Assembly: GCA_029775855.1 (NCBI GenBank)
Contig: JARVJZ010000002.1
Coordinates: forward strand, 224,001-288,000
DNA: 64,000 nucleotides
From: Nitrososphaeria archaeon
GTDB taxonomy: Archaea > Thermoproteota > Nitrososphaeria > Nitrososphaerales > JAAOZN01
Direction: 5' to 3'
Within the stretch, counting starts at the first letter, position 1; the number at the start of each line of letters is the position of its first letter. A model generated the notes under the pieces. The model saw only the letters and a list, made by a program, of their open reading frames with translations, was not told the DNA's origin and ran no database searches. The position numbers were made by a program, and so were the translations under genes. Below, one piece after another: positions 1 through 64,000 of this stretch.

Positions 1-1075
1 TGAGTATGTATTTAGCGAAATCCATTGAGGAGATTTTGAGCCTTTCTATGCTGGTTAGAACTAAGTTTGTGCCTTCTGGTTTTATGCAGAATAATCCAGG
101 AACTTCGTTGAATCTTTTGATCACATAGTCTCTGTTCTTCTGCAGTTTTGAGGTTGTTTGCTTTAGATGTCTTTTCTCCCATTCTTCTTCTAGGGCTGCT
201 GCTGCGCCGTATTGTATGAAGTTTGGCACGCCCATTGAACTATAGGTTAGTGGTAAGACCATTCTTTCGATTATCTCTTTGTTGGCTATGGCGTAGCCAA
301 GTCTGAAGTTCAGCATAAAGTATAGTTTTGAGAAGCTGTGTATTGATATGACTTTATCTCTTATTTCTTTGAAGGTTAATAATGAGGTGTGTTTTCTACC
401 GTCAAATGTAAACCCATCATAGACTTCATCGTGTAGAATTAGAAGGTCGTGTTCTTTGGCTAACTTAGCTATGCCTTTTAACTCATCTTCGGTTAAGACT
501 CTGCCGGTTGGGTTATGAGGAGAGCAGATGACTATCATCTTAGTCTTTGAAGTTATCTTCTCCTCAAATTTCTCAGAAGCGTGCTTAAAGTTATCTTCAT
601 AAGATAATGGTATAAAGACATTCTTGCCTGAAGCGAGCTCGACAGGTATGTCAAAGAAGAAGTTAGGTGTAACCATAATTACCTCGTCGCCTGGGTTTAT
701 GAGTGCTTGCATAGCGAAGTAGATCGCTTGCATACTCCCAGCTGTAACCAGCACTTCTGATTCAGGGTCAACTTCGACTCCTGTGAACCATTTAGCTCTT
801 TTAGATATGGCTTCTCTTAGTTTGCTTTCGCCAAGGAAGTGTGCAACCGCTCCGCTGGCTCTACTCTTTAGAGCCTTCAGCTGTTCATCCATAAGGTGCT
901 TTGGTGGTTTTGTTGATGATACGCTTTCAGCGTGTAGAAGTATTTTTTCGCCTTTTGCTAGCATGTTTGCAGCCATTTCCATAATGACTTCTGTGCCGAA
1001 GGGTTCTCCAGTCTCCTTAACGCTTTGAGTCCGCTTCCATAGATCGTGAATTCTTGTTGCAAAATAGTGATGCAT
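1..1075 (-). CDS. PLP-dependent aminotransferase class I/II (aspartate aminotransferase-like), 3' end runs off the window
   Basis: Not in the ORF track. Manual translation from ATG at 1075: MHHYFATRIHDLWKR...VLVTAGSMQAIYFAMQALINPGDEV...CSPHNPTG...ILHDEVYD...SFSKLYFMLNFRLGY (PLP-lysine motif). Confidence 0.85.
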   Translation of the reverse strand, partial: MHHYFATRIHDLWKRTQSVKETGEPFGTEVIMEMAANMLAKGEKILLHAESVSSTKPPKHLMDEQLKALKSRASGAVAHFLGESKLREAISKRAKWFTGVEVDPESEVLVTAGSMQAIYFAMQALINPGDEVIMVTPNFFFDIPVELASGKNVFIPLSYEDNFKHASEKFEEKITSKTKMIVICSPHNPTGRVLTEDELKGIAKLAKEHDLLILHDEVYDGFTFDGRKHTSLLTFKEIRDKVISIHSFSKLYFMLNFRLGYAIANKEIIERMVLPLTYSSMGVPNFIQYGAAAALEEEWEKRHLKQTTSKLQKNRDYVIKRFNEVPGLFCIKPEGTNLVLTSIERLKISSMDFAKYIL

Positions 1076-1187
1076 ATTTTAAGCCTCCAGCTTTGTGTTA
1101 TTTATAATTTTAAGATTTGAAAGGTAAAGTTGGGTTAGAAAGGTTTATACAAAAAGATGGGACGATGGTGCTTAGGTTAAAGGAGGG

Positions 1188-1754
1188 ATGAAAGAAATGA
1201 ACGGAGGCGAAGCGACTCAGCAGAAGGTTGAGAAAGAATCTCAAGAGCAGAGTGAAGAGGAGGTTCTTAGAGCCAAGGTCTCTCTTCTTGAAGAAAAGAT
1301 TAAAGAATGTGAAAAGAAGTCAGAAATTTATCTTACTCAACTTAAATACCTTCAAGCCGATTTTGAAAACTATCGTAAAAGATTTGAGGTTGAATTAGAG
1401 CGTAAAGTAGCACTTTTCAAAGAGGCTCTAATGCTTAACCTTATCCCTATAAAAGAGGATTTAGAACGAGCTATAGCGGCTCTGAGTGACAAGAATTCCT
1501 CACTGTTGGAGGGGGTGAAGGTGGTTGCTGAGAATCTTAAAGCTGTGCTCTCTAAGGAGGGGTTAGAGGAGATAGAGGCGTTAGGTGCCAAGTTTGACCC
1601 TAACCTACACGAAGCCTACTCTTATGTAAGCAAAGAAGACTGTGAAGATGGTGTTATAACTTCTGTGATAAGAAAAGGTTATAAACTGAACGGTAAAGTT
1701 ATAAGAGCGAGCTTAGTAGAAGTTAATAAAAGAGAAGAAGCAGCGCAGAATTAA
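1188..1754 (+). CDS. grpE: Nucleotide exchange factor GrpE
   Basis: ADFENYRKR, FDPNLHEA and RKGYKLNGKVIRASLVEV motifs; directly upstream of dnaK. Confidence 0.97.
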   Translation: MKEMNGGEATQQKVEKESQEQSEEEVLRAKVSLLEEKIKECEKKSEIYLTQLKYLQADFENYRKRFEVELERKVALFKEALMLNLIPIKEDLERAIAALSDKNSSLLEGVKVVAENLKAVLSKEGLEEIEALGAKFDPNLHEAYSYVSKEDCEDGVITSVIRKGYKLNGKVIRASLVEVNKREEAAQN

Positions 1755-1805
1755 TAATTTAATAGAATAAAATATAGATAGTAAGAAGTAGAGAGGGTGG
1801 TGGTT

Positions 1806-3644
1806 ATGGCAAAGATAATCGGAATAGACTTAGGCACCAGCAACTCAGCAGCAGCAGTACTGCTAGGAGGCAGACCAACAATTATACCCAGCGCAGAAGG
1901 GACTACTCTTGGAGGCAAAGCCTTCCCCTCAGTAGTAGCCTTCACTAAAGATGGGCAACTCTTAGTAGGTGAACCGGCTCGTAGACAAGCTATAACTAAC
2001 CCTGAAGGCACGGTCTTTGCAATCAAGAGAAAGATGGGCACGGACTATAAGGTGAGGATTTTTGGCAAAGAGTATACTCCTCAGCAGATTTCTGCGTTCA
2101 TACTTCAGAAGATAAAGCGTGATGCAGAAGCCTTCTTAGGTGAGAAAGTGGAGAAGGCGGTGATAACGGTTCCAGCCTACTTTAACGATAATCAGAGGCA
2201 AGCTACCAAGGATGCTGGTGAAATCGCTGGTCTTGAGGTTGTTAGGATCATAAACGAACCTACTGCAGCCTCCTTAGCGTATGGGTTAGATAAAGCGGGC
2301 AAAGAGCTGAAGATTATGGTCTTTGACCTCGGTGGTGGTACGCTCGATGTGACTATTATGGAGTTCGGCGGTGGCGTCTTTGAGGTTAAGTCAACAAGCG
2401 GGGATACACAGCTAGGCGGCACAGATATGGATAATGTGCTTACACAATACCTCATAGAGCAGTTTAGAAGGGAGACTGGTATAGACATCTCAAATGACCG
2501 CGTTGCCGTTCAGAGGGTTAGGGAGGCAGCTGAAAAGGCTAAGATTGAGCTCTCGACACTGCTTACAACCGAGATAAATATACCGTTTCTGGCCAGCGAT
2601 GCAAGCGGCCCTAAGCATTTAACGACTACTCTCACGAGGGCTAAGCTCGAAGAGCTCGTTAGACCTATTGTGGAGAAGTGTAGAGGACCAATGATGCAGG
2701 CTTTGGCTGATGCTAAACTTAGACCTGAGGATATAGATAAGATAATTCTTGTAGGTGGTCCTACCAGAATGCCTATTGTGAGAGAGTTCGTGAAGCAGGT
2801 TATGGGGAAGGAGCCAGAGCGGGGCATAGACCCTATGGAATGTGTGGCTATGGGTGCAGCTATTCAAGGAGGGATAATAGCTGGTGAGATAACTGACATA
2901 GTCCTCTTAGATGTTACTCCGCTTTCTCTTGGTGTTGAAACGCTCGGCGGCATATTTACGAAGATCATTGAGCGAAACACAACTATACCGACGAGGCGTA
3001 GCCAGATCTTTACTACAGCAGCAGACTTCCAGACTACAGTGACTATCCATGTGCTTCAAGGCGAGAGACCTATGGCTGCGGATAACATTTCACTAGGAAT
3101 GTTCCACCTTACTGGCATACCACCAGCCCCAAGGGGTGTGCCTCAGATAGAGGTCACCTTTGATATAGATGCAAACGGTATCTTGAATGTTTCAGCAAAG
3201 GATTTAGCGACTGGTAAAGAGCAGAAGGTCACTATTACTGCGGCGACAAAACTTTCGAAGGAAGAGAAGGAGAGGCTTATAAAAGAAGCTGAAAGGTTTG
3301 CTGAGGAGGACAAGAAGAAGAGGGAACTAGCTGAGGCTCAAAACGCTGCTGACTCCGTTTTATATACCGCTGAGAAGACTAAAGCAGATTTGGCATCAAA
3401 GCTTACGCAAGAGCAAGTATCTAAAATAGACCAAGCGGTCAAAAGCCTCAAAGACGCTCTACAGAGCAAAGATATACAGAAGATCAAGAGTAAGACAGAT
3501 GAACTCGCAAAAGTTCTGCAGGAGATAGGCAGCTATGTCTATCAGCAGACTGCTCAGCAGCAAACTGCTCAAGCTACAAAGCCCGAAGGAGATAAGAAGG
3601 TGGTCGACGCAGATTATAAGGTAGTCGATGAAGAGAAGCGTTGA
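1806..3644 (+). CDS. dnaK: Chaperone DnaK (Hsp70)
   Basis: [27 protein letters not shown] and DVTPLSLG motifs. Likely start is ATG 1806 (ORF track starts at 1797). Confidence 0.99.
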
Positions 3645-3650
3645 GCATAG

Positions 3651-4745
3651 TTGAGCGGCAAAAAAGACTACTATGAGATACTTGGAGTTCCTAGGAATGC
3701 GACTAAGGAGGAGATAAAGGCAGCTTATAGAAAGCTCGCGTTACAATATCATCCAGACAGAAATAAGTCGCCTGAAGCCGAAGAGAAGTTTAAAGAGATC
3801 TCTGAGGCTTATGCGGTGCTTTCCGACGATGAGAAGAGGGCTCAGTATGATCAATTTGGGCATATGGGTATAGGTAGCAGATACACTGCTGAAGACATCT
3901 TTAGAAACGCAGACTTTGAGAGCATATTCAGAGATTTAGGTTTTGACTTCGGCTTTGACGATCTCTTTTCTAGATTCTTCGGTGGTAGGCGTGTATATGA
4001 AGAAGAGAAGGGGAGAGATATTGCTATACCTCTGACGATAACACTTGAAGAAGCTGCATTTGGGGCTACAAAAGAGGTTCAAGTCCCTAGAACAGAGAGG
4101 TGTAATTCTTGCGGTGGAAGCGGAGCGAGACGGGGAACTTCGCCGACTCTATGCCCACAGTGTCATGGTAGGGGACAAGTGCAGTATACGCGTATGATGG
4201 GATTTGCGCAAATAATTACAACCACTACTTGCAGTGCTTGTGGTGGGCGCGGCTCTATAATTCAAAACCCCTGCCCAGAGTGTAAGGGTAGCGGTCTTGT
4301 TGATGTCTTCAGAAAGGTGAAGGTTGATGTGCCGGCTGGCGTTGATGAAGGCTTCAGCTTAAGGCTTAGAGGTGAAGGAGATGTGCATCCTCAAACTAAG
4401 AAGGCTGGAGACCTATACCTAACCATTCACATAGCTCCTCATAAATACTTCAAGAGGGAAGGAGATGATTTAATCTTTGAGACGCAAATAAGCTTTCCTC
4501 AAGCAGCTCTAGGCAGTGAAATAGCCATACCAACCCTAAACGGGCACACTTGGCTTAAAATACCTCCGGGCACACAAAGCGGCACCATCATCAGACTAAG
4601 AGGTAAGGGTATGCCCAAGCTTAGAAACAAATTTAGTCGTGGAGACCTTTTGGTTAAAGTTAATGTGAAGGTTCCAACCAAGCTCACCGAGAAGCAGAAG
4701 GTTCTCCTAAAGGAACTCGAAAAAGAGCTTGAGAAGAGTGATTAG
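3651..4745 (+). CDS. dnaJ: Chaperone DnaJ
   Basis: J domain with HPD, G/F-rich region, four CxxCxGxG repeats, C-terminal domain. Confidence 0.98.
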
Positions 4746-4946
4746 TAGTTAAGTTTATTTGTGCCCTAAGCATAATATCTACATGTCTCGTGATGAACAA
4801 TGGCTAACCAATACTTTACATCTAGAAGGATAAGTCTGATACTTAGAATCAGTAGGCAAAGTTGTGCAAGATGCTTCTTCTGCTACTCACACTGCCCTAG
4901 GAATAGATTCAAGCACAAGAGTATAAATTTGAACCGCTAACTCAGC

Positions 4947-5588
4947 TTATTTGATGGTTTGTTGTAGTTTATTCTTTAATATAGCTACTGCTGCCTCCAA
5001 AGCTTCGATGCCCTCTTTTGTCAGAGGTAGTTTTAAGTAAATTTCTCCCGCGGAGAGCTCTATGTAGCCGCTCTCTTTTTTAACTTCGTGTTTGGGTTGC
5101 GTTTCCTCCTTTAAGCTCGGTTTAGATTTTAGGTGTAGTATGTCATTTTGATAGGCGCTTCTTATCCACGCCTCTTTCGCTTTTGCTTCTTCTATACTTG
5201 CACCCGTTATCTTTGCCAGCTCTTCAGCAAAGCCTTGCTGTGGAAGTTCTAGCCCAAACCTTAGATAGAGTTCATGCCATAATGGTATGTTTGTTATTGC
5301 TTTTTCGAAAGCTCTTTCTTCTTCGCTTCTATCTTTCGGATAGGCTAAAGTAGAACCTAACTCTGTAATATAGATCTTACCTCGCCCATCTACTAACCCG
5401 TAAGCCCTTAAAGCTGTAAGCTTTAATAAGAATGCTCCGCTTCTAGCTGATGTATGGTTTAATGCAATAGCTACCGCGTTAAGGTCGTCGATCTCATTTT
5501 CTTGAAACCTATTATATAATCTTCTAACAGCATCTATGAGTGTGGGGTAAATTCGAATAGTAGGCACAGTATATCTGCCGATGCGCAA
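4947..5588 (-). CDS. Hypothetical protein, probable winged-helix DNA-binding domain
   Basis: The ORF-track 5' extension overlaps livG antisense; a plausible start is TTG 5588. The segment VAIALNHTSARSGAFLLKLTALRAYGLVDGRGKIYITELG looks like a wHTH recognition helix plus wing. Confidence 0.6.
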   Translation of the reverse strand: MRIGRYTVPTIRIYPTLIDAVRRLYNRFQENEIDDLNAVAIALNHTSARSGAFLLKLTALRAYGLVDGRGKIYITELGSTLAYPKDRSEEERAFEKAITNIPLWHELYLRFGLELPQQGFAEELAKITGASIEEAKAKEAWIRSAYQNDILHLKSKPSLKEETQPKHEVKKESGYIELSAGEIYLKLPLTKEGIEALEAAVAILKNKLQQTIK

Positions 5589-5688
5589 GCCTTCTAAATC
5601 CTCTTTACAGAAAAGAAAAACTCGAACAAATATTAACATTACTTCTACTCGGTAACCCTTATTTAAGCCTTTGACAAATAGTAGAAGG

Positions 5689-6414
5689 ATGTCTACACAA
5701 ACACTACTCACAGTAAAGAATGTTACTAAGAGATTCGGTGGGCTAGTAGCTTTAAACGATGTAAGCTTCGAAATCAAAGAGAAAGAGATCGTTGGAATAA
5801 TCGGACCAAACGGAGCCGGCAAGACCACACTCTTTAACGTCATAACAGGCTTCTACCATCCAGACGCTGGACGCATAATATTCAATGGCGTAGACATAAC
5901 AAAGTTTAGACCAGACCAGATCTGTAGTTTAGGTTTGACACGCACCTTTCAACTCGTTAAACCCTTTAAAGATCTAACCGTATTTGAAAACATCTTGATT
6001 GGCGCTCTGCTTAAAAGAAGTAAAGCGGCAGCGGTAGAAAAGGCTGAGAAGGTGTTAAAAGATTTAGACTTAGAGAAGATGCGTAATATTCCGGTTAAAA
6101 ATATACCTATTGCTGAAAGGAAGATCGTAGAGGCAGCAAGGGCGTTGGCAACCGAGCCTAAGATGCTTCTTTTGGATGAGGTTGCTGCTGGTCTAAACCC
6201 TACAGAGACCGTAAAGATTTTAGAAACTTTGAAGAAGGTAAGAGAGCAAGGTGTTACACTTTGCTTAGTTGAACATGTTATGCGGTTCATTATGGGCATT
6301 TCCGAGCGGATATTAGTTTTGGATAGAGGTGTAAAGATAGCTGAAGGCCCACCCTCAGAAATAGCGGCTAATGAGTCGGTGATACAAGCTTATCTAGGTG
6401 TTAAATATGCTTGA
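5689..6414 (+). CDS. livG: Branched-chain amino acid ABC transporter ATPase, LivG-like
   Basis: FGGLVAL, GPNGAGKTT, LLLDEVAAGLN, VEHVM and VIQAYLG motifs. Confidence 0.93.
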   Translation: MSTQTLLTVKNVTKRFGGLVALNDVSFEIKEKEIVGIIGPNGAGKTTLFNVITGFYHPDAGRIIFNGVDITKFRPDQICSLGLTRTFQLVKPFKDLTVFENILIGALLKRSKAAAVEKAEKVLKDLDLEKMRNIPVKNIPIAERKIVEAARALATEPKMLLLDEVAAGLNPTETVKILETLKKVREQGVTLCLVEHVMRFIMGISERILVLDRGVKIAEGPPSEIAANESVIQAYLGVKYA

Positions 6415-7105
6415 AGTAAATGCGCTAAACGTCTCATACGGAGAGATTCAAGTGCTTTGGGATGTCTCCCTAAAAGTGGAGCAAGGAGAGATCATTGCAC
6501 TCATAGGCTCTAACGGCGCTGGTAAAACAACCCTACTCAAGACCATAGCTGGGCTTCTTAAACCAACATCCGGTTCTATAAATTATTTCAACGAGCGGTT
6601 AGATAAACTGCCGCCACACAAAATAGTGGAAAAAGGCGTAGCATTAGTGCCTGAGGGTAGAGGGCTTTTCCCGCATATGACAGTATACGAAAATCTGCTC
6701 ATGGGCGCTTACACACAGCGTCAAAACAGCAAAGAAATACTAAGCTGGGTCTATGAGATATTCCCTATATTAAAAGAGAGGGCAAACCAGCAAGCATCCA
6801 CACTAAGCGGTGGAGAGCAACAGATGCTAGCAATAGGACGGAGCTTAATGAGCAACCCAAAGTTCCTTATGTTAGATGAACCTTCACAAGGCTTAGGTCC
6901 TAAAATAGTTCTTAAGATACTTGATACGGTTAAGCAGATCAACAGTAGGGGTGTCACGATAATGTTGGTTGAGCAGAGCGTGCCTTTCGCTCTTGAGTTA
7001 GCTAATAGAGTCTACGTGCTTGAGAACGGTAAAATTGTTCACAGCGGCAGAAGTGAGGAAATAAGAAATCTTGAAGATGTTAAGAAGGCATATTTAGGCA
7101 TATGA
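6407..7105 (+). CDS. livF: Branched-chain amino acid ABC transporter ATPase, LivF-like
   Basis: GSNGAGKTT, VPEGRGLF, LSGGEQQML and LDEPSQGL motifs. Confidence 0.93.
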   Translation: MLEVNALNVSYGEIQVLWDVSLKVEQGEIIALIGSNGAGKTTLLKTIAGLLKPTSGSINYFNERLDKLPPHKIVEKGVALVPEGRGLFPHMTVYENLLMGAYTQRQNSKEILSWVYEIFPILKERANQQASTLSGGEQQMLAIGRSLMSNPKFLMLDEPSQGLGPKIVLKILDTVKQINSRGVTIMLVEQSVPFALELANRVYVLENGKIVHSGRSEEIRNLEDVKKAYLGI

Positions 7106-7156
7106 GATGTTGTTGGATAGTGAAGCATAAATAACACATAAGGGTTACAAATATTA

Positions 7157-7804
7157 TTGGTTAGTTTGTGGACTCCGGTGGAAAGATTTGATGTAGTAAT
7201 AGCTGGCGTTGGTGGTCAAGGCACAATTTTAGCCTCACGAATAATAGGCAGAGCAGCAGTTATAGCTGGGCTTAAAGTGAGGGGCTCTGAGCTTTTAGGT
7301 ATGTCCCAAAGAGGAGGAGCAGTTTATAGCCACGTAAGATTTGGCACTAAAGTCGAGGCGCCGATAATACCTGAAGGTGCTGCTCATATACTTCTAAGTT
7401 TTGAACCTGCAGAAGGGCTTAGATACCTGCACTACCTCTCAAAGAACAGCCTAATACTGGTAAACACAAAACCCATAATACCTCAAACGGTTTCATCTGG
7501 ATTAAGTAAATACCCTGAGTTAGAACATATACTACAGCACTATCGAAGCTACGCTACAACGATAACGCTAGACGCAACAGCACTAGCGATTCAAGCAGGA
7601 AACCCCATAGCTACTAACAGTGCTATGATAGGTGCAATGGTCGGCTCTGGGAGATTCCCTTTACCCGCTGAAGTAATGCTTCAAGCAATAGAAGAGTCGG
7701 TAAGAAAGAGCCTCTTTGATGTAAATAAGAAAGCTTTCTACTTAGGTTTCGAGAAAGCTAAGCAGCTCTTGGAATCTGAGAGTAAAGAGGCAGTCGCAGT
7801 ATAA
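7157..7804 (+). CDS. iorB: Indolepyruvate:ferredoxin oxidoreductase beta subunit
   Basis: AGVGGQGTILAS and GMSQRGGAVYSHVRFG motifs. Confidence 0.93.
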   Translation: MVSLWTPVERFDVVIAGVGGQGTILASRIIGRAAVIAGLKVRGSELLGMSQRGGAVYSHVRFGTKVEAPIIPEGAAHILLSFEPAEGLRYLHYLSKNSLILVNTKPIIPQTVSSGLSKYPELEHILQHYRSYATTITLDATALAIQAGNPIATNSAMIGAMVGSGRFPLPAEVMLQAIEESVRKSLFDVNKKAFYLGFEKAKQLLESESKEAVAV

Positions 7805-7824
7805 ATAATGGTTGGTGAAAAAAG

Positions 7825-9768
7825 ATGAGTTTAAGATCTTTAAGTGGGAGAAAAGAAGGTGAAAAGGTTCTCTTAATGGGGAACGAAGCTATAGCTTGGG
7901 GCGCTGTAGAAGGCGGGGTAGCGGTAGCAGCTGGTTATCCAGGCACACCATCCTCAGAAATAATAGACAGTTTGGCTGAGGTCGCAGGAGAGCACAACAT
8001 CTACGTTGAATGGTCTACGAATGAGAAGGTCGCTCTTGAGGTAGCGTTGGCCGCTTCATACTGCAAGCTTAGAAGCATGACATCTATGAAGCACGTTGGG
8101 TTAAATGTGGCACATGACTCATTTATGACCGCAGCGCACATAGGCGCAAGGGGAGGGTTTGTAGTAGTTTCTTGTGACGACCCTGGTGCTTGGAGCTCGC
8201 AGAATGAACAGGATAATAGGTATATAGCGATGCAAGCGTATGTTCCAGTCTTTGAGCCTTATACTCCAGATGAAGCGAAGAAGATGATGGTTTACGCATT
8301 CCAATATTCTGAGGATTATGGGCAGCCAGTCATGTTAAGAAGCACAACCAGAGTTAGCCACGCCACCTCTGAAGTCGAGTTAGGTGTTGTGCAGAAGCTT
8401 GAACGTAAACCTGTATGGGAGAAGAGACCAGATCTGCTAGTATATGACTCTGCTGGCGCTAGGAGAAACAGAGTTGAGATGGTAAAGCGGTTCGAGAGAA
8501 TTGTAAGGGAAGTCGATAAGGTGCCTTTCAATAAACTGATGCTGGTTGATGGGTCTAAGAAGGGCATTGTAGCTTCTGGGTTAGCGTATGGTTATGTTAA
8601 AGAAGCTTTAAACTTACTTAACTTAGACGATAAAGTTTCTCTGCTTAAGTTGGGTATGACATACCCAATACCTAAAGGGTTGATTAAGAATCTTTTAGAT
8701 AGCGTTGAGGAGCTGCTTGTAGTTGAGGAGTTAGAGCCGATAGCTGAAAACTTAATCAAAGCTTACGCAGCGGATCAAGGTTACAAGATACGCTTCCACG
8801 GCAAAGATCTCATACCTCTAATAGGTGAACTAACGACAAAACCAGTAGTGCAGGCGCTTACAAAATTCTTAGGTGTTGAATCTCCGATAGACTATGATGA
8901 GGTAAGTAGGCTATCAGAAGCTGCTGCTCGACTCCCACCAACACGCCCACCTGTGCTCTGCCCCGGCTGCCCACATAGGGCATCATACTTCTCACTTAAG
9001 AAGGTCTCTACTAGAGTGGCAAATAACCCTAAGCGCTTCGGTTTAGAGCAAGTCTTCGGCGAATCTACTTCACCTATTTACCCAGGGGATATAGGTTGCT
9101 ATGGTTTAGCATACTTGCCACCATTCAAGGCGATAGACCTCGCTATAAGTATGGGTGGAGGGCTAGGCTTCGCTAACGGATTAGCTCACATAGTAAAAGC
9201 GCCTATAGTCGTAAGCATAGGTGACTCAACATTCTTCCACGCGGGCATACCAGCACTAATAAACGCTGTACACCACAAAGCAAGAATGGTTATAGTCATA
9301 CTGGATAACGACGTGACTGCGATGACAGGCGAACAACCTACACCAGGCTCTGCTGTTAATGCTTTAGGTCAACCCGCACCTCGAGTTATGCTTGAAGACC
9401 TTGCTAGAGGCTGCGGCGTAAGCTATGTGCAGGTGGTAGACCCAAGTGACTTTAAAAGAAGCCAAGAGGTGCTGGAAGAAGCGATGAAAGTGGATGGTCC
9501 AGCGGTGGTAATCTTTAGGAGACCTTGTGAGCTTGTGAGGACAAGGGAGCAGAGGAGGCAAGGGATCCTACCAGAACCTTATATGGTGAATCAAGCTAAG
9601 TGTACTAAATGCATGGTTTGCATAACGAGTTTTGGATGCCCAGCTATCTATAAGCAAGGCAATTTAATACAGATAGACCCTACGCTATGTACAGGTTGCG
9701 GGGACTGCGCTCAGATCTGTCCTCACGATGCTTTCGTGCAAGCTAAAGCTTTAGTTAAGACGACTTAG
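7825..9768 (+). CDS. iorA: Indolepyruvate:ferredoxin oxidoreductase alpha subunit
   Basis: GYPGTPSSE, MKHVGLNVA, SSQNEQD, LCPGCPHR, GDIGCY, GDSTFFH (TPP site) and a C-terminal 2x[4Fe-4S] domain. Confidence 0.96.
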   Translation: MSLRSLSGRKEGEKVLLMGNEAIAWGAVEGGVAVAAGYPGTPSSEIIDSLAEVAGEHNIYVEWSTNEKVALEVALAASYCKLRSMTSMKHVGLNVAHDSFMTAAHIGARGGFVVVSCDDPGAWSSQNEQDNRYIAMQAYVPVFEPYTPDEAKKMMVYAFQYSEDYGQPVMLRSTTRVSHATSEVELGVVQKLERKPVWEKRPDLLVYDSAGARRNRVEMVKRFERIVREVDKVPFNKLMLVDGSKKGIVASGLAYGYVKEALNLLNLDDKVSLLKLGMTYPIPKGLIKNLLDSVEELLVVEELEPIAENLIKAYAADQGYKIRFHGKDLIPLIGELTTKPVVQALTKFLGVESPIDYDEVSRLSEAAARLPPTRPPVLCPGCPHRASYFSLKKVSTRVANNPKRFGLEQVFGESTSPIYPGDIGCYGLAYLPPFKAIDLAISMGGGLGFANGLAHIVKAPIVVSIGDSTFFHAGIPALINAVHHKARMVIVILDNDVTAMTGEQPTPGSAVNALGQPAPRVMLEDLARGCGVSYVQVVDPSDFKRSQEVLEEAMKVDGPAVVIFRRPCELVRTREQRRQGILPEPYMVNQAKCTKCMVCITSFGCPAIYKQGNLIQIDPTLCTGCGDCAQICPHDAFVQAKALVKTT

Positions 9769-9769
9769 G

Positions 9770-10648
9770 TTAAACTAGCTTCTGAATCAAGCGGTCGGCT
9801 TTTATTCTGTGGAAGGCTAGACCCATTTCTTCCACAGTGAAGCCCATGGCTAACCCGAGTAGCTGAGTGTAGTAGAAGACTGGTATATTGTGGTTCTTCT
9901 TAGCTTTAAGGTTCACTTCAACTTGTCCTGCATCATATTGTAGGAAGCATGTTGGGCATATTGTGACCAAACCATCTACACCAAGTTCGCCTAATTCAGT
10001 AAGTTTTTCGTCTAACGCTGCCAGCATCTTGCTTTCATCTATGAATCTTGAGAATGATGCGCAACACAACCTCTCTGTCCTATATCTGATGGGCTCAGCG
10101 CCCAAAGCTCTGATGATTTCGTTAAATGAGATAGGGTCGGATGGATCATCATATTCCTCGAGATCGTGGATAATGTGGCAGCCTAAATGTGGTGCAACTC
10201 TTAAGCCATTTAAAGGCTTAATAATTTGCTTCCGCAACTCTTCGACGCCTATCTTCTTGTAGAGCAGCCAGAGTATGCTCCTAACTTCAGTAGTACCTCT
10301 GTATCTTCGCCCGACGCTATTTAATACGCTATTGACCATATCTCTGAGCTTCTGATTACGCTTCAAGTCTTTATCTACAGCGCTTAAGGTTAGGTTGCAG
10401 CCTGAGCAGATAGTGAGTAGTTCCTTATTCTGCTCTTCAGCTAAAGTTATATTTCTTGCGGCAAGAGCGTACCAAGCGGACTTATCAGCGAAGACCGTTG
10501 AGGTTGGGTCAGGGCAGCAGCTCGCATCGATAAGTGGAGTAACCTTAACACCGAGTCGGTCAAACACCTTTAGAGTGGCAGCCTCGACATGTGGTAGGCG
10601 TGCGGGTATGAAGCAGCCTGTAAATAAAGCGTATTGGAGATCAGCCAA
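9770..10648 (-). CDS. hdrB: Heterodisulfide reductase subunit B-like CCG-domain protein
   Basis: Two CCG domains: FTGC...SCCP...ICSGC and HLGCH...LCCA...ICPTCFLQYD; ends IPVFYYTQLLGLAMG. Confidence 0.88.
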   Translation of the reverse strand: MADLQYALFTGCFIPARLPHVEAATLKVFDRLGVKVTPLIDASCCPDPTSTVFADKSAWYALAARNITLAEEQNKELLTICSGCNLTLSAVDKDLKRNQKLRDMVNSVLNSVGRRYRGTTEVRSILWLLYKKIGVEELRKQIIKPLNGLRVAPHLGCHIIHDLEEYDDPSDPISFNEIIRALGAEPIRYRTERLCCASFSRFIDESKMLAALDEKLTELGELGVDGLVTICPTCFLQYDAGQVEVNLKAKKNHNIPVFYYTQLLGLAMGFTVEEMGLAFHRIKADRLIQKLV

Positions 10649-11402
10649 AGCTCAACTCCCCTTTTTTGGAGGATAGTGTCTTAAGTATGGTCTGCACTTC
10701 CTCTTTTGGTCTCCTTACTTCGCTTAGACCTAGTGAGCGTCTCCTCTTTAAAACAGTTTCAGAGAGAGTCGCTAAAGTAGCTTCTTTAGATATGGCTGAG
10801 AGATTCCCAGCACAGTAGTCTAGAAACTTGCGTAGACCCTCAGACTTGGCTGATACTAATTGGCTAAAGAATAATGGGTCGCCAACAACACCCTTAGATA
10901 AAGTTAATCCTCTGTTTGTCGTTAACACACCTGCTCTAGTCGAGGATGATATTAGTAAAGCTACTCTATTCTTTTTGAGTGTAGATAGATCTTCTGCAAA
11001 ACCGTATCTTAAGGCGCCTCTCTCACAAACCTTCACACACAGCGGGTCTCCATTACAAAGATCGCACTTAACCGCCTTACCTGCACCGTCAAATACGACA
11101 CCTTCAACGGGGCAGATCAGAAAGCAGCTTCTACACCCAACACAAGTTTCACTTCGAATAAAAGTGACATCTCTAATCTCGTCTAATAGTATAGACCCTG
11201 TAGGGCAAATAACTCTACAAAAAGGCTCATCGCATTGAAGACAAAAGGAGAGGGAAAACTTGTGACCGTCTCCACTTTTAATTAGTTTTATTGCTGGTGT
11301 GCTTTGAGAGGTGCCGAACCTTTTTACGCATGCTTCTATACACTTCTCACAGCCATCGCAGAGCCTTGGGTCGAAGATTAAGACTTGTTTTTGTATAGGC
11401 AT
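10641..11402 (-). CDS. Polyferredoxin (DmsB/FdhB-type 4x[4Fe-4S]) with an HdrC-like C-terminal tail
   Basis: CDGCEKCIEAC, CLQCDEPFCRVICP, CVGCRSCFLICP and KCDLC...CVKVC motifs; overlaps the hdrB start. Confidence 0.8.
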   Translation of the reverse strand: MPIQKQVLIFDPRLCDGCEKCIEACVKRFGTSQSTPAIKLIKSGDGHKFSLSFCLQCDEPFCRVICPTGSILLDEIRDVTFIRSETCVGCRSCFLICPVEGVVFDGAGKAVKCDLCNGDPLCVKVCERGALRYGFAEDLSTLKKNRVALLISSSTRAGVLTTNRGLTLSKGVVGDPLFFSQLVSAKSEGLRKFLDYCAGNLSAISKEATLATLSETVLKRRRSLGLSEVRRPKEEVQTILKTLSSKKGELSFG

Positions 11403-11493
11403 CTTCTACTAAATTATGCTCATAAGTAACCTATAAACTTCATTGGAAAAATAGTAGGTTAAACTTAAAACTGCAGTAGGGTTATATTATAGC

Positions 11494-11913
11494 GTGCGCA
11501 GCTACGAAGGCACAACCATTAGAGTAAGATTTCACGACACAGATCATAGTGGAAGAGTTTACTTCTCTAACTATGTAAATTGGATGGATGACGATATCAC
11601 AGAATTCTTTCGCTCAAAAGGAATAGTGTTTGCAGACATACAAAAAACGATAGTTGATTCAGAAAGTGTAGAGGGTACATTTGTAATAGGGGAATTTAGC
11701 TGTAGGATTCACGCCCCTTCAAAGTTCGACGACATACTAAAGATTAAATCAAAAGTTGCTGAGCTGCGTGCTAAAGTTATAAGGTTTGAGTCAGAGGTGT
11801 TAGATGCTAACACAGATGCTAGGCTTGCTACAGGAAGCATAACATACATCTGGGTCATAGGCAAATCATCAGCACCTATACCTGAGCAGATAGTGAAGCG
11901 CTTACAAAGTTAA
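11494..11913 (+). CDS. Acyl-CoA thioesterase, hotdog fold (YbgC/4HBT family)
   Basis: VRFHDTDHSGRVYFSNY motif. Confidence 0.88.
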   Translation: MRSYEGTTIRVRFHDTDHSGRVYFSNYVNWMDDDITEFFRSKGIVFADIQKTIVDSESVEGTFVIGEFSCRIHAPSKFDDILKIKSKVAELRAKVIRFESEVLDANTDARLATGSITYIWVIGKSSAPIPEQIVKRLQS

Positions 11914-11919
11914 AGGGGG

Positions 11920-12924
11920 TTAAAGTACCCCTAGTTCAGTACACAACTTAGCTAGGTTCGGTTTTACATACATTCCAGACTCTTCGATGATCTCTCCATC
12001 AACTTCAATAGTAGGATTCAACACCACACCATCTGTGTGATTCTTAGCCGGACGACCTCGATAATGTCCTACCCCAATAACTACACAACCAAAGTACCGT
12101 TCATCTACAGCTATTCTCCCAGTAAGCTTTCTAACACCTGGGTTGAATCCTGGGCTTACATGTGCAAAGTTGAACATGTTAGGGTCGTTATAGCTTTTAA
12201 GCCACTTCTCGAAGATCTTCGCTTCCCAGCCTCCTTTCACCGCAGTTATCCTACCGCTCTCAACCTCCAACCTAACTGGAGACTTTAGAAGACCGAGCTC
12301 ATTAGGCGGCCAAAGCGTCCCATCAAACACTATAGAACCATTCACATCCTCTAGATCTGTTGAAAAGGTAACCTGCCCAGCTAGCATCGCAACATCACCC
12401 GGCTTAGTAGCCTTCGAGCCTGATTGGTGAATCTCGCTAGTGGGTTTAAGTCTGCAAGTTAGATCCATCCCAAGTTCTGAAGTTATCCTAACAGTCTTTC
12501 CACGCTTGAACACATCTACCAGTGCCTCACCTAGTTCAAGAAGTTTAGGCAGATCAACCTTACCAACACACTTGACAAGCAGATCGCTGTCTACAAAGGA
12601 TAGGCATATGAATCTAGCACCAGCTTCAACAGCCTCTTTCTGAGCCTTGGTGTAGAGGGTAACTGCGTAGTCTATAAGAACATCAGAGCTTTTCATGGCT
12701 GCGGCAACTTGCTCTGGAGGCTCAACCATAATATTTGGTAGAATCGTCTCATACCACATCACGCTAACCTTCGCATCTCTATTTCTAGCTGCAGCAGCCG
12801 TAGCCAAAACCGCTTGCATATCACTGGCAGTATCAGCTAGAATAAGCACCTTCTCTCCAGCTTTTATACCTAGAACATCGTCACAAAGTTTAGCAGCCGC
12901 TTTAAAAACCTCAAGCTCTAACAA
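11920..12924 (-). CDS. M29 aminopeptidase-fold protein (NicX-like)
   Basis: GEKVLILADT, VRITSELGMDL, NGSIVFDG and NHTDGVV motifs of the AmpT/NicX superfamily. Confidence 0.75.
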   Translation of the reverse strand: MLELEVFKAAAKLCDDVLGIKAGEKVLILADTASDMQAVLATAAAARNRDAKVSVMWYETILPNIMVEPPEQVAAAMKSSDVLIDYAVTLYTKAQKEAVEAGARFICLSFVDSDLLVKCVGKVDLPKLLELGEALVDVFKRGKTVRITSELGMDLTCRLKPTSEIHQSGSKATKPGDVAMLAGQVTFSTDLEDVNGSIVFDGTLWPPNELGLLKSPVRLEVESGRITAVKGGWEAKIFEKWLKSYNDPNMFNFAHVSPGFNPGVRKLTGRIAVDERYFGCVVIGVGHYRGRPAKNHTDGVVLNPTIEVDGEIIEESGMYVKPNLAKLCTELGVL

Positions 12925-13110
12925 CCCATATCACAATCCGATCTCACCTACTTGCTGTATGTAAGCTTTTTGTGAAAAAGATGTTTAATATTCATCTAAT
13001 TACAAATTAAAAACTCGTCTTTCTCAATAAAATATTACAATAATACATAAACGCTTGCTAAGTCCCCACTACTATTAGAATAAATAATAGCCAAAAGAAA
13101 GGTCTGTAAG

Positions 13111-14037
13111 ATGCTAAGATACATCATACGCAGACTCCTACTTGTAATCCCCGTATTCATAGGAGTCTCCCTCATAGCCTTCCTTATAATGAAGCTCACA
13201 CCAGGAGACCCCATCTTAAATGTGCTCGGCATGCAGCCTACAGGAGATCCAAGTTTTATAGCAGCTATGAGGGCTGAATTAGGTCTTGATGATCCCATCT
13301 ACATACAATATGGTAAGTTTCTTTGGCGGATCCTCCAAGGAGACCTTGGAAGAAGCATAGGCTCTAATAAACCCGTCATTATACTTGTCTCAGAAGCGCT
13401 ACCTAGAACACTTTTGCTAGTAGTCAGCTCCATGATTGTGGCTATAGCGATAGGCATACCAGTTGGTGTGGTATCATCGGTAAGACAACATTCAGCACTA
13501 GATCACGCCACGAGGGTAGGCTCGATCTTCGCGGCATCGCTCCCAGACTTCTGGTTGGGGCTTATGCTGATGATGGTCTTCTCCTACTACCTCGGCTTAA
13601 CACCAATATCCGGCTACGGCAAACCAGAGCACATTATACTCCCAGCTACAACATTAGGCATAGGTTTAGCAGGACTAATAACAAGGCTAACACGCTCAAG
13701 CATGCTTGAAGTCATCAGACAAGACTACATCAGAGCAGCAAAAGCAAAAGGAATGAGTGAGAGAGGCGTGATCTTTAAACACGCATTAAGAAACGCGCTT
13801 ATACCCATAGTCACGGTGCTGGGGCTGCAGTTTGGTTTCCTACTAGCTGGAGCGTTCTTCGTTGAATGGGTCTTCGCTTGGCCGGGAATAGGTAGGCTTG
13901 CTGTCCAAGCAATACAGCAGAGAGATTACCCCGTTGTTTTAGGCGCTCTACTAGTGACCTCGATAGCATATGTTGTGATAAATATTATTGTAGATATCAT
14001 ATACGCTTACATTGACCCTAGGGTGCAATATGAGTAG
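13111..14037 (+). CDS. dppB: Peptide/nickel ABC transporter permease, DppB-like
   Basis: PGDP, LGLDDP, GDLGRS, EAA loop DYIRAAKAKG and DPRV motifs. Confidence 0.93.
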   Translation: MLRYIIRRLLLVIPVFIGVSLIAFLIMKLTPGDPILNVLGMQPTGDPSFIAAMRAELGLDDPIYIQYGKFLWRILQGDLGRSIGSNKPVIILVSEALPRTLLLVVSSMIVAIAIGIPVGVVSSVRQHSALDHATRVGSIFAASLPDFWLGLMLMMVFSYYLGLTPISGYGKPEHIILPATTLGIGLAGLITRLTRSSMLEVIRQDYIRAAKAKGMSERGVIFKHALRNALIPIVTVLGLQFGFLLAGAFFVEWVFAWPGIGRLAVQAIQQRDYPVVLGALLVTSIAYVVINIIVDIIYAYIDPRVQYE

Positions 14038-14051
14038 AAGGTGAAAGAAGG

Positions 14052-14933
14052 ATGCGCCCTCTTAAAGATTTGAAAAAACTACTTTTCGGCGAGTCAAGCG
14101 AACTCTCCATCATAATAGAGCATCTTAAAAGCGATAAACCAGCCCTATTTGGGCTGGCAGTGATTATTTTGCTTGTGTTAATGGCTGTCTTTGCAGACTT
14201 TATCTCACCTTACGACCCTAATCTTCAAGATCTGAGTAGAAGGCTTGAACCTCCTAGCTGGGAGCACCCATTTGGGAGAGACGAGTTCGGAAGGGACATA
14301 CTGTCAAGAATCATATATGGGTCAAGAATATCACTAACAGTAGGAGTTGTAGTCATAACAATCTCACTGCTCATAGGAACAGCATTAGGAGCTCTCTCAG
14401 GCTACATAGGTGGATGGATAGACTTGGTTATAATGAGAGTTGCAGACATATTCTTAGCATTTCCAGGCTTGCTGCTTGCAATAGGCTTGACAGCAGTCTT
14501 AGGGCAAAGCATATTCAATGTAATGGCAGCGTTAGCTATAGTTAACTGGCCCGGGTATGCAAGAGTCATAAGAAGTCAAATTCTATACATAAAGGGGTTA
14601 GATTATGTTGAAGCAGCTCGAATAATGGGGGCGTCAAACGCAAGAATACTTGCATCTCATGTGCTACCTAACTCATTTGCTCCGATAATTGTATTGGCTA
14701 CGATAGGAATGGGGTGGGCGATACTTGCGGAGGCTGGCTTGAGTTTCTTAGGATTGGGTGTGCAGCCTCCCACACCGAGCTGGGGATCGATAATTGCTAC
14801 TGGAAGAGACTTTATATTTAGAGCACCCCATATAACTACTATACCGGGTATAGTTTTGGCGCTTTCGATTCTCGCATTTAACCTCTTTGGGGATGGACTT
14901 AGAGACGCGCTTGACCCTAGACTTAGAATATAG
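14052..14933 (+). CDS. dppC: Peptide ABC transporter permease, DppC-like
   Basis: HPFGRDEFGRDILSR, YVEAARIMGAS and GDGLRDALDPR motifs. Confidence 0.93.
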   Translation: MRPLKDLKKLLFGESSELSIIIEHLKSDKPALFGLAVIILLVLMAVFADFISPYDPNLQDLSRRLEPPSWEHPFGRDEFGRDILSRIIYGSRISLTVGVVVITISLLIGTALGALSGYIGGWIDLVIMRVADIFLAFPGLLLAIGLTAVLGQSIFNVMAALAIVNWPGYARVIRSQILYIKGLDYVEAARIMGASNARILASHVLPNSFAPIIVLATIGMGWAILAEAGLSFLGLGVQPPTPSWGSIIATGRDFIFRAPHITTIPGIVLALSILAFNLFGDGLRDALDPRLRI

Positions 14934-14943
14934 TGAAAAAGGT

Positions 14944-15936
14944 ATGCAACACAATCATCTACTTGAGATAGTAGATCTAAAGACATATTTCTTCACTAAA
15001 CGTGGTGCAGTAAAAGCAGTAGATGGTATCTCATTCACCATAGATGCAGGAGACGTATTTGGGTTAGTAGGGGAGTCTGGATGTGGAAAATCTGTTACCG
15101 CTCTTTCTATATTAAGACTTGTCCCAGACCCTCCGGGTAAAATCGTTAGTGGGCAAGTAATCTTCGAAGGAGAAGATCTGTTACAGAAGAGCGAGGAGGA
15201 AATGAGAAGCATAAGAGGCGCTAAGATCTCTATGATCTTTCAAGACCCGCTTACTTCACTAGATCCTATAGTCAGAGTCGGAGAGCAAATAGTCGAAGCA
15301 ATTAGGACGCATACCAACATGAACCCACAAAAAGCTTGGGAGAAGGCTGTTAAGATCCTTACTGAAGTTGGAATACCTGATGCTGAGATTAGGGCAAAGC
15401 AGTATCCATTTCAGCTCAGCGGCGGAATGAGGCAGAGGGTTATGATAGCAATAGCCTTAGTAACAGAACCACGTCTGCTTATAGCAGATGAGCCTACTAC
15501 TAATCTTGATGTGACTATACAAGCTCAGATTCTAACATTATTAAAGGAGATTAAAGCTAAGACTCAAACATCAATATTATTCATAACGCATAACTTAGGT
15601 ATCGTTGCTTGGCTATGCAACAAATTAGCTGTCATGTACGCTGGCAAAATTGTGGAGTATGGCGCTACTAAAAGCGTATTCAGCAACCCTTTGCACCCAT
15701 ATACGACACTTCTATTGAAGGCTGTGCCAAGGCTTGATATTAAAAAAGAGATGCTTGAGTCAATAGAAGGTGATGTTCCAGATCTTGTAAATCCACCTTC
15801 AGGCTGCAGATTCCACCCAAGATGCCCATACGCTAAGAAGATATGCAGTATTATACAGCCTCCTATGATTGAAGTAGAAGAGGGGCATTATGCTTCTTGC
15901 CTAATTTATGATAAGGAGAAGTGGAGAAGCGTTTGA
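14944..15936 (+). CDS. dppD: Peptide ABC transporter ATPase, DppD-like
   Basis: GESGCGKS, LSGGMRQR, HPYT and GCRFHPRC motifs; likely start ATG 14944. Confidence 0.93.
   Translation: MQHNHLLEIVDLKTYFFTKRGAVKAVDGISFTIDAGDVFGLVGESGCGKSVTALSILRLVPDPPGKIVSGQVIFEGEDLLQKSEEEMRSIRGAKISMIFQDPLTSLDPIVRVGEQIVEAIRTHTNMNPQKAWEKAVKILTEVGIPDAEIRAKQYPFQLSGGMRQRVMIAIALVTEPRLLIADEPTTNLDVTIQAQILTLLKEIKAKTQTSILFITHNLGIVAWLCNKLAVMYAGKIVEYGATKSVFSNPLHPYTTLLLKAVPRLDIKKEMLESIEGDVPDLVNPPSGCRFHPRCPYAKKICSIIQPPMIEVEEGHYASCLIYDKEKWRSV
15788..15830 (+). repeat. 43-bp exact direct repeat, copy 1 (in dppD); copy 2 at 16780-16822 (in dppF)
   Basis: TAAATCCACCTTCAGGCTGCAGATTCCACCCAAGATGCCCATA is identical in both genes. 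Confidence 0.9.
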
Positions 15937-16958
15937 GCATTATTCTGCAGATAAAAGACCTTAAAAAATACTTTCCTATTACAAAAGGTGTGATCTTAAA
16001 GAAGACTTTAGGTTATGTTAAGGCTGTCGATGGTGTCAGCTTCTCTATCGAGCGAGGGGAAACATTTGGTTTAGTAGGAGAAAGCGGTTCAGGAAAAAGC
16101 ACGATTGGTAGACTAATAGTCGGATTATTGCAGCCAACATCAGGAAGCATATTCTTTGACAAAGTAGACTTGACCAAGATAAATAAAAAAGAGTTTCAAA
16201 ATATCAGAAGAAGGATGAGTATGATCTTTCAAGATCCCTTTACATCTCTAGATCCACGCAAAAATGTTATGCAGATTATAGCTGAACCTTTAATCATACA
16301 TACTGATATGGAAAGGAAAAAAAGGGAGGAGATTGTTTATCAACTTTTAGAGCGAGTGGGGCTACGCCAAGAAGACGCATTCAAGTACCCTCATCAATTT
16401 AGCGGAGGGCAGAGGCAAAGAATAGCAATCGCAAGAGCTTTAACCCTATCACCAGATTTAATTATAGCAGATGAGGCTGTCTCAGCGCTTGACGTTTCTG
16501 TTCAAGCCAAGATCATTAACATTCTTATGAGTCTGCAAAAAGATCTAAACCTAACCTACTTATTCATAGCACACGATCTAAGCGTTGTATGTCATATCTC
16601 ACATAAAGTAGGTGTAATGTATCTAGGTAAACTTGTCGAAGTAGGCAGCAAATCAGCCATCTTCCAAGACCCGTTACACCCATATACACAAGCTCTACTT
16701 GAAGCAGTTCCAGTGCCAGACCCAAACATCATGGTGGCAAAGGGCTTGATGGTGTTGAAAGGGGAAATCCCCTCGCCTATAAATCCACCTTCAGGCTGCA
16801 GATTCCACCCAAGATGCCCATATGCAACAAAGAGATGCACCGAAGAGGAGCCAACCTTAATTGATAACGGTGAAAATCATTTAGCGGCTTGCCATTATAC
16901 AGACGAAATTAAATCAAAGCGAAAGATCATAAAGCAACCTCTAAAAGATTCAGCTTAG
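15921..16958 (+). CDS. dppF: Peptide ABC transporter ATPase, DppF-like
   Basis: GESGSGKS, FSGGQRQRIAIARAL and PSPINPPSGCRFHPRC motifs. Confidence 0.93.
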   Translation: MEKRLSIILQIKDLKKYFPITKGVILKKTLGYVKAVDGVSFSIERGETFGLVGESGSGKSTIGRLIVGLLQPTSGSIFFDKVDLTKINKKEFQNIRRRMSMIFQDPFTSLDPRKNVMQIIAEPLIIHTDMERKKREEIVYQLLERVGLRQEDAFKYPHQFSGGQRQRIAIARALTLSPDLIIADEAVSALDVSVQAKIINILMSLQKDLNLTYLFIAHDLSVVCHISHKVGVMYLGKLVEVGSKSAIFQDPLHPYTQALLEAVPVPDPNIMVAKGLMVLKGEIPSPINPPSGCRFHPRCPYATKRCTEEEPTLIDNGENHLAACHYTDEIKSKRKIIKQPLKDSA

Positions 16959-17520
16959 AGTCATTTAAGAGGAACTCGAGTGTACTTCTCTCTTTACAAC
17001 TTAAACCAGAACCCTTATCATCTAAAATTACTTTACCCTTGTAGGCTGTAGCTATAAACGTGCTAACCCTAAGGATTAGCTGAGTAATTAGACCTATCTT
17101 GCCAGCTTGCAGGTAGATTGTGAGATCATCGACAAAGAGAATTTCAGGCGATAAGGAAAAAAGGTTTACAAGATAAGGTTCTATAATTGAAGCGTTACGA
17201 GAAGCAAGGTCTAAGACTTCTTGCTTACTTTTACCTTGGAGCCTAGGTGCAAAGATAGGATGCGGCTTAAGATACTTTACTTTAGAAAGACTCTTAGAAT
17301 AAGCTCTAATAGAAACACCTACGATATTAGAGCCGATACGAAACTCTGGCGCAAGATCTAAAACGACGATATTCAAATTAGGCTCTAAAGCAGCCTCATC
17401 AAGAAGACTAGCTAATAGCTTGGTTTTGCCAGCACCAACTTCACCAGTTATAATAGCTTTCTTACCAAAGAGATCTTTAAAATGTAAGCTTTGCAAGCAA
17501 GCCTCGCTTCTCCAGAGCAA
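16927..17520 (-). CDS. Uncharacterised P-loop NTPase
   Basis: Walker A GEVGAGKT and Walker B-like LFVDD; the start may be TTG 17496; coupled to thiW. Confidence 0.7.
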   Translation of the reverse strand: MLWRSEACLQSLHFKDLFGKKAIITGEVGAGKTKLLASLLDEAALEPNLNIVVLDLAPEFRIGSNIVGVSIRAYSKSLSKVKYLKPHPIFAPRLQGKSKQEVLDLASRNASIIEPYLVNLFSLSPEILFVDDLTIYLQAGKIGLITQLILRVSTFIATAYKGKVILDDKGSGLSCKERSTLEFLLNDSKLNLLEVAL

Positions 17521-18055
17521 GAACTACAATAAACCCTAAAATTGCTCCAGGCACACTACTAGCCCAAAAAGCAGCCAAAAATAGCTGCCACTGAGCGGTC
17601 AAACCCAACCAAGCCCAAGCAGCTGCTGGAATAGGCGGCGCGTGAATGATAGGTGCAACAATAAATGCGCTGACCAAAGCGCCAATACCAGTACCTAAGG
17701 GTTCAGTTAGGGGTACCCATCTACTTTTAGACATATATCTGTATAATATTCCTACTACAATTGCGCCTGGTATGCCGCCTGGAAGCGCAAAGATCGTCCC
17801 TGTGCCTATTGATATTCTGAGGACACCTATTACTAGAGCCGCAACTGCAGCATACCAAGGCCCTAAGATTACACCTAATATGCCGTTTATCATGTGTTGG
17901 AATGGGAAGACTTTGGTTGGGCCTACTGGTATGCTTCCTGGGTAGATTGAGAGTGCTACACCTAAGGCTATAAAGACTGCGAGTAAGGCTACCTTCTTTG
18001 CTCTTACTGCTTTTTTAACGTTTTGCTGGGAAGAGGCTGCAACTTTATTCTGCAT
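17477..18055 (-). CDS. thiW: ECF transporter S component ThiW (thiamine-precursor uptake)
   Basis: FPFQHMINGILGVILGPWY, GTGTIFALPGGIPGA and EPLGTG motifs. Confidence 0.88.
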   Translation of the reverse strand: MQNKVAASSQQNVKKAVRAKKVALLAVFIALGVALSIYPGSIPVGPTKVFPFQHMINGILGVILGPWYAAVAALVIGVLRISIGTGTIFALPGGIPGAIVVGILYRYMSKSRWVPLTEPLGTGIGALVSAFIVAPIIHAPPIPAAAWAWLGLTAQWQLFLAAFWASSVPGAILGFIVVLALEKRGLLAKLTF

Positions 18056-18104
18056 TACGATATATTTTACCTGATTTTATTTTATAAGCTTATATATAAG
18101 TCGC

Positions 18105-18770
18105 TTATAGTGAAGGGGTGCCGCCGCAGAACCTTATAACATAATTTACAGCAGTCTCAGCGGCTTGAAGAAGCCTATCCCTGCTTATGTTTGGAGCGCC
18201 GCAGGCTACTAGAGCAACGTTTTTCGTTGACTCTGTAACCTTAGATCTTTCAGCGTCTCGGTATGGGTAGATGGCTATTAGGTTATTGGCATCATCTAAC
18301 ACGACTTCACCGCCCTCTAATTTTATGGGCTCTTTCATACCTATTCCGTGGAAAGTTTCGCCTTTCTTAGCTAGCCGCATAACAATTTCTTTGCTCTGCA
18401 GTTTATCGGTGTCGAAGGCTGCTAAAGCTACCTCACTAACTACTGAGGCTAGGTTATAGGCGTCAACTAAGGTGTTAATCGTTGGAAGACCTTTGCCGGC
18501 CAGAATTCTCCGTATAAGCGCTTCCGAGGCTGGCCTATTCTTGGTTGGGTCTATGTTTAGACGCCAAAAGAAGTCTCTATATGCTCTAAAGATAGCTACA
18601 TTCTTAACGCTTTCAAGCGTGTATTTGCCCCTAACTTCAGAACATACTTCACTTTTAAATTTCTCGAGCTCTTCATCAAGAGGCTTAACAACAACACCCC
18701 TAACACACCTAACCAACACATCCAACTCAGGAAACTTATCAGAAACTTCCCTATCGATAACTATCTTCAA
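18105..18770 (-). CDS. Stand-alone B3/4 domain protein (PheRS editing-domain-like)
   Basis: AYRDFFWRLNIDPTKNRPASEALIRR, INTLVDAYNLAS and AFDTDKL motifs. Confidence 0.88.
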   Translation of the reverse strand: MKIVIDREVSDKFPELDVLVRCVRGVVVKPLDEELEKFKSEVCSEVRGKYTLESVKNVAIFRAYRDFFWRLNIDPTKNRPASEALIRRILAGKGLPTINTLVDAYNLASVVSEVALAAFDTDKLQSKEIVMRLAKKGETFHGIGMKEPIKLEGGEVVLDDANNLIAIYPYRDAERSKVTESTKNVALVACGAPNISRDRLLQAAETAVNYVIRFCGGTPSL

Positions 18771-18838
18771 ACCGCATTTATCCAGAAAAGACAGACATAT
18801 AATCCTTAAAACCTTAACCTACAGAACCCAATACCAGC

Positions 18839-18913
18839 GCCCCAGTAGCTCAGCCTGGTTAGAGCGTCGCTCTGGTAAGGCGGAGGTCCCGGGTTCAAAG
18901 CCCGGCTGGGGCT
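18839..18913 (+). tRNA. tRNA-Thr(GGT), intronless, CCA not encoded
   Basis: Acceptor stem GCCCCAG/CTGGGGC, D arm GCTCAGCCTGGTTAGAGC, anticodon loop CTGGTAA, T arm CCGGG-TTCAAAG-CCCGG. Confidence 0.95.
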
Positions 18914-19230
18914 CATTCGTTTGCTTAGATAATTGGTGTGCCTGGTTATTACCTTCAATACAAAGGATGATGCTTGCATACCGATGTCGAAAAAGGTGTA
19001 TGTTCTTTCGAAGGTTTTACCACGTTGAGTTGCTAGAGGCATCTTTCACAACATTGGAGAAGAGGGGCAGATAATAAATTTGTTATTGTGCTGGTTTTGA
19101 CATGTTATTTTAGCGTAAATAACAATTAATGCCAAAACTATCAAATTTTTTGTACACCATTTTTATATCCTCGAATAAAGGAGGAGTTCTGCTATGCACG
19201 GCAAACATCTGAGACACAGAAGGTGATTTA

Positions 19231-21516
19231 TTGTTCCAGGCAGCTCAGCAAAGTTTAATCGATCACTACATTAACCTTCCGAAGCAGACATTAAGAGAGT
19301 TTTGGACTACAGCTAAGATTAGGCATATTAGAAGACTTGCAGAAAGCGGTAGGGCTAATAGAGTCTGGACTCCAGAGGATGAACTCTCTAAAAGACCGCT
19401 TGACAGGCTGAGATTTAAGCCCATCAATGAGTCTAACATTAGGTTAGAAGTTGATACCACAACAGATATTGGTGGAGGTATAACTCTTTCAACACCTCTA
19501 TACCTAGGTGACATGTCTTTTGGAAGCTTATCAGGTACAGCCAACATCGCCATAGCTATGGCTGCAGAGTTAACCGAAACTTTGGCTGGTACAGGAGAAG
19601 GAGGGTTACATCCTGAGGTTGCTAAGGTGAGGAGAATAGCGGTTCAATGGGCTTCAGCCAGATTTGGTGTAGATGCTAAGGTGCTTAATAGAGGATTAGC
19701 TGTAGTTATCAAGATAGGTCAAGGCGCTAAGCCTGGCATAGGGGGGCATCTGCCAGCTGCCAAAGTGACTGAACCTATATCTATGACTAGAAGGATTCCA
19801 CTCTATAAAGATGCTATTTCACCAGCACCACACCACGACATATATTCAATAGAAGATTTGGGTCAAAGGATTGAGGCCATAAAAGAGTTAACAGGTAAGC
19901 CAGTCTTCGTCAAAGTAGGTGCAACGAATTATGTACAGTATATAGCTACGGGCATCGCTAGAATGGGTGGAGACGGTATAATCTTAGATGGGGCTGGTGC
20001 TGGAACAGGAGCCGCACCTACTGTAGTACGTGACAACATAGGTATACCAATAGAGATTGCTGTTGCCTCTGTTGATAGAATACTACGCAGAGAAGGGCTT
20101 AGAGAAAACTTTACAGTCATTGCGGGCGGACGCGTAAGTAACCCTGAAGACGCAGCCAAGCTGATGGCGCTTGGAGCTGATTGTGTGAGCGTAGGTACAG
20201 CGGCTCTTATAGCTTTAGGATGCGTTATGTGTCATAAATGCCATTTAGGATACTGCCCAGCTCTTCTCACAAATAAAGCTTTACCAAACCCACCTAGAAT
20301 GTTATCGCTTGATTGGGCTGTACAGAGACTTGTTAACTTTGTAAAGGGGTGGAATGAAGAACTTAAACTTATAGTTGGGACGCTTGGCTTAAGAAGAGTT
20401 AGAGAACTTGTTGGTAGAAGAGATCTCTTAGAAGCTTACAGTATGTGGGAAGAGACAGCTTCCATTCTAGGAGTCAATCTTGTAAGCGGCTGTTCAACAC
20501 CACTTGTTGCTGGAGAAGGAGGCTACTGGTCTGAAAGAAGGAGAACACATCTTACGGCTTTGGCTGAAAATGGTGTACCTGAAATAGGTAGCATGGGTTC
20601 TTGTGGTCCACCTTTTGTTGAGCCTCCAAAGGCTGTATGTGACTACCTTGTTTCGGATGGCGCGCAGGTAACTAGACCAAGCATAGATCCTTACAGAGAG
20701 GAAATAGAGATAGCATCATATCTTAGTGGCATCAGACTCTCTGCGCCTATATTCTTTTCTCATTTTAAGAGCTTACCTAAAGGGCTTGTAGAGCTTTTCG
20801 CAAAAGTAGCTAAGGCGCATGGTTTAATGATGTATACTACGCTTGACGAGTATGATGATCACTTAGCAAAATATGCCGGAAATCTTATGCTTGCTGTAGA
20901 CGATCCTATGAGCATACCAGAAAATGTTGGAGTAGTTGTGATAGATGCATGGCGTGAAAGTAAACCGTTTAGAGAGAATGTTCCAGATAAGCCATTATAT
21001 GTTAGGATTCATTCGTCTGAGCAGAGCCTAACCTCTATACAAGAGCTGGCACGAAGAGGGTTCGATGGGATAATAATTGACACAGATCTAACCTATTCAC
21101 CAGCAACGCTTGATGTAGCTGTTATGACTGCTGAAGCGGATTGGAGTCTTAGGGAAGTATTTTATGGCGGAAGTCCTGTTAGGAACCAACTTAACTTGTT
21201 ATGTGGCGGTAGCGCTATAAGAGGGGCTGATGACATATTCAAGCTACTATGCCTTGGTGCTGATGCGGTTGGATTAAACAGAGCTGCGCTAGTTGCTATT
21301 GGATACGAAGAAGGTAAAGATATGAATTTACATGAAGCGCGTGTAAAGCTCGAAAACTTCATACTTGGACTTAAAGGGGAGATAAGACTTCTGGCTGGAG
21401 CGGCGGGTGTTAGCAGCATATACACTTCGCTTGTAGGGAACCGTGAACTGTTAAGAAGTGTGGATCTAGACCCAGCGATAAGGAGCAGACTTAAGGTGAA
21501 GGCTGCTGGCACTTAA
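19231..21516 (+). CDS. gltB: Glutamate synthase FMN-binding subunit (GltB2) with a second, degenerate FMN-barrel repeat
   Basis: MSFGSLS, GTGEGG, IKIGQGAKPGIGGHLP, ISPAPHHDIYSIEDL and CVMCHKCHLGYCP. The C-terminal half repeats AQVTRPSIDPYRE and ADDIFKLLCLGADAVG. Confidence 0.9.
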   Translation: MFQAAQQSLIDHYINLPKQTLREFWTTAKIRHIRRLAESGRANRVWTPEDELSKRPLDRLRFKPINESNIRLEVDTTTDIGGGITLSTPLYLGDMSFGSLSGTANIAIAMAAELTETLAGTGEGGLHPEVAKVRRIAVQWASARFGVDAKVLNRGLAVVIKIGQGAKPGIGGHLPAAKVTEPISMTRRIPLYKDAISPAPHHDIYSIEDLGQRIEAIKELTGKPVFVKVGATNYVQYIATGIARMGGDGIILDGAGAGTGAAPTVVRDNIGIPIEIAVASVDRILRREGLRENFTVIAGGRVSNPEDAAKLMALGADCVSVGTAALIALGCVMCHKCHLGYCPALLTNKALPNPPRMLSLDWAVQRLVNFVKGWNEELKLIVGTLGLRRVRELVGRRDLLEAYSMWEETASILGVNLVSGCSTPLVAGEGGYWSERRRTHLTALAENGVPEIGSMGSCGPPFVEPPKAVCDYLVSDGAQVTRPSIDPYREEIEIASYLSGIRLSAPIFFSHFKSLPKGLVELFAKVAKAHGLMMYTTLDEYDDHLAKYAGNLMLAVDDPMSIPENVGVVVIDAWRESKPFRENVPDKPLYVRIHSSEQSLTSIQELARRGFDGIIIDTDLTYSPATLDVAVMTAEADWSLREVFYGGSPVRNQLNLLCGGSAIRGADDIFKLLCLGADAVGLNRAALVAIGYEEGKDMNLHEARVKLENFILGLKGEIRLLAGAAGVSSIYTSLVGNRELLRSVDLDPAIRSRLKVKAAGT

Positions 21517-21532
21517 TTGCTATACACCGATA

Positions 21533-22612
21533 GTGAAGGATGGATGCGGCGTTTTCGGCATATTGAGGAAGAAGTCTGCTACTAAGATCAGCAACCTTGC
21601 TCCACTTAAGGCTATTGACTGTGTGAAGTTTAGGGGGAGCAAACTTGGCGCAGGCTTTGCTTCCTTTGATATACCAGGAGGTGGAAGACCGCCTATAAGA
21701 GTTAAGATATTTGTTGATAATGCTGAGACACTATCGTTTGTAAGGCGCATATTTGCTGGACATGTTAAAAGTCTTAGGTTAAATATGTTAGGTGAGAAGG
21801 TACCTGAATTTGATGGTGAGGGATTTAAAGTTTATGAGGTGTTTATTGAAGCATCTCCTTCTACACTACAATCCATAGTAGACCAACTCAATGTAAGGTT
21901 GATGGATGAAAACGGTATAAAAGGAAGATGTTATTCTTATGGTAGATATGTAAATGTTTTCAAAGATGTGGGTTATCCTTTAGATGTAGCAGCAAAATAC
22001 GGCTTAGATTGCGATATGATGAGAAGTGATGCTTGGCTTGCGCATACAAGGCAGCCTACAAACTCGCCTGGCACAACTCCAGTTTGGTCACATCCCTTCT
22101 CAGCGCATGAGGTAGCGGTTGTGCATAACGGGGACATAAGCTCTTATGGTTCTAATCAACAGATGCTCAGATTAGCTGGTTATAGGAGCTTTGTGGGCAC
22201 AGATAGCGAGGTTATAGCGTTTATGCTAGACTATCTAGTTAGAGTAAGGGGTTATACGCTAGAACAGGCTTTGATAATACTGCAGAATCCGTATGAGCGT
22301 GTGTTAAATGCTTCACCGTTAAGAAGTGAAGTCATGAGGTTGATGGCTGAGGCGAGAGGATGTCAGCTTGATGGCCCATTTACTGTGATAGCAGGTTATT
22401 GTGATGGAGAAGACATTTACCTTATGGCGCTTGTTGACAGATCTAAATTTAGACCTATTGTATTTGGCGAAGATCAGAATGCTATATATGTTGCAAGTGA
22501 GGAGTGCCAGATTAGGTGCCTCTCACCCTCGGCAGAGGTTTGGACTCCTGAGCCTGGAGAGATCTTCCTAGCATCGCTTAGCAAAGGTGTGATTTATCGT
22601 GGTAGACCCTAA
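21533..22612 (+). CDS. Glutamate synthase amidotransferase subunit (GltB1, Ntn class II)
   Basis: N-terminal CGVFG, AHTRQPTNS, HPF, VVHNGDI, TDSEV, LDGPF and ASEE motifs. Confidence 0.88.
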   Translation: MKDGCGVFGILRKKSATKISNLAPLKAIDCVKFRGSKLGAGFASFDIPGGGRPPIRVKIFVDNAETLSFVRRIFAGHVKSLRLNMLGEKVPEFDGEGFKVYEVFIEASPSTLQSIVDQLNVRLMDENGIKGRCYSYGRYVNVFKDVGYPLDVAAKYGLDCDMMRSDAWLAHTRQPTNSPGTTPVWSHPFSAHEVAVVHNGDISSYGSNQQMLRLAGYRSFVGTDSEVIAFMLDYLVRVRGYTLEQALIILQNPYERVLNASPLRSEVMRLMAEARGCQLDGPFTVIAGYCDGEDIYLMALVDRSKFRPIVFGEDQNAIYVASEECQIRCLSPSAEVWTPEPGEIFLASLSKGVIYRGRP

Positions 22613-23561
22613 CATCATTCATAAAATTCAAGTAAGCTCATCTGATTCAACATCTGATGCACATATTGTAGATGCATCAAACCTTTCAACTCAAGAGTTA
22701 AATCAAACTATTTTCGAAATGGTTAAGAATGGTATTAAAAGATTGAAAGTTTTAAATGTGAATGGTCAGCGTTATATAGGGTCAAACCTTGCTTGTTTAG
22801 AGTGCAAAGATGTGGAGGTAACTCTTGTAGGGTATGTTGGTAACTGTCTTGCTAATCTTAACAGTGGTGTAAGTTTTATAATTTATGGGAATTGCGGTGA
22901 TGATTTAGCCGATACTATGCAGTCTGGTAAGGTTGTAGTCCATGGTGAGGCAAGAGATGTGGTAGCTCAAGCATTACAAGGTGGGGTGGTGTATGTGAAG
23001 GGTAATGTTGGTAATAGAGCTGGGATACAGATGAGAGAATATCTGCAGAAGAGACCTTACTTGGTGATAGGCGGTTCTGCGGACGACTATTTAGGTGAAT
23101 ATATGGCTGGCGGTGTCATCATTGTACTTGGCTTGGGAAAAGTAGGCAGAGGTAAAGTCGTTGGGAATTATGTTGGCAGCGGCATGGTCGGAGGAAGAAT
23201 TTACATAAGAGGGTTTATAGAAGCATCTAAGATAGGTGTCCAGCCACCTAAAACCGACATAGAAACATACTTAGCATCACTAGTAGAGGAAGGATTGTTA
23301 GATGATGCATTGTATGTCAGCATGAAAGATTTATCATATTATACGCTTAAAGCAAAATTGCCTGATGAGATATTTGAACGTATTAGAAGGTACTATCTTT
23401 CAACACACGTAGAACCGCCTGTCTGTGAATATAGAGAGCTAAACACTTACGAAGCAAAAGAAATTGAACCTGTCCTAGGAGACTATATATTATCCCTTAA
23501 TTTACCTCAAAAACTAGTGCAAGAGGTTCTTAGCTCAAAATTTACGATACTTTCGCATTAA
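22599..23561 (+). CDS. Glutamate synthase GXGXG-domain subunit (GltB3)
   Basis: NVNGQRYIG, GNVGNRAGIQM, LGEYMAGG and GSGMVGGRIYIRG motifs. Confidence 0.88.
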   Translation: MVDPNIIHKIQVSSSDSTSDAHIVDASNLSTQELNQTIFEMVKNGIKRLKVLNVNGQRYIGSNLACLECKDVEVTLVGYVGNCLANLNSGVSFIIYGNCGDDLADTMQSGKVVVHGEARDVVAQALQGGVVYVKGNVGNRAGIQMREYLQKRPYLVIGGSADDYLGEYMAGGVIIVLGLGKVGRGKVVGNYVGSGMVGGRIYIRGFIEASKIGVQPPKTDIETYLASLVEEGLLDDALYVSMKDLSYYTLKAKLPDEIFERIRRYYLSTHVEPPVCEYRELNTYEAKEIEPVLGDYILSLNLPQKLVQEVLSSKFTILSH

Positions 23562-23742
23562 TGAATGACTTTAGAGAACATCATTCTTTGAAGAAGCTAT
23601 AGTAGCTCGATCCAAAGAAATTTAAGAGAAATTGAGACTATCCTTATTGTTAACTAACAAGCTTATTCTTCACCTAAGGGGAGCACTTTTGGTTATGATA
23701 AAGGTTATGTATGACTTTTAAGTAGAATTTGGGTTGTGATAG

Positions 23743-24945
23743 TTGATGAAGGGTAGAGTTGCTGTAGTAGGGTATGGTGAGACTCCTTACGATAGGGCTA
23801 GAGTTGAAAGGGGTCAGCCTAGGTTGACCGCTGAAGAGTATGCTAGTTGGGCTATGGATCTAGCATTAAAAAGCGCGGGGCTTTCGAAATCTGATTTTGA
23901 TGGACAGGGTTTAGGTGTAGCTGGCACAATATATCCTCACGCTGAGATCTGGTCTGCTGAAGTAGCGCAGAACCTCGGCATAACACCTAAGATGATTATA
24001 AGAGCAGACCAAGGGGGCGCCGCGGCTGCAGCCCTGCTTACCCAAGGCGCCTTAGCTATAAACGCTGGCATTGTGGATATGTTTCTATGTATTGTAGCAG
24101 ACGCACCTCTTTCAATACCTACCGCTAGCGCTTCTGGTGCTAGAACCTGGAGATATGAGAATGACTATATGCTTCCCTTTGGTATGATGGGACCTAACAG
24201 CATATTTGCCTTCATAATGAGGAGGCATATGCATCAGTATGGGACAAAGAGGGAGCATACGGGTAAGATAGCTATAACGCAAAGGTATCATGCTTCGATG
24301 AATCCTGTTGCGTATCTTAAGGCGCCTATGACTATGGATGAGTATTTGAGTTCGAGGGTTATCGCTGACCCTATACATCTGCTTGACTGCTGCATTTCCG
24401 TGAACGGTGGCTTAGCATTTATTTTAGCATCAAAAGAGAAGGCGAAGGAGATCACAGATAAACCTGTTTATCTGCTTGGCTTCGGCGAATGCAACAACTA
24501 TACCCACGGCTCAAAGAATAGACCAGACGTGACCTACTTGGGGATAGTAAAGGCAGCGCCAGATGCATACAAAATGGCTGGGATCAAGCCTCAAGACGCC
24601 TCTTTCGTAGAGATCTACGACGATTATACAATAGCGGTGCTTATGCAGCTAGAAGATCTAGGCTTCTGCAAAAAAGGTGAAGGAGGAAAGTTTGTTGAGC
24701 AGACTGACATCTCTATAAACGGGCAGCTACCAGTCAACACACACGGCGGACAACTATCAGCAGGTCAAGCGGGAATAGGTGGTGGATGCTCACATATTGT
24801 AGAGGCGGTTAGACAGTTGAGGGAGGAAGCTGGGCAACGCCAAGTTAAAGACCCAAAAATCGGCATAGTCACCGCTATAGGTGGATTAGCTTACGGGGTT
24901 AACTTGGTGCATAATGTAGTTATGGTCTTCGGTAGGGAGGTGTAA
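23743..24945 (+). CDS. Thiolase-superfamily protein (SCP2/Ltp2-like) lacking the nucleophilic Cys
   Basis: Thiolase fold motifs LLDCC, EIYDDYT, LEDLGFC and VNTHGGQLS; the CxSG position reads QGGAA. Confidence 0.85.
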   Translation: MMKGRVAVVGYGETPYDRARVERGQPRLTAEEYASWAMDLALKSAGLSKSDFDGQGLGVAGTIYPHAEIWSAEVAQNLGITPKMIIRADQGGAAAAALLTQGALAINAGIVDMFLCIVADAPLSIPTASASGARTWRYENDYMLPFGMMGPNSIFAFIMRRHMHQYGTKREHTGKIAITQRYHASMNPVAYLKAPMTMDEYLSSRVIADPIHLLDCCISVNGGLAFILASKEKAKEITDKPVYLLGFGECNNYTHGSKNRPDVTYLGIVKAAPDAYKMAGIKPQDASFVEIYDDYTIAVLMQLEDLGFCKKGEGGKFVEQTDISINGQLPVNTHGGQLSAGQAGIGGGCSHIVEAVRQLREEAGQRQVKDPKIGIVTAIGGLAYGVNLVHNVVMVFGREV

Positions 24946-24951
24946 AGAAGT

Positions 24952-25401
24952 ATGTCAGCATCTTCAGAAACAGCTGAACAGTATTGGTCTTGGACTAAGC
25001 CTGAGATTACTTCACTAAATAAGCCGTTCTGGGATGGGTTAAGAAGGCGTGAACTACTAATACAGAGATGCAAAAAGTGTGGTGAGTATCAATGGTATGC
25101 TAGAGCCAACTGCATCCACTGCGGCTCAAGAGAACTAGAGTGGGTCAAGTCAAGCGGTAAAGGCAAGATCTACTCCTACACCATCATAAACATGGTTGTA
25201 GGAAATTCACCCATCTTCAACAAAGAGCTACCTTATGCAGTGGCTTTAGTCGAGCTGGATGAAGGGCCAAGAATGTATGCGATGATGACTGACTGCTATC
25301 TAAGCGACGTTAAGATAGATGCTCCTGTGGAAGTGGTCTTCAAGGATGTAGCCCCAGATCTAACCATACCTATGTTCAGACCAGTAAAGAGTCAAGAATA
25401 A
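24952..25401 (+). CDS. DUF35 Zn-ribbon/OB-fold acyl-CoA-binding protein (ChsH2-like)
   Basis: PFWDGL, QRCKKCG, CIHCGS, GKGKIYSYT and PYAVALVELDEGPR motifs. Confidence 0.92.
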   Translation: MSASSETAEQYWSWTKPEITSLNKPFWDGLRRRELLIQRCKKCGEYQWYARANCIHCGSRELEWVKSSGKGKIYSYTIINMVVGNSPIFNKELPYAVALVELDEGPRMYAMMTDCYLSDVKIDAPVEVVFKDVAPDLTIPMFRPVKSQE

Positions 25402-25411
25402 GGGGCGCTCC

Positions 25412-25693
25412 TTACCCTCCTGCTATAAGGGGTGCTATAGAGACTTCATCCCCATCGTTTAGAAGATAAGCTAAGTCGTCGGCAGCTTTGCCGTTAATTA
25501 GGAGCATAACGAGTGGTTTAAACTCACCATCTCTATCATAGAATAGATTACGTAGTGAAGCGTTATACTTTAACAGTAAGAAGTCAATTAGATTTTTTAA
25601 TGTAGCGGTGTCTTCTAAAGATATAACCTCAGATTTTTTGCGTGTAGCAGAGGAGGATGAGCCGAAATATCTTACAGTAACGCTCTTCATCAC
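25412..25693 (-). CDS. MoaD/ThiS/SAMP ubiquitin-like sulfur carrier
   Basis: VRYF, LINGK and LNDGDEVSIAPLIAGG with C-terminal GG; divergent from the AOR operon. Confidence 0.9.
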   Translation of the reverse strand: MMKSVTVRYFGSSSSATRKKSEVISLEDTATLKNLIDFLLLKYNASLRNLFYDRDGEFKPLVMLLINGKAADDLAYLLNDGDEVSIAPLIAGG

Positions 25694-25835
25694 ATCATCC
25701 TATGACAATACATGTTAAAGGATGTTTTATCCATTACTGTTCTAATAAGATTTAGTAAACTGCTTCTGTTTGCTTCAGCAAAAGGTAATAATAGGGGTTA
25801 GGTATATATCGTAACAGAGACGGGTGCAAAATTAA

Positions 25836-26324
25836 ATGAAGATTTTAGATGTTTTCCCTGAGAGATGTACAGGATGCCAAGCTTGTATGCTAGCTTGCAG
25901 CTTCGCTACTGTAGGTGCCTTCTCCTTAACAAAAGCGAGGATCAGGGTTGCAAAATTTGAGGAGGATGGTGTAGATGTCCCTATGCCTTGTTTTCACTGT
26001 GAGAAGGCTCCTTGCTTAGCGGTATGTCCGACGAGAGCGCTCTACCGTGATAGGGATACTGATGCGGTGATGCTAGATCAAAACAAGTGTATAGGTTGTA
26101 GGCTTTGTATGATCGCTTGCCCCTTTGGCGCTATACATTATGATGGCGTCAATAAGATTGTGTATAAATGTGACTTGTGTTATGGGGACCCTGCTTGCGT
26201 GAAGTTCTGCGAAACAAAAGCAATAGTTTACGATACGCCAGAAAGGCTTGCCCAGCTAAGGTGGGAGGGCAAAGCGCATGAAGTTGCTGCAGCGGTCAAG
26301 GAGAAGGCTTTAGTAAGGAGGTGA
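25836..26324 (+). CDS. 4x[4Fe-4S] electron-transfer subunit of aldehyde oxidoreductase
   Basis: CTGCQACMLAC, CFHCEKAPCLAVCP, CIGCRLCMIACP and KCDLC motifs. Confidence 0.9.
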   Translation: MKILDVFPERCTGCQACMLACSFATVGAFSLTKARIRVAKFEEDGVDVPMPCFHCEKAPCLAVCPTRALYRDRDTDAVMLDQNKCIGCRLCMIACPFGAIHYDGVNKIVYKCDLCYGDPACVKFCETKAIVYDTPERLAQLRWEGKAHEVAAAVKEKALVRR

Positions 26325-28330
26325 AGAATGTGAATAAATTCAAATATGGCGGTTATGCAGGACAGCAGCTTAGAATAGACTTAACCAAGGGTCAGATAAA
26401 GAAGGTACCTCAATCGGAAGATGAATGTGCTCTTTACCTAGGTGGTAGAGGGTTAGATGCCAAAATCCTTTACAACGAGCTGCCAGTAGATGCAGATCCA
26501 CTCGGTCCGGATAACATACTTTGTTTCTCAGCTGGACCTATCGTTGGGTTGCTTGGTCCTACTACAGGTAGGATGAATGTTGCAGCCAAGTCTCCTCTTA
26601 CTGGGATTTATGGTAACTCGAATGTTGGAGCGTACTTAGGTGCTGAGTTGAAGATGTCTGGTTACGATGATGTTATCTTAAAGGGTAGGGCTGAGAAACC
26701 GTCTTATATTTATGTGCATGATGATGTGGTTGAGATCAGAGATGCTTCACATCTATGGGGGAAGAATGTTATTGAGACAACTAGAATCCTACAAGAGGAT
26801 TTGGGTGAAGAATTTAGAGTGGCAGCTGTAGGGCAAGCAGCTGAGAATGGTGTACTCTTCGCCAACATAATGTTTGATTATTGGGAGGCTGCTGGAAGAA
26901 CTGGTTTAGGCGCTGTTATGGCCTCTAAAAACATCAAAGCTATTGCTGCTAAAGGTACTGGAGAACTTTCTGTGCATGACCCTAAACGGTATCTGGAAGT
27001 AGCTACTGAAGCTTGGAAGGCGGTAGAAGAAGATCCAGGTTTTCAAACAGGTGAACATTCAGCGCTAGGCACTTCGGTTGTGCTTATGTTGGGCAATGTT
27101 CAGGGTTGGCTTCCAGTCAGAAACTTTTTGGAGAACTACTTCGAATACGCTGAGAATATAAGCGCTGAAGAGTTTAGAGATAGGTTCTCTACTAAGAAAA
27201 CCCCAATTCCGGGTGGTAGGGCTTGCATGTCTTGTCCTAATAGGTGTAAGAGGTATGGTGTTATAGAATCTGGTAAGTATATTGGCACTAAAGGTGGTTT
27301 AGAGTTTGAGGCTACTGGCGGATTTGGCTCTAAGTGTGGTGTAGGAGAGCTGGAAGCAGTATTTCACGCAGCTATGCTTGCTAATGACTATGGGATGGAT
27401 GCTATCTCTCTAAGTAGCACGATAGCTTTTCTCATGGAGATGAGAGAAAAGGGGCTGGTATCAAAAGAGGACCTTGATGGTGTGGATCTGCGGTTCGGTA
27501 ACGCTGATGCGATGATAGATGCAATACATAAGATCGGTAAAGTGGAGGGAAATCTTGGTAAGCTTGGCTCTATGGGTGTAGATAGGGCTGCTAAGGCTAT
27601 AGGAAACGGTGCTGAACGATGGGTTACAACCGTTAAAGGGCTTGAGACCATATCAACTGATCCAAGAGTCTCGACAGGCTTCGGTTTTGGATATGCTGTT
27701 GCAAGTAGAGGGTCAGACCACCTTAGAGCACATCCAGTAATAGAGATGGTTACACCTTACAGGAAGGTTGCTGAAGAGCTCTTTGGTTCCCCAGAAGTCT
27801 GCACATTAGCTAAATATGGTGGTCGAGCTAAGATGGTATATTGGCATGAAAATATGGCTGCGATAACTGACTCCATAGGCTCCTGTAGGTTTATGCACGC
27901 ATCTTACTATGCCCTCTACCCTATACCAGAAATGATGGCTAAATACGGTTTAAGACGCGGAAAAGAAGTGCATTCCATAAAATACCACGAGTGGATCTCA
28001 GCAGCAACTGGTATACCACTAACATATGAGGATCTTGTGGCAACAGGAGAACGCATAGTCACATTAGAGAGAGCGTTAAACACAAAATTTGGCATAAGAA
28101 GGCAGCACGACACACTACCAAGACGATTCCTCGAAGAACCCGTAGCTAATGGTCCATACAAGGGCGCTGTATTCAAAAAAGAGGCACTCGAAGCCCTACT
28201 TGACGAATACTATGATCTAAGAGGATGGGACAAAACTACTGGCTTAATAAAAGAAGGAACACTTAAGAGATTACGCATGCTCGATATTTATGAAGATCTT
28301 AAGAAGCTTGGGCTATTAGCAGGAGGCTGA
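26321..28330 (+). CDS. Tungsten-dependent aldehyde:ferredoxin oxidoreductase family enzyme (AOR/WOR)
   Basis: KSPLTG, AAGRTGLGAVMASKNIKA, CMSCPNRC, NDYGMDAIS, DSIGSC, DTLPRRF and YYDLRGWD motifs. Confidence 0.93.
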   Translation: MKNVNKFKYGGYAGQQLRIDLTKGQIKKVPQSEDECALYLGGRGLDAKILYNELPVDADPLGPDNILCFSAGPIVGLLGPTTGRMNVAAKSPLTGIYGNSNVGAYLGAELKMSGYDDVILKGRAEKPSYIYVHDDVVEIRDASHLWGKNVIETTRILQEDLGEEFRVAAVGQAAENGVLFANIMFDYWEAAGRTGLGAVMASKNIKAIAAKGTGELSVHDPKRYLEVATEAWKAVEEDPGFQTGEHSALGTSVVLMLGNVQGWLPVRNFLENYFEYAENISAEEFRDRFSTKKTPIPGGRACMSCPNRCKRYGVIESGKYIGTKGGLEFEATGGFGSKCGVGELEAVFHAAMLANDYGMDAISLSSTIAFLMEMREKGLVSKEDLDGVDLRFGNADAMIDAIHKIGKVEGNLGKLGSMGVDRAAKAIGNGAERWVTTVKGLETISTDPRVSTGFGFGYAVASRGSDHLRAHPVIEMVTPYRKVAEELFGSPEVCTLAKYGGRAKMVYWHENMAAITDSIGSCRFMHASYYALYPIPEMMAKYGLRRGKEVHSIKYHEWISAATGIPLTYEDLVATGERIVTLERALNTKFGIRRQHDTLPRRFLEEPVANGPYKGAVFKKEALEALLDEYYDLRGWDKTTGLIKEGTLKRLRMLDIYEDLKKLGLLAGG

Positions 28331-28335
28331 GTAGA

Positions 28336-28500
28336 ATGCCTATATGCAGAATCTGCAACACGCGCATAGATCTTACACAGAAGGGGGTAAGAGCATACAA
28401 GTGTAGAGTATGCGGTAAGACAGTTTGTCCTCGTCATATTGACGTTGCTAGGATGATGTGCACAGAATGCGTGGCGATGTTAGCGAAGCCAAAAATTTGA
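28336..28500 (+). CDS. 54-aa zinc-finger microprotein
   Basis: Not in the ORF track. MPICRICNTRIDLTQKGVRAYKCRVCGKTVCPRHIDVARMMCTECVAMLAKPKI has CxxC-CxxC-CxxH-CxxC. It starts 5 bp after the AOR stop, with GGAGG upstream. Confidence 0.8.
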   Translation: MPICRICNTRIDLTQKGVRAYKCRVCGKTVCPRHIDVARMMCTECVAMLAKPKI

Positions 28501-28613
28501 GTTCAGCTCATAAGATATACAGAATTTTTGGTTAGCTTCGCTAATTTTTTTAGACTATATTTTTTAAACGCTATGTTAATATTTATTAAGGGGTTTTCAG
28601 TGATTAAAGTTCG

Positions 28614-30107
28614 ATGAATATGAATAGGAAGAGTTCATCAGCAGTAACGAAACTAGAAACTGGATTAGTGGTTGTCGTCATAATCTTGGCTATAGTGGCT
28701 GGCGTAGGATATTGGCAAGCATCTACAATAGCACCAGTCACGACAACAATAACTTCAACAACAACAAGAACACAGACAGTAACGCAGACATCAACTGCCA
28801 CACAAACTGTGACTACAACGTTGGCTCCTGGTGCTGCAGCCACAGTCACACAGACCATCACGCAGCCACCAACGACAGTAACGGCTACAGTAACAGAACG
28901 CGCAACTGCTACAGTTACACTCACACAGCCTGTAACTACAACACTAACAACGACAGTGACTGCTGCAGCAAAGCCGCCTGAACCCATCAAAATAGGAGTC
29001 CTCTTCCCACTCACAGGAGCAGCTGCGCCGATGGGCGAAGGGCACGTCAAAGGAATACAACTCGCTGCAGACATCGTAAACAATGTTTGGGGTGGAATAC
29101 CTACCTTAGGGGGAGCTAAGATAGAGCTCGTGATAGCAGACACTACTACAGATCCTAAGGTAGCCGCATCTGAAGCTGAGCGGTTAATAACCAAGGAGAA
29201 GGTTGTAGGAATATTAGGTGCTTACAGAAGCGCTGATACACTACCAGCGACTGAAGTTGCAGAGAGGTATGGTATACCCTTTGTTGTCAGCGCAGGGCAT
29301 CCTTTGATAACTGCGCGGGGCTTCAAATATGTCTTCAGAGCCCACCCGCCGGTAGTTCCTACAACCAACTGGGCTGTAGATCTGGTGAAGAATGTGATGG
29401 GGTATCAAACCGCAGCTATTCTTTGTGAAAACTCAGCTATGGGTCAATCTATGTATAACATGTCGTTAAGTAGAGCGAAGGCGATTGGGCTACAAGTTGT
29501 GCATAGCGAGCTATATAGCTCTGCTGCTCCAGACCTTTCACCAATGCTTCTAAAAGTTAAAGCCGCCAACCCTGATGCTATAATAGCTGGTTCCTATCTT
29601 ACAGATGCTGTGCTGATGGTGAAGCAGCTGCATGAATATGACGTGAACGTCAAGGCGGTTGTATTTATAGGTGGTGGCGTGCCACCTGAGAAGTTTCTGG
29701 AGTTGGCTGGAAAAGATGCCGAATATGTATTACTTACTGGTTTATGGAACCATGATTCTAAGCGTCCATCGAGCGTAGAGTTCATTAAAGCGTGGCAAGC
29801 AAAGTATGGTGCAGGCAGCTTACCAGATCAAATGGCATCCGAAGGATATGAGTCTGCTGTAGTGCTATTCGATGCAATAATGCGTGCACGCTCAACCAAC
29901 CCTGAAGCTATACGCGATGCGCTTACGAAGACCCAGCTCATAAGCATCTCAGGACCTATTGAGTTCGATGTAAGAGGAGAGAACAAGTATGGCTATGCTA
30001 ACACACATATTTTACAAGTTCAAGGTGGTAAATGGGTTACTGTCTTGCCAGCTGAAGCAGCCACAGCGACACTCGTAACACCTATGCCGCCGTGGAGCGC
30101 TAGATAA
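28614..30107 (+). CDS. Branched-chain amino acid ABC substrate-binding protein with N-terminal membrane anchor and Thr-rich stalk
   Basis: TM segment, about 80-aa Thr/Val-rich linker, then the LivK-type domain starting IKIGVLFPLTG. Confidence 0.92.
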   Translation: MNMNRKSSSAVTKLETGLVVVVIILAIVAGVGYWQASTIAPVTTTITSTTTRTQTVTQTSTATQTVTTTLAPGAAATVTQTITQPPTTVTATVTERATATVTLTQPVTTTLTTTVTAAAKPPEPIKIGVLFPLTGAAAPMGEGHVKGIQLAADIVNNVWGGIPTLGGAKIELVIADTTTDPKVAASEAERLITKEKVVGILGAYRSADTLPATEVAERYGIPFVVSAGHPLITARGFKYVFRAHPPVVPTTNWAVDLVKNVMGYQTAAILCENSAMGQSMYNMSLSRAKAIGLQVVHSELYSSAAPDLSPMLLKVKAANPDAIIAGSYLTDAVLMVKQLHEYDVNVKAVVFIGGGVPPEKFLELAGKDAEYVLLTGLWNHDSKRPSSVEFIKAWQAKYGAGSLPDQMASEGYESAVVLFDAIMRARSTNPEAIRDALTKTQLISISGPIEFDVRGENKYGYANTHILQVQGGKWVTVLPAEAATATLVTPMPPWSAR

Positions 30108-30132
30108 ACTAAATGCATACTCCTTAGGTGAT

Positions 30133-31002
30133 TTGATGTCGTCGGAGCTGACTGCGCAGATCCTTGTTCAAGGGCTGATGATAGGCGGCATCTACGCCTT
30201 GGCTGCTACTGGGCTAACGTTGATAGCTGGTGTGATGAACATAATCAACATAGCGCATGGTGAGCTTATGATGCTCGCCATGTACACAACCTATTTTTTG
30301 TATACAATCTTTGGTGTTGACCCTCTTTTAAGCGTCTTTGTGACTTTACCTTTATTCTTTGTGATAGGCTGCTTTCTGCAGAGGTTTTGTATAGAGCGTC
30401 TGCTTACTGGGCCTCCTATGAGCGTTATCATTTTTGCAGCTGGTCTTCTCTTCTTCGCCCAAAATTTTGCGGCATTTTGGTGGACTCAGGATTTTAAGGT
30501 TTTAAGAGGATACGCTACTCTAACTTTTGATTTTATGGGGCTTAAGTTTACTACAACTAGACTTGCTATCTTGTTTGCAGCTATTCTAGTGACTGTTTTA
30601 CTTTACATATTTTTATCTAAGACTAGGATGGGGCGAGCTATTAGAGCTACATCTCAAAATATTGAGTCTGCTGCTTTAATGGGTGTTAATGTAAAGAGGG
30701 TTAGGGTTATTGCGTTTGGATTGGGGGTAGCACTAGCTGGGCTAGCAGGTTCCCTTCTCATACCCGTCTACTATCTTTACCCCGCAGTAGGTACACCTTT
30801 TAGCGTAATGGCTTTAATAGTTGTGTTTTTAGGGGGCATGGGTAGCGTATTCGGCGCACTTATAGGTGGGCTTGCCCTTGGGATAATAGAAGCGTTTACA
30901 GGTTTCTATCTTGCACTTGAGTTGAAGGATATAGCTGCGTTCATAGCCTTCATCATAATACTGCTTGTTAGACCATGGGGGTTATTTGGGAGGAAGGAGT
31001 AA
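30133..31002 (+). CDS. livH: Branched-chain amino acid ABC permease, LivH-like
   Basis: GLTLIAGVMNIINIAHGE, GRAIRATSQN and GGMGSV motifs. Confidence 0.92.
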   Translation: MMSSELTAQILVQGLMIGGIYALAATGLTLIAGVMNIINIAHGELMMLAMYTTYFLYTIFGVDPLLSVFVTLPLFFVIGCFLQRFCIERLLTGPPMSVIIFAAGLLFFAQNFAAFWWTQDFKVLRGYATLTFDFMGLKFTTTRLAILFAAILVTVLLYIFLSKTRMGRAIRATSQNIESAALMGVNVKRVRVIAFGLGVALAGLAGSLLIPVYYLYPAVGTPFSVMALIVVFLGGMGSVFGALIGGLALGIIEAFTGFYLALELKDIAAFIAFIIILLVRPWGLFGRKE

Positions 31003-31965
31003 ATGACTTCGAAAAGAATTAAGATTCTGCTTCTACTAGTAGGCTTAGCGGTGTTGTGCGCTGTACCGTTGTTCATAAATGACCCAACAATACTGCACAT
31101 CTTTATCTACACATTTTTCTTCGCATACTTTGCTGCTGCCTGGAATGTTGTCGGAAGCTATGCTGGTCAACCATCACTTGGGCACGCGATATTTTTTGGT
31201 ATAGGTGGATATACTTCAACAATCTTGTTCATCAACTACGGTATCACACCTTGGCTCGGTATGTTTGTGGGTGCAATATTAGCGGCTTTAGCTGCTTTGG
31301 CATTAGGGTTTCCCACATTCAGAGTTAGGGGACCCTTCTTTGCATTCATAACTTTAGCATTCACGCTACTCATTAGCTTACTCTTCATCTACTTTCATGA
31401 ATACACTGGCGGAGCTACAGGCTTACCTGTTCCTCTAAAGGGAGATGAGCCTCTTCTCTTTCAGTTTAACAGCAAAGCGCCTTACTATTATACAATTTTA
31501 GCGTTTTTTATAGTGATAATGTTTGTTACATATAAGGTTGAGAAGTCTAAGTTTGGCTACTATCTGCTTGCTATACGTGAGGATGAGGATGCTGCTAAAG
31601 CAGTTGGTATACATGTCTTTAAGTATAAGATGATTGCTGCTGCCTTGAGCGCGTTTTTAACAGCGTTTTTAGGTACATTTTATGCTCAATATACGCGTTT
31701 TATTGATCCTCATGAGGCGTTTGGTTTGTGGCGAACCTTTCAACCTATGTTGATATCTGTCTTGGGGGGTTATGGGTTATGGGGTCCTCTTGTTGGTGCA
31801 GCGATATTAACTCCAATAAATGAGAGCATAATCATCATCTTTGGTGGAAGATATGCTACTTTTGGTATGATGTTGTATGGGCTTGCGGTTATGCTGATAA
31901 TGCTCTTTATGCCTAAAGGTATAGTGGGGATATTAAAGCGGGTCTACACACATTTTAGAAGCTAA
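31003..31965 (+). CDS. livM: Branched-chain amino acid ABC permease, LivM-like
   Basis: AGQPSLGHAIFFGIGGY, TGGATGL and AIREDEDAAKAVGI motifs. Confidence 0.92.
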   Translation: MTSKRIKILLLLVGLAVLCAVPLFINDPTILHIFIYTFFFAYFAAAWNVVGSYAGQPSLGHAIFFGIGGYTSTILFINYGITPWLGMFVGAILAALAALALGFPTFRVRGPFFAFITLAFTLLISLLFIYFHEYTGGATGLPVPLKGDEPLLFQFNSKAPYYYTILAFFIVIMFVTYKVEKSKFGYYLLAIREDEDAAKAVGIHVFKYKMIAAALSAFLTAFLGTFYAQYTRFIDPHEAFGLWRTFQPMLISVLGGYGLWGPLVGAAILTPINESIIIIFGGRYATFGMMLYGLAVMLIMLFMPKGIVGILKRVYTHFRS

Positions 31966-33236
31966 TGGTGTTTACTGAGCATACGGTAAGCGTATAAAGC
32001 ATACACCTTTGCTGCGTCTAAAAGATCTGACACTTTAGCGTATTCGTCTGCTATATGTGCTTTGGAGGAATCCCCTCCACCATAAGTTAGTGTAGGGATG
32101 GTTGCGGAGATGAAGTGCCTCATGTCTAAGCCTCCTTGGCATATTTTGAAAGATGGTTTTAACGAAAGAGCGTCTTCAACAACTTCAGCGAATTCTGTTT
32201 TCAGTTTCTCGTTTTGCAATACACAAGGCTCGCCGGCTAAAATGGTCTTCACCTCCAAATCGCTTCTATCTACACCAAGCTTATCTGCACAAGCGTAGAG
32301 GGCGTTAACGAATTCGCTTTTTGCTTCTTCAAATGTCTCACCTGGCACAGTGCGTCTATCTACTGTGAAAGAGATGTTGTCAGGCACTATATTGATCTTA
32401 CCACCACCTCTAACTACCCCTCCTAATGTGACTACTGGTATTGCGTCAGCATAGGGAACTAATTTATTGAACTGCTTTGACGGCAGCTGCTTGACATAGT
32501 TATCAGCTAAGCAGACGACAAGTCTACTAGCCCTCTCAAAGGCGTTAACACCAAGCCAAGGTGTTGAAGCGTGTGCTGCTTTGCCTTTTACGGTAACTTC
32601 AAGCCAAGCTTGCCCTTTATGCGAGTCCCATATGGTCTCTACTCCACTTGGTTCAGCTATTATGCAAACATCAGCAAATGTCTTCTTCTTTTCGACAAGG
32701 TATCTTGCACCTGCTTCTCCCCCTATTTCTTCATCAGGTACCGCTGAAAATGAAGCCACACCATTTAACTCATTCTTATATTCAGCTAGAGCCTTTAAAG
32801 CTACAAGGATAGAGGCTAAGGGTCCTTTCATGTCGCTTGCTCCCCTACCATAGATCTTTCCATCTTTTAGGATAGGAGTGAATGGGTCTGTTACTTTCCA
32901 TGTTCCTGTGGCGGGTACCACATCGTAGTGACCGTTGAAGTGTATATGGGGCCTTTTTTCCTTTGCACCTAAGTAAGCAAGTATGATCTTTCGAGGTTGG
33001 TGTTGGCTCTCTGGGGAGCGCTCCGCTACCACTTTATCTGGGACATCTATAATTTCTACATCTAACCCAAGCCTTCTACACCACATATCTATCTGATTAA
33101 CCATTTTAACATAATTTGAGCCTGGAGGGTTGACTGTAGGGATAGAGATGAAGTCTTTGGTCATTTCTACAAGTAGATCTTCTGAGCTTTTGACAGTCTT
33201 TAACAAATTTTCTTCTGCATCACTTAACTTGGCCAT
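31962..33236 (-). CDS. M20 family metallopeptidase/deacylase (ArgE/DapE-like)
   Basis: NGHYDVVP, GRGASDMKG, DEEIGG, AEP and AHIADE motifs. Confidence 0.9.
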   Translation of the reverse strand: MAKLSDAEENLLKTVKSSEDLLVEMTKDFISIPTVNPPGSNYVKMVNQIDMWCRRLGLDVEIIDVPDKVVAERSPESQHQPRKIILAYLGAKEKRPHIHFNGHYDVVPATGTWKVTDPFTPILKDGKIYGRGASDMKGPLASILVALKALAEYKNELNGVASFSAVPDEEIGGEAGARYLVEKKKTFADVCIIAEPSGVETIWDSHKGQAWLEVTVKGKAAHASTPWLGVNAFERASRLVVCLADNYVKQLPSKQFNKLVPYADAIPVVTLGGVVRGGGKINIVPDNISFTVDRRTVPGETFEEAKSEFVNALYACADKLGVDRSDLEVKTILAGEPCVLQNEKLKTEFAEVVEDALSLKPSFKICQGGLDMRHFISATIPTLTYGGGDSSKAHIADEYAKVSDLLDAAKVYALYAYRMLSKHH

Positions 33237-33275
33237 ATATCACAATAAACTAGCTAAATGATACTATTAGAACAT

Positions 33276-33671
33276 TTACTTTGCAGAACGGTTGTTGGGC
33301 TGCTGCTCTGAAAACTGGGAGACCTTTTCTTTTAGCCAAAGCGCGACTTGCCTAAAGGTTTCGTTAGGTGTAATGTCTATGATCGGGACTTCTATAGCTC
33401 CAATTTTTATGGTTTGTTGGTAGTTCGGCATAAGTGTGAATATAACTGATGACCAGATGATTTTCCCAGCCAAATATTCTTTTGCAACTATATCTGTATC
33501 TGGTGGCAGCATCATAGGTATAAAGGCTACACCTTCACACCACAATATTACTGCCGGTTGACCCATTTGTATACATTGGGTTAATGTTGCCGCTAGTGTC
33601 TCTGGCTTCGGGTAGTAGGTATATTCTTTGATTACAACTTCGCTGTAGGGTTCGTATGATATCTTCACCAA
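33276..33671 (-). CDS. Hypothetical protein
   Basis: Clean 131-aa ORF filling the gap between genes; no recognised motif. Confidence 0.7.
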   Translation of the reverse strand: MVKISYEPYSEVVIKEYTYYPKPETLAATLTQCIQMGQPAVILWCEGVAFIPMMLPPDTDIVAKEYLAGKIIWSSVIFTLMPNYQQTIKIGAIEVPIIDITPNETFRQVALWLKEKVSQFSEQQPNNRSAK

Positions 33672-33774
33672 TCTAATAGAGATTAGGGTTCGATGAATAT
33701 ATTTGTGTTGTCTTCAGCAAAAGAGATATTATTCTTTGTTGTATGAGGATACTTTAGAGGAAGGCTGTGCTTAG

Positions 33775-34053
33775 ATGACGGATGAGCGTGTAGTTGTGAT
33801 GGTTTTAGGCGCTGATAGAGTTGGTATAGTAGCTGGAATTTCAAAGGTACTCGCTGAAAATAATGTGAATATTCTTGACCTTACCTCAAGCAAAATTAGA
33901 GATCTATTCGTGATGATAATGTTAGTTGATATAAGCGGTAGTCGAGTGAGTTTAGAGGAGCTTAAAGAGATGCTAAATAAAGAAGCTGTGAAGATTGGTG
34001 TGCAGGTTTCTGTTCAGCACGAAAACCTCTTCCGCTACATGCATAGAGTTTAG
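33775..34053 (+). CDS. ACT-domain protein (UPF0237)
   Basis: VLGADRVGIVAGIS...QHENLFRYMHRV. Confidence 0.9.
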   Translation: MTDERVVVMVLGADRVGIVAGISKVLAENNVNILDLTSSKIRDLFVMIMLVDISGSRVSLEELKEMLNKEAVKIGVQVSVQHENLFRYMHRV

Positions 34054-35433
34054 GTGATGTTGTTGTATACGCCTGAGGAAGTTGTTGAGACATATGAAAT
34101 GCTTTCTCTTCAACATCTTAACATAAGAACGATTACAGTTGGGATAAACCTTCTAAACTGTCTGGACAAAGATCTCAGTAAAATGAAGAGCAGAATCTAC
34201 AGTAAGATCGTTGATACAGCATTTAAATTGAATGAATCTGTTAAAGAGATTAAAACTAAGTATGGTGTTGAGATAGTAAACAAGCGTGTTGCTGTTACTC
34301 CTATAGCCATACTGCTTGAACCTTTTGCTGAAGGAGATGCTTACGAAGCTGGGTTAGAGTTGGCTGCTGTTTTAGATAAGGCTGCTGAAAAGTCTGGCAT
34401 AGACTATATAGGTGGTTATTCTGCTTTAGTTCATAAAGGGTTTACGAAAGGTGATTTAGCTCTAGTCGAAAGCATACCAAAGGCGCTATCTACTACAAAG
34501 AGGGTCTGTAGCTGCGTTAACATAGCTTCCACAAGAAGCGGGATAAATGTAAACGCGGCGCTAAAGATGGGCGAAGTGATAAAGGAGACTGCAAAGTTAA
34601 CCTCTGAGCATAACGGAGTAGGCTGTGCAAAATTAGTTACATTCGCAAATGCACCGGAAGATAACCCATTTATGCCAGGAGCATTCCACGGTTTAGGTGA
34701 ACCTGAAATATCGATTAACATAGGTATAAGTGGGCCGGCGGTCATAAAAGCGATCGTAGAAAGAAGTCAAGGTATAGACCTTAGACAGCTCGCTGATCTC
34801 GTTAAACGGACTGCGTTCAAAGTTACTAGGGTAGGTGAGTTGCTTGGTAAAGAGATTGCTAAGCTTATGAATGTTCAATTTAGTACGGTAGATCTGTCTT
34901 TAGCACCAACACCTAAGCAAGGCGAAAGTGTAGCGAACATCCTTGAAGCGATGGGGCTTGAAAGATGCGGTGCTCATGGAACGACAGCAGCGTTAATGCT
35001 TCTAACTGATGCTGTGAAAAAGGGCGGCAGCATGGCTACAACCTTTGTAGGAGGCTTGAGTGGAGCATTTATCCCCGTAAGTGAAGATGCAGGGATGGTT
35101 GATGCGGTTAAAGTTGGCGCACTTAGTTTGGAGAAGCTTGAAGCCATGACTGCGGTATGCTCAGCTGGGTTAGACATGATAGCGGTTCCAGGTGATACAC
35201 CGGTTGAATCTATAGCTGGGATCATTTTGGATGAAGCAGCCATTTGTGTAGTGAATGATAAGCCGGGTGGTGTTAGAATAATTCCCGTTCCTCAAGCTAA
35301 AGTTGGAGACTATGTTGAGTTCGGAGGGCTGTTAGGTGGTACCGTTGTTATGGCTGTTAACAGATTTAGCTCTGAAAAATTTGTTAGGCGTGGTGGGCAG
35401 ATACCTGCATCAATACAAAGTTTTAGAGGCTAG
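34054..35433 (+). CDS. UPF0210/DUF711 (PFL-like) family protein
   Basis: IRTITVGINL, IVNKRVAVTP, NAPEDNPFM, GGLSGAFIPVSED and CSAGLDM motifs; typical pairing with the ACT protein. Confidence 0.92.
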   Translation: MMLLYTPEEVVETYEMLSLQHLNIRTITVGINLLNCLDKDLSKMKSRIYSKIVDTAFKLNESVKEIKTKYGVEIVNKRVAVTPIAILLEPFAEGDAYEAGLELAAVLDKAAEKSGIDYIGGYSALVHKGFTKGDLALVESIPKALSTTKRVCSCVNIASTRSGINVNAALKMGEVIKETAKLTSEHNGVGCAKLVTFANAPEDNPFMPGAFHGLGEPEISINIGISGPAVIKAIVERSQGIDLRQLADLVKRTAFKVTRVGELLGKEIAKLMNVQFSTVDLSLAPTPKQGESVANILEAMGLERCGAHGTTAALMLLTDAVKKGGSMATTFVGGLSGAFIPVSEDAGMVDAVKVGALSLEKLEAMTAVCSAGLDMIAVPGDTPVESIAGIILDEAAICVVNDKPGGVRIIPVPQAKVGDYVEFGGLLGGTVVMAVNRFSSEKFVRRGGQIPASIQSFRG

Positions 35434-36059
35434 GCTTGGTTGAGCAAACTACTAATGTAGCCAGATTCAAGCATCCAATACTCATCTTCCAATGTAGTTG
35501 GATAGCCGTGCCCTGGGTAAACCTTTATGTGGCGTGGTAGGGTGAAAAGACGCTTTAAACTTTCGAGCATCTTTGTGGGATCAGAGCCTTCTAGGTCTAC
35601 TCTTCCAATATTGCCAGCGAATAATGTGTCACCCGTGAATACCACATCTTCGTTTGGCAGATAAAAGCAACATCCGCCTTCAGTGTGTCCTGGTGTGTGT
35701 AGAACATTTACCTCTAGTGAGCCGATTGAGAATGTTTCACCCCCTTTGAAGAGTATGTCTACTGTTGGTGGTAGTGGGTTATTGGAGAATGGATTGTAGA
35801 GTAGTCTATATGCGTCTAATTCGTGTATGCAGAGCTTAGCTCCTGTTTTTTCTTTAATTTTGCTGTTGTCACAGATGTGATCTGGATGTCCATGTGTGTT
35901 TAATATGTAAATTATCTGCGCTCTTAACTCCTCAGCCCTACTTAAGATTTGATCCGCACCTAACGCTGGATCTATAACCGCAGCTTTAAGAGTTGCATCA
36001 TCAAAAAGTAGGTAAGCATTGTTATCAAGAGGGGGAACTACAAACCTTTCTACAAGCAA
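35430..36059 (-). CDS. Metallo-beta-lactamase-fold hydrolase (glyoxalase II-like)
   Basis: THGHPDH, HTPGHT, TGDTLF and YPGHG motifs; likely start TTG 36059. Confidence 0.9.
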   Translation of the reverse strand: MLVERFVVPPLDNNAYLLFDDATLKAAVIDPALGADQILSRAEELRAQIIYILNTHGHPDHICDNSKIKEKTGAKLCIHELDAYRLLYNPFSNNPLPPTVDILFKGGETFSIGSLEVNVLHTPGHTEGGCCFYLPNEDVVFTGDTLFAGNIGRVDLEGSDPTKMLESLKRLFTLPRHIKVYPGHGYPTTLEDEYWMLESGYISSLLNQA

Positions 36060-36130
36060 GCGTCTCCACCAAACCTTAGCAACATATCGATTTAAGTGTA
36101 TGTGCAAGGAGAGGGTAGATAGGGTAGAAT

Positions 36131-37051
36131 ATGGTTGCTAAAAGCAGAGTTGTCATCTTAGGCGCAGGACCAGCAGGATTAACAGCGTCAATCTACCTTT
36201 CAAGAGATGGACTATCGCCGATAGTTATAACTGGAGATCTACTTGGTGGGCAGCTTATGCTGACTTCTATTGTTGAGAACTTTCCAGGTTTTCCTGAGGG
36301 TATCTTAGGTCCAGAGCTTATGGATCTTTTTAAGAATCAAGCTGAGAGGTTTGGTGCGCGGCTAGTTTATGATAGAGTGGTTAAGGTTGATTTTATAGTT
36401 AGGCCGTTTAAGATCTATACTAGTAATGATGTGTTTGAGGCTGAGGCGGTTATAGTGGCTACAGGTGCTTCTGCTAGGTTGCTTGGTTTGGAGGCTGAGC
36501 GTAGGCTTATGGGTAGAGGTGTTTCTGTGTGTGCAACATGTGATGGAGCTTTCTTTAAGGGTAAAGATGTGGCTGTTGTAGGTGGGGGTGATGCGGCGAT
36601 GGAGGATGCGCTCTTTTTGACTCAATTTGCTAATAAAGTTATGATTATACACAGAAGGGACAGACTTAGAGCAAGTCCTATAATGCAGCAGCGTGTATTC
36701 TCTAACCCAAAAATATCATTCAAATGGAATAGTGTGGTTAAAGATATATTAGGTGAAAAGAGCGTTGAAGGTGTGTTAATTAATGATGTTAATAGTGGTG
36801 CAGAGGAGATCTTAAATGTTCAAGGATTGTTTGTTGCTATAGGTCACTTGCCTAACACTGAGATCTTTAAAGGGCAGCTTGAATTAGATGAGCGAGGCTA
36901 CATAGTGCTCAAAGAAGGAAGCAAGACTAGTGTAGAAGGAGTCTTCGCAGCTGGTGATGTGCATGACCATAAATATAGACAGGCGATAACAGCCGCTGGG
37001 TTCGGTTGTATGGCTGCGCTTGATGTTGAGAAGTATCTTGGGTTAAGGTAA
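36131..37051 (+). CDS. trxB: Thioredoxin reductase
   Basis: GAGPAG, CATCDG, GGGDAA, HRRD and FAAGDV...YRQAITAAG motifs. Confidence 0.97.
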   Translation: MVAKSRVVILGAGPAGLTASIYLSRDGLSPIVITGDLLGGQLMLTSIVENFPGFPEGILGPELMDLFKNQAERFGARLVYDRVVKVDFIVRPFKIYTSNDVFEAEAVIVATGASARLLGLEAERRLMGRGVSVCATCDGAFFKGKDVAVVGGGDAAMEDALFLTQFANKVMIIHRRDRLRASPIMQQRVFSNPKISFKWNSVVKDILGEKSVEGVLINDVNSGAEEILNVQGLFVAIGHLPNTEIFKGQLELDERGYIVLKEGSKTSVEGVFAAGDVHDHKYRQAITAAGFGCMAALDVEKYLGLR

Positions 37052-37057
37052 ACCTCT

Positions 37058-37474
37058 TTACTCTACAGTGAAGTCGCCGTTTGGTAGAATCTTGACTATA
37101 ATCTGACGGATTACTCTACTTCTCTTAACTTTATCGCTGGCTTTGAACCTTATCTCATCGAAGATTCTTGTAAAGTTTGCCCTAACCTTTATGTTTGCCT
37201 CATCAGCCTTATCTAAAATCAGGCGAGGAATGTCTACTAAATGTGTTCCAGGCTTTATTACTACACTCGTTGAGATACCGAAAGTCTTTAAGGCGGCAAG
37301 AGTCTCTCTGGCTAGCTTTATGTTTTGGTATGCTCTTTTTTCAAGTATGGTTACATTTTCTCGTGAGGTTTGGAGCTTTTTTGCTACTTCTTCTTGTGTT
37401 AAGCCTTGTGCTCTTAGTTTCAGCACTTCGATTTGCCTCTCAGTTAAAAGCCCCATCTTCTTTACAACCATCAA
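37058..37474 (-). CDS. Tfx-family DNA-binding protein
   Basis: LLTERQIEVLKLRAQGLTQEEVAKKLQTSRENVTILEKRA and GTHLVDIP. Confidence 0.88.
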   Translation of the reverse strand: MMVVKKMGLLTERQIEVLKLRAQGLTQEEVAKKLQTSRENVTILEKRAYQNIKLARETLAALKTFGISTSVVIKPGTHLVDIPRLILDKADEANIKVRANFTRIFDEIRFKASDKVKRSRVIRQIIVKILPNGDFTVE

Positions 37475-37490
37475 AGAATATATTTTTGGT

Positions 37491-37781
37491 TTACTCTTTA
37501 TATATAAAGCGGTTAAGCATCAGATAGGCTGCTGAAGCTACCATCAAAGATACTACTAAACTCGCAATATATATTGGTGGCTGCTGCCAAATCTGTTCTG
37601 CTGTTAAATCTTGAGATACTGCTTTAAGAGGTTTTTCGCTCTGAATACCTAAGGTGTCGATTGGCTGGCTTAGGTTTATTTTCTGGTTTAAACCTATGAA
37701 GTTTAAGCTTGCAGCTAGAGTTAATGCTAAGATTACTCCTGTCAGAATAGGGAACAACTGTTTATTTGGTTTCAACTTCAT
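37491..37781 (-). CDS. Small two-TM membrane protein
   Basis: Two hydrophobic helices; lies between two regulators on the same strand. Confidence 0.6.
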   Translation of the reverse strand: MKLKPNKQLFPILTGVILALTLAASLNFIGLNQKINLSQPIDTLGIQSEKPLKAVSQDLTAEQIWQQPPIYIASLVVSLMVASAAYLMLNRFIYKE

Positions 37782-37816
37782 AGTTAGTTACTTCCTCCAC
37801 CTATTATTTCTAAAGT

Positions 37817-38251
37817 TTAGAACGGTTTCTTCAACCAAGTTCTAAGGGCTTCATACCAGAAGGCAAGAGTGGCAGCTGAACCGAACATAAGTGCATATAG
37901 ATCTAAAGCATTTAGGTTTTGAATTACATATAGCGCTGTAAGTGTTGTAAAGAAGGCTGCGTAGAAGCTGAGTCTAGGTAGCATAAACTTGCCCACTTTA
38001 GTAAATGGCTGCAGAATTGCGACATCGACACTTTTTACTATGCGGTATCTACCGTAGTTGTCTTTTTCGACTAGACCCATGTTTAGAAGTTTCTCTATGT
38101 GGTGGAAAGCTACGCTTGGACTTGAGAAGCCTAATATGCGTTGAACCTCTCTTACACCTACTGGTTCATTTCTGCTTAAAAGATGTAAGTAGACTTTAAG
38201 TGTTTTGCCTCTTAGGTTATAAAGTGCGTCTTCTTTCTGTTTTTCAGCCAA
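37817..38251 (-). CDS. Winged-helix regulator with two C-terminal TM helices
   Basis: GKTLKVYLHLL...VGVREVQRILGFSSPSVAFHHIEKLLNMGLV followed by two hydrophobic segments. Confidence 0.82.
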   Translation of the reverse strand: MAEKQKEDALYNLRGKTLKVYLHLLSRNEPVGVREVQRILGFSSPSVAFHHIEKLLNMGLVEKDNYGRYRIVKSVDVAILQPFTKVGKFMLPRLSFYAAFFTTLTALYVIQNLNALDLYALMFGSAATLAFWYEALRTWLKKPF

Positions 38252-38319
38252 CTATAGTTTAGGAATAAAAGTGGTTAGATAAAAATTCTTATTCGCATCT
38301 TTACCTTAGTGCTGGATGT

Positions 38320-38919
38320 TTGTCTGTTAGAGTGGAAAAGAGGGGCATAAGGGCGCTTGGTATAGCTGAGAGTTTCCGTGTCGGCGTTCTTGAGCGTTCT
38401 TGCTTAGCGGGCGTAGTTATGCGTGCTGATCTCGTCGTTGATGGATTTGTTTTCGGCTCAGCTACTATAGGTGGTGATGATGCTACTGATGCTGTAGTAG
38501 GTATGTTTTATCGTCTTGAACGAAATGATATAAATGTAATCATCCTTAGAGGCGTTATAATAAGCTTCTTCAACATTATCGACCTAGAGAGAGTTTATCT
38601 AAATACTAATGTTCCCGTTATAGGCTTAACATTTGAAGAATCAGAAGGGTTAGATGAACACATAAAACACCACTTTCCACAAAACTGGCAGCACAAAATT
38701 CAGCAATACCATAAAGTAGGAGAGCGAAAGAAAGTGCAACTAAAGACAGGTTCAGCATTATTTATACGGGCAGTAGGCTTAAACGAAAAACAAGCCACAC
38801 AAATACTCAATAAATTTACGCTTCAAGGCGCTATACCAGAACCAGTGAGATTAGCGCATCTTCTGGCACGCACTAAATATCAATGGGATTTAGAGCGTAT
38901 TAAATTAGGCTCACAATGA
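38320..38919 (+). CDS. DUF99/UPF0215 family protein (endonuclease V-like fold)
   Basis: RALGIAESF, GGDDATD, FNIID and IPEPVRLAH motifs. Confidence 0.88.
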   Translation: MSVRVEKRGIRALGIAESFRVGVLERSCLAGVVMRADLVVDGFVFGSATIGGDDATDAVVGMFYRLERNDINVIILRGVIISFFNIIDLERVYLNTNVPVIGLTFEESEGLDEHIKHHFPQNWQHKIQQYHKVGERKKVQLKTGSALFIRAVGLNEKQATQILNKFTLQGAIPEPVRLAHLLARTKYQWDLERIKLGSQ

Positions 38920-40648
38920 TTACAATTGCTAGTAGCTCGATGAGAAGAATTTTACCTCCGTTTTTAGTTGCTTTGAACGCTTTATCAAATATTTTAGAGA
39001 ATTCATTCAGAATGTTGCTACCCATCACTTTTACTTGGGCATGAGTGACTTTAGTAGCAACAGTTGCTTCTGCTAATCTTTCGTTAGCCTTTTTTGCAAG
39101 CGTCCTTATAACATCCATTATCTCTTTTATTTCTGTAAGTTCTCCTAATGGTGAATAACCCAATGGTGTGCGGGCTTTACCTGATGCGAAGTGTGTATCG
39201 CTTGTGCAGATTTCTACAACATTTACATCATCAAGCCCAAGACCGTTCACCACCTTATCTCTTAACCCTTTAACGGCATTATTAGCATCCACGCTAACCA
39301 GCAGAAACTTCTTACCGCCAACCTCCAGAAGCAAAACACCAATCCCACCAGCACCAACATCTTGCTTGAATTTAAAGTCAAATTCAGATGAGTGGCTGAA
39401 ACCAACCTTGAAAGGATACTTTGGCGAAACGCTTAACTTCTGCAGCAATCTTCTTGAAGCTTCAACTATATCGTTGAGTTCATCATCACTATTGCTCTCA
39501 CCTTGAGAGTTGTGTGCATCGACGACAATCAACTCTTGAAAGCCTAGTTCAGATGCAGCATCTTTAATCCTATTGCCTACTTGAGGGGGAAAATCCTCCA
39601 TGCCTTCTGGCGCAAGAGTTATTGTGAGCAAAGCGGTTTTATTGAAGGCTATGCCATTGACAGTAGCTTTACCATAACTAGTTGTAAGAAACTCTGTGCA
39701 GACATTAGAGCTACTTAAAGTCTCAAATTTATCGAGACTCTTTAGAAGAAGATTCACATTTCTTTTTGAAGGAAGATTTAGATCGTGGCTTGAGAAGCTA
39801 TGCAAAATTAAAGGGGCATATCTATCTGATAACCACTTCTGCATTTCATAAGGTATATTGCTGCTACCTACATTTGCAAAGGGGCCGGGATGAACATCTG
39901 ACACCACAATCGCTATATTGACATGGCTATTATTAAATGAGAGTAGATAAGTCTTAATCTGCGTTTCTTCACTTCTCTCCTCGATTATACGCTCTAAAAG
40001 ATCGGGTTTATCAGCCGCCCAAGCTTCTAAAAAAGCGCGCAATATTTTCAACGAGCGCATACTACTGTTTCCTGTCGCCCGATCTACAAAGAATAGATAG
40101 GCGCCTACAGAGGCTGCAAAAAGAAAACCAATTAGAAAGGATGCTGAATTAGAATAAAATATTGGTGGTGTGTAAGACGCAATTAATAGGAAGAGGAGGA
40201 GAGGTTGCAAAACCGCCGCAATTACTCCTGTGAAGGCGCCACCACATACAGCAGCAACAATAATTAATATACGGAAAGCTACTGAGACAAAGAAACCTAA
40301 TATTAGAAATGAGGTGAAAGCGTTAGGTAACCAAAAAGACAAAACTAACCCTAACATAGATAATCCAAGCCAACATCCATTAGCTACATACGAGATTGCC
40401 ATAAGCCTTCTAACAGTAGCAAGAGGGAAAACAGCGAGTAAAGCTCTCTCCAGCAAAAAGCTTACCAAAAGAACAAGCACACTGAAAGCCACCAAATAAA
40501 TTGATTCAAAGCCTAAAGAGAGTTTTATACTAACTAAAAAAGCAAGTAAAGCAGCTACTAAGCTGCTTATAGTAGCCGACGCTCTTGTGGAAGGTAGCCT
40601 AAAAAGTAGCTTATACCTCCGCTGCAAATTGGAGGTAGCGTTCAACAA
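38900..40648 (-). CDS. DUF2070 family membrane protein
   Basis: N-terminal multi-TM region plus HPGPF, SHDLN, DAHN, DANN and TSDTH motifs. Confidence 0.88.
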   Translation of the reverse strand: MLNATSNLQRRYKLLFRLPSTRASATISSLVAALLAFLVSIKLSLGFESIYLVAFSVLVLLVSFLLERALLAVFPLATVRRLMAISYVANGCWLGLSMLGLVLSFWLPNAFTSFLILGFFVSVAFRILIIVAAVCGGAFTGVIAAVLQPLLLFLLIASYTPPIFYSNSASFLIGFLFAASVGAYLFFVDRATGNSSMRSLKILRAFLEAWAADKPDLLERIIEERSEETQIKTYLLSFNNSHVNIAIVVSDVHPGPFANVGSSNIPYEMQKWLSDRYAPLILHSFSSHDLNLPSKRNVNLLLKSLDKFETLSSSNVCTEFLTTSYGKATVNGIAFNKTALLTITLAPEGMEDFPPQVGNRIKDAASELGFQELIVVDAHNSQGESNSDDELNDIVEASRRLLQKLSVSPKYPFKVGFSHSSEFDFKFKQDVGAGGIGVLLLEVGGKKFLLVSVDANNAVKGLRDKVVNGLGLDDVNVVEICTSDTHFASGKARTPLGYSPLGELTEIKEIMDVIRTLAKKANERLAEATVATKVTHAQVKVMGSNILNEFSKIFDKAFKATKNGGKILLIELLAIVIIVSLI

Positions 40649-40660
40649 AGGCCCCTTTTA

Positions 40661-40831
40661 TTAAGATGGTAGAAGAAATCGTATCAAGAGAGAAATAACG
40701 ATTAGAGCAGCTGCCATCGCAATTACCAACTCTGGTCTAACCTTAATACCTTTAGTTTCATCTTCAAAGAACCTTAGCAACCCTGCGCTTGATGCGGGAA
40801 GAGGGGCTTGCTTCTTTTTACTTTGGCTCAT
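40661..40831 (-). CDS. secG: Preprotein translocase subunit Sec61-beta (SecG)
   Basis: Not in the ORF track. MSQSKKKQAPLPASSAGLLRFFEDETKGIKVRPELVIAMAAALIVISLLIRFLLPS carries the AGLLRFF-E motif plus one TM helix. Confidence 0.93.
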   Translation of the reverse strand: MSQSKKKQAPLPASSAGLLRFFEDETKGIKVRPELVIAMAAALIVISLLIRFLLPS

Positions 40832-40998
40832 GCTTAACACCTAGACTAGAACCAACACCAAAAGTAGCGCTTAAAATATCTTTCTACTAAACGCCTAAAG
40901 CCGCAGGTAGACAGCATAATTTACTCATACTACAGCGGGTAAAAACCATCCAAAACTTGAAGACAAAGACTAAAAACTTAAAACTGATAATATAAGTA

Positions 40999-42330
40999 GT
41001 GGTACCTGAATTGTCCAACACACCTCACTACTATTATAATGAGGTTCTCAGACTACTTAAAGAACATCAAACATGGTTTTCAGAAAGCATACCCCTAATC
41101 GCAAGCGAGAATATACCTTCCCCCGCAGTAAGAGAAGCAATCGTAAGCGATTTTGGTAATAGATACGCCGAAGGCTGGCCTGGAGAAAGAGTTTATGCTG
41201 GTTGCATCTACATAGATCAAGTTGAGAATATTTGTATAGAATTAGCAAAACAGCTCTTTAGATCGGAGTTCGCTGATGTTCGCCCCGTCTCTGGGGTTTG
41301 CGCTAACCTTTCAGTATATTCAGCGTTTACAGAACCTAACGACATTATGCTCACCTTAGCCATACCCAATGGAGGACACATATCCATGGGCCGCAAGGAA
41401 CTTTTTGGTACAGCAGGCTTAGTTCACGGGCTAAGGGTTACTTACTATCCTTTTAATAAAGATGAGATGAACATAGATGTGGATGAAACCAAAAAGAACA
41501 TTGAAGAGATGATTAAAAAAGGCGAAAAACCTAAATTAGCTATGTTAGGCGGAAGCCTAATTCTCTTTCCTCAACCAGTAAGAGAGTTATCAACCATTCT
41601 ACATCAATATGACATATTAGTTTGCTATGACGCTGCACACGTTGCTGGACTCATAGCAGGAGGACAGTTCCAAGATCCACTCAGAGAAGGAGCAGACATA
41701 ATGACCCTAAGCACACACAAAACTCTTTTTGGGCCACAAGGCGGAGCTATAGTTTCATTCTTAAAATTTGCTGAAAAGATCAAAAAGGCTGTGTTTCCAG
41801 GGAATACAAGTAACCATCATCTTCACCATGTGGCTGGAAAAGCAATAGCCTTTGCTGAAATGCTTGAGTTTGGTTCAGCATACGCGTCGCAAGTAGTTAA
41901 GAACGCGAAGGCGTTGGCTCAAGCACTTTACGATAAAGGTTTAGATGTTTTAGGAGCAGAAAAGGGTTTCACTAAATCACATCAAATAGCTCTAGATGTA
42001 ACCAAACACGGAGATGGGGGCACCCTAGAGAAACAACTCGAAGCATGCAACATAATAGTCAACCGGCAGCTAATCCCGGGAGATATCAAAGCTGGCAGAA
42101 ACTATATGCATCCAGGTGGCCTCAGATTGGGTGTATCTGAGGTTACTAGGCTTGGCATGCGGGAAGGAGAAATGCAGGAGATCGCTGAGTTCATAAAGAT
42201 GGTGGTAGTGGATAAGGCAGACTTGCATTTAGTCCGTGAAAAAGTTAGGGAGTTTAGAAGAAACTACCAACGTGTTCACTATGCATTTGAAAGCGAAAGA
42301 GAAGCTTATGCTTACATCAAGATAAGGTAG
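40999..42330 (+). CDS. glyA: Serine hydroxymethyltransferase
   Basis: LIASEN, YAEG, GGHIS, DAAHVAGLIAG and STHKTLFGPQGG motifs. Confidence 0.97.
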   Translation: MVPELSNTPHYYYNEVLRLLKEHQTWFSESIPLIASENIPSPAVREAIVSDFGNRYAEGWPGERVYAGCIYIDQVENICIELAKQLFRSEFADVRPVSGVCANLSVYSAFTEPNDIMLTLAIPNGGHISMGRKELFGTAGLVHGLRVTYYPFNKDEMNIDVDETKKNIEEMIKKGEKPKLAMLGGSLILFPQPVRELSTILHQYDILVCYDAAHVAGLIAGGQFQDPLREGADIMTLSTHKTLFGPQGGAIVSFLKFAEKIKKAVFPGNTSNHHLHHVAGKAIAFAEMLEFGSAYASQVVKNAKALAQALYDKGLDVLGAEKGFTKSHQIALDVTKHGDGGTLEKQLEACNIIVNRQLIPGDIKAGRNYMHPGGLRLGVSEVTRLGMREGEMQEIAEFIKMVVVDKADLHLVREKVREFRRNYQRVHYAFESEREAYAYIKIR

Positions 42331-42333
42331 AGA

Positions 42334-45300
42334 TTATTCAGAGTTTATGTAATCGAGAAGATCGGATTGTATGTAGTTGTGTTTGGTGCCAAAGAGGTCT
42401 TCTAACTCCTTGATTAATATATTGAATCGCATCTTCAAGTACTCTTCGACATCAAATTTATTAAGCATCTTTGCTGCTATATCAACATACTTTTCGATAG
42501 AGTTTTGACTTACTGTAGATAAGAGCGAATCGCCACAGATTAGACAAGAACCTCTTAAGGGTATACGCCGAAAACTTTCGCCACATCTTCTGCACCTAAA
42601 TTTTTGAGTGGTGTATGCGTTTAAGTTTCCTTGAATATCTCGTAGTATGTGAGTTTTAAGTACTGAAGCGATCACAGTAGATGGGTCTACGGCTTTAATT
42701 AAGGTGGCTAACTCAACTTGCTTCTCTAGCTTTTCGACTATGCTTTTAAGAGTAGAGTATGAACTTCTAGCTCTTTTTATAACAAGGTGTTGTGTACTAT
42801 GAGTAAATTGAAAACCTTCGTACTGCTCTTTTTTATTTAACCTATTTTTTACGATATCTATTATATTCGCAATAGCTTGAGGCATTTCTCTTCTAAGTGT
42901 AGCTTCGTAAAACGCTAGTGGATATTGCGCTGCGCAATCAAAGTTATGAGCTTGTCTTTGAATCTCTCGAGGCAGTATTATAGGTTGTAGAAGTAAAGGT
43001 GCATCCATTAACCCACCGATTTGCTCTGGTAGAAACTCTTTTGAGAAGTTTATAAGTAGATCAAGTAAAAGCATTATGCTGTCTCCGTCTCCATCACAAT
43101 CACGCCTCTTTGCAGAATGCCAAAATGGGTGAGCGTAGCAGACTTGCGTTTTAGTAAAACCTATTACTCTACCTAGAACCCCAACAGAGGTATGAGGGGC
43201 GAGTCCAACAATTAAGCATCCTATAAGATCCTCTTTATCTTTAAAGTTATAGACTGGGTTTAATCCATATAGTTTGATAAGCATTTCATCAACAAATTTT
43301 GATACAGATAATAGATGATCCGCAGCGTCTATAGGTATAACAACATCTTGCACAAATAGTTCTAATATCTGCTCACCATCCTCAAGAGGGCGCCCGTGAA
43401 TATCAGTTGCATACCCAAGCTCCTTTAACTTTTCGACTGAAGCGCCTATTTGATTAGGTTTAAAGTGCGTTAATGAAGCGTTTGTCGCATCGAACCGAAT
43501 TGTACCATCTTTATACACAGATAGATTATACTTCTGCCTGAGAATACCTTTCCTTATGTCTTCTGGAACTCTTGTAAAGTTCATAAGCGATTTAACACCC
43601 TTTAAAGGCGAGTTTGCTTTACACATAAGACTCTCTTCTGCTCTCTTTAACTCTTCTTTAATAGGGTAGGCTGTAGTTTTGTAAGGCACACCACTTAACC
43701 TACAGATTGGACACACTTCACCTTGGAAGAAGCGTCCACAATTAGGGCAGGTTCTAATAATCTTAACAGCAACACCACATACTCGGCAAAGTGCTGAAAG
43801 TGATGGTTGACCACAGTTTTCACATACAGCATTTATCAGTTCTATATACAGAGTATCTTTACTCGCAGCTTCAACTATATCCCTTTTAGTTCCTCCTTGC
43901 TCGCCAACGGGAAACAGTACATGAACAGGGGGTTTCATCTTTCTCATAATAGCCTTCTCCGGTCTACCTACTCTAACGCCCACAAACCATGAAGACTTTT
44001 GCCTAATTTTAACACCTGCACATTTAGATAGAAAGGATAGTGTGTCTTCCCAGCCTGTAAGATCTATCTGCTTATCTAACCTTAAAGTACGCTTAAGCGC
44101 TTCGGCGTCTTCACCCTTGACCACCCAACCTTTCTCACTAAATTCATGAGGAACTCCAAGGGTCTCTAGAATTTGCTTTACTTCTTTGTCTTCTAATTTA
44201 AAATAACAAGATTCGTCATCAAAATTTAATGCGCTTCTCAGTTTAAAAACATCTTTAAGTTGAATAAGGTCCCAAAAATACAAATACTTTGGGTGGAGAG
44301 GTATGTCGAGTTGCTCACTAAGCTTAAAAGCAGTCTTACAAGTTATTCTCGTTTCTAAAGGCTTATTTATAAGTGCGTTTAGAAACTGCTCATCTAATCC
44401 AATCATTCTACTGCATTCAGAAATTTTCCCAAACCTTTCCATAATTTGCTTCTTTAACTCCTGAGCCCACCACTCCTCAACATAACAAGAAGGGATTAAA
44501 CGCGCATTGTTTTCCAAAAAGTCGCCGAAGCTTATCAATATGTCACCAAGATAAAGAATGGAGCGGAGGCTACTTCTAATTTGATTAGCAGACTCAACAC
44601 TCTCAACTCTAACAACAGAGCCATCGTTAAGTTTCACTATAGGAGGCTCTAACTGATCCACAAAAGCTACAGTAGCAGCCTTACCAGGCACATCCAGCTT
44701 AACTTGAGTCCCTACAACTACTGCATAATCTACTAATACTGGAACTGCAGGATGCATACCTACTACAGAGAAACCTGTGTTGTAGCATCGGCCATACCTA
44801 AGCCTGAATCCTCCAACTTTATTGGGGAATGAAAGGGCAGGTCTACCAGCTATTATTTCGTGGAAGTGTGAGGATTCTGCTCGGGATTCTTCAACATCGC
44901 GTTGTACACCACCCTTCAACTTACTTAACCAATCCCATCCTGGTATAGCTAGCGTATTGACTAATTTGGCTAGCTTCCTTCCACGCCCTATGATGCCGTC
45001 GTTAAGTACTCTAAGTGCACCGCCTCTGACTCTATCTGTTTCTATGCGTCTCATTCCACGATGTACAACGACTTCAACTGGATCGGTTTCAACGCCGTTA
45101 ATTTCAACAGGTAGATTGCTGATCGCTAATTGTATATCTTCATCACTAACTTTGAACTGAAAGTTTCCAACTTCACGCTCATATATTCTAAGCTCCTCTA
45201 TAAATCGCCCTACTTCATCCTCGCCCCAACAGTTGCATCTATAGCGATCTAAACCAAGCTTTATCCTTAACCTGTCAGCTAAAACAACAGTAAATGCAGC

Positions 45301-45795
45301 TTCAGTGCCGCCAGCTGAACGAATGGGGCCTGCGAAGTAAATTGAAGCATAGTTTGATCCATCTTCATTCTTTTTTATCTTCACCGAAGAGATCCCCTGT
45401 AAGGGTGCTACAGTCACACCCTCTGTAACAACGGCTAAGCCTACTCTAACACCCCAATCTAACGCCTCTTCTTTCTCAAAAAATCCAAATTTACCTAGAG
45501 CAACCTCTTCAGCCAAAATAAGCGCAGCTCTATCACTACTACCTTCTGACTCAAGCAGTTCCCTAAGCCTCTCACTAACCTTAATTCCTAAAAGAAGTTC
45601 AACGCGATCCGCTAAGTCATAAGCCAAAATAGACTCGACAGAAGTTGAAGGATCAAACCCTTTTGCTCTAGCCTTTAAAGCCACTTCATTTAGCTTCTTA
45701 AATTCAATTAACAACTGCTCCTGAAATTTCTTTTGCCTATCAGACATGGCGCCTCTAACATATTCTTTATTGAGCACATCTTCTTGTGACATCAT
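42334..45795 (-). CDS. polC: DNA polymerase D large subunit DP2 (no intein evident)
   Basis: AGPIRSAGGT, RVGRPEKA, KDGTIRFD, GLAPHTS, HSAKRRDCDGDGD, Zn fingers and a C-terminal PIP box QSDLLDYI. Confidence 0.97.
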   Translation of the reverse strand: MMSQEDVLNKEYVRGAMSDRQKKFQEQLLIEFKKLNEVALKARAKGFDPSTSVESILAYDLADRVELLLGIKVSERLRELLESEGSSDRAALILAEEVALGKFGFFEKEEALDWGVRVGLAVVTEGVTVAPLQGISSVKIKKNEDGSNYASIYFAGPIRSAGGTEAAFTVVLADRLRIKLGLDRYRCNCWGEDEVGRFIEELRIYEREVGNFQFKVSDEDIQLAISNLPVEINGVETDPVEVVVHRGMRRIETDRVRGGALRVLNDGIIGRGRKLAKLVNTLAIPGWDWLSKLKGGVQRDVEESRAESSHFHEIIAGRPALSFPNKVGGFRLRYGRCYNTGFSVVGMHPAVPVLVDYAVVVGTQVKLDVPGKAATVAFVDQLEPPIVKLNDGSVVRVESVESANQIRSSLRSILYLGDILISFGDFLENNARLIPSCYVEEWWAQELKKQIMERFGKISECSRMIGLDEQFLNALINKPLETRITCKTAFKLSEQLDIPLHPKYLYFWDLIQLKDVFKLRSALNFDDESCYFKLEDKEVKQILETLGVPHEFSEKGWVVKGEDAEALKRTLRLDKQIDLTGWEDTLSFLSKCAGVKIRQKSSWFVGVRVGRPEKAIMRKMKPPVHVLFPVGEQGGTKRDIVEAASKDTLYIELINAVCENCGQPSLSALCRVCGVAVKIIRTCPNCGRFFQGEVCPICRLSGVPYKTTAYPIKEELKRAEESLMCKANSPLKGVKSLMNFTRVPEDIRKGILRQKYNLSVYKDGTIRFDATNASLTHFKPNQIGASVEKLKELGYATDIHGRPLEDGEQILELFVQDVVIPIDAADHLLSVSKFVDEMLIKLYGLNPVYNFKDKEDLIGCLIVGLAPHTSVGVLGRVIGFTKTQVCYAHPFWHSAKRRDCDGDGDSIMLLLDLLINFSKEFLPEQIGGLMDAPLLLQPIILPREIQRQAHNFDCAAQYPLAFYEATLRREMPQAIANIIDIVKNRLNKKEQYEGFQFTHSTQHLVIKRARSSYSTLKSIVEKLEKQVELATLIKAVDPSTVIASVLKTHILRDIQGNLNAYTTQKFRCRRCGESFRRIPLRGSCLICGDSLLSTVSQNSIEKYVDIAAKMLNKFDVEEYLKMRFNILIKELEDLFGTKHNYIQSDLLDYINSE

Positions 45796-45806
45796 GTGAT
45801 ATCACA
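45795..45806. repeat. Palindrome TGTGATATCACA, copy 1
   Basis: Perfect 12-bp palindrome overlapping the GGGPS stop and DP2 start; a degenerate copy TGTGACATCA is adjacent at 45785-45794. Confidence 0.92.
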
Positions 45807-46563
45807 ATGCCTTAGCAGATTCGGCAGCGTTCACAATTTTGCTTAAAAGTTTCCTACCATCCTTTGACTCAAGCAGAGTGCCAATAACTAAGATATCGGC
45901 TCCGCATTTAACTAACTCTTCAGCAATTTCAGGCTTTGTTATTCCACCGCCAACGATTAGTACGCCGTCGTAGACTTTTCTAACAGCTTGAACCATTTGT
46001 GATGATACATGTGATATCACACCTGAACCAGCTTCAAGATATAGAAAGCGCATACCCAAATATTGACTAGCTAAAGCGTACATGGCTGCTATTTCTGGCT
46101 TTGAATTCGGAATACCTCTAGCTTTACCTATAAACCCAGCTGCGCCTCCTTCGCCAACTATAAGATAAGCCATCGGAATAGCTTCTAATCCGTACTTTTT
46201 AACTAGTAACGCGCCTAAAGCTTGAGCTTCGGTTATAAAGTAGGTATTCTCAGAGTTCAGGAGCGAGCTAAATAAAATAGCATCTGCACTAGGCACGACA
46301 CTATTAACATTACTTGGAAAGATTATAACAGGCTTTGCTACAGCTTTCTTTATCGCTCTTACGACCTTATCTAATTCTAGCTGATCCATTGCTGTAGAGC
46401 CGCCTACAAGTATCGCAGCCACGCCAGCTTTGTCTGCTTCCTTAGCCATCTTAGCAGCTTCTTGTTCGGTAAGACCTTCTGAGTCTATTAATCCGAAGCA
46501 GATAGCACCTCTCTTCTTAATTTCGTTTTTAATAAGTTGCTCAACACTATACTTATTGGTCAC
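45802..46563 (-). CDS. Geranylgeranylglyceryl phosphate synthase
   Basis: ILVGGS, ADAILFSSLLNS, LYLEAGSG and VGGGI motifs. Confidence 0.93.
   Translation of the reverse strand: MTNKYSVEQLIKNEIKKRGAICFGLIDSEGLTEQEAAKMAKEADKAGVAAILVGGSTAMDQLELDKVVRAIKKAVAKPVIIFPSNVNSVVPSADAILFSSLLNSENTYFITEAQALGALLVKKYGLEAIPMAYLIVGEGGAAGFIGKARGIPNSKPEIAAMYALASQYLGMRFLYLEAGSGVISHVSSQMVQAVRKVYDGVLIVGGGITKPEIAEELVKCGADILVIGTLLESKDGRKLLSKIVNAAESAKAL
46010..46021. repeat. Palindrome TGTGATATCACA, copy 2
   Basis: Perfect copy inside the GGGPS coding sequence; half-site TGTGAT just upstream at about 45998. Confidence 0.92.
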
Positions 46564-46798
46564 TTTTGATCTTCCCCGCCATAAATTGATCTACAAATTC
46601 GTTGTAGATGTCTATTACTTCTTTTCGCCCAGTAAATTCATAGTCGCGCGTTAGCCTACAGTTCCCGCAGGAGATTAAAGCAAGGTGTTCACCTTTGAGT
46701 TTAACCCTGACGCCTGATACTCCACAGTTTGGGCAGGTAAATACTTTAGGCAGAGTTCTTCTTACTACCCTAATCACTTTTCTTCTTCGTCTACCCAA
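46553..46798 (-). CDS. elf1: Transcription elongation factor Elf1-like
   Basis: (M)GRRRRK...LPKVFTCPNCG...CGNC...IDIYNEFVD; likely start TTG 46798. Confidence 0.9.
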   Translation of the reverse strand: MGRRRRKVIRVVRRTLPKVFTCPNCGVSGVRVKLKGEHLALISCGNCRLTRDYEFTGRKEVIDIYNEFVDQFMAGKIKSDQ

Positions 46799-46865
46799 GT
46801 TGACCACTTAGTATAGGGCTTGCTATTTAAAAAGGTCACTTTTCCACTTGCAAACCATATCAATA

Positions 46866-46892
46866 AATATGTTTTGGTTAACGAAACATATT
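46866..46892. promoter_or_regulatory. Inverted repeat, candidate operator in a divergent promoter region
   Basis: AATATGTTT-tggttaacg-AAACATATT (9-bp perfect arms) between elf1 (-) and ORF 46965 (+). Confidence 0.5.
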
Positions 46893-46964
46893 ATTTCAGC
46901 AGTTTTCCTAAATGGAAAGGGGATGAGGAAAAAGAATAATTATACCATTCTGTATTAATGGGTT

Positions 46965-47366
46965 GTGCTTAAAATAATGCAACAAGAAAATAAGCTACTA
47001 CTCAGCCTAATTGAAGGTTCTACTCTCACAAATGCCCAAGTAGACACATTACTATGTGAAATAGAAGGTAAAGGTGCAGCAAAACAATTGAGAGAAAGGG
47101 CTGCCATGAGAGACAAAGAAAACATTACACTAGGCGCTTACTCAAGAACAAGAAAACAAGCATACATGAGAATCAGGAAGGTTCTAAAAACAGTACTTTT
47201 ACTATCGTATTTGGGCATCTTTTCACAAGACGGATTAAACACATTAGTAAAAGCAGCAGAATTAATAAGCAGAGTCAAAACAGCTAATCTAACTGATGAA
47301 GACATAATAAAATTAAACAAACTTATAGACGAAACATTAAGCAATCTAATTGTGATATCACAGTAA
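46965..47366 (+). CDS. Hypothetical origin-adjacent helical protein, possible HTH
   Basis: STLTNAQVDTL...RERAAMR...ITLGAYSRTRKQAYMRIRK resembles an HTH-type arrangement. Confidence 0.72.
   Translation: MLKIMQQENKLLLSLIEGSTLTNAQVDTLLCEIEGKGAAKQLRERAAMRDKENITLGAYSRTRKQAYMRIRKVLKTVLLLSYLGIFSQDGLNTLVKAAELISRVKTANLTDEDIIKLNKLIDETLSNLIVISQ
47351..47362. repeat. Palindrome TGTGATATCACA, copy 3
   Basis: Perfect copy in the last codons of ORF 46965-47366; two ATCACA half-sites follow at 47382-47394. Confidence 0.92.
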
Positions 47367-47396
47367 AGGTCATATACAAGCATCACATATCACAAA

Positions 47397-47930
47397 ATGA
47401 TGTTAGAACTAATAATAGCAAGCATAGCTTTACTATTAGCTATCGTCGCCCTATTTATCAACATAAAACGAAACCACAAGCAAAATAACGCAAACTATGA
47501 TGTGGTCTTGGCCCTTTCCGAGGAATATTCGCGAAGAATGAATAAGTTGGAAACTAGACTGGTTGATCTTCAAGTTAGATTGGATATTATAGAAACTAGG
47601 ATAGAGAAACCCACTCTTCATAGTGATGTAGAAGAAGTAAAGAAGATTAAAGGTTTCAATAATGTGATATCACAAAAGCCGCAAATTGATATCACAAAGT
47701 TTTCCAAGGGATTAAGTGAGTTTGAGTTGGCAGTACTTAGATGTGTTGCTGAAGGTGCGAAGACACCGAGTGAGGTTAAGGCTGTTGTTGGACATACCAG
47801 AGAGCATGTTGCTAGAGCGCTTAAAGATCTTTATGAGGAAGGTTTTCTTTTTAGGCAGGGTGGTAGACCATTTATTTATTCATTGTCTGATAAGGGTAGA
47901 GCTGTTCTTAGTGGGGATTCTCGTGCTTAA
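47397..47930 (+). CDS. Membrane-anchored coiled-coil/winged-helix protein
   Basis: N-terminal TM (LIIASIALLLAIVALFI), heptad region (MNKLETRLVDLQVRLDIIETRI), C-terminal wHTH (LSEFELAVL...TPSEVKAVVGHTREHVARALKDLYEEGFL...PFIYSLS). Confidence 0.8.
   Translation: MMLELIIASIALLLAIVALFINIKRNHKQNNANYDVVLALSEEYSRRMNKLETRLVDLQVRLDIIETRIEKPTLHSDVEEVKKIKGFNNVISQKPQIDITKFSKGLSEFELAVLRCVAEGAKTPSEVKAVVGHTREHVARALKDLYEEGFLFRQGGRPFIYSLSDKGRAVLSGDSRA
47663..47696. repeat. Palindrome TGTGATATCACA, copy 4 (47663-47674), plus a 10/12 copy (47685-47696)
   Basis: Both lie inside ORF 47397-47930, with starts 22 bp apart. Confidence 0.92.
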
Positions 47931-48305
47931 TGTGGTCTTTCTGTAAATATATCCTGTTCCTATTCTTACTCTTTTTAGCATTCTTTGGTCGACTAATCTG
48001 TTTAGGTAGGTGGATAATGTTGTGAGCTTTATAGGTTGTTGATATTTGCTTTCGTAGGCTTCTTGTAAGTTTGCTGTTGTGAAGTTAGAGGCTGGAAATT
48101 CTTCATCTATTAATGCGCATACTTTTGAGAAGATTGTGTCTACTTCAGTTTTTTCCTCTTCCCTTTCGCCGCCTAGAAACTCATATACTTCTATCAATTT
48201 ATGCATCTTCTCTTTCGATAGAGGGCCTTCTATTGTAAGAGAATATTTACTACCCTCCTCGTCTGTAAATTCAATCTTCATCCTTTTTGGCATATTTTGC
48301 CACAA
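47880..48305 (-). CDS. Hypothetical protein with C-terminal winged helix, divergent from cdc6 across the origin
   Basis: N-terminal beta-rich segment RMKIEFTDEEGSKYSLTIEG; wHTH FTTANLQEAYE...IKLTTLSTYLNRLVDQRMLKR...YIY. The start may be ATG 48293. Confidence 0.78.
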   Translation of the reverse strand: MWQNMPKRMKIEFTDEEGSKYSLTIEGPLSKEKMHKLIEVYEFLGGEREEEKTEVDTIFSKVCALIDEEFPASNFTTANLQEAYESKYQQPIKLTTLSTYLNRLVDQRMLKRVRIGTGYIYRKTTLSTRIPTKNSSTLIRQ

Positions 48306-48464
48306 TAAGATATCAAGTTCAACTTATACATTGAAGGTGTGAAAAAGTGAACAAGTTTGTCAAACCATCATTTACTGAGCCAAATGTAATGTTATTAACT
48401 ACTCTATTACATTATTCACTATTTTACAATTATCAAACTTTTCGCTAACAATCAAGAATATGAT

Positions 48465-48485
48465 TTGCAGTGGAAATGGAGGGGT
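48465..48485 (+). promoter_or_regulatory. ORB element 1
   Basis: TTGCAGTGGAAATGGAGGGGT versus the ORB consensus TTCCAGTGGAAAC-AAAGGGG. Confidence 0.8.
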
Positions 48486-48528
48486 GTGCCAAAACACCTT
48501 TTAACTATTAAATAGGGCATATTTTTGG

Positions 48529-48549
48529 CTCCAGTGGAAATAAAGGGGT
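48529..48549 (+). promoter_or_regulatory. ORB element 2
   Basis: CTCCAGTGGAAATAAAGGGGT, a near-consensus ORB with G-string. Confidence 0.9.
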
Positions 48550-48601
48550 GCCTGTGAACGGTAAGTGCAAGTATATTCACAAATACTAGATAAGAAGGGG
48601 T

Positions 48602-48622
48602 ACCCCTTTGTTTCAGCTGGAG
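48602..48622 (-). promoter_or_regulatory. ORB element 3 (inverted)
   Basis: Reverse complement is CTCCAGCTGAAACAAAGGGGT, facing ORB2. Confidence 0.88.
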
Positions 48623-48769
48623 ATTTCAATTAGGCTTCTTCTTGCTCTTTGTGTGACCGAATTGACATAACAGTCATTATTTTTGCCCAAAACAGAGATA
48701 TAATTTAGATAAAGAAACAAGTACGGGATAGACCAAACAATTCCTCATAATTAACTATTTAGGGGATAC

Positions 48770-48790
48770 TTCCTATGGAAGCGATGGGGT
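48770..48790 (+). promoter_or_regulatory. Degenerate ORB abutting the cdc6 start
   Basis: TTCCTATGGAAGCGATGGGGT immediately before GTG 48791. Confidence 0.55.
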
Positions 48791-50008
48791 GTGCGGCTAA
48801 ACTTGGGTAGTGAAGCAGATCAAAAAAAGATAATTAACTCAATATTTACCAAAGCAGCTGAAGGGTCAAGAATAATAAAGGATGCTGAACCCTTAAGACC
48901 TGATTATGTGCCACCTAAACTTCTTTTCAGAGATGAACAAATTACTGCTGTAGCTCAAATCGTTGCACCTATTCTTAGGAAGCAGCGCTGCTCTAATGTG
49001 CTACTTTACGGTAAAACAGGTACTGGGAAGACTGCTACGGCTCGTCTGGTTCTTAATGAGCTTAGGTTGAAGGCTCAAGAGTTTAAGATTCCTGTTTGTT
49101 TATGTTACACTAATTGTAGACTTGCTGGGACTGAGTACAGGGTTGTTCTAGATCTTGCGGAAAGTGTTGGTGTTAAGATACCCTTCACAGGTTTATCCTT
49201 AGGTGAAGCGTATAGTAGGGTTGCTGCTCAAATATCAGATAATAACTTAAATTTTCTAGTAGTTTTGGATGAGATTGATTATTTGGCTAAAAATTCAACA
49301 GGTAACCTTCTCTATGAGTTAACACGCTCACATGAGAAGTTAACCCCTGGTGGTATATCGTTAATCGGGATCTCCAATGATCTTCGTTTTAAGGAGATGC
49401 TTGATCCGCGTGTTTTGAGCAGTTTAGGTGAAGAAGAGATGGTTTTTCCACCTTATTCAGTCGAAGAGCTTAGACTAATTTTAAAGGAGCGTGTTAAGCT
49501 AGCTTTCAATGATGGCTGTATAACTGAGGGTGCAGTAAACTTATGTGCAGCATTAGCCGGTTCTGAACACGGTGATGCAAGAAGAGCTGTCGATTTACTT
49601 AGGGTGTCTGCTGAAGTCGCTGAGCGTGAAGGAAAGGCTAGGGTAGAAGAACATCATATTAAGATTGCTCTGCAGAAGATGGAGCAAGACCGATTGATAG
49701 AAGCTTTAAGAGTTTTACCGCTTCAAGCTAAGTTGATTCTCTTATCAGTCATAAAATCAGAAGACTCCTCCTCTACAGGCTCTATTTACCAAACATACCT
49801 TAGATTAAGTTCTAGAGTTGGTGTTGAAACACTCACTGCAAGAAGGGTGAGCGGTATACTTTCCGAATTAGATATGCAGGGTTTAATTTCGGCTAATGTT
49901 TTAAGCAAGGGTAGGTATGGTAGATCTAAACGGGTCTCTTTACTTGTATCTAAGCATCTTGTTCTAGATGTTTTAACTCAAGATCCGATTATTGCTGCTG
50001 TAATTTAG
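48791..50008 (+). CDS. cdc6: Orc1/Cdc6 replication initiator
   Basis: LRPDYVP, YGKTGTGKT, VLDEID, GISND, HGDARRAVDLLR and C-terminal wHTH ELDMQGLI...GRYGRS. Confidence 0.97.
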   Translation: MRLNLGSEADQKKIINSIFTKAAEGSRIIKDAEPLRPDYVPPKLLFRDEQITAVAQIVAPILRKQRCSNVLLYGKTGTGKTATARLVLNELRLKAQEFKIPVCLCYTNCRLAGTEYRVVLDLAESVGVKIPFTGLSLGEAYSRVAAQISDNNLNFLVVLDEIDYLAKNSTGNLLYELTRSHEKLTPGGISLIGISNDLRFKEMLDPRVLSSLGEEEMVFPPYSVEELRLILKERVKLAFNDGCITEGAVNLCAALAGSEHGDARRAVDLLRVSAEVAEREGKARVEEHHIKIALQKMEQDRLIEALRVLPLQAKLILLSVIKSEDSSSTGSIYQTYLRLSSRVGVETLTARRVSGILSELDMQGLISANVLSKGRYGRSKRVSLLVSKHLVLDVLTQDPIIAAVI

Positions 50009-51443
50009 TGAAGTCTAAGGTAATGACCTGTAAGGTTGATAGGTCTACTATGGGTAGAATTGCTGGTGTAGGGTTTATACCCATGTCAAGTTGATAACTT
50101 GTCTGGCTCTGCCATGTGCCTGAGTTAATTAGTAAGCATCCACGGTAGCGCTCAGTGTCGAGTATATGTATATGTCCTGTGTGAAATATGTCTGGTATCT
50201 GGTCTATAACCAACAAGTCTTCATAAGTTGGTAAGATCGGTGTCCTTCTGCCGTAAATTGGAGCTAAATGTCTTGCCTTTAATAGGTTCTTCATAGCTAA
50301 AGCAGGGCGCTCCACTTTCAAACCCGGTGTTGTCGCCACAACATCTTCTAAACTTTTACCGTGATACATCAAAACTTTAACTCCTTCTAGCTCAAGCCAT
50401 ACTGGATTGCTTACTAAAACTACATTCGAAAGTTCGCTTAGAGAAGACGCGTACTCTTTAGGTATAGGCGGCTGTGGGATGGATTGCCTAACTGGCTCGT
50501 GATTGCCTGGGCTGATGAAGATTTGTATGTTCTGTGGTATGTTTTTTAAAAGAGCAGCCACTTCATTGAATTGTTGTTTAACATCCGCTGTAATAAGTTC
50601 TTTTTCTTGGTTAGGGTAAACACCAACGCCATCTATGATATCACCACAAATTAGAAGGTAGCGTATTCGTAATGCGATTTCATTGTCTTTTTTGTTAAGC
50701 CAATCAATAAAGGTTTTAAATGCTTGCTTTAAAAAATATTTGTTCCCAATATGTAGATCTGATGTTAGAACCGCGTATAATCTCTTTTTGGAGAGGTTTG
50801 GCACATGTTCAGGTATGTCTGGAAGCGTTATAGAGTCAATTGTGTAAATTTTCTTTCTGATGGGGGTTATTGAAGCGACTACTAGCGCATCTAATGGCGC
50901 TTCTTGTATATTTTTTATTATCGAAACTTCAAATGTTGTGGCTTCTATTTTGTTAGTCAGATCTTCTAAGATTATGGTTGCAGATCCTTTTTTGATTGTC
51001 TTCGAGTAGATTAGACCAGCTACCTTCATAGGTAATTTACTATCTTCTAATCTTGTGATACTTTCTATGTTTCCACTATCTCGCCGCTTTTTTGCCAAGG
51101 CTAACAATTTTTGGTATCTGCTTAGGAAGAGTTGTCTGAAGCCTTCTACTCCGTCAGCGGCCTTCACTTTTTCATAATTTTGTAAAACTTTAAAGTTTAG
51201 AGGTTCGTTTAGTTCTGTTTCATCTATCTTCATTTCGGTATCCTTTTTTGTGGTGAAGCGTTGTATGTCTTCAGCCTTTATCGTTCTGTCCCCTTCTTCG
51301 CCTTTTAATTTAATTACTTCTTCTATAAGCGCACCCACATTAGTTTCTTTTGACATCTGCAGCAGCAGGTTGAATGCTTTAGGCTCAATTTGGTATCCCT
51401 TCGCAACGACTTCCCGTATGAGTTGTGCTGCGTTGTCGGACAT
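49989..51443 (-). CDS. polB: DNA polymerase D small subunit DP1 (proofreading exonuclease)
   Basis: SDLHIG, GDIIDGVGVYPNQ, PGNHE, YHG, RHLAP, HTGHIH and NSGTWQ motifs. Confidence 0.95.
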   Translation of the reverse strand: MSDNAAQLIREVVAKGYQIEPKAFNLLLQMSKETNVGALIEEVIKLKGEEGDRTIKAEDIQRFTTKKDTEMKIDETELNEPLNFKVLQNYEKVKAADGVEGFRQLFLSRYQKLLALAKKRRDSGNIESITRLEDSKLPMKVAGLIYSKTIKKGSATIILEDLTNKIEATTFEVSIIKNIQEAPLDALVVASITPIRKKIYTIDSITLPDIPEHVPNLSKKRLYAVLTSDLHIGNKYFLKQAFKTFIDWLNKKDNEIALRIRYLLICGDIIDGVGVYPNQEKELITADVKQQFNEVAALLKNIPQNIQIFISPGNHEPVRQSIPQPPIPKEYASSLSELSNVVLVSNPVWLELEGVKVLMYHGKSLEDVVATTPGLKVERPALAMKNLLKARHLAPIYGRRTPILPTYEDLLVIDQIPDIFHTGHIHILDTERYRGCLLINSGTWQSQTSYQLDMGINPTPAILPIVDLSTLQVITLDFTKLQQQ

Positions 51444-51522
51444 CGGCTTGCCGCATCCGGTAATATCATAGTTAGGAATAAGATAGATAAAGAATCTTAT
51501 GGTGTTTAATATTTAAGTTTAG

Positions 51523-52095
51523 ATGAGCAGTATCTATGGTGTGAGCGACGCCATAAAGACACTATCTTCAGAATTAGTTTATAACGGGCGTGTAGTCAGT
51601 CTCGTCAAAGATGTGGTGCTTTTACCTTCTGGGCGTAAAACAATAAGAGAAAAAATTATACATCCCGGCGCTGTAGGCATTTTACCTGTATTAAAAGGAG
51701 AGAACCTTATTTTGGTTGAGCAGTTTCGTTATGTAATAAACTCCACCTTGTTGGAGATACCTGCTGGAACGATTGAGGAAAATGAAGCACCTGAGGAGTG
51801 TGCCGCTCGTGAACTTCGTGAAGAAACAGGCTATCAAGCCAGTAAGTTAGAGCTTCTATCAACCTTTTACTTAGCGCCAGGATATAGTACCGAGTTTTTC
51901 TGGCTCTTCAAAGCTAGTGGTCTTAAGCGAGGTAAGGTGAAACCTATGCTTGATGAAACGATTAAAGTTAAGAAGGTTAAACTTGCTGAGGCTTACGACT
52001 TGATTAGAAGAGGTGTAATCAGAGACGCTAAGAGCATATGCGCCATACTACTTTATATTAGAATGAAAAGAAGCAAGGGTGACGCTCAAGATTGA
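51523..52095 (+). CDS. NUDIX hydrolase (ADP-ribose pyrophosphatase-like)
   Basis: HPGAV, QFRY and Nudix box PAGTIEENEAPEECAARELREETG. Confidence 0.92.
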   Translation: MSSIYGVSDAIKTLSSELVYNGRVVSLVKDVVLLPSGRKTIREKIIHPGAVGILPVLKGENLILVEQFRYVINSTLLEIPAGTIEENEAPEECAARELREETGYQASKLELLSTFYLAPGYSTEFFWLFKASGLKRGKVKPMLDETIKVKKVKLAEAYDLIRRGVIRDAKSICAILLYIRMKRSKGDAQD

Positions 52096-52964
52096 GATGT
52101 GAAAAAATACCTCCTTGGATCCGTGTTAAGATACCAGCAGCCGGGCCAATAAAGCGCGTTGAATCTACACTGCGAAGTTTAAATCTGAATACAGTCTGTG
52201 AAAGCGCTTTATGCCCAAATCGAGGCTCGTGCTTCGAAAAAGGAACTGCAACATTCATGATCTTGGGTTCAGTTTGCACCCGTAATTGTCCGTTTTGTGC
52301 AGTCGCTAAGGGAAAGCCTGAGCCCGTTGATGAATCCGAGCCCTTTAGGGTTGCTGAGGCGGTTAAGATTCTCGGGTTAAAACATGTTGTAATTACTTCT
52401 GTTGATAGAGATGATCTTCCTGACAAAGGTGCTGGGCATTTTGCGGCGACAGTGAAAGCGATTAGAAGCGTTAAGAGCGATGTGTCGATAGAGCTTCTTG
52501 TGCCAGACTTTGGCGGCTCTAAAGAGGCGGTTGATATTGTGCTTGATGCTGAACCAACAATCTTAAATCATAATTTGGAGACTGTGCGCCGCCTTCATCA
52601 AGTTATAAAGCCTAAATCAAGTTACCAGCGTTCTCTATGGTTGCTTAAGTATGTAAAAGATAAAGCGCCGAATATTCTCACCAAATCCGGGCTTATGGTT
52701 GGTTTAGGAGAGACTGACGATGAAGTCTTAGACACTATTCGCGACATTAGATCTGCTGGCTGCGACATTTTAACTATAGGGCAGTATCTTAAACCGCCGA
52801 ACAGTAGGCTTGAAGTTAAAAGGTATGTTGAGCCAAGAACCTTCGAATATTATAAAGAGGTTGCTAAGCAGATGGGTTTCATCTTTGTAGCATCAGCGCC
52901 GCTAGTCCGCAGTTCCTATAGTGCTTTAGAAGTCTTTGAGCAAGTGAGGTCTAAGTGTTGCTGA
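52092..52964 (+). CDS. lipA: Lipoyl synthase
   Basis: CESALCPNRGSC, CTRNCPFC, TSVDRDD, NHNLET and VRSSY motifs. Confidence 0.96.
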   Translation: MRCEKIPPWIRVKIPAAGPIKRVESTLRSLNLNTVCESALCPNRGSCFEKGTATFMILGSVCTRNCPFCAVAKGKPEPVDESEPFRVAEAVKILGLKHVVITSVDRDDLPDKGAGHFAATVKAIRSVKSDVSIELLVPDFGGSKEAVDIVLDAEPTILNHNLETVRRLHQVIKPKSSYQRSLWLLKYVKDKAPNILTKSGLMVGLGETDDEVLDTIRDIRSAGCDILTIGQYLKPPNSRLEVKRYVEPRTFEYYKEVAKQMGFIFVASAPLVRSSYSALEVFEQVRSKCC

Positions 52965-53473
52965 TTAATATTAGAGGTAAAGCGCCGAAACTAGGTCAAC
53001 GCGTGTTTGTTGCTGAAAGCGCACATATAATAGGTGATGTGGAAATTGGTGATGACTCAAGTGTGTGGTTTAATGCCGTAATTAGAGCAGAAGCCGAATA
53101 TATTATAGTCGGCAGCGGAACAAGTATACAAGACTGCAGCGTGCTACACACAGATAATGAACATAAAGTTATCATAGGAGACAGAGTCACTATAGGTCAT
53201 GGTGCGATAGTTCATGGCTGCCAAGTCTCTTCTAATTGCATAATTGGAATAGGTGCACGCATTCTTAACGGCGCCAAGATTGGCGAATGGTGTATCATCG
53301 GCTCAGGCGCTGTAGTCACTGAAAACACAGAGATCCCACCATATTCTTTAGCTTTGGGTGTTCCTGCGCGTGTAGTTCGCAGCGTAACTGAAAGTGACCA
53401 AAAGAGGATAGTGAACAGTGCGCTCGAATATATTAAGCTGAAGAATCTTTATCTGAATCAGAGTCAGATATAA
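52955..53473 (+). CDS. Gamma-carbonic-anhydrase family protein (YrdA/PaaY-like)
   Basis: IGDVEIGDDSSVW, IQDCSVLH and GHGAIVHGC hexapeptide repeats. Confidence 0.92.
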   Translation: MLLINIRGKAPKLGQRVFVAESAHIIGDVEIGDDSSVWFNAVIRAEAEYIIVGSGTSIQDCSVLHTDNEHKVIIGDRVTIGHGAIVHGCQVSSNCIIGIGARILNGAKIGEWCIIGSGAVVTENTEIPPYSLALGVPARVVRSVTESDQKRIVNSALEYIKLKNLYLNQSQI

Positions 53474-53693
53474 CTGGAAGTGTGTAGGTGTGTCTAACAC
53501 CATTTATTTGCCTTATACTCTTAGTAACCTTACTTTTAAGGTCAGCTTTCGAAGCATTTCTTATTATCGCTATTATATCATATGAACCCATTATGAAATA
53601 TGCTTCAGAAACCCCCTCTGTTTTCCTTACTGCCTCTAAAACCCTTTTGTCTAAACCTGGTTCCACTTCGATGAGCACATATGCGGACAGCAT
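53433..53693 (-). CDS. Stand-alone Lrp/AsnC ligand-binding (RAM) domain protein
   Basis: AYVLIEVEPG, GSYDII and IRQINGVRHTYT motifs; likely start ATG 53693. Confidence 0.87.
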   Translation of the reverse strand: MLSAYVLIEVEPGLDKRVLEAVRKTEGVSEAYFIMGSYDIIAIIRNASKADLKSKVTKSIRQINGVRHTYTLPVISDSDSDKDSSA

Positions 53694-53743
53694 CTGGAAT
53701 AAACGGCTAAAAAAGGGGTAGTAAAAGTTTTCTGATGCAAGCT

Positions 53744-54385
53744 TCAAATAGAGTTAGAAGATAAGGGGTAGGTTTGAAGCATACTTCTGCTTGCTCTTAT
53801 CTTTGTAGCCAAGCTCTCTATAGAGTGATTTAAAACCTCCTCTTTTATTCTGGTCTGACCTCTTCTTCTATATGGGTCGTTTACATAAAACCAGTCTTCT
53901 TCATAACCACTGACTACTATCCAATGTGGCACATTGTATCTATGCAAGTCATACATGTTCACTAAAACGATTGGAGCCGCTCCGGCATTAAGTGCTTCTT
54001 TGATGTCCGCAACTTTAGGTTTTCTAAATAAGATTTTTGCGCCAAGATTCTTTGACTTCTCGTAAGACAATGCCATGGCGTACTTTGCAATTTGCCCTCT
54101 GTTTTCGCCCCACCTACGCACTATTCGTTTTATCGGTATCGTTTCCTTTCTTTCTGTGACTATTTTGACTCCTATACCTCTCTTTAATAGTGGAATCGAT
54201 AGACCAAAAGCGTCCGAACCCAAAGAGCCTATCATATTACATTCTCTCCAGATTTCAAACTCTTGCCTCTTATTCATCTCAATCTCCTTACCAAATAACT
54301 TCAAAACCATCATAACACAAGCAGGTCCACAAGTAAATTCTGTGCTTTGCCTATAATGTGGGACATCAAGCCTCATTAAACCCAT
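53744..54385 (-). CDS. Peptidase C39-like cysteine protease
   Basis: YRQSTEFTCGPAC, PHWIVVSG and VNDP (Cys-His-Asp). Confidence 0.85.
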   Translation of the reverse strand: MGLMRLDVPHYRQSTEFTCGPACVMMVLKLFGKEIEMNKRQEFEIWRECNMIGSLGSDAFGLSIPLLKRGIGVKIVTERKETIPIKRIVRRWGENRGQIAKYAMALSYEKSKNLGAKILFRKPKVADIKEALNAGAAPIVLVNMYDLHRYNVPHWIVVSGYEEDWFYVNDPYRRRGQTRIKEEVLNHSIESLATKIRASRSMLQTYPLSSNSI

Positions 54386-54805
54386 TTACTCCCCTAAGAT
54401 CTGTAGTATAATATTCCTTGCGCGTGCCCTTATATCAAGCTCAATTAACACTATCTGCTGCCAAGTGCCCAAGCAGAGCCTCTGATTTCTGAATGGAATG
54501 ACTAAACTCGGCCCTAAAAGTGAAGCGCGGACATGAGAATGCCCGTTTCCGTCATGCCACATCTCCTCATGCCTATATTCAATATTTTTCGGCGCTACTC
54601 TCTCTAACATCGCTGGTAAGTCTTTTAGTAAGCCTGGTTCATACTCTATTGTAGTTACAGCTGCCGTCGAGCCGACAACAAAGATCGTTAGTAACCCGTT
54701 TTCTAAACCTGAGGATTTTATTGCTTCCTGTGCTCTATCTGTTAGATCGACTATATCACATTCTCCTTTGGTTTGTATATGGATTTCTTTAGTAACTATC
54801 TGCAT
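54386..54805 (-). CDS. yjbQ: YjbQ/UPF0047 family protein
   Basis: GSTAAVTTIEYE, GNGHSHVRASLLG and LGTWQQI motifs. Confidence 0.92.
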   Translation of the reverse strand: MQIVTKEIHIQTKGECDIVDLTDRAQEAIKSSGLENGLLTIFVVGSTAAVTTIEYEPGLLKDLPAMLERVAPKNIEYRHEEMWHDGNGHSHVRASLLGPSLVIPFRNQRLCLGTWQQIVLIELDIRARARNIILQILGE

Positions 54806-54853
54806 ATTGTCCTCAGCCTACCATTAAGTTGGGTGATGTAAATATGCTGTGTC

Positions 54854-56371
54854 TTATGTTGGTAGTGGTGTCCATCTTTTCAAGAGGTTTATAAGTAGTC
54901 TAACACCCACACCAGTTGCACCCTTCGGTGTATATGGCTTTACCTTCGTCCCATCCTCAGGGGTGTATGCTGTACCAGCTATGTCCAGATGCGCCCAAGG
55001 AGTTGTATTTACAAAGTTGCTTAGAAAGGCTGCTGCTGTTATTGCTCCAGCAGATCTACCGCCTGAATTCTTTATATCTGCGACTTCACTCTTGATCTGG
55101 TCAAAATATTCCTTCCAAAGAGGAAGGGGCCAAACCCTTTCACCACTTACATCAGCTGCCTCCTTGACTTTATTCAGAAGCGCTTCATTATTACTAAAAA
55201 GCCCAGAAGCTTGCGAACCTAAGGCTACTACACACGCGCCAGTTAAAGTCGCTAAGTCAATTATCGCTTGAGGTTTTTCCCTCTCCACAGCATAAGCAAG
55301 CACATCTGCAAGAATAAGACGCCCCTCAGCGTCAGTATTCACAACCTCAGATGTCTTACCACCATAATGCTTTATCACATCACCAGGCTTATAGGCTGAA
55401 CCGCTGGGTAGATTCTCCACGAGAGGAGCTATTGCTACAAGATTTAATGGTAGGTGAAGGTCAGCTGCAGACTGTATAGCTCCTATTACGGCTGCTGCTC
55501 CAGATTTATCGTATTTCATTTCCTCCATCTTTTCTGAAGGTTTAAGTGATATGCCTCCGCTGTCGAAAGTTACTCCTTTGCCTACCAGTACTATGGGCTT
55601 CTCATCTGCTTTCCCCCCTCTGTATCTAAGTATAACCACCTTAGGTTCCTCTTTACTTCCTTTTGAAACATTAAGTATACCACCCATACCCAGATTTTTG
55701 ATCTCTTCTAAACCGAGCACAACACACTCTAAGCCAAACTTCTCAGCTACTTTTTTAGCCTCTTCTAAAACTAAACTTGGTGTCATGTCACTGCTAGGCA
55801 TATTAGCTATATCCCGAGCCCACTTAACGCCTTCACATACCTTCTGAGTCTCTTCTACAACTGGTTTTAACTGCGCAGCCTTCCAATCTTGGTCTACAAT
55901 TAAAATCAATTCTTCAACACTTTTCTTTTCAGAGCGACTCTTATAGCGATTGAAGCTATATAGCGCTAACTCAGCACCTTCAACCACAGACTCTACCATC
56001 TTACGCTCATCGAAGCCAGAGAGACTTGAATCAAACAAAGCATATCTTTGAAACCCAAGACTTGATACCCTTTGAGCAGCTTCAGCAGAAGCTATTCTAA
56101 AGGATTCACTCGTCAAATCCTGCTTTGGCCCTAATCCTACAAGTAGTAAGTAGTCTGGTTTAATTTTACCAGCTGTATATATCAAAAAACTAGTGTAGAG
56201 CTTACCTTTAAAGACCTCTGTGTTTAACGCTTTCATCACACCATTACCCAGCAGCTCATTAATTTCTTGCAGCGGTTGGCTAAGATACGTTGTGTCTTCA
56301 AGTAGAAAGGAAACAAGGACTGTTGCGTCAACATCCTTTGGTTTTACTGATGTAATAGATACTTTCAACAT
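54854..56371 (-). CDS. pepA: Leucyl aminopeptidase (M17)
   Basis: VGKGVTFDSGGISLK, MKYDKSG, NTDAEGRL, ATLTGA and HLDIAG motifs. Confidence 0.96.
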   Translation of the reverse strand: MLKVSITSVKPKDVDATVLVSFLLEDTTYLSQPLQEINELLGNGVMKALNTEVFKGKLYTSFLIYTAGKIKPDYLLLVGLGPKQDLTSESFRIASAEAAQRVSSLGFQRYALFDSSLSGFDERKMVESVVEGAELALYSFNRYKSRSEKKSVEELILIVDQDWKAAQLKPVVEETQKVCEGVKWARDIANMPSSDMTPSLVLEEAKKVAEKFGLECVVLGLEEIKNLGMGGILNVSKGSKEEPKVVILRYRGGKADEKPIVLVGKGVTFDSGGISLKPSEKMEEMKYDKSGAAAVIGAIQSAADLHLPLNLVAIAPLVENLPSGSAYKPGDVIKHYGGKTSEVVNTDAEGRLILADVLAYAVEREKPQAIIDLATLTGACVVALGSQASGLFSNNEALLNKVKEAADVSGERVWPLPLWKEYFDQIKSEVADIKNSGGRSAGAITAAAFLSNFVNTTPWAHLDIAGTAYTPEDGTKVKPYTPKGATGVGVRLLINLLKRWTPLPT

Positions 56372-56464
56372 TTGTCATCGATATATGCTTCGACTCAGAT
56401 GCTTATATCGTTGATGGCTCAACAGCTTTGTAAAAGAACGTTTGCGTAGACGGTTTACTGACGT

Positions 56465-56752
56465 TTACACGCGCTTACCCCTTATCAGCTCAAGCTCTAA
56501 GACAACAACTTTAAAAGGTAACCCGTCTCTGCCAACTACTGTGTCGCGGTCGATATTTGCGACACGTATTTCGACGTCTCTCATGAATCTGCTTTGAAGG
56601 AGTTGAACAACTTCTACAGCCACATTAATGGCACGCCCTCTGGCGCGAATTTTTATCCTTTTTTCGCCATTGTTAAAGAGGGTTATGCAAGCTGTGACAT
56701 AGTTAAGGACAGGTTTAGATGTGCCAACTATCACGAGCTTGGGTTGGTTCAA
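56465..56752 (-). CDS. alba: DNA/RNA-binding protein Alba
   Basis: KPVLNYVTA and IRARGRAINVAVEV motifs. Confidence 0.9.
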   Translation of the reverse strand: MNQPKLVIVGTSKPVLNYVTACITLFNNGEKRIKIRARGRAINVAVEVVQLLQSRFMRDVEIRVANIDRDTVVGRDGLPFKVVVLELELIRGKRV

Positions 56753-56859
56753 CTCCTCCCCTCTTATTAACGCTACAAACCACGCTTATATTAGCAGTGA
56801 GGTATAAGTCTCTTAGAATACTGAAGGCTTAAAAATATGATGTATGTTAATATCTTGCG

Positions 56860-57114
56860 ATGGTTGAAGACAGATTAGAGCGTGAGGACAAACCCCTTCT
56901 CTACATGCATAATCTTGGCATAGTTAATGTTAAGCGTGCCAAGAAGATCGAAGAATTGGCCTCCATACTATCTATAGGAATAGAAGAGTTAAAGAGGCTG
57001 CTCGGGCACAACGAAGCTCAAGGTTACATCGAAAGCACTGTGGTTGAAAATGGGGAGAAAGCCTACTATTTGAGCCCAAAGGGTATAGTAAAAGTCTGCT
57101 CTTGTTTTAGCTAA
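56860..57114 (+). CDS. Small winged-helix-like protein
   Basis: IEELASIL...LKRLL...QGYIES...YYLSPKG. Confidence 0.6.
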   Translation: MVEDRLEREDKPLLYMHNLGIVNVKRAKKIEELASILSIGIEELKRLLGHNEAQGYIESTVVENGEKAYYLSPKGIVKVCSCFS

Positions 57115-57135
57115 TGCTTCATAGCGTCAGTTAGG

Positions 57136-57741
57136 ATGGTTCTATTGAAGGTGTTGATCTTAAGCTGGGAATACCCTCCTCACATCGTGGGTGAGATGGC
57201 TTGGCACGTGCGTGAATTGGCAAGGCGTCTTAAAGCAAAAGGTTTAGATGTTTATGTAGCAACATACTCATCTTCGAACGAGCGTGTAGATGTTGATGAA
57301 GGTGTTGTTGTATCACGGGTCAAACCTCCTATTAGCGTTACATCAAATATTGTTGTATGGTCTTTGCTTTTCACTTCAAAACTGCAAGCCGCGGCTGCTG
57401 AGATGATCTATAAAAATGGTCCTTTTGATATAGTTGATGCGCATGAATGGATTACCGTTGACGCGGCATTAGCTCTTAAAGACCGTTTTGAAATACCCTT
57501 CGTCTACACTCTCCACAGTTTAGAGAAGCATCGTTCTGCAAACTCATCTACACCACTCAATATAGCTATCGAAGGTATAGAGGAGTTGGGGTGTAGAGAA
57601 GCAAAGTGTATAATAGTTAACTCCGAGTGGATGAGAAAAGAAGTAGTCACTAAGATTAGTGGAGTAGAAGAAAAGATAAATGTGGCTCAACCTTACACAG
57701 AAAGTTGGATAGATAAAGTTTTAGAGTCCTACCAGCGGTGA
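57136..57741 (+). CDS. GT4 glycosyltransferase N-terminal (acceptor) domain only
   Basis: LSWEYPPHIVG, DAHEW and TLHSLE match the N-terminal half of the next gene; no EPFG/EAMA motif. Confidence 0.8.
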   Translation: MVLLKVLILSWEYPPHIVGEMAWHVRELARRLKAKGLDVYVATYSSSNERVDVDEGVVVSRVKPPISVTSNIVVWSLLFTSKLQAAAAEMIYKNGPFDIVDAHEWITVDAALALKDRFEIPFVYTLHSLEKHRSANSSTPLNIAIEGIEELGCREAKCIIVNSEWMRKEVVTKISGVEEKINVAQPYTESWIDKVLESYQR

Positions 57742-57751
57742 ACGAAACCCT

Positions 57752-58927
57752 TTGGATATAAGTGTTATTATGCTGACTTGGGAGTTTCCACCTAGAATCA
57801 TAGGTGGTATAGCACCGCACGTCTATAACCTGTCCACACAATTAGTCAAGCTTGGTGTAGATGTGCAAGTTGTGACTTGTGACTTCCCTAACACGCCTGA
57901 GTATGAGGTCGTTGAAGGTGTTGCTGTGCACAGATTCGATTCATATAAGCATCCAACGCCAGACTTCGCTGCTTGGATTCAATTGATGAATCTGAATATG
58001 CAAAGAGCTGCTACGCAAATAATCAAGGCAAAAAAAGGTAGAGCAATAATACTGCATGCACATGACTGGCTAACCGCGAAGGCTGGTATAGGTTTAAAAC
58101 ATCTAAATAGGCTGCCGCTCGTCACAACAATCCACGCTACTGAATATGGGCGTAGAGGTGGAGTATTTACAGAATATAATCAGATGATCCATGAGATCGA
58201 AGTTTGGCTTGGCCACGAGTCTAAGAAGGTTATATGTTGCAGCCGCTTTATGGCTGAGCAAGTAAATAAAGTTCTTGGGGTACCTTATGAGAAGATACAA
58301 GTTATACCTAATGGAATAGATCCAAAGATCTTTTCGGGGTTAAAAGATGTGGATGCGGTGCGAAGTAGGTTTGTCGACAAAAATGGAGTTCTTATTCTTT
58401 TTGTCGGTAGGTTGGTTGTGGAGAAAGGTGTGCGTGTTCTTTTAGATGCTATCCCTAAAGTGCTTCGAAAGGTTGATGCGCGCTTTGTTATAGCTGGAGA
58501 CGGCTACATGAAGAATGAAGTTCTAAGCCGAATTTCGCAAGATGGGCTTAAGGATAAGGTTGCTGTCACAGGATATCTCGACACTGAGATGATAAGAAAA
58601 CTTTTTTTGGCTGCTGATGTATGCGTAGTACCATCCATCTACGAACCGTTTGGAATAGTTGCGTTAGAAGCTATGGCAGCAGGCTGCCCAGTAGTTGCAT
58701 CAGACACAGGTGGGCTTTCAGAGATCATAGAGCACGAGAAGACAGGCATTAAAGTCTACCCTAACAACGCTGATTCTCTTGCTTGGGGGATTTTAAGGGT
58801 GCTGGAGTCAAAAGAGCTTGTTGAGCAGATTCGGAAAAATATGCGTGAGAAGGTTGAACGTGAATATAAGTGGAGTGCTATCGCTGAAGCAACAAAAAAT
58901 GTTTACGAGAAGGTCGTTGCTAATTAA
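57752..58927 (+). CDS. GT4 family glycosyltransferase
   Basis: WEFPPRIIGG, HAHDW, FVGRLVVEKG and YEPFGIVALEAMAAG motifs. Confidence 0.94.
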   Translation: MDISVIMLTWEFPPRIIGGIAPHVYNLSTQLVKLGVDVQVVTCDFPNTPEYEVVEGVAVHRFDSYKHPTPDFAAWIQLMNLNMQRAATQIIKAKKGRAIILHAHDWLTAKAGIGLKHLNRLPLVTTIHATEYGRRGGVFTEYNQMIHEIEVWLGHESKKVICCSRFMAEQVNKVLGVPYEKIQVIPNGIDPKIFSGLKDVDAVRSRFVDKNGVLILFVGRLVVEKGVRVLLDAIPKVLRKVDARFVIAGDGYMKNEVLSRISQDGLKDKVAVTGYLDTEMIRKLFLAADVCVVPSIYEPFGIVALEAMAAGCPVVASDTGGLSEIIEHEKTGIKVYPNNADSLAWGILRVLESKELVEQIRKNMREKVEREYKWSAIAEATKNVYEKVVAN

Positions 58928-60225
58928 AGGTAGTCTTTCATGCTCTTCTGATGCAAAGCTTCTCTTAGGATTACACTATGCTCTATCCAAGACCGTAAAG
59001 GCACATTAAGTAGACCTTTAACAAACTTCAACACATCGTCTAACGTATCAAATATCAGCGGCTTGCTCTTGAAGGCTGCGCGAACGCTTTCCCTAACATT
59101 CCAAACACCAACAGGAAGTATGTACTCTGGATATATCTCGCGTAAAACGAGCGCTGTTGCTTGACGCCCATATCTGTTAAGAGCCTCAGCAACCGCTAGT
59201 CGTGTAGAATAGTAGCATCCACCTATAGCGGGGTAAGTCTTACGACCCCAGTATCCTTCATAATCGCCCATCAATGCAGGCTTAGATGAAGCCCCTTCAG
59301 GGTTCCAAGGTGTGCCTGGGAACCAAGCTTCTATCCACTCGAAGCTCCAAGTTTTTGGCATTAGTACGGCTATGTAGAGGTTTCCTATGTTCTTAAGGTA
59401 GTAGACTAAGTATTTATCCACTGTAGGTTTGTTTCTTACCTCTTTTACGAGTAATTCTGAAATTATGCTGTCTACTGCTGTTATGCTCCACCTTGTTGGA
59501 ACAAGCCTCCGTCTTTTTCCTTCTCCGAACATTCCTAAGCTGAAGGCGCGCTGTATTCTTGTAACCATAACTCCTTTCCTATATAGGTCAGCTACAGCTT
59601 CTGCAGCCTTCAGATCTTTATCGTAATACGCCTTCTCTATTCTTTTATCAACACTACTATCTGCTGCCTTGAACGATCTTAAGGGTGCTGATGGGCCGAA
59701 GGGTTGAGTTATATCTGATAAGATGAGCATCTTTGTAGGCTTCTTTTCAAAGACCGCTTCTGCATCTACCGATCTTGTGCTTAACGCTAACTCTTGTAGT
59801 GTATCTAGAAGTCTATGCCCAGTTGAAGCGGCTTTAACATCAACTCTACTTTTGCCTCTAATAAGATTGTATCTGAAACTTACTATCTCTTCTATTCCTC
59901 TACCCAGCCACCACTCGGGTGTATCTAAAAGAACGGTATCACCGTAAAAATGGGGTATAAGAGGGCCGACATACACTTTTGGGTAGCCTAAGCGTCCTAC
60001 GAAAGCTGCTGGGGGTGTTGAACCAGCAAGTTGTTCACGGTCTATCTCACCTTTAATTTTAACTAAAGCTTCGGCTTTTAATAAGATGGGGCATCGTGCT
60101 TTACCGCAGAGCATCTTAGCTCCTCTACATGCTAAGCATAGGGTGGGGTAGACTCTGCCTGAAACCCTTATGCCTTCTCCAAGCGCTTCAACTATACTGT
60201 GTGGTAAAATATCTTCTATCCCCAC
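58924..60225 (-). CDS. nreA: Archaeal DNA repair protein Nre (DUF650/DUF651)
   Basis: CLACRGAKMLCGKARCP, RRLVPTRWSITAVD, GVWNVRE and C-terminal PIP box QKSMKDYL. Confidence 0.92.
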   Translation of the reverse strand: MGIEDILPHSIVEALGEGIRVSGRVYPTLCLACRGAKMLCGKARCPILLKAEALVKIKGEIDREQLAGSTPPAAFVGRLGYPKVYVGPLIPHFYGDTVLLDTPEWWLGRGIEEIVSFRYNLIRGKSRVDVKAASTGHRLLDTLQELALSTRSVDAEAVFEKKPTKMLILSDITQPFGPSAPLRSFKAADSSVDKRIEKAYYDKDLKAAEAVADLYRKGVMVTRIQRAFSLGMFGEGKRRRLVPTRWSITAVDSIISELLVKEVRNKPTVDKYLVYYLKNIGNLYIAVLMPKTWSFEWIEAWFPGTPWNPEGASSKPALMGDYEGYWGRKTYPAIGGCYYSTRLAVAEALNRYGRQATALVLREIYPEYILPVGVWNVRESVRAAFKSKPLIFDTLDDVLKFVKGLLNVPLRSWIEHSVILREALHQKSMKDYL

Positions 60226-60277
60226 CCTTTGAGCACCATCGTTTACTATAGTGTTCTGGCTCTTGATTAACCTAACT

Positions 60278-61363
60278 TTAGATGGTTAGTGTTAGCGATA
60301 TTTCATCGATGTTTTTAGCCGCTTTGCTTCTCTTATTTTTAGAGAGTTTTAACATTAGTTCGTAAGCTGATTTAAACTCTTGTAGAGGTTTAGCTTCAAT
60401 AACTTTATCTGCAAGCATCCCTTCAATTGCTTCTTCACCTAATTTGCTCCTTATCAGAACAGCGGACCAACCATCTAACCCCACTCCTCCAGCAGAAACA
60501 TCTGCATCTACGGCTGTGAAGTCGTCACAGAATTCACAAGCCTTTCTTACATAACTCTTCACATCCTTTAGTGGTATTTCATGCTGCCGTCCGTCTTTCA
60601 GATAGATGAAGAACTTTCCTTTAATGTTAGTTTTAGCTATCTGCTCTAAAGGTATCTTCATCTCCCCCTCAATTTTTTGCTTCATTAACCCAACATAGTC
60701 AAAGCTCTCGCTGCAAAACAGCCCAATTGAAATCTTAATGCGTTCAAAAGGTTTAATGTTATTTCGCTGAGCCTTTTTAAGTGAATGAATCTGACACGGA
60801 ACACCTACAAACGCAATCTTACCTGAAGAGTAAGGTGCTAACTTAGGTATTTCATCTAATAAAGAAAGTATGTTTGGTGAATAAGTGTATCTTGTCCCAG
60901 CTGACGAAAGTATTTCTTCAGCGGTCTTTGCTAAGCGTGGTTCAGCTAGCTGAGGCTGTTCGCCTACACCAGAAAGTAGGGCAGCGTCTATCATGCCATT
61001 TTCGTAAGCCCAAAGGAGAAGTGTGGTCACAAACCCTCCGTCTTGGCATACTCGGCGCACATCCTCTCTCGTCGTTCTCACAGCGTAAGCAGCCCTAACC
61101 TCACCTACACCTTCAACTGCCTCACGGCTGATAAACCCAAGCTTCTCCATAAGTATATCAGCTCTAGCGCACGAATGTAGACAGATTCCGCAATCTATAC
61201 ATCTGGATTCTTCTCTTAGAGGTTTGCCAGCATAATCTAAACAATCCCTACTGTTAACTTTACAAGCCACTATACAAGTGCCACACTTTGAGCATAATTC
61301 TGTAGCAACAACCTTATCTAATATATTAGTATATTTTAAACCCTTCAACCATCTAAGGCTCAT
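60278..61363 (-). CDS. Coenzyme F420 hydrogenase/dehydrogenase beta-subunit family (FrhB/FpoF-like) with N-terminal ferredoxin
   Basis: CSKCGTCIVAC, CIDCGICLHSC, QDGGFVT, GTRY, GVPCQ, GLFC and CEFCDDF motifs. Confidence 0.9.
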   Translation of the reverse strand: MSLRWLKGLKYTNILDKVVATELCSKCGTCIVACKVNSRDCLDYAGKPLREESRCIDCGICLHSCARADILMEKLGFISREAVEGVGEVRAAYAVRTTREDVRRVCQDGGFVTTLLLWAYENGMIDAALLSGVGEQPQLAEPRLAKTAEEILSSAGTRYTYSPNILSLLDEIPKLAPYSSGKIAFVGVPCQIHSLKKAQRNNIKPFERIKISIGLFCSESFDYVGLMKQKIEGEMKIPLEQIAKTNIKGKFFIYLKDGRQHEIPLKDVKSYVRKACEFCDDFTAVDADVSAGGVGLDGWSAVLIRSKLGEEAIEGMLADKVIEAKPLQEFKSAYELMLKLSKNKRSKAAKNIDEISLTLTI

Positions 61364-61399
61364 TCTGCGATTAATCCTAACATAACTTAAATTTAAAGT

Positions 61400-61825
61400 C
61401 TAATGTTTATAGCCAAATAAGTAGAATTCGATTGCTAAAGCGATTAGCAGCCCCATCGCACCAGCAAATAAGTAAAAGTTTGTTAAACGCCTACTTGAGA
61501 GAAATCTGCTTCCACGGTAAATAAAGTAGATACTTGCTGTCCCAAGAATTAGGGTGAAGATGTTTATTATCGTCTCCCCTATGCTTTGAACGGTTGAAGA
61601 TACAAAGATAATAGCTTGAGGGGCTCTAATTCTCAAGCCTTCAAGTGCGGCATTCACGCTTCCGCCTAAAAGGATGAGAAGCGCTAGTAGATATAATCCT
61701 TCTATTAGCTTATTGAAAGATGGTGTGAGTAGGCTTTTTACTCTTCTTATTATTCGGCTTCTCTCTAATCTTTTGATTATGCTAAAAGATAGGTTGTCAA
61801 GAGTCCTCTTTAACACCATTATCAA
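61400..61825 (-). CDS. Three-TM membrane protein, possibly OST3/OST6/DC2-like
   Basis: LILLGG...Q-SIG-E...G...IY...RG...LFAG...YK pattern. Confidence 0.55.
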   Translation of the reverse strand: MIMVLKRTLDNLSFSIIKRLERSRIIRRVKSLLTPSFNKLIEGLYLLALLILLGGSVNAALEGLRIRAPQAIIFVSSTVQSIGETIINIFTLILGTASIYFIYRGSRFLSSRRLTNFYLFAGAMGLLIALAIEFYLFGYKH

Positions 61826-62049
61826 CTCCTCTCCTTTATGCGCTTAAGCTCCATCTTTGCAACCTCTTTAATCCATTCTCCACATTCGGGCAACTCCAGT
61901 AGTCTCTCCAAATACTTCACTTCACTTATGTTGTCGTACGCCCTACACCAACGCTGATACCCTTCTTTAAGGCTTCTGTATGCTTCATCGTGGTAAAAGC
62001 AGAGACCGTATTTAGATTTGCTTTCTCTCCAGCAGAGTAGACACTTCAA
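61822..62049 (-). CDS. Small Cys/His protein coupled to topA
   Basis: CLLC...CFYH...W...Y...GEWIKEV; 4-bp overlaps with both neighbours. Confidence 0.7.
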   Translation of the reverse strand: MKCLLCWRESKSKYGLCFYHDEAYRSLKEGYQRWCRAYDNISEVKYLERLLELPECGEWIKEVAKMELKRIKERS

Positions 62050-64000
62050 AGCTTACCCTCCTCCTTCTTAGTAGGGCAGCTTGGGTTTACGCAAATCCTC
62101 CAAGGATATCTAGTTAGTATGACAGCCACCATAGGCCAACCACATAACTTACATCTTCTATTAAGGCTTTTTATCCTACCCTTTTGCGGCAGCGGCGCCG
62201 AGGTTCTGCAGCCTCCATCATAATTTGTGCAACCCACAAACCGTTTCCCGCTCTTCTTAGAGCGTATGATCTTAAGATAACCCTCCTTACATACTGGGCA
62301 TTCTCCTATGATGTCTGCTGCAGCCAAGCTGGCTCGTGTTGCTTCCCTAACTTTTGAACTGAGCTCCTCTTCAGCCACTTTAAGTTCTTGTAGTGAAGTA
62401 AGTAAATGTGTTGCCGCCTTCTCTATGACATCTGAAACACTTAACACACCTCTTTCAATGCTCTCTAATGCTCTTTCGACTTCTCTCGTCATTTCTGTTG
62501 AAATTATGCTTGGGCTGTATTCTTTCATAACTTCGATTACAGAGAAGGCTATGTCTGTCGCCCTTATGCTGCTGCCAACAATATACCCTCTTTGGTAAAG
62601 AGTGTCGATGATTTCAGCCCTCGTCGCTTTAGTGCCGATTCCTTCCTTCTCCATTTTAGCTAGAAGGCTGCTCTGGTTATATCGTGGCGGGGGCTGCTCA
62701 AACCGCTCAGCAACATCAAGCGAAATAACTTTAAGCCGATTCCCCTCCTCTAAGAGTGGAAGCGGATTATCCTCAGCACTAACATAACTTCTGTAGTATT
62801 TCATCCAACCCTCTTCTATCGTCCTCCGCCCACTTACTCTAAAAAGGTAGGAGCCTATCTCTACATCAGCAGATACTCTCTCTCTTACAGCATATTCACC
62901 AAAGACCGCTAAGAACCTCCTAACTATAAGATCATACAATCTACTCTGCCTATCATCCAAACCTTGAGGCAGTTCTCCTGTGGGATATATAGCTGGATGC
63001 GCTGGGTCATCCTCTTCTCCTTCAAACGGCTTAAGAGGTTTAGTAAGCAAATCGTTAACATCAACCCTATACTGCTCTAGCTTCTGCAGACCACTGAAGA
63101 TCTTATGATACCCTATAGAAGGTGGGAGCTTTTGACTCGAAGTGCGGGGATAAGAGATGAGTGCTTTCAAATATAGGCTCTCAGCAACCCTAAGAGTTAA
63201 AGAAGGTGAAAAACCAAACACTCTGTAAGCTTCATGCTGTAGATCTCCTAAGTTAAAAGGTGTGGGTGGATGCTGGCGTATAATCTGCTTACTAACCTTT
63301 TTAACTACCCCCTCCTTCCCTCTACAGCCAGCTTCAATAGCTTGAGCTTCAGCCAGCCGCTCAACCTTATCAACAACATACAGAGCTTTAAACATAAAAC
63401 CATCCTTTTCCAACAACGCACTTACACTCCAAAACGGCGTTGGAACAAACCACCTAATCTCACATTCCCTCTCCACAACAAACGCCAATGTAGGCCCCTG
63501 AACCCTACCTACGCTGAGTGTGCGATAGCCGCCTTTAGACGAATAGGCTTGAGTAAGGGCTCGGGTAAGATTCACACCCCAAAGAAAATCCACAACATGC
63601 CTAGCTCTACCAGCCTCGGCCAACCTATTTATAGAGTTAGGGGACATCTTAGCAAAAGCTTCTCTCAACTCCTCTAAGGTTAAGGTTGAAAACTTCGCCC
63701 TTAGAGCTACAGACTCTTTTCCACCACAAACATACCTCAAAATATTATATCCTATAGTTTCACCTTCTATATCATAATCACAAGCATTAACAAACCCTTT
63801 TGCGCCTTTAGACAAACTACTAATCACTTTAATCAAATTACCAACACGCCTCTTCCCCTTATCAACCAAATTCAAAGGATACCAGCTTACATCAAACACA
63901 GGATAGCTGCTCTTCTTCTCCGCAACATCCCAAACAGTATAAAGATGACCTAACGCTGCGCAAACCACATACCTACCCCTCTCTCCACTAACCTTATACA
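62046..64000 (-). CDS. topA: DNA topoisomerase I (type IA), 5' end beyond the window
   Basis: GHL, ACDYDIEGE, SVGRVQGP, ISYPRT (catalytic Tyr), GIGTKATR and C-terminal Zn ribbons; the frame stays open to position 64000. Confidence 0.96.
   Translation of the reverse strand, partial: YKVSGERGRYVVCAALGHLYTVWDVAEKKSSYPVFDVSWYPLNLVDKGKRRVGNLIKVISSLSKGAKGFVNACDYDIEGETIGYNILRYVCGGKESVALRAKFSTLTLEELREAFAKMSPNSINRLAEAGRARHVVDFLWGVNLTRALTQAYSSKGGYRTLSVGRVQGPTLAFVVERECEIRWFVPTPFWSVSALLEKDGFMFKALYVVDKVERLAEAQAIEAGCRGKEGVVKKVSKQIIRQHPPTPFNLGDLQHEAYRVFGFSPSLTLRVAESLYLKALISYPRTSSQKLPPSIGYHKIFSGLQKLEQYRVDVNDLLTKPLKPFEGEEDDPAHPAIYPTGELPQGLDDRQSRLYDLIVRRFLAVFGEYAVRERVSADVEIGSYLFRVSGRRTIEEGWMKYYRSYVSAEDNPLPLLEEGNRLKVISLDVAERFEQPPPRYNQSSLLAKMEKEGIGTKATRAEIIDTLYQRGYIVGSSIRATDIAFSVIEVMKEYSPSIISTEMTREVERALESIERGVLSVSDVIEKAATHLLTSLQELKVAEEELSSKVREATRASLAAADIIGECPVCKEGYLKIIRSKKSGKRFVGCTNYDGGCRTSAPLPQKGRIKSLNRRCKLCGWPMVAVILTRYPWRICVNPSCPTKKEEGKL

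What the first reader, a model, noticed from the sequence alone, without database searches (positions are those of the whole stretch)
45785..48305. Origin-flanking TGTGATATCACA palindrome array with three uncharacterised DNA-binding genes: candidate archaeal origin-tethering or segregation system
Seen: four perfect copies of the 12-bp palindrome TGTGATATCACA (45795, 46010, 47351, 47663), a 10/12 copy (47685), a degenerate copy (45785) and extra half-sites (about 45998, 47382, 47389). All lie within about 1.9 kb, ending about 0.8 kb from the ORBs. By eye I found no perfect copy elsewhere in the 64 kb. A given 12-mer is expected far less than once per window by chance. The sites sit inside or across coding sequence (GGGPS, the DP2 start, ORFs 46965 and 47397) and often come in closely spaced pairs. 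That pattern resembles centromere-like sites (bacterial parS, Bacillus ram sites bound by RacA) more than promoter operators. Three genes of unknown function with HTH/wHTH-like features lie within or beside the array, and no ParA/ParB or SegA/SegB gene is in the window. Inference: one of them binds the palindrome and organises, anchors or regulates the origin region.
Basis: partly seen in the sequence, partly recalled or inferred. Interest (0 to 1): 0.88.

Follow-up and report, generated by a model that had tools for sequence, protein, structure and literature searches.

The report
Conserved palindrome array beside archaeal origin
A 12-base DNA palindrome found nowhere else in this hot-spring archaeon's genome is repeated beside its replication origin, partly inside genes, and has been kept there by selection across many related families, so it is very likely a docking site for one of three neighbouring DNA-binding proteins, one of them membrane-anchored.

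Summary
TGTGATATCACA occurs four times in the window. These are the only four copies in the 1.5-Mb genome (about 0.1 expected). Each perfect copy has a degenerate partner 10-37 bp away. All four positions are kept in the 3 of 3 same-genus genomes.

In 151 genomes of the order, 38 of 76 TGTGAYRTCACA sites lie in this one locus; the other 38 roughly match a control pattern's 28. The copy inside GGGPS fixes its Val and Ser codons (GTG and TCA, 13 of 13). None of 70 comparable codon columns is fixed.

The three neighbouring genes are core and syntenic with Cdc6 and the ORBs across the class. They are a Tfx/sigma-r4-like HTH (o133), a membrane-anchored coiled-coil wHTH (o177) and a wHTH with a beta N-domain (o141).

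What binds the sites, and what the complex does, is inferred. My best reading (0.4) is an origin-flank nucleoprotein complex that autoregulates o177 and may anchor origin DNA to the membrane. A purely local operator or roadblock role is nearly as likely (0.33). Two ParB-like genes exist elsewhere in the genome but do not track the motif. I rate it a new variant of a known kind, interest 0.7.

The parts
45785..45806 (.). Site 1 pair: degenerate TGTGACATCA (45785-45794) abutting perfect TGTGATATCACA (45795-45806). It spans the GGGPS stop codon (TGA, 45802-45804, minus strand) and the first base of the DP2 start codon.
   Evidence: Invariant in all 4 genus genomes, and one of only three places in 2.6 kb with a fully invariant 12-mer. 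One-mismatch copies sit at the same junction in f6 and f7 loci. A perfect copy sits at the Elf1/DP2 junction in another order (L158).
45998..46021 (.). Site 2 tandem: TGTGATGATACA (3 mismatches) followed directly by perfect TGTGATATCACA (46010-46021). It lies inside GGGPS, about 540 nt from the gene's start, and encodes G-V-I-S-H-V-S-S-Q.
   Evidence: The tandem 12+12 arrangement is kept in the genus; G003 has two perfect TGTGACATCACA copies. The same codon position carries the motif in families f1, f2 (1 mismatch), f6, f11, f12, f19 and f20, with fixed GTG and TCA codons.
47351..47362 (.). Site 3: perfect palindrome at the last codons of o133 (…I V I S Q, stop at 47364-47366). It lies immediately upstream of a BRE/TATA-like element.
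   Evidence: Positions 47350-47376 (palindrome plus GTAAAGGTCATATA) are invariant in all 4 genus genomes.
47363..47377 (+). BRE/TATA-like element GTAAAGG-TCATATAC, about 25 nt upstream of the o177 ATG. Inferred promoter of a leaderless o177 mRNA.
   Evidence: Sequence; invariant in the genus. The promoter function is an inference, not tested.
47382..47394 (.). Half-site repeat ATCACATATCACA between the TATA-like element and the o177 ATG (47397).
   Evidence: largely conserved in the genus.
47663..47696 (.). Site 4 pair: perfect palindrome (47663-47674) plus ATTGATATCACA (47685-47696), 22 bp start to start. It lies inside o177, in the linker between the coiled coil and the wHTH.
   Evidence: The pair is kept in G002 and G003 with Y/R variants, and partly in G001. 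One-mismatch copies lie inside or next to the o177 gene in f19 loci.
46965..47366 (+). o133: 133-aa all-helical protein. Residues 18-88 form a sigma70-region-4/LuxR/Tfx(EnfR)-like HTH; a C-terminal helical hairpin follows. No Pfam family.
   Evidence: No Pfam match. AF2 model pLDDT 91.5. VIA-align: 7vim Z 6.4; 8hno (EnfR) Z 6.2, rmsd 1.4 A over 52 residues; sigma-r4 chains Z 5.2-5.9. An HMM finds it at the same position in 40 of 43 loci of the order and in 16 of 20 loci of other orders; one of those 16, L165 (E about 1e-3), is marginal and probably not a true homologue.
47397..47930 (+). o177: N-terminal hydrophobic anchor (residues 5-23), coiled-coil-like stretch, variable linker, C-terminal wHTH with the recognition helix (S/T)REH(T/V)(A/S)R.
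   Evidence: Pfam HTH_27 23.1 bits (over its cut-off); TrmB and HVO_A0261_N below their cut-offs. 34 of 36 homologues have a 19-residue window with Kyte-Doolittle mean >=1.6 near the N-terminus. Invariant R135, E136, R140, R153, P158, Y161.
47880..48293 (-). o141: beta-hairpin plus helix N-domain and a C-terminal wHTH. Divergent from Cdc6 across the ORBs. Its 3' end overlaps the 3' end of o177 by 51 nt.
   Evidence: Pfam Penicillinase_R 23.7 bits (cut-off 22.6). NCBIfam CopY 21.3 bits, far below its cut-off. AF2 pLDDT 77.9. Foldseek wHTH matches (F93, Fur, ArsR, TubR, MecI; E about 4e-3 to 3e-2). One clear match per genome in most genomes: 116 of 151 genomes of the order and 80 of 81 high-quality genomes of the class.
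46941..46956 (.). Second, different palindrome TATACC-ATTC-TGTATT (order consensus TATACA-N4-TGTATA), just upstream of the o133 start.
   Evidence: Present at this position in 62 of 62 full-length Nitrosopumilaceae loci.
48468..48622 (.). Three ORB elements (48468-48486 and 48529-48552 forward; 48599-48622 inverted): the predicted oriC between o141 and cdc6.
   Evidence: The ORB core TTCCA-N-TGGAA recurs at the same place in related loci.
48791..50008 (+). Cdc6/Orc1 initiator gene.
   Evidence: Pfam Cdc6_C, Cdc6_lid and AAA families.
42334..46807 (-). Elf1 (46553-46807), GGGPS (45802-46563) and PolD DP2 (42334-45795): tightly packed co-directional genes that carry sites 1 and 2.
   Evidence: Pfam. 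The synteny is conserved order-wide and class-wide.

Best explanation
The palindromes (consensus TGTGA-YR-TCACA, usually paired with a weaker copy one to three helical turns away) are high-affinity binding sites for a dimeric helix-turn-helix protein encoded in the same locus. My ranking of the binder is o133 > o177 > o141. Occupied at four paired positions over 1.9 kb on one flank of oriC, the sites would build one genome-unique nucleoprotein complex. Two consequences follow. First, autoregulation: site 3 and the adjacent half-sites bracket the inferred o177 promoter. Second, marking and organising origin-proximal DNA: the N-terminal membrane anchor and coiled coil of o177 offer a way to hold this DNA at the membrane, that is, a centromere-like or origin-tether function without a dedicated ParA. 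Shown: the sites are real, unique, under nucleotide-level selection inside coding sequence, tied to this locus in 8 of 20 families of the order, and flanked by three conserved proteins with DNA-binding folds, one of them membrane-anchored. Inferred: which protein binds, that a higher-order complex forms, that o177 is transcribed from its own promoter, and any role in anchoring or segregation.
For: Uniqueness: 4 of 4 genome copies lie in the array, with about 0.1 expected. Genus conservation: all four positions are kept in 3 of 3 genus genomes, although o133 and o177 are only 47-59% identical in protein. In a 2.6-kb genus alignment with 50% invariant columns, fully invariant 12-mers occur only at site 1, at site 3 with its promoter, and at the Elf1/GGGPS overlap. 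Order level: 76 TGTGAYRTCACA sites occur in 151 genomes, and 38 of them are in this locus (15 of 17 in f1; 23 of 59 elsewhere, about 0.5 expected). The remaining 38 compare with 28 for the reversed control pattern. DNA-level selection: in 13 GGGPS genes of 7 families, Val is GTG 13 of 13, Ser is TCA 13 of 13 and Gly is GGT 11 of 13. Of 70 other conserved codon columns with >=4-fold degeneracy, 0 are fixed (mean top-codon share 0.50). In the genus, GGGPS carries a tandem motif that encodes a repeated tetrapeptide. Candidate binders: the o133 HTH fold, the o177 wHTH with a membrane anchor in 34 of 36 homologues, and the o141 wHTH. All three are core genes syntenic with Cdc6 and the ORBs. Mid-gene sites far from any start codon argue for more than promoter control: site 2 is about 215 bp upstream of the DP2 ATG, and in each f12 genome with a match it is the only match, 8 of 10 genomes.
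Against: No binding data exist. Site 3 has textbook operator geometry, and sites 1 and 3 sit at gene junctions, so simple regulation could explain much of the pattern. The recognition helices of o177 and o141 are nearly invariant in families that lack the palindrome (f4, f10, f13, f15: 0 in-locus sites in 9, 24, 24 and 23 genomes). So these two proteins either read something else or tolerate loss of the full site. The o133 subtype tracks the motif, but only as one clade-level change, so that is not independent evidence. Positional conservation may simply be inheritance. The codon test used families chosen because they have the motif, so it is partly circular. No motor ATPase is linked to the locus. 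Population variants in hot-spring runs gave no power: 0 of 22 variable positions fall in the 95 motif nucleotides, with 0.8 expected.
Confidence: 0.4

Rival explanations
1. Purely local gene regulation. A locus-encoded repressor or activator binds the palindromes to autoregulate o133 and o177. By road-blocking or looping between the paired sites, it also tunes read-through from Elf1-GGGPS into the PolD DP2 gene. It has no chromosome-organising role.
For: Site 3 lies directly upstream of an invariant BRE/TATA-like element, and half-sites lie between that element and the o177 ATG. Site 1 sits on the GGGPS-stop/DP2-start junction, and comparable junction sites occur in f6, f7 and f24. In G008 a copy overlaps the 3' end of DP2. 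A target set restricted to the regulator's own neighbourhood is typical of dedicated regulators. o133 resembles Tfx/EnfR, a characterised archaeal operon repressor (PMC10570040, passages read).
Against: The most widely conserved site (site 2) is mid-gene, about 215 bp from the next start codon, with no evident promoter nearby. Eight binding units for two operons is many. The membrane anchor of o177, which has no evident sensor domain, is unexplained. The class-wide linkage of the trio to Cdc6 and the ORBs suggests a tie to replication.
Confidence: 0.33
2. Control of replication initiation. The bound array, through membrane-anchored o177, sequesters or licenses the adjacent origin, or titrates an initiation factor, once per cell cycle. 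It would be functionally like SeqA/membrane sequestration or datA in bacteria.
For: The array ends 0.8 kb from the ORBs. The trio is syntenic with Cdc6, DP1 and DP2 across the class. o141 is divergently placed from cdc6 across the ORBs. o177 has a membrane anchor.
Against: No site lies in the ORB-containing intergenic region itself. Families that lack the full palindrome still keep the origin and all three genes. There are no data on replication.
Confidence: 0.12
3. The sites are bound by a factor encoded elsewhere, for example one of the two ParB_N+HTH_ParB proteins (G000 C6:140485-141369; C2:211967-213067), as a divergent parS.
For: Bona fide ParB_N plus HTH_ParB domain pairs exist in the genome. 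One lies on the same contig, about 57 kb from the array. The distribution of the palindrome resembles that of parS.
Against: HTH_ParB genes are patchy and multi-copy in the order (116 of 151 genomes, up to 8 matches per genome). They were not found in the motif-bearing f12 genomes G014, G028 and G047 (90-96% complete). They are common in f10 and f15, which lack the motif. The 12-mer does not resemble the 16-bp parS (the parS consensus is recalled, not from a call). No ParA-like gene lies next to either ParB-like gene or the array; the AAA_31 hits are a CooC-like pair and one distant gene.
Confidence: 0.08
4. Not a protein-binding element: a chance recurrence, a by-product of a shared peptide (V-I-S-Q/H), or an RNA-level signal.
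For: Sites 2, 3 and 4 are read in the same frame, T|GTG|ATA|TCA|CA. An incidental copy arises from the peptide G-V-M-S-H in the uS8 gene of G002 and G003.
Against: One of the three frames is closed by TGA, so a shared frame is weak evidence. Site 1 is in another frame and spans a stop and a start codon, and the 47685 copy uses the third frame. The synonymous positions are fixed, whereas the uS8 copy is not kept in G000, which has GTT there. A 5-bp stem with a 2-nt loop cannot form a stable RNA hairpin (established RNA-folding rules). Genome uniqueness and the locus restriction across 8 families rule out chance.
Confidence: 0.03

Closest known systems
Bacterial parS/ParB (ParABS) centromeres
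   Same: A short perfect palindrome with a handful of copies per genome. Copies are clustered near oriC, often inside coding sequence (including the binder's own gene), and conserved across taxa. The DNA-binding gene is encoded near the origin.
   Different: 12 bp rather than 16 bp. None of the three local proteins has the ParB_N or HTH_ParB domain. No ParA partner is at the locus. The genome's ParB-like genes do not co-vary with the motif. Nothing is known about spreading or CTPase activity.
Bacillus subtilis RacA/ram sites with DivIVA (recalled, not from a call)
   Same: Inverted-repeat sites concentrated around the origin, bound by an HTH plus coiled-coil protein that fastens the origin region to the cell envelope. 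This is the nearest functional analogue of the tether reading.
   Different: RacA is soluble and docks on DivIVA, whereas o177 has its own N-terminal transmembrane segment. ram sites are spread over hundreds of kb; here the sites span 1.9 kb. No sequence relationship was tested.
Archaeal segregation systems: SegAB of Sulfolobus and AspA-ParB-ParA of pNOB8 (review PMC7617429, passages read; details of AspA recalled)
   Same: A site-specific small DNA-binding protein recognises palindromic sites near its own genes and nucleates a higher-order complex.
   Different: Both of those systems depend on a ParA-type ATPase encoded alongside; none is at this locus. SegB homology was not tested. This trio is specific to the class Nitrososphaeria.
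Tfx family / EnfR (TON_1525; PDB 8hno; PMC10570040)
   Same: The N-terminal sigma-r4-like HTH and long 'stem' helix of o133 superpose on EnfR residues 4-55 (Z 6.2, rmsd 1.4 A, 25% identity). EnfR is a dimer that binds a pseudo-palindrome at an operon promoter.
   Different: No sequence-family match. The o133 C-terminus is a helical hairpin, not the alpha+beta 'note-head'. EnfR's site is 36 bp, not 12 bp.
BlaI/MecI/CopY (Penicillinase_R) wHTH repressors
   Same: The o141 wHTH scores just over the Pfam cut-off (23.7 against 22.6 bits). These repressors read short palindromes with a 2-bp spacer (TACAnnTGTA; recalled, not from a call).
   Different: Only residues 75-135 match. The CopY NCBIfam score is far below its cut-off (21.3 against 122). 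o141 has a different N-terminal beta-domain and lacks their C-terminal dimerisation or sensor part.

Membership tests
ParABS (parS/ParB/ParA) | The centromere-binding protein has ParB_N (CTPase) and HTH_ParB domains. | tested here: not met
   Pfam scan of o133, o177 and o141: no ParB_N or HTH_ParB match. Such proteins exist only outside the window.
ParABS (parS/ParB/ParA) | A ParA-type Walker ATPase is encoded with the binder. | tested here: not met
   The AAA_31 hits in G000 are at C4:83245, C4:84042 and C2:323840, none in the window. The C4 pair sits in a CooC-like context.
ParABS (parS/ParB/ParA) | Few palindromic sites, clustered near oriC and otherwise absent from the genome. | tested here: met
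   4 of 4 genome copies lie 0.8-2.7 kb from the ORBs.
ParABS (parS/ParB/ParA) | Presence of the sites co-varies with presence of ParB. | tested here: not met
   HTH_ParB was not found in the motif-bearing genomes G014, G028 and G047, yet is present in 21 of 24 f10 and 21 of 23 f15 genomes, which lack in-locus sites.
SegAB (archaeal) | A SegA (ParA-like) gene adjacent to a SegB gene, with SegB sites nearby. | tested here: not met
   No AAA_31/ParA-like gene in the window. SegB sequence homology of the three proteins was not tested.
Tfx / EnfR family (for o133) | A sigma70-r4-like HTH followed by a long stem helix. | tested here: met
   VIA-align 8hno_A: Z 6.2, rmsd 1.4 A over 52 residues. Several sigma-r4 and LuxR-type chains score Z 5.2-6.4 over model residues 7-88. 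These Z values are middling for helical models.
Tfx / EnfR family (for o133) | [quoted passage not shown] | tested here: not met
   No Pfam or NCBIfam family. The model's C-terminus is a helical hairpin.
Penicillinase_R (BlaI/MecI/CopY) (for o141) | A full-length match, including the C-terminal dimerisation region. | tested here: not met
   Pfam matches profile positions 18-76 of 115 only. CopY_TcrY scores 21.3 bits against a cut-off of 121.95.
Sequence-specific protein-binding site under selection (generic cis-element) | Conservation exceeds that of neighbouring synonymous sites and persists across diverged genomes. | tested here: met
   The caveat on how the families were chosen is stated in the report.
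Sequence-specific protein-binding site under selection (generic cis-element) | Demonstrated binding by a named protein. | not testable with these tools
   No protein-DNA modelling or binding assay is available here.

The most novel reading that the evidence does not exclude
Nitrososphaeria carry a ParA-independent, three-protein origin-anchoring system conserved across the class. A Tfx-like HTH (o133) reads TGTGA-YR-TCACA centromere-like sites embedded in genes beside oriC. A single-pass membrane protein with a coiled coil and a wHTH (o177) fastens this complex to the cell membrane. A third wHTH protein (o141), facing cdc6 across the ORBs, couples it to initiation. This would be the first described chromosome-membrane tether or centromere of this archaeal lineage.
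Probability: 0.22. Interest if true: 0.9.

Novelty: new variant of a known kind. Interest (0 to 1): 0.7.

Why it matters
How archaea that divide with the Cdv system position and separate their chromosomes is largely unknown. [quoted passage not shown]

This locus offers a concrete, testable handle. It has a genome-unique cis-element with clear nucleotide-level selection. It has three small core proteins of the Nitrososphaeria, a class that includes the globally abundant ammonia oxidisers, always sitting next to cdc6 and oriC. One of these proteins is membrane-anchored.

Even if the function proves to be only regulation, it would define the first conserved operator and regulator set that controls the replicative-polymerase gene cluster in this lineage. 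It would also assign a role to three widespread 'hypothetical' gene families.

The 12-mer was found in no paper of the searchable library. Four topical searches found nothing on this locus.

Tried and rejected
1. Chance or R-M avoidance: rejected. GATATC is not avoided and the half-sites are not enriched genome-wide.

2. Shared-peptide artefact: rejected.

3. ParB-like binder: disfavoured by phyletic pattern.

4. ParA/SegA partner: the AAA_31 hits are a CooC-like pair at C4 and one gene 52 kb away. SegB was not searched.

5. Phyletic profiling to pick the binder: failed. With an HMM, o133 is present in every family in which an intact locus was examined (40 of 43 loci), as are o177 and o141. 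The two o133 subtypes track the motif, but outgroup orders carry type A, so this is one clade-level change.

6. Complex prediction of o177 (residues 28-177) with o133: no answer. It counts neither for nor against binding.

7. Foldseek of both models against the PDB: no hit at E<=0.001. The o133 fold assignment rests on VIA-align Z values of 5-6.4, which are middling.

8. De novo palindrome search in families without the motif: found only the different TATACA-N4-TGTATA element and the ORB cores.

9. The 10-mer TGTGATATCA in five complete Nitrosopumilaceae genomes: dispersed (4-18 copies per genome). Only 2 of 5 genomes have a copy in the locus, so the array as such is not shown for that family.

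10. Sequencing runs: no RNA holder listed. Contigs of X2, X5, X7 and X8 gave 22 variable positions, none in the 95 motif nucleotides (0.8 expected), so there is no statistical power. Gaps in contig cover near sites 2 and 4 prove nothing.

11. AmoA search in G000: no hit, but the control genomes were silent too, so this is uninformative.

13. Literature: no paper holds the 12-mer, and the topical searches found nothing on this locus. For PMC10570040 and PMC7617429 I read passages only. Other papers were seen only as search listings. Supplements were closed.

14. Genome G107 is flagged unpublished. It is one of the 151 genomes in the tallies, and no specific claim rests on it.

Full report
**The observation.** TGTGATATCACA occurs at 45795, 46010, 47351 and 47663. 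None of 100 dinucleotide-preserving shuffles of the window gave a single copy. With up to two mismatches the window gains only 47685 (ATTGATATCACA) near the array, plus two unrelated hits at 16590 and 50634.

I laid the whole assembly (1,507,471 bp, 6 contigs; the window is C2:224001-288000). The four copies are the only perfect ones in the genome. There are three one-mismatch copies elsewhere and 61 two-mismatch copies. From base composition about 0.1 copies are expected. GATATC is not avoided (368 against 456 expected), and the half-site TGTGAT is not enriched genome-wide (777 against 907), so neither restriction avoidance nor composition explains the pattern.

Each perfect copy has a weaker companion:
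- TGTGACATCA abuts site 1.
- TGTGATGATACA abuts site 2, giving a 12+12 tandem.
- ATCACATATCACA lies 31 bp after the start of site 3.
- ATTGATATCACA lies 22 bp after the start of site 4.

Three ORBs lie at 48468-48622, between o141 and cdc6. The array therefore occupies one flank of the predicted origin, 0.8-2.7 kb away.

**The genes.** Pfam identifies SHMT, PolD DP2, GGGPS (PcrB), Elf1, Cdc6 and PolD DP1. Site 1 covers the GGGPS stop codon and the first base of the DP2 ATG. Site 2 is inside GGGPS. Site 3 lies in the last codons of o133. Site 4 is in the linker of o177.

o133 has no sequence family. Its AF2 model is confident (pLDDT 91.5). Residues 18-88 align with LuxR-type, sigma-70 region 4 and Tfx-type HTH domains: 7vim Z 6.4; EnfR 8hno Z 6.2, rmsd 1.4 A over 52 residues; sigma-r4 chains Z 5.2-5.9. 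These Z values are middling, but the matches are consistent in kind. EnfR is a dimeric archaeal repressor that binds a pseudo-palindrome (PMC10570040, passages read).

o177 has four parts: an N-terminal hydrophobic segment, a coiled-coil-like stretch, a variable linker and a C-terminal wHTH. The hydrophobic segment is present in 34 of 36 homologues.

o141 has a beta-hairpin N-domain and a C-terminal wHTH (pLDDT 77.9). Foldseek gives generic wHTH matches. Pfam Penicillinase_R scores just above its cut-off.

**Conservation of the array.** All 3 of 3 same-genus genomes carry clustered copies. After fetching the loci I found all four positions occupied in each genome, with Y/R variants at the two central bases (TGTGACATCACA, TGTGATGTCACA). 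Yet o133 and o177 are only 47-59% identical in protein. In a four-genome alignment of 2.6 kb, half of all columns are invariant. Fully invariant 12-mers start only at site 1, at the Elf1/GGGPS overlap, and across site 3 plus the following GTAAAGGTCATATA.

Across 151 genomes of the order, TGTGAYRTCACA occurs 76 times, in 49 genomes. I compared these positions with those of the o141 gene and with fetched loci:
- 15 of 17 sites in the genus lie in the locus.
- 23 of 59 sites in other families lie in the locus; one site, in G099, could not be located.
- A 12-kb neighbourhood would catch about 0.5 of 59 by chance.
- The 38 sites outside the locus compare with 28 for the tool's reversed control pattern.

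So the whole excess is at this locus. Families with at least one in-locus perfect site are f1, f5, f6, f9, f11, f12, f19 and f20. No in-locus site was found in the sampled f4 (9 genomes), f10 (24), f13 (24) or f15 (23). Outside f13 and f15, 23 of 32 sites are in the locus. The two extra sites in G002 and G003 lie in the uS8 gene (peptide GVMSH). They are not kept in G000, which has GTT there. That is what an incidental copy looks like.

**Selection at the DNA level.** In GGGPS the motif sits in a variable loop after the conserved YLEAGSG. Families f1, f2, f6, f11, f12, f19 and f20 encode G-V-(I/T)-S-H with the codons GGT GTG AYR TCA CAY. Families f4, f7, f9, f10, f13 and f15 have other residues and no motif.

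Among the 13 genes of the seven families, Val is GTG in 13 of 13, Ser is TCA in 13 of 13 and Gly is GGT in 11 of 13. By contrast, 0 of 70 other conserved codon columns with at least four-fold degeneracy are fixed (mean top-codon share 0.50). The families were chosen because they carry the motif, so the test is partly circular. The non-circular point is that a 12-nt string has survived at one codon position across lineages whose other synonymous sites are saturated. In the genus the loop even encodes a repeated tetrapeptide (VTSH-VTSQ in G003) that accommodates two adjacent motifs.

One reading frame of the motif is closed by TGA. The shared frame of sites 2-4 is therefore weak evidence for a peptide-level cause. 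Site 1 and the 47685 copy use other frames.

**The gene trio is a core, origin-linked module.** The order DP1-Cdc6-ORB-o141-o177-o133-Elf1-GGGPS-DP2-SHMT recurs through 43 loci from 17 families of the order. o141 is present, mostly as one clear match per genome, in 116 of 151 genomes (91 of 103 high-quality genomes). An HMM finds o133 in 40 of 43 loci; the three misses are rearranged loci.

At class level the o141 profile hits 106 of 121 genomes (80 of 81 high-quality). In 15 of 20 loci from other orders, Cdc6, o141 and DP2 are again neighbours. One of these loci (L158) has a perfect motif at the Elf1/DP2 junction. Record titles identify f13 as Nitrosopumilaceae, so the class is the Nitrososphaeria. 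The stretch itself is held by hot-spring metagenome runs.

**Which protein binds?** This could not be settled. All three genes are ubiquitous, so presence/absence profiling fails.

The recognition helices of o177 ((S/T)REH(T/V)(A/S)R) and o141 (LS-x-(I/V)-STYL-x-R) are nearly invariant, even in families without the palindrome. This suggests targets that are invariant too. One candidate is the second palindrome, TATACA-N4-TGTATA, which sits just upstream of o133 throughout the order and in 62 of 62 Nitrosopumilaceae loci.

o133 is the variable protein and comes in two subtypes:
- Type A has an insertion and the motif G-x-F-(L/I)-R-T-L-K-Q-A.
- Type B has a deletion and the motif GAYYR.

The GGGPS site occurs only with type A. 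But outgroup orders are also type A, so this is a single clade-level change and not independent evidence.

Type B genes keep a GTG Val codon in 17 of 17 cases at one position of o133. In 84 distinct Nitrosopumilaceae genes, two Val codons are GTG in 83 of 83, while other Val codons vary. This hints that TGTGAT half-sites inside o133 persist in ammonia oxidisers. However, the 10-mer is dispersed in their genomes. On this basis I rank the candidates o133 > o177 > o141 > a factor encoded elsewhere, with low confidence.

**Function.** Two readings are close. For regulation: site 3 lies directly upstream of an invariant BRE/TATA-like element about 25 nt before the o177 ATG, with half-sites between that element and the ATG. 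Sites 1 and 3 sit at gene junctions. For a structural, centromere-like or tethering role:
- Sites 2 and 4 are mid-gene and far from any start codon. Site 2 is the most widely conserved, and it is the only match in each f12 genome that has one (8 of 10).
- There are about eight binding units in pairs.
- The genome has no other target.
- The locus is welded to oriC across a class.
- o177 is a DNA-binding protein with a bare membrane anchor and no evident sensor domain.

The two readings are compatible, since centromere-binding proteins commonly autoregulate (established knowledge of plasmid partition systems). I put 0.40 on an origin-flank nucleoprotein complex with an organising or anchoring role plus autoregulation. 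I put 0.33 on regulation only, 0.12 on initiation control, 0.08 on a distant binder such as ParB, and 0.03 on a non-protein or chance explanation.

**ParB check.** The genome has two genes with ParB_N plus HTH_ParB domains, both outside the window. Across the order such genes are patchy and multi-copy. They were not found in three motif-bearing f12 genomes, and they are common in families that lack the motif.

**Novelty.** No paper in the searchable library holds the 12-mer. Searches on thaumarchaeal origins, segregation, origin-associated proteins and transcription-factor motifs found nothing on this locus. Atlas clusters for o133 and o177 are named 'hypothetical' or generic wHTH. The element works like known origin-proximal binding-site arrays (parS, ram) but uses unrelated proteins. 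I therefore file it as a new variant of a known kind.

Noticed in passing
window 46941-46956; L012-L054; L055-L134: A second, different palindrome (TATACA-N4-TGTATA; the window has TATACC-ATTC-TGTATT) sits just upstream of the o133 start. It is seen in families f1, f6, f12, f13 and f15, and in 62 of 62 full-length Nitrosopumilaceae loci. It is probably the promoter or operator of the o133-o177 operon, and a candidate target for the invariant recognition helices of o177 or o141.
   Followed up: partly
G000 C6:140485-141369 (L169:1485-2369) and C2:211967-213067 (L170:1467-2567): Two genes with ParB_N plus HTH_ParB domains. The second has a SnoaL-like C-terminus, and the first follows a TrmB-type regulator gene. 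Such genes are patchy and multi-copy in the order, with up to 8 matches per genome.
   Followed up: partly
o133 genes of Nitrosopumilaceae (L033-L038, L053-L134): In 84 distinct o133 genes, two Val codons are GTG in 83 of 83 and one Ser codon is AGT in 76 of 76, while other Val codons vary. The fixed codons spell TGTGATATCA-like and GTGATA…AGTGAT strings. Half-sites may therefore persist inside o133 in ammonia oxidisers.
   Followed up: partly
o133 homologues, L012-L054 and L149-L167: o133 has two subtypes. Type A has a roughly 12-residue insertion and G-x-F-(L/I)-R-T-L-K-Q-A, and occurs in f1, f2, f6, f7, f11, f12, f14, f19 and f20; the o133 homologues of other orders also carry the insertion. 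Type B has the deletion and GAYYR, and occurs in f4, f9, f13 and f15, with f10 intermediate.
   Followed up: partly
window 47880-47930: The convergent genes o177 and o141 overlap by 51 nt at their 3' ends. The C-terminal tail of o141 is conserved in G003.
   Followed up: no
G002:C119:1739 and G003:C107:33340; G000 C5 about 96,490: The only out-of-locus motif copies in the genus lie in the ribosomal protein uS8 gene (peptide GVMSH). G000 has GTT there instead of GTG. This is an incidental coding-driven copy and a useful negative control.
   Followed up: yes
L018 14124 (G008:C7:35705): In family f6 a perfect copy lies at the 3' end of DP2, at about its stop codon (position judged from gene length). 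This resembles site 1, where the motif's TGA serves as the GGGPS stop.
   Followed up: no
G000 C4:81003-84818: Two adjacent CooC/MinD-like P-loop ATPase genes lie downstream of a 623-aa ORF. They are the best AAA_31 hits in the genome and are unrelated to the array.
   Followed up: partly
window 45700-48400 in runs X1-X7: Near-identical DNA is held by hot-spring metagenome runs from three studies. Contigs of X2, X5 and X7 lie on it at 99% identity or more, with 22 variable positions.
   Followed up: partly

Follow-up and report, generated by a model that had tools for sequence, protein, structure and literature searches.

Within the window, which is the whole 64,000-nucleotide stretch of archaeal DNA analysed here, a gene encoding a protein of 177 residues was found in a conserved block of the order DP2-GGGPS-Elf1-orf133-[TMwH]-wH141-oriC-Orc1-DP1, and the name TMwH is used for both this gene and its product. 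The features of the locus are collected in Table 1. A repeat resembling the origin recognition box (ORB), CAGTGGAAAT..AGGGGTG, occurs 5' of orc1/cdc6 three times in direct and once in inverted orientation, and an origin is predicted at this place on the general archaeal origin anatomy outlined in PMC4010727.

Table 1 Features of the TMwH locus and their positions in the window
Feature	Positions	Strand	Details
Half-site TGATGTCACA	45785..45794	-	Within the initial codons of DP2; site 45795 is 10 bp away
Exact palindrome at the GGGPS/DP2 junction	45795..45806		Includes the GGGPS stop TGA and abuts the DP2 start codon
Degenerate partner TGTGATGATACA	45998..46009		10/12 by scan scoring; 12 bp from the 46010 site
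Exact palindrome	46010..46021		Inside the GGGPS gene, codons G-V-I-S-H
orf133, conserved upstream partner	46965..47366	+	All-alpha; tblastn match in 55/96 loci
Exact palindrome	47351..47362		Last orf133 codons (V-I-S-Q), 35 bp 5' of the TMwH start codon
Direct half-site pair TCACATATCACA	47383..47394		Ends 3 bp before the start codon, 3' of TATA-like CATATACA
TMwH gene	47397..47930	+	ORF, 177 aa: membrane anchor, coiled coil, linker, winged helix
Membrane anchor, then KRNHK	47403..47465	+	aa ~3-23; hydropathy, charge bias; predicted N-out/C-in
Heptad coiled-coil segment	47517..47603	+	aa 41-69, conserved LVDLxVRLD; alignment
Variable disordered linker	47610..47699	+	aa 72-101; codons hold sites 47663 and 47685
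Exact palindrome TGTGATATCACA	47663..47674		In linker codons N-V-I-S-Q; scan
Degenerate partner ATTGATATCACA	47685..47696		10/12 bases; start 22 bp after the 47663 start
Winged helix-turn-helix	47718..47912	+	aa 108-172; AlphaFold2 model, Foldseek, Pfam
Recognition helix start R135-E-H-V-A-R140	47799-47816	+	Alignment
wH141, convergent gene between TMwH and oriC	47880..48305	-	Found in 91/96 loci
Predicted oriC	48306..48790		ORB-like repeats 48468, 48532, 48599-48622 (inverted) and 48776, plus AT-rich stretch
orc1/cdc6 initiator gene	48791..50008	+	Pfam Cdc6_C 3.9e-23, Cdc6_lid 7.1e-22

A 19-residue hydrophobic window (mean Kyte-Doolittle hydropathy of at least 1.6 over 19 residues) was present in 164 of 167 family proteins, starting after a median of six residues, and the mean net charge in the family was -1.35 before this window and +2.18 after it. 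An earlier sequence-only reading of this DNA had noticed an N-terminal transmembrane helix in TMwH, which the hydrophobic residues ~3-23 and the charge bias in these proteins bear out; the predicted topology is N-out/C-in, with the DNA-binding domain in the cytoplasm. A cleaved Sec-type signal peptide was considered and rejected, since the start of such a peptide would carry positive charge and a short hydrophobic core would lead to a small-x-small cleavage site, while the N-terminus here is acidic (-1.35), the hydrophobic stretch covers at least 19 residues and the positive charge (+2.18) comes after it. Forms of TMwH without the anchor occur in one distant lineage.

In the AlphaFold2 model of TMwH (mean pLDDT 76), residues 2-70 make one continuous helix. 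Heptad positions 48, 55 and 62 are occupied by L, I, V, M or F in 23 of 23 aligned sequences, and positions 44, 51, 58 and 65 are hydrophobic or aromatic in the same alignment, a conservation that confirms the heptad-like segment described from the letters alone; this coiled coil probably oligomerises TMwH. The linker that follows, previously described as variable, indeed combines pLDDT <50 over residues 72-101 with gap-rich alignment columns.

The C-terminal part was modelled as helices 108-118, 124-131 and 135-148, strands 151-154 and 160-163 and helix 165-172, i.e., a three-helix bundle followed by a beta-hairpin wing, which is the winged helix-turn-helix fold. Pfam HTH_27 matches TMwH above its gathering cut-off (23.1 versus 22.2 bits), and Foldseek matched the domain to many MarR-type chains (E 1.4e-4 to 1e-3), so the winged helix that the sequence-only reading had placed at the C-terminus was recovered at residues 108-172. 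At the start of its recognition helix, R135, E136, H137 and R140 are invariant in 23 aligned sequences, and [ST]REH was present in all 167 family proteins. Alignment of this helix with those of the Crp/Fnr family is in register and weak by score (E 0.002 to 0.3), and the CRP-like resemblance of TMwH depends on three residues. In CRP, as described in PMC11253593, R180, E181 and R185 (RETVGR) contact the G:C pairs of TGTGA, and the R-E-x-x-x-R feature of the CRP/FNR recognition helix is present in TMwH as R135, E136 and R140. Given that this invariant R-E-x-x-x-R matches the TGTGA-reading residues of CRP, TMwH appears to be the likeliest binder of its own TGTGA sites.

A profile search showed that 926 cluster representatives match the TMwH profile at E<=1e-3; the family is large and uncharacterised and belongs to Thermoproteota. 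When 151 genomes were searched, 88 were positive for TMwH and 87 of these carried one copy, and homologue records are available for the cultured genera Nitrosotenuis and Nitrososphaera. Searches of Pfam and NCBIfam returned only generic winged-helix matches for TMwH and no match for orf133, and no curated family at present captures the module of TMwH, orf133 and wH141.

The palindrome TGTGATATCACA was found in four exact copies in the whole genome (1,507,471 bases), starting at 45795, 46010, 47351 and 47663, all inside 1.9 kb around the TMwH gene, while the reversed control pattern had no copy in the genome. Since four copies were observed in the window against 0.15 expected, they are not there by chance. 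Three of the four lie in coding sequence, all in one frame, V-I-S-(Q/H), and the position of the 47663 site is retained in the three other genomes of the genus. The sequence-only reading had reported two palindrome copies in the linker codons beside the four-part architecture; all four parts were recovered, the 22-bp separation of the starts at 47663 and 47685 is correct and the first copy is exact, but the second matches at only 10 of 12 bases, with the right-hand 10-mer alone intact (47687-47696). The counterpart of the 45998 site, the second one in the GGGPS gene, scores 11 or 12 of 12 in genomes G002 and G003. In Bathyarchaeia, the palindrome straddles the orf133 stop codon and most of the site is non-coding, and half-sites are located directly 5' of the TMwH start codon in many relatives. 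The TATA-like element CATATACA was called by eye from the sequence, and no clear TATA box was found upstream of DP2. None of the strain differences listed from the sequencing runs falls inside the eight sites, an observation to which a divergence of ~1% gives no weight. One run labelled as metatranscriptomic, but flagged as probably DNA, has no more than small contigs over GGGPS and orf133.

Two other explanations of the palindrome were discarded. A role as an RNA hairpin is contradicted by the perfect 12-mer itself, which allows no stem longer than 4 bp, and avoidance of a restriction site (GATATC) by the relatives, which carry GACGTC and GACATC instead.

Comparison with relatives indicates that an element common to the family underlies the palindrome, namely TGTGA pentamers at 7-bp spacing, direct or inverted, of which the palindrome is one arrangement. 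In this genome, all four inverted pairs and the sole TCACA-NN-TCACA direct pair lie in the TMwH locus, while the two other 7-bp arrangements have two and three genome copies, none of them in the 1.9-kb locus, which is close to the chance expectation of 1.8. Among 41 related genomes, perfect TGTGAYRTCACA was found at 37 places, 25 of them within 5.3 kb of a homologue (10 of 20 outside the genus), compared with five places for the control pattern. In 80 loci of ~12 kb each, 90 of 92 matches to the 12-mer at 11/12 or better were upstream of the recognition-helix codon. Most loci of Nitrosopumilaceae and Nitrososphaeraceae have half-site arrangements and no 12-mer at this level. Across 115 loci, 171 half-site pairs at 7-bp spacing were counted versus two for reversed pentamers. 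Of these 171 pairs, 125 fall 400-1200 nt 5' of the codon for the recognition helix and two are 3' of it. In 18 distant loci, half-site density was 11.8 per kb upstream of the homologue versus 1.98 per kb elsewhere. The co-occurrence of motif and gene that had been put forward as a check of the sequence-only reading is thus borne out, as TGTGA clusters accompany the TMwH homologue across the phylum, even where orf133 or wH141 is missing. The two linker sites are thus not the core of the system, and the universal feature is the TGTGA array just upstream of the gene.

The GGGPS gene gives a view of how the sites are maintained. Residues 182-185 of GGGPS read V-[I/T]-S-[H/Q] in 17 of 83 rows and differ in the 66 others, and all 17 rows use GTG and TCA codons, while the neighbouring Ser180 uses three codons. 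Where the site is present, it turns an otherwise variable loop of GGGPS into V-[I/T]-S-H, from which we conclude that selection acts on the DNA of the sites.

The linkage to the origin was then set against phylogeny. In 87 of 96 distinct loci of Nitrososphaeria and Bathyarchaeia, orc1/cdc6 lies at a median of 1006 nt from the TMwH gene, whereas in more distant Thermoproteota no Orc1 was found in the 12-16 kb examined in 9 of 18 loci. The earlier statement that the gene stands beside oriC therefore holds for the two classes, with orc1 ~1 kb away, and is not borne out within the stretch examined in half of the distant loci. The TGTGATATCACA sites themselves lie 0.8-3 kb from the predicted ORB repeats, beside the origin and with none in it. 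Pelve et al. are said to have studied the Nitrosopumilus origin in 2013. Taken as a whole, the interpretation of TMwH as a chromosome-to-membrane tether kept its architecture, its cytoplasmic DNA-binding domain, its origin linkage and the co-occurrence with the motif, and lost the linker sites as its core and origin linkage as a universal trait.

Our preferred reading, to which we assign a probability of about 0.55, is that TMwH is anchored in the membrane, binds specific DNA sites, regulates its own gene and keeps the DNA next to the origin at the membrane; we infer the binding, the oligomerisation, the repression and the tethering alike. TMwH would span the membrane once; only a very short, acidic N-terminal end would be extracellular, and in the cytoplasmic remainder an unstructured tether of ~30 residues would bear the winged-helix domain. 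The latter would read TGTGA through its R-E-x-x-x-R helix in the manner of CRP, its targets being TGTGA units 7 bp apart, direct or inverted, with TGTGATATCACA as the inverted form. The centres of the half-sites are 11 bp apart in CRP sites and 7 bp apart in the TMwH palindrome, which excludes binding by a rigid dimer of the CRP kind, and the flexible tether would permit binding at the 7-bp spacing. Targets would be clustered at the gene's own promoter and, in this genus, also in its own linker codons, in the GGGPS gene and at the GGGPS/DP2 junction. Bound TMwH would repress its own, probably leaderless, promoter, where one site lies just 5' of the TATA-like element and one between this element and the start codon. 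Because TMwH cannot leave the membrane, the bound DNA, at a distance of 0.8-3 kb from the ORB repeats, would be held there as well. Tethering is not the universal role of the family, given the 9 of 18 distant loci without Orc1 and the anchor-less forms.

A more far-reaching version can be offered only tentatively, and we rate it as doubtful. In it, TMwH would provide the attachment foreseen by the replicon model, a transmembrane protein gripping a centromere-like array of TGTGA heptads beside the single origin; newly replicated origins would be attached to the envelope, whose growth, or else the Cdv division machinery, would move them apart, orf133 and wH141 would couple the system to initiation, and its age would be at least that of the common ancestor of Nitrososphaeria and Bathyarchaeia.

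We consider it unlikely that TMwH is an ordinary transcription factor stored at the membrane, whose anchor only sequesters it and whose winged helix is released or activated by a signal (such as linker proteolysis or a membrane change). Its targets would be its own gene, the neighbours orf133, wH141 and the GGGPS-DP2 unit, and perhaps also weaker sites elsewhere, with any tethering of DNA being incidental. The TGTGA array just upstream of the gene, a site cluster that is universal, is no less compatible with autoregulation than with tethering, and the placement of one site flanking the TATA-like element and another between it and the start codon also speaks for such a regulator. The long linker (pLDDT <50) would be accessible to proteases, one lineage has anchor-less forms, and some lineages have no Orc1 near the gene. 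However, TMwH has no extracellular or sensor domain, with a median of six residues outside, and the genome has no further good site, so that the regulon would not extend beyond the locus. Coding sequence contains three of the four exact sites, and two of these three lie within a transcription unit without an evident promoter. Moreover, the ~1 kb distance to orc1 is kept across two classes, for which autoregulation alone does not account.

Equally improbable, in our estimate, is that orf133 or wH141 binds the TGTGA sites and TMwH binds something else, or DNA non-specifically. The operators of BlaI/MecI are palindromic and short, and have a 2-bp centre. The candidate wH141 has a beta-rich N-domain and a BlaI/CopY-like winged helix; its Penicillinase_R and CopY matches are weak, the former exceeding its cut-off (23.7 versus 22.6 bits). 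The orf133 model (pLDDT 92) gave no Foldseek match at E<=0.001. Similarity of its residues 18-88 to LuxR and sigma-70 region 4 domains reached Z 5.3-6.5 (VIA-align), which is under the caution line of the tool and hints at a possible helix-turn-helix of this type. Both proteins are conserved beside TMwH, their putative DNA-reading helices are near-invariant, and in Bathyarchaeia the stop codon of orf133 falls within the palindrome. Against this, the clusters remain where either gene is absent from the locus: three loci without orf133 (L125, L126 and L134) have six, six and three upstream half-sites in 400 nt where ~0.9 are expected, and half-site clusters persist at four loci without wH141 (L127, L128, L137 and L138), which leaves the TMwH homologue as the sole constant partner. 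In addition, the R-E-x-x-x-R that reads TGTGA in CRP is found only on the TMwH helix.

That the palindromes are functionless by-products of coding constraint or shared ancestry is scarcely credible: the three coding copies do share the frame V-I-S-(Q/H), but the GGGPS loop reads V-[I/T]-S-H only with the palindrome present and its synonymous choices are fixed, the site is mostly non-coding in Bathyarchaeia, the 7-bp pairs stand at 171 against two in the control, and TGTGATATCACA occurs nowhere else in the genome.

Chromosome positioning and segregation in archaea outside Sulfolobales are largely obscure, and TMwH as a tether at the origin offers a concrete candidate. It combines a defined DNA element and a predicted three-residue reading code with a single-copy protein family that is conserved in Bathyarchaeia and in Thaumarchaeota that oxidise ammonia. 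The sequence-only reading knew of no characterised archaeal protein with the role of a tether, and our literature searches agree, as no archaeal counterpart was described in the non-subscription papers searched. The excerpt of a review cited here names only SegAB and ParAB homologues for archaeal segregation, and nothing specific to Thaumarchaeota (PMC7617429). The locus also exhibits a rarely documented situation, in which a putative protein-binding DNA site dictates amino acids in a GGGPS loop, the C-terminus of orf133 and the linker of TMwH. Even if TMwH were no more than an autoregulating membrane-bound regulator, it would still define, with orf133 and wH141, a conserved DNA-binding module of three genes at the side of archaeal origins.

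Compared with known systems, TMwH shares its DNA-binding fold with MarR/TrmB/Lrs14-type regulators such as ST1710, BldR and SlyA (Foldseek E ~1e-4); Pfam TrmB, HTH_27 and MarR match TMwH, and MarR_2 stays below its cut-off (15.3 versus 27). Membership of the MarR family proper was rejected, as the TMwH model is without flanking dimer helices and has the anchor, the coiled coil and the disordered tether instead. ToxR, CadC and archaeal ArnR are membrane-integrated regulators that capture their target DNA at the membrane. These have a far-side sensor domain or several transmembrane segments and targets elsewhere (ToxR and CadC have an OmpR-type winged helix at a cytoplasmic N-terminus, a single transmembrane helix and an external sensor), whereas the targets of TMwH are at its own locus; a ToxR/CadC-like assignment was dismissed, the topology of TMwH being reversed with ~2-6 residues outside (family median six).

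With E. coli CRP and the CRP/FNR family, TMwH has in common the winged helix, the R-E-x-x-x-R start and the TGTGA half-sites. Unlike CRP, it has a membrane anchor and no cyclic-nucleotide-binding domain, which in the CRP/FNR family is an N-terminal beta-roll with a C-helix dimer (no match to a cNMP-binding domain in Pfam or NCBIfam), its N-terminal part being the transmembrane helix and the coiled coil, and the gap between half-sites, often a direct repeat, is 2 bp in TMwH sites versus 6 bp in CRP sites. The resemblance between the two may be convergent.

Like TMwH, the centromere binders ParB/parS, Sulfolobus SegB and pNOB8 AspA have short direct or inverted repeats at the binder's own gene, the chromosomal ones near the origin, and the omega protein of inc18 plasmids has 7-bp heptads at its own gene; all of these binders autoregulate, and ParB combines an N-terminal CTPase domain and an HTH with a partner ATPase, ParA. 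TMwH differs from them by its membrane anchor and by having neither a partner NTPase in the module nor a ParB or ribbon-helix-helix domain; no ParB-type match was found on TMwH, and no partner NTPase gene in the conserved block. AspA is among the Foldseek matches of the TMwH winged helix (5k5q and 4rs8), which is generic winged-helix similarity.

The nearest functional analogues of TMwH would be bacterial RicO and RacA. RacA of Bacillus subtilis has a DNA-binding domain, a coiled coil and membrane targeting via DivIVA, and is proposed to keep origins at the cell periphery. TMwH has the components of such an origin-to-membrane anchor, that is, a DNA-binding domain, a coiled coil and a membrane element, in an order reversed relative to RicO and RacA. 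RicO of Staphylococcus aureus, outlined in bioRxiv 10.64898/2026.03.06.710092, likewise joins a domain for sequence-specific DNA binding to a coiled coil and to an element that targets the membrane, which is an amphipathic helix in RicO and a predicted transmembrane helix in TMwH. In the same outline, RicO has nine 18-bp sites spread over ~700 kb, whereas TMwH has 4-8 putative sites in 1.9 kb centred on its own gene; the RicO sites are confined to the origin-proximal chromosome, as are the putative TMwH sites of this genome with respect to the predicted oriC, and the proposed role of both is to keep origins at the cell periphery. RicO is bacterial and TMwH archaeal, and the two are likened by architecture and site placement.

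The architecture that the sequence-only reading had assigned to TMwH, an N-terminal TM helix followed by a heptad segment, a variable linker and a C-terminal winged helix, was borne out by hydropathy, by the heptad columns and by an AlphaFold2 model computed from the family alignment of 23 sequences (mean pLDDT 76). In this model, residues 2-70 form a single long helix, residues 72-101 have pLDDT values below 50, and residues 108-172 form the winged helix. The long helix opens with ~20 hydrophobic residues, after which comes KRNHK. Heptad positions 48, 55 and 62 are occupied by L, I, V, M or F in 23/23 aligned sequences, positions 44, 51, 58 and 65 carry hydrophobic or aromatic side chains in the same alignment, and further hydrophobic positions are found at 56, 60 and 64. 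Of the 167 family proteins (18 + 149, from two separate homologue sets), 164 have a 19-residue window whose mean hydropathy is at least 1.6 and which starts after a median of 6 residues; the mean net charge is -1.35 on the N-terminal side of this window and +2.18 on the C-terminal side. Given this charge bias and the positive-inside rule, TMwH is predicted to be an N-out/C-in anchor with its DNA-binding domain in the cytoplasm, which speaks to the earlier concern that the N-terminus might be a cleaved signal peptide or the winged helix extracellular. With acidic residues before the hydrophobic window and positive residues after it, the N-terminus does not have the appearance of a Sec signal peptide.

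Of 41 related genomes, 35 have a TMwH homologue. In a sample of 151 genomes spanning the phylum, 88 gave a match at E<=1e-8, 87 of them with a single copy. With the family profile, 926 cluster representatives were retrieved at E<=1e-3, of which 696 also pass E<=1e-10; their lengths all fall within 140-260 aa. A search of genome contigs confirmed 537 stretches, of which 80 from Nitrososphaeria and Bathyarchaeia were kept. The order DP2-GGGPS-Elf1-orf133-TMwH-wH141-(oriC)-Orc1-DP1 was observed in 20/20 loci from relatives and in most of the 80. After removal of four duplicate rows, Orc1 lay beyond the TMwH gene in 87 of 96 distinct loci (median 1006 nt, range 513-3980), and wH141, the conserved convergent gene, sat between the TMwH gene and oriC in 91 of the 96; of the nine loci not among the 87, five have a stretch that ends too early, two have room but no Orc1, and two gave no TMwH tblastn match. 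The expected origin linkage of homologues thus holds in most loci and weakens in more distant Thermoproteota: among 18 loci from other families of the phylum, Orc1 was nearby in 9 and was not found within the 12-16 kb examined in L125, L126, L127, L128, L134, L135, L137, L138 and L140. Homologues of the L125/L126/L134 type (one Thermoproteota lineage; L125:7060-7692) have no anchor, retain the coiled coil and winged helix, carry a long Pro/Thr-rich linker and are paired with wH141, with Orc1 not near; the anchor is present in most Bathyarchaeial homologues. In L128- and L138-type lineages, orf133, the conserved upstream partner, is tightly paired with the TMwH homologue away from Orc1, and a ~500-bp intergenic region upstream (L128:6565-7094, L138:6100-6920) carries the palindrome and TGACGTCA-type repeats. 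In Bathyarchaeial loci ~2.5 kb is inserted between Elf1 and orf133 (L075:2639-4347), with ORFs that look NAD-synthase-like and nitrilase-like from their translations alone.

The placement of the TMwH gene beside oriC likewise stood, with the origin itself predicted from sequence features. The intergenic stretch concerned precedes orc1/cdc6 (Pfam Cdc6_C, 3.9e-23) and contains the ORB-like (origin recognition box) repeat CAGTGGAAAT..AGGGGTG three times in direct orientation and once inverted. ORB-like repeats with an AT-rich segment upstream of orc1/cdc6 are the archaeal origin anatomy described in PMC4010727.

Features of the locus, in window coordinates
Feature	Position	Strand	Remark
Exact palindrome	45795		GGGPS stop / DP2 start junction
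Degenerate partner site	45785		10 bp from 45795 palindrome
Exact palindrome	46010		within GGGPS gene
Degenerate partner site	45998		12 bp from 46010 palindrome
orf133	46965..47366	+	conserved, all-alpha; model pLDDT 92
Exact palindrome	47351		final orf133 codons, 35 bp ahead of TMwH start codon
Degenerate partner site TCACATATCACA	47383		32 bp from 47351 palindrome
TMwH ORF	47397..47930	+	177 aa
Exact palindrome	47663		TMwH linker codons
Degenerate partner site	47685		22 bp from 47663 palindrome; 10/12 bases
wH141	47880..48305	-	conserved, uncharacterised; beta-rich N-domain + winged helix
Predicted oriC	48306..48790		485-bp intergenic stretch upstream of orc1/cdc6
AT-rich stretch	~48380-48460		within predicted oriC
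ORB-like repeats	48468, 48532, 48776		direct copies
ORB-like repeat	48599-48622		inverted copy

The palindrome TGTGATATCACA, a 12-mer of two inverted TGTGA/TCACA units, occurs in four exact copies in the window vs 0.15 expected; the whole genome (1,507,471 bases) holds the same four and no more, and the reversed control pattern gave 0. Of the two copies previously claimed in the TMwH linker, the first is exact and the second keeps only its right half intact. Sites lie at the same positions in 3/3 other genomes of the genus. At 45793..45806 the palindrome welds the GGGPS and DP2 genes together, with the GGGPS stop TGA inside it and its last base serving as the first base of the DP2 start codon. 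A TATA-like CATATACA, read by eye, lies ~20-26 nt ahead of the TMwH start codon, a short distance which suggests a leaderless mRNA; an exact palindrome lies just upstream of this element, with TCACATATCACA placed between the element and the start codon. Sites flanking a TATA element and between TATA and start codon are the geometry typical of archaeal repressors. No TATA-like element was seen upstream of DP2.

Perfect TGTGAYRTCACA sites occur at 37 places in the 41 related genomes, and 25 of these fell within 5.3 kb of the TMwH homologue (10 of 20 outside the genus); the control pattern gave 5 places. When 12-mer matches of at least 11/12 were collected from the 80 loci, 90 of 92 lay upstream of the TMwH recognition-helix codon, the exceptions being at ~+5.3 kb and at that codon itself, and none lay inside wH141, the origin or orc1. 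At this level many loci of the Nitrosopumilaceae and Nitrososphaeraceae are without a match; they carry TGTGA, CGTGA and TCACA units otherwise arranged upstream of the gene. The start-to-start distance of consecutive TGTGA/TCACA pentamers peaks sharply at 7 bp, with 171 such pairs in 115 loci vs 2 for reversed pentamers (inverted 68, direct 58 + 41, everted 4). The palindrome is only one form of a family-wide TGTGA element, and the anticipated co-occurrence of protein and motif is seen in the clustering of these pairs upstream of the homologue: 125 of the 171 lie 400-1200 nt ahead of the helix codon, where the final part of orf133 and the 5' region of the TMwH gene are found; of the others, 23 map to the GGGPS position and 2 are downstream of the codon. 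Everted TCACA-NN-TGTGA is nearly missing, and inverted and direct pairs are both common. In Bathyarchaeia (L066-L124, e.g. L075:5319-5337) the orf133 stop TGA falls inside the TGTGA of a perfect TGTGACGTCACA, 12 of 14 loci inspected have a further TCACA 2-3 bp beyond, and ~330 bp of non-coding DNA separate these from the TMwH homologue. One homologue (G021:C10:205226-205774; L019/L036) has a single in-frame TAG and is flanked in L036 by good sites at 8461, 8800 and 10249.

Codon usage at the GGGPS site shows selection on the DNA. In 17 of 83 rows, which represent 14 distinct genomes, residues 182-185, right after the conserved EAGSG motif, are V-[I/T]-S-[H/Q]. Each of the 17 uses GTG for Val and TCA for Ser184, whereas the conserved Ser180, two codons before that Val, is TCA in 5 of these rows, TCT in 11 and TCC in 1. 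Since the remaining 66 rows carry unrelated residues here, e.g. A-K-Q-N, the site has imposed the protein sequence and not the reverse. The small V-I-S-Q and D-I-T-K islands in the otherwise variable TMwH linker have likewise been imposed by the site.

Invariant columns in the 23-sequence alignment are R135, E136, H137, R140, R153, P158 and Y161, and [ST]REH is found in 167/167 family proteins. The recognition helix, which starts R-E-H-V-A-R, aligned by phmmer in register with that of a Crp/Fnr-family regulator (SRETVNKAL) and of CooA, Vfr being matched as well (E 0.16-0.3), and Pfam HTH_Crp_2 and NCBIfam CRP matched weakly across the same residues. According to PMC11253593, E. coli CRP recognises T-G-T-G-A through R180-E-T-V-G-R185, Arg180 contacting G2, and Arg185 and Glu181 the G4:C4 pair. 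These three base-reading residues are the invariant R-E-x-x-x-R of TMwH, and the invariant bases of the element are the G's. The neighbours may themselves be DNA binders: orf133, for which no family match was found, resembles LuxR and sigma-70 region 4 domains over residues 18-88 (Z 5.3-6.5, under the tool's caution line), and wH141, whose helix ...STYL(S/A)R is almost invariant and whose family matches are only weak Penicillinase_R/CopY ones, scored 23.7 bits vs a Penicillinase_R cut-off of 22.6. The TMwH-CRP resemblance has weak scores, and the half-sites are spaced by 2 bp, not 6 as in CRP sites. However, half-site clusters remain upstream of the TMwH homologue in loci lacking orf133 (6 in L125, 6 in L126 and 3 in L134 per 400 nt; ~0.9 expected) and in loci lacking wH141 (L127, L137), and over the 18 distant loci half-site density was 11.8 per kb upstream of the homologue vs 1.98 per kb elsewhere. 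This co-occurrence agrees with the CRP-like helix match in making TMwH the likeliest binder of the TGTGA units. It is very probable that TMwH, anchored in the membrane, binds DNA at its own locus beside the origin.

We propose that a coiled coil fixed in the membrane would carry the winged helices on flexible tethers of ~30 residues, and that every winged helix would read a single TGTGA unit. Such an arrangement would account for 7-bp pairs in direct as well as inverted order and for partner sites at distances of 10, 12, 22 and 32 bp. As TMwH could not leave the membrane, occupancy of the sites would necessarily place DNA lying 0.8-3 kb away from the ORB repeats at the membrane. The function under selection may be this membrane tether, regulation by TMwH of its own gene, or control over the GGGPS-DP2 unit; chromosome tethering, the interpretation of the sequence-only reading, is partly supported and attractive, and we put its probability at about 0.25.

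The TMwH family is uncharacterised: our literature searches and the review passages they returned gave no description of it or of an archaeal origin-to-membrane anchor, in keeping with the earlier remark that no characterised archaeal protein has this role. TMwH shares the winged-helix fold of MarR/TrmB but lacks the MarR dimer helices, falls outside the CRP family, as a nucleotide-binding domain is missing, and is not ParB-like. Its closest functional likeness is to bacterial origin anchors, among them RacA. Another is the S. aureus protein RicO, in which a DNA-binding domain is joined to a coiled coil and to an amphipathic helix for the membrane, and whose nine sites lie around oriC (bioRxiv 10.64898/2026.03.06.710092). 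Centromere binders encoded beside their own sites offer a further parallel, and one of them, AspA, is among the fold matches of TMwH.
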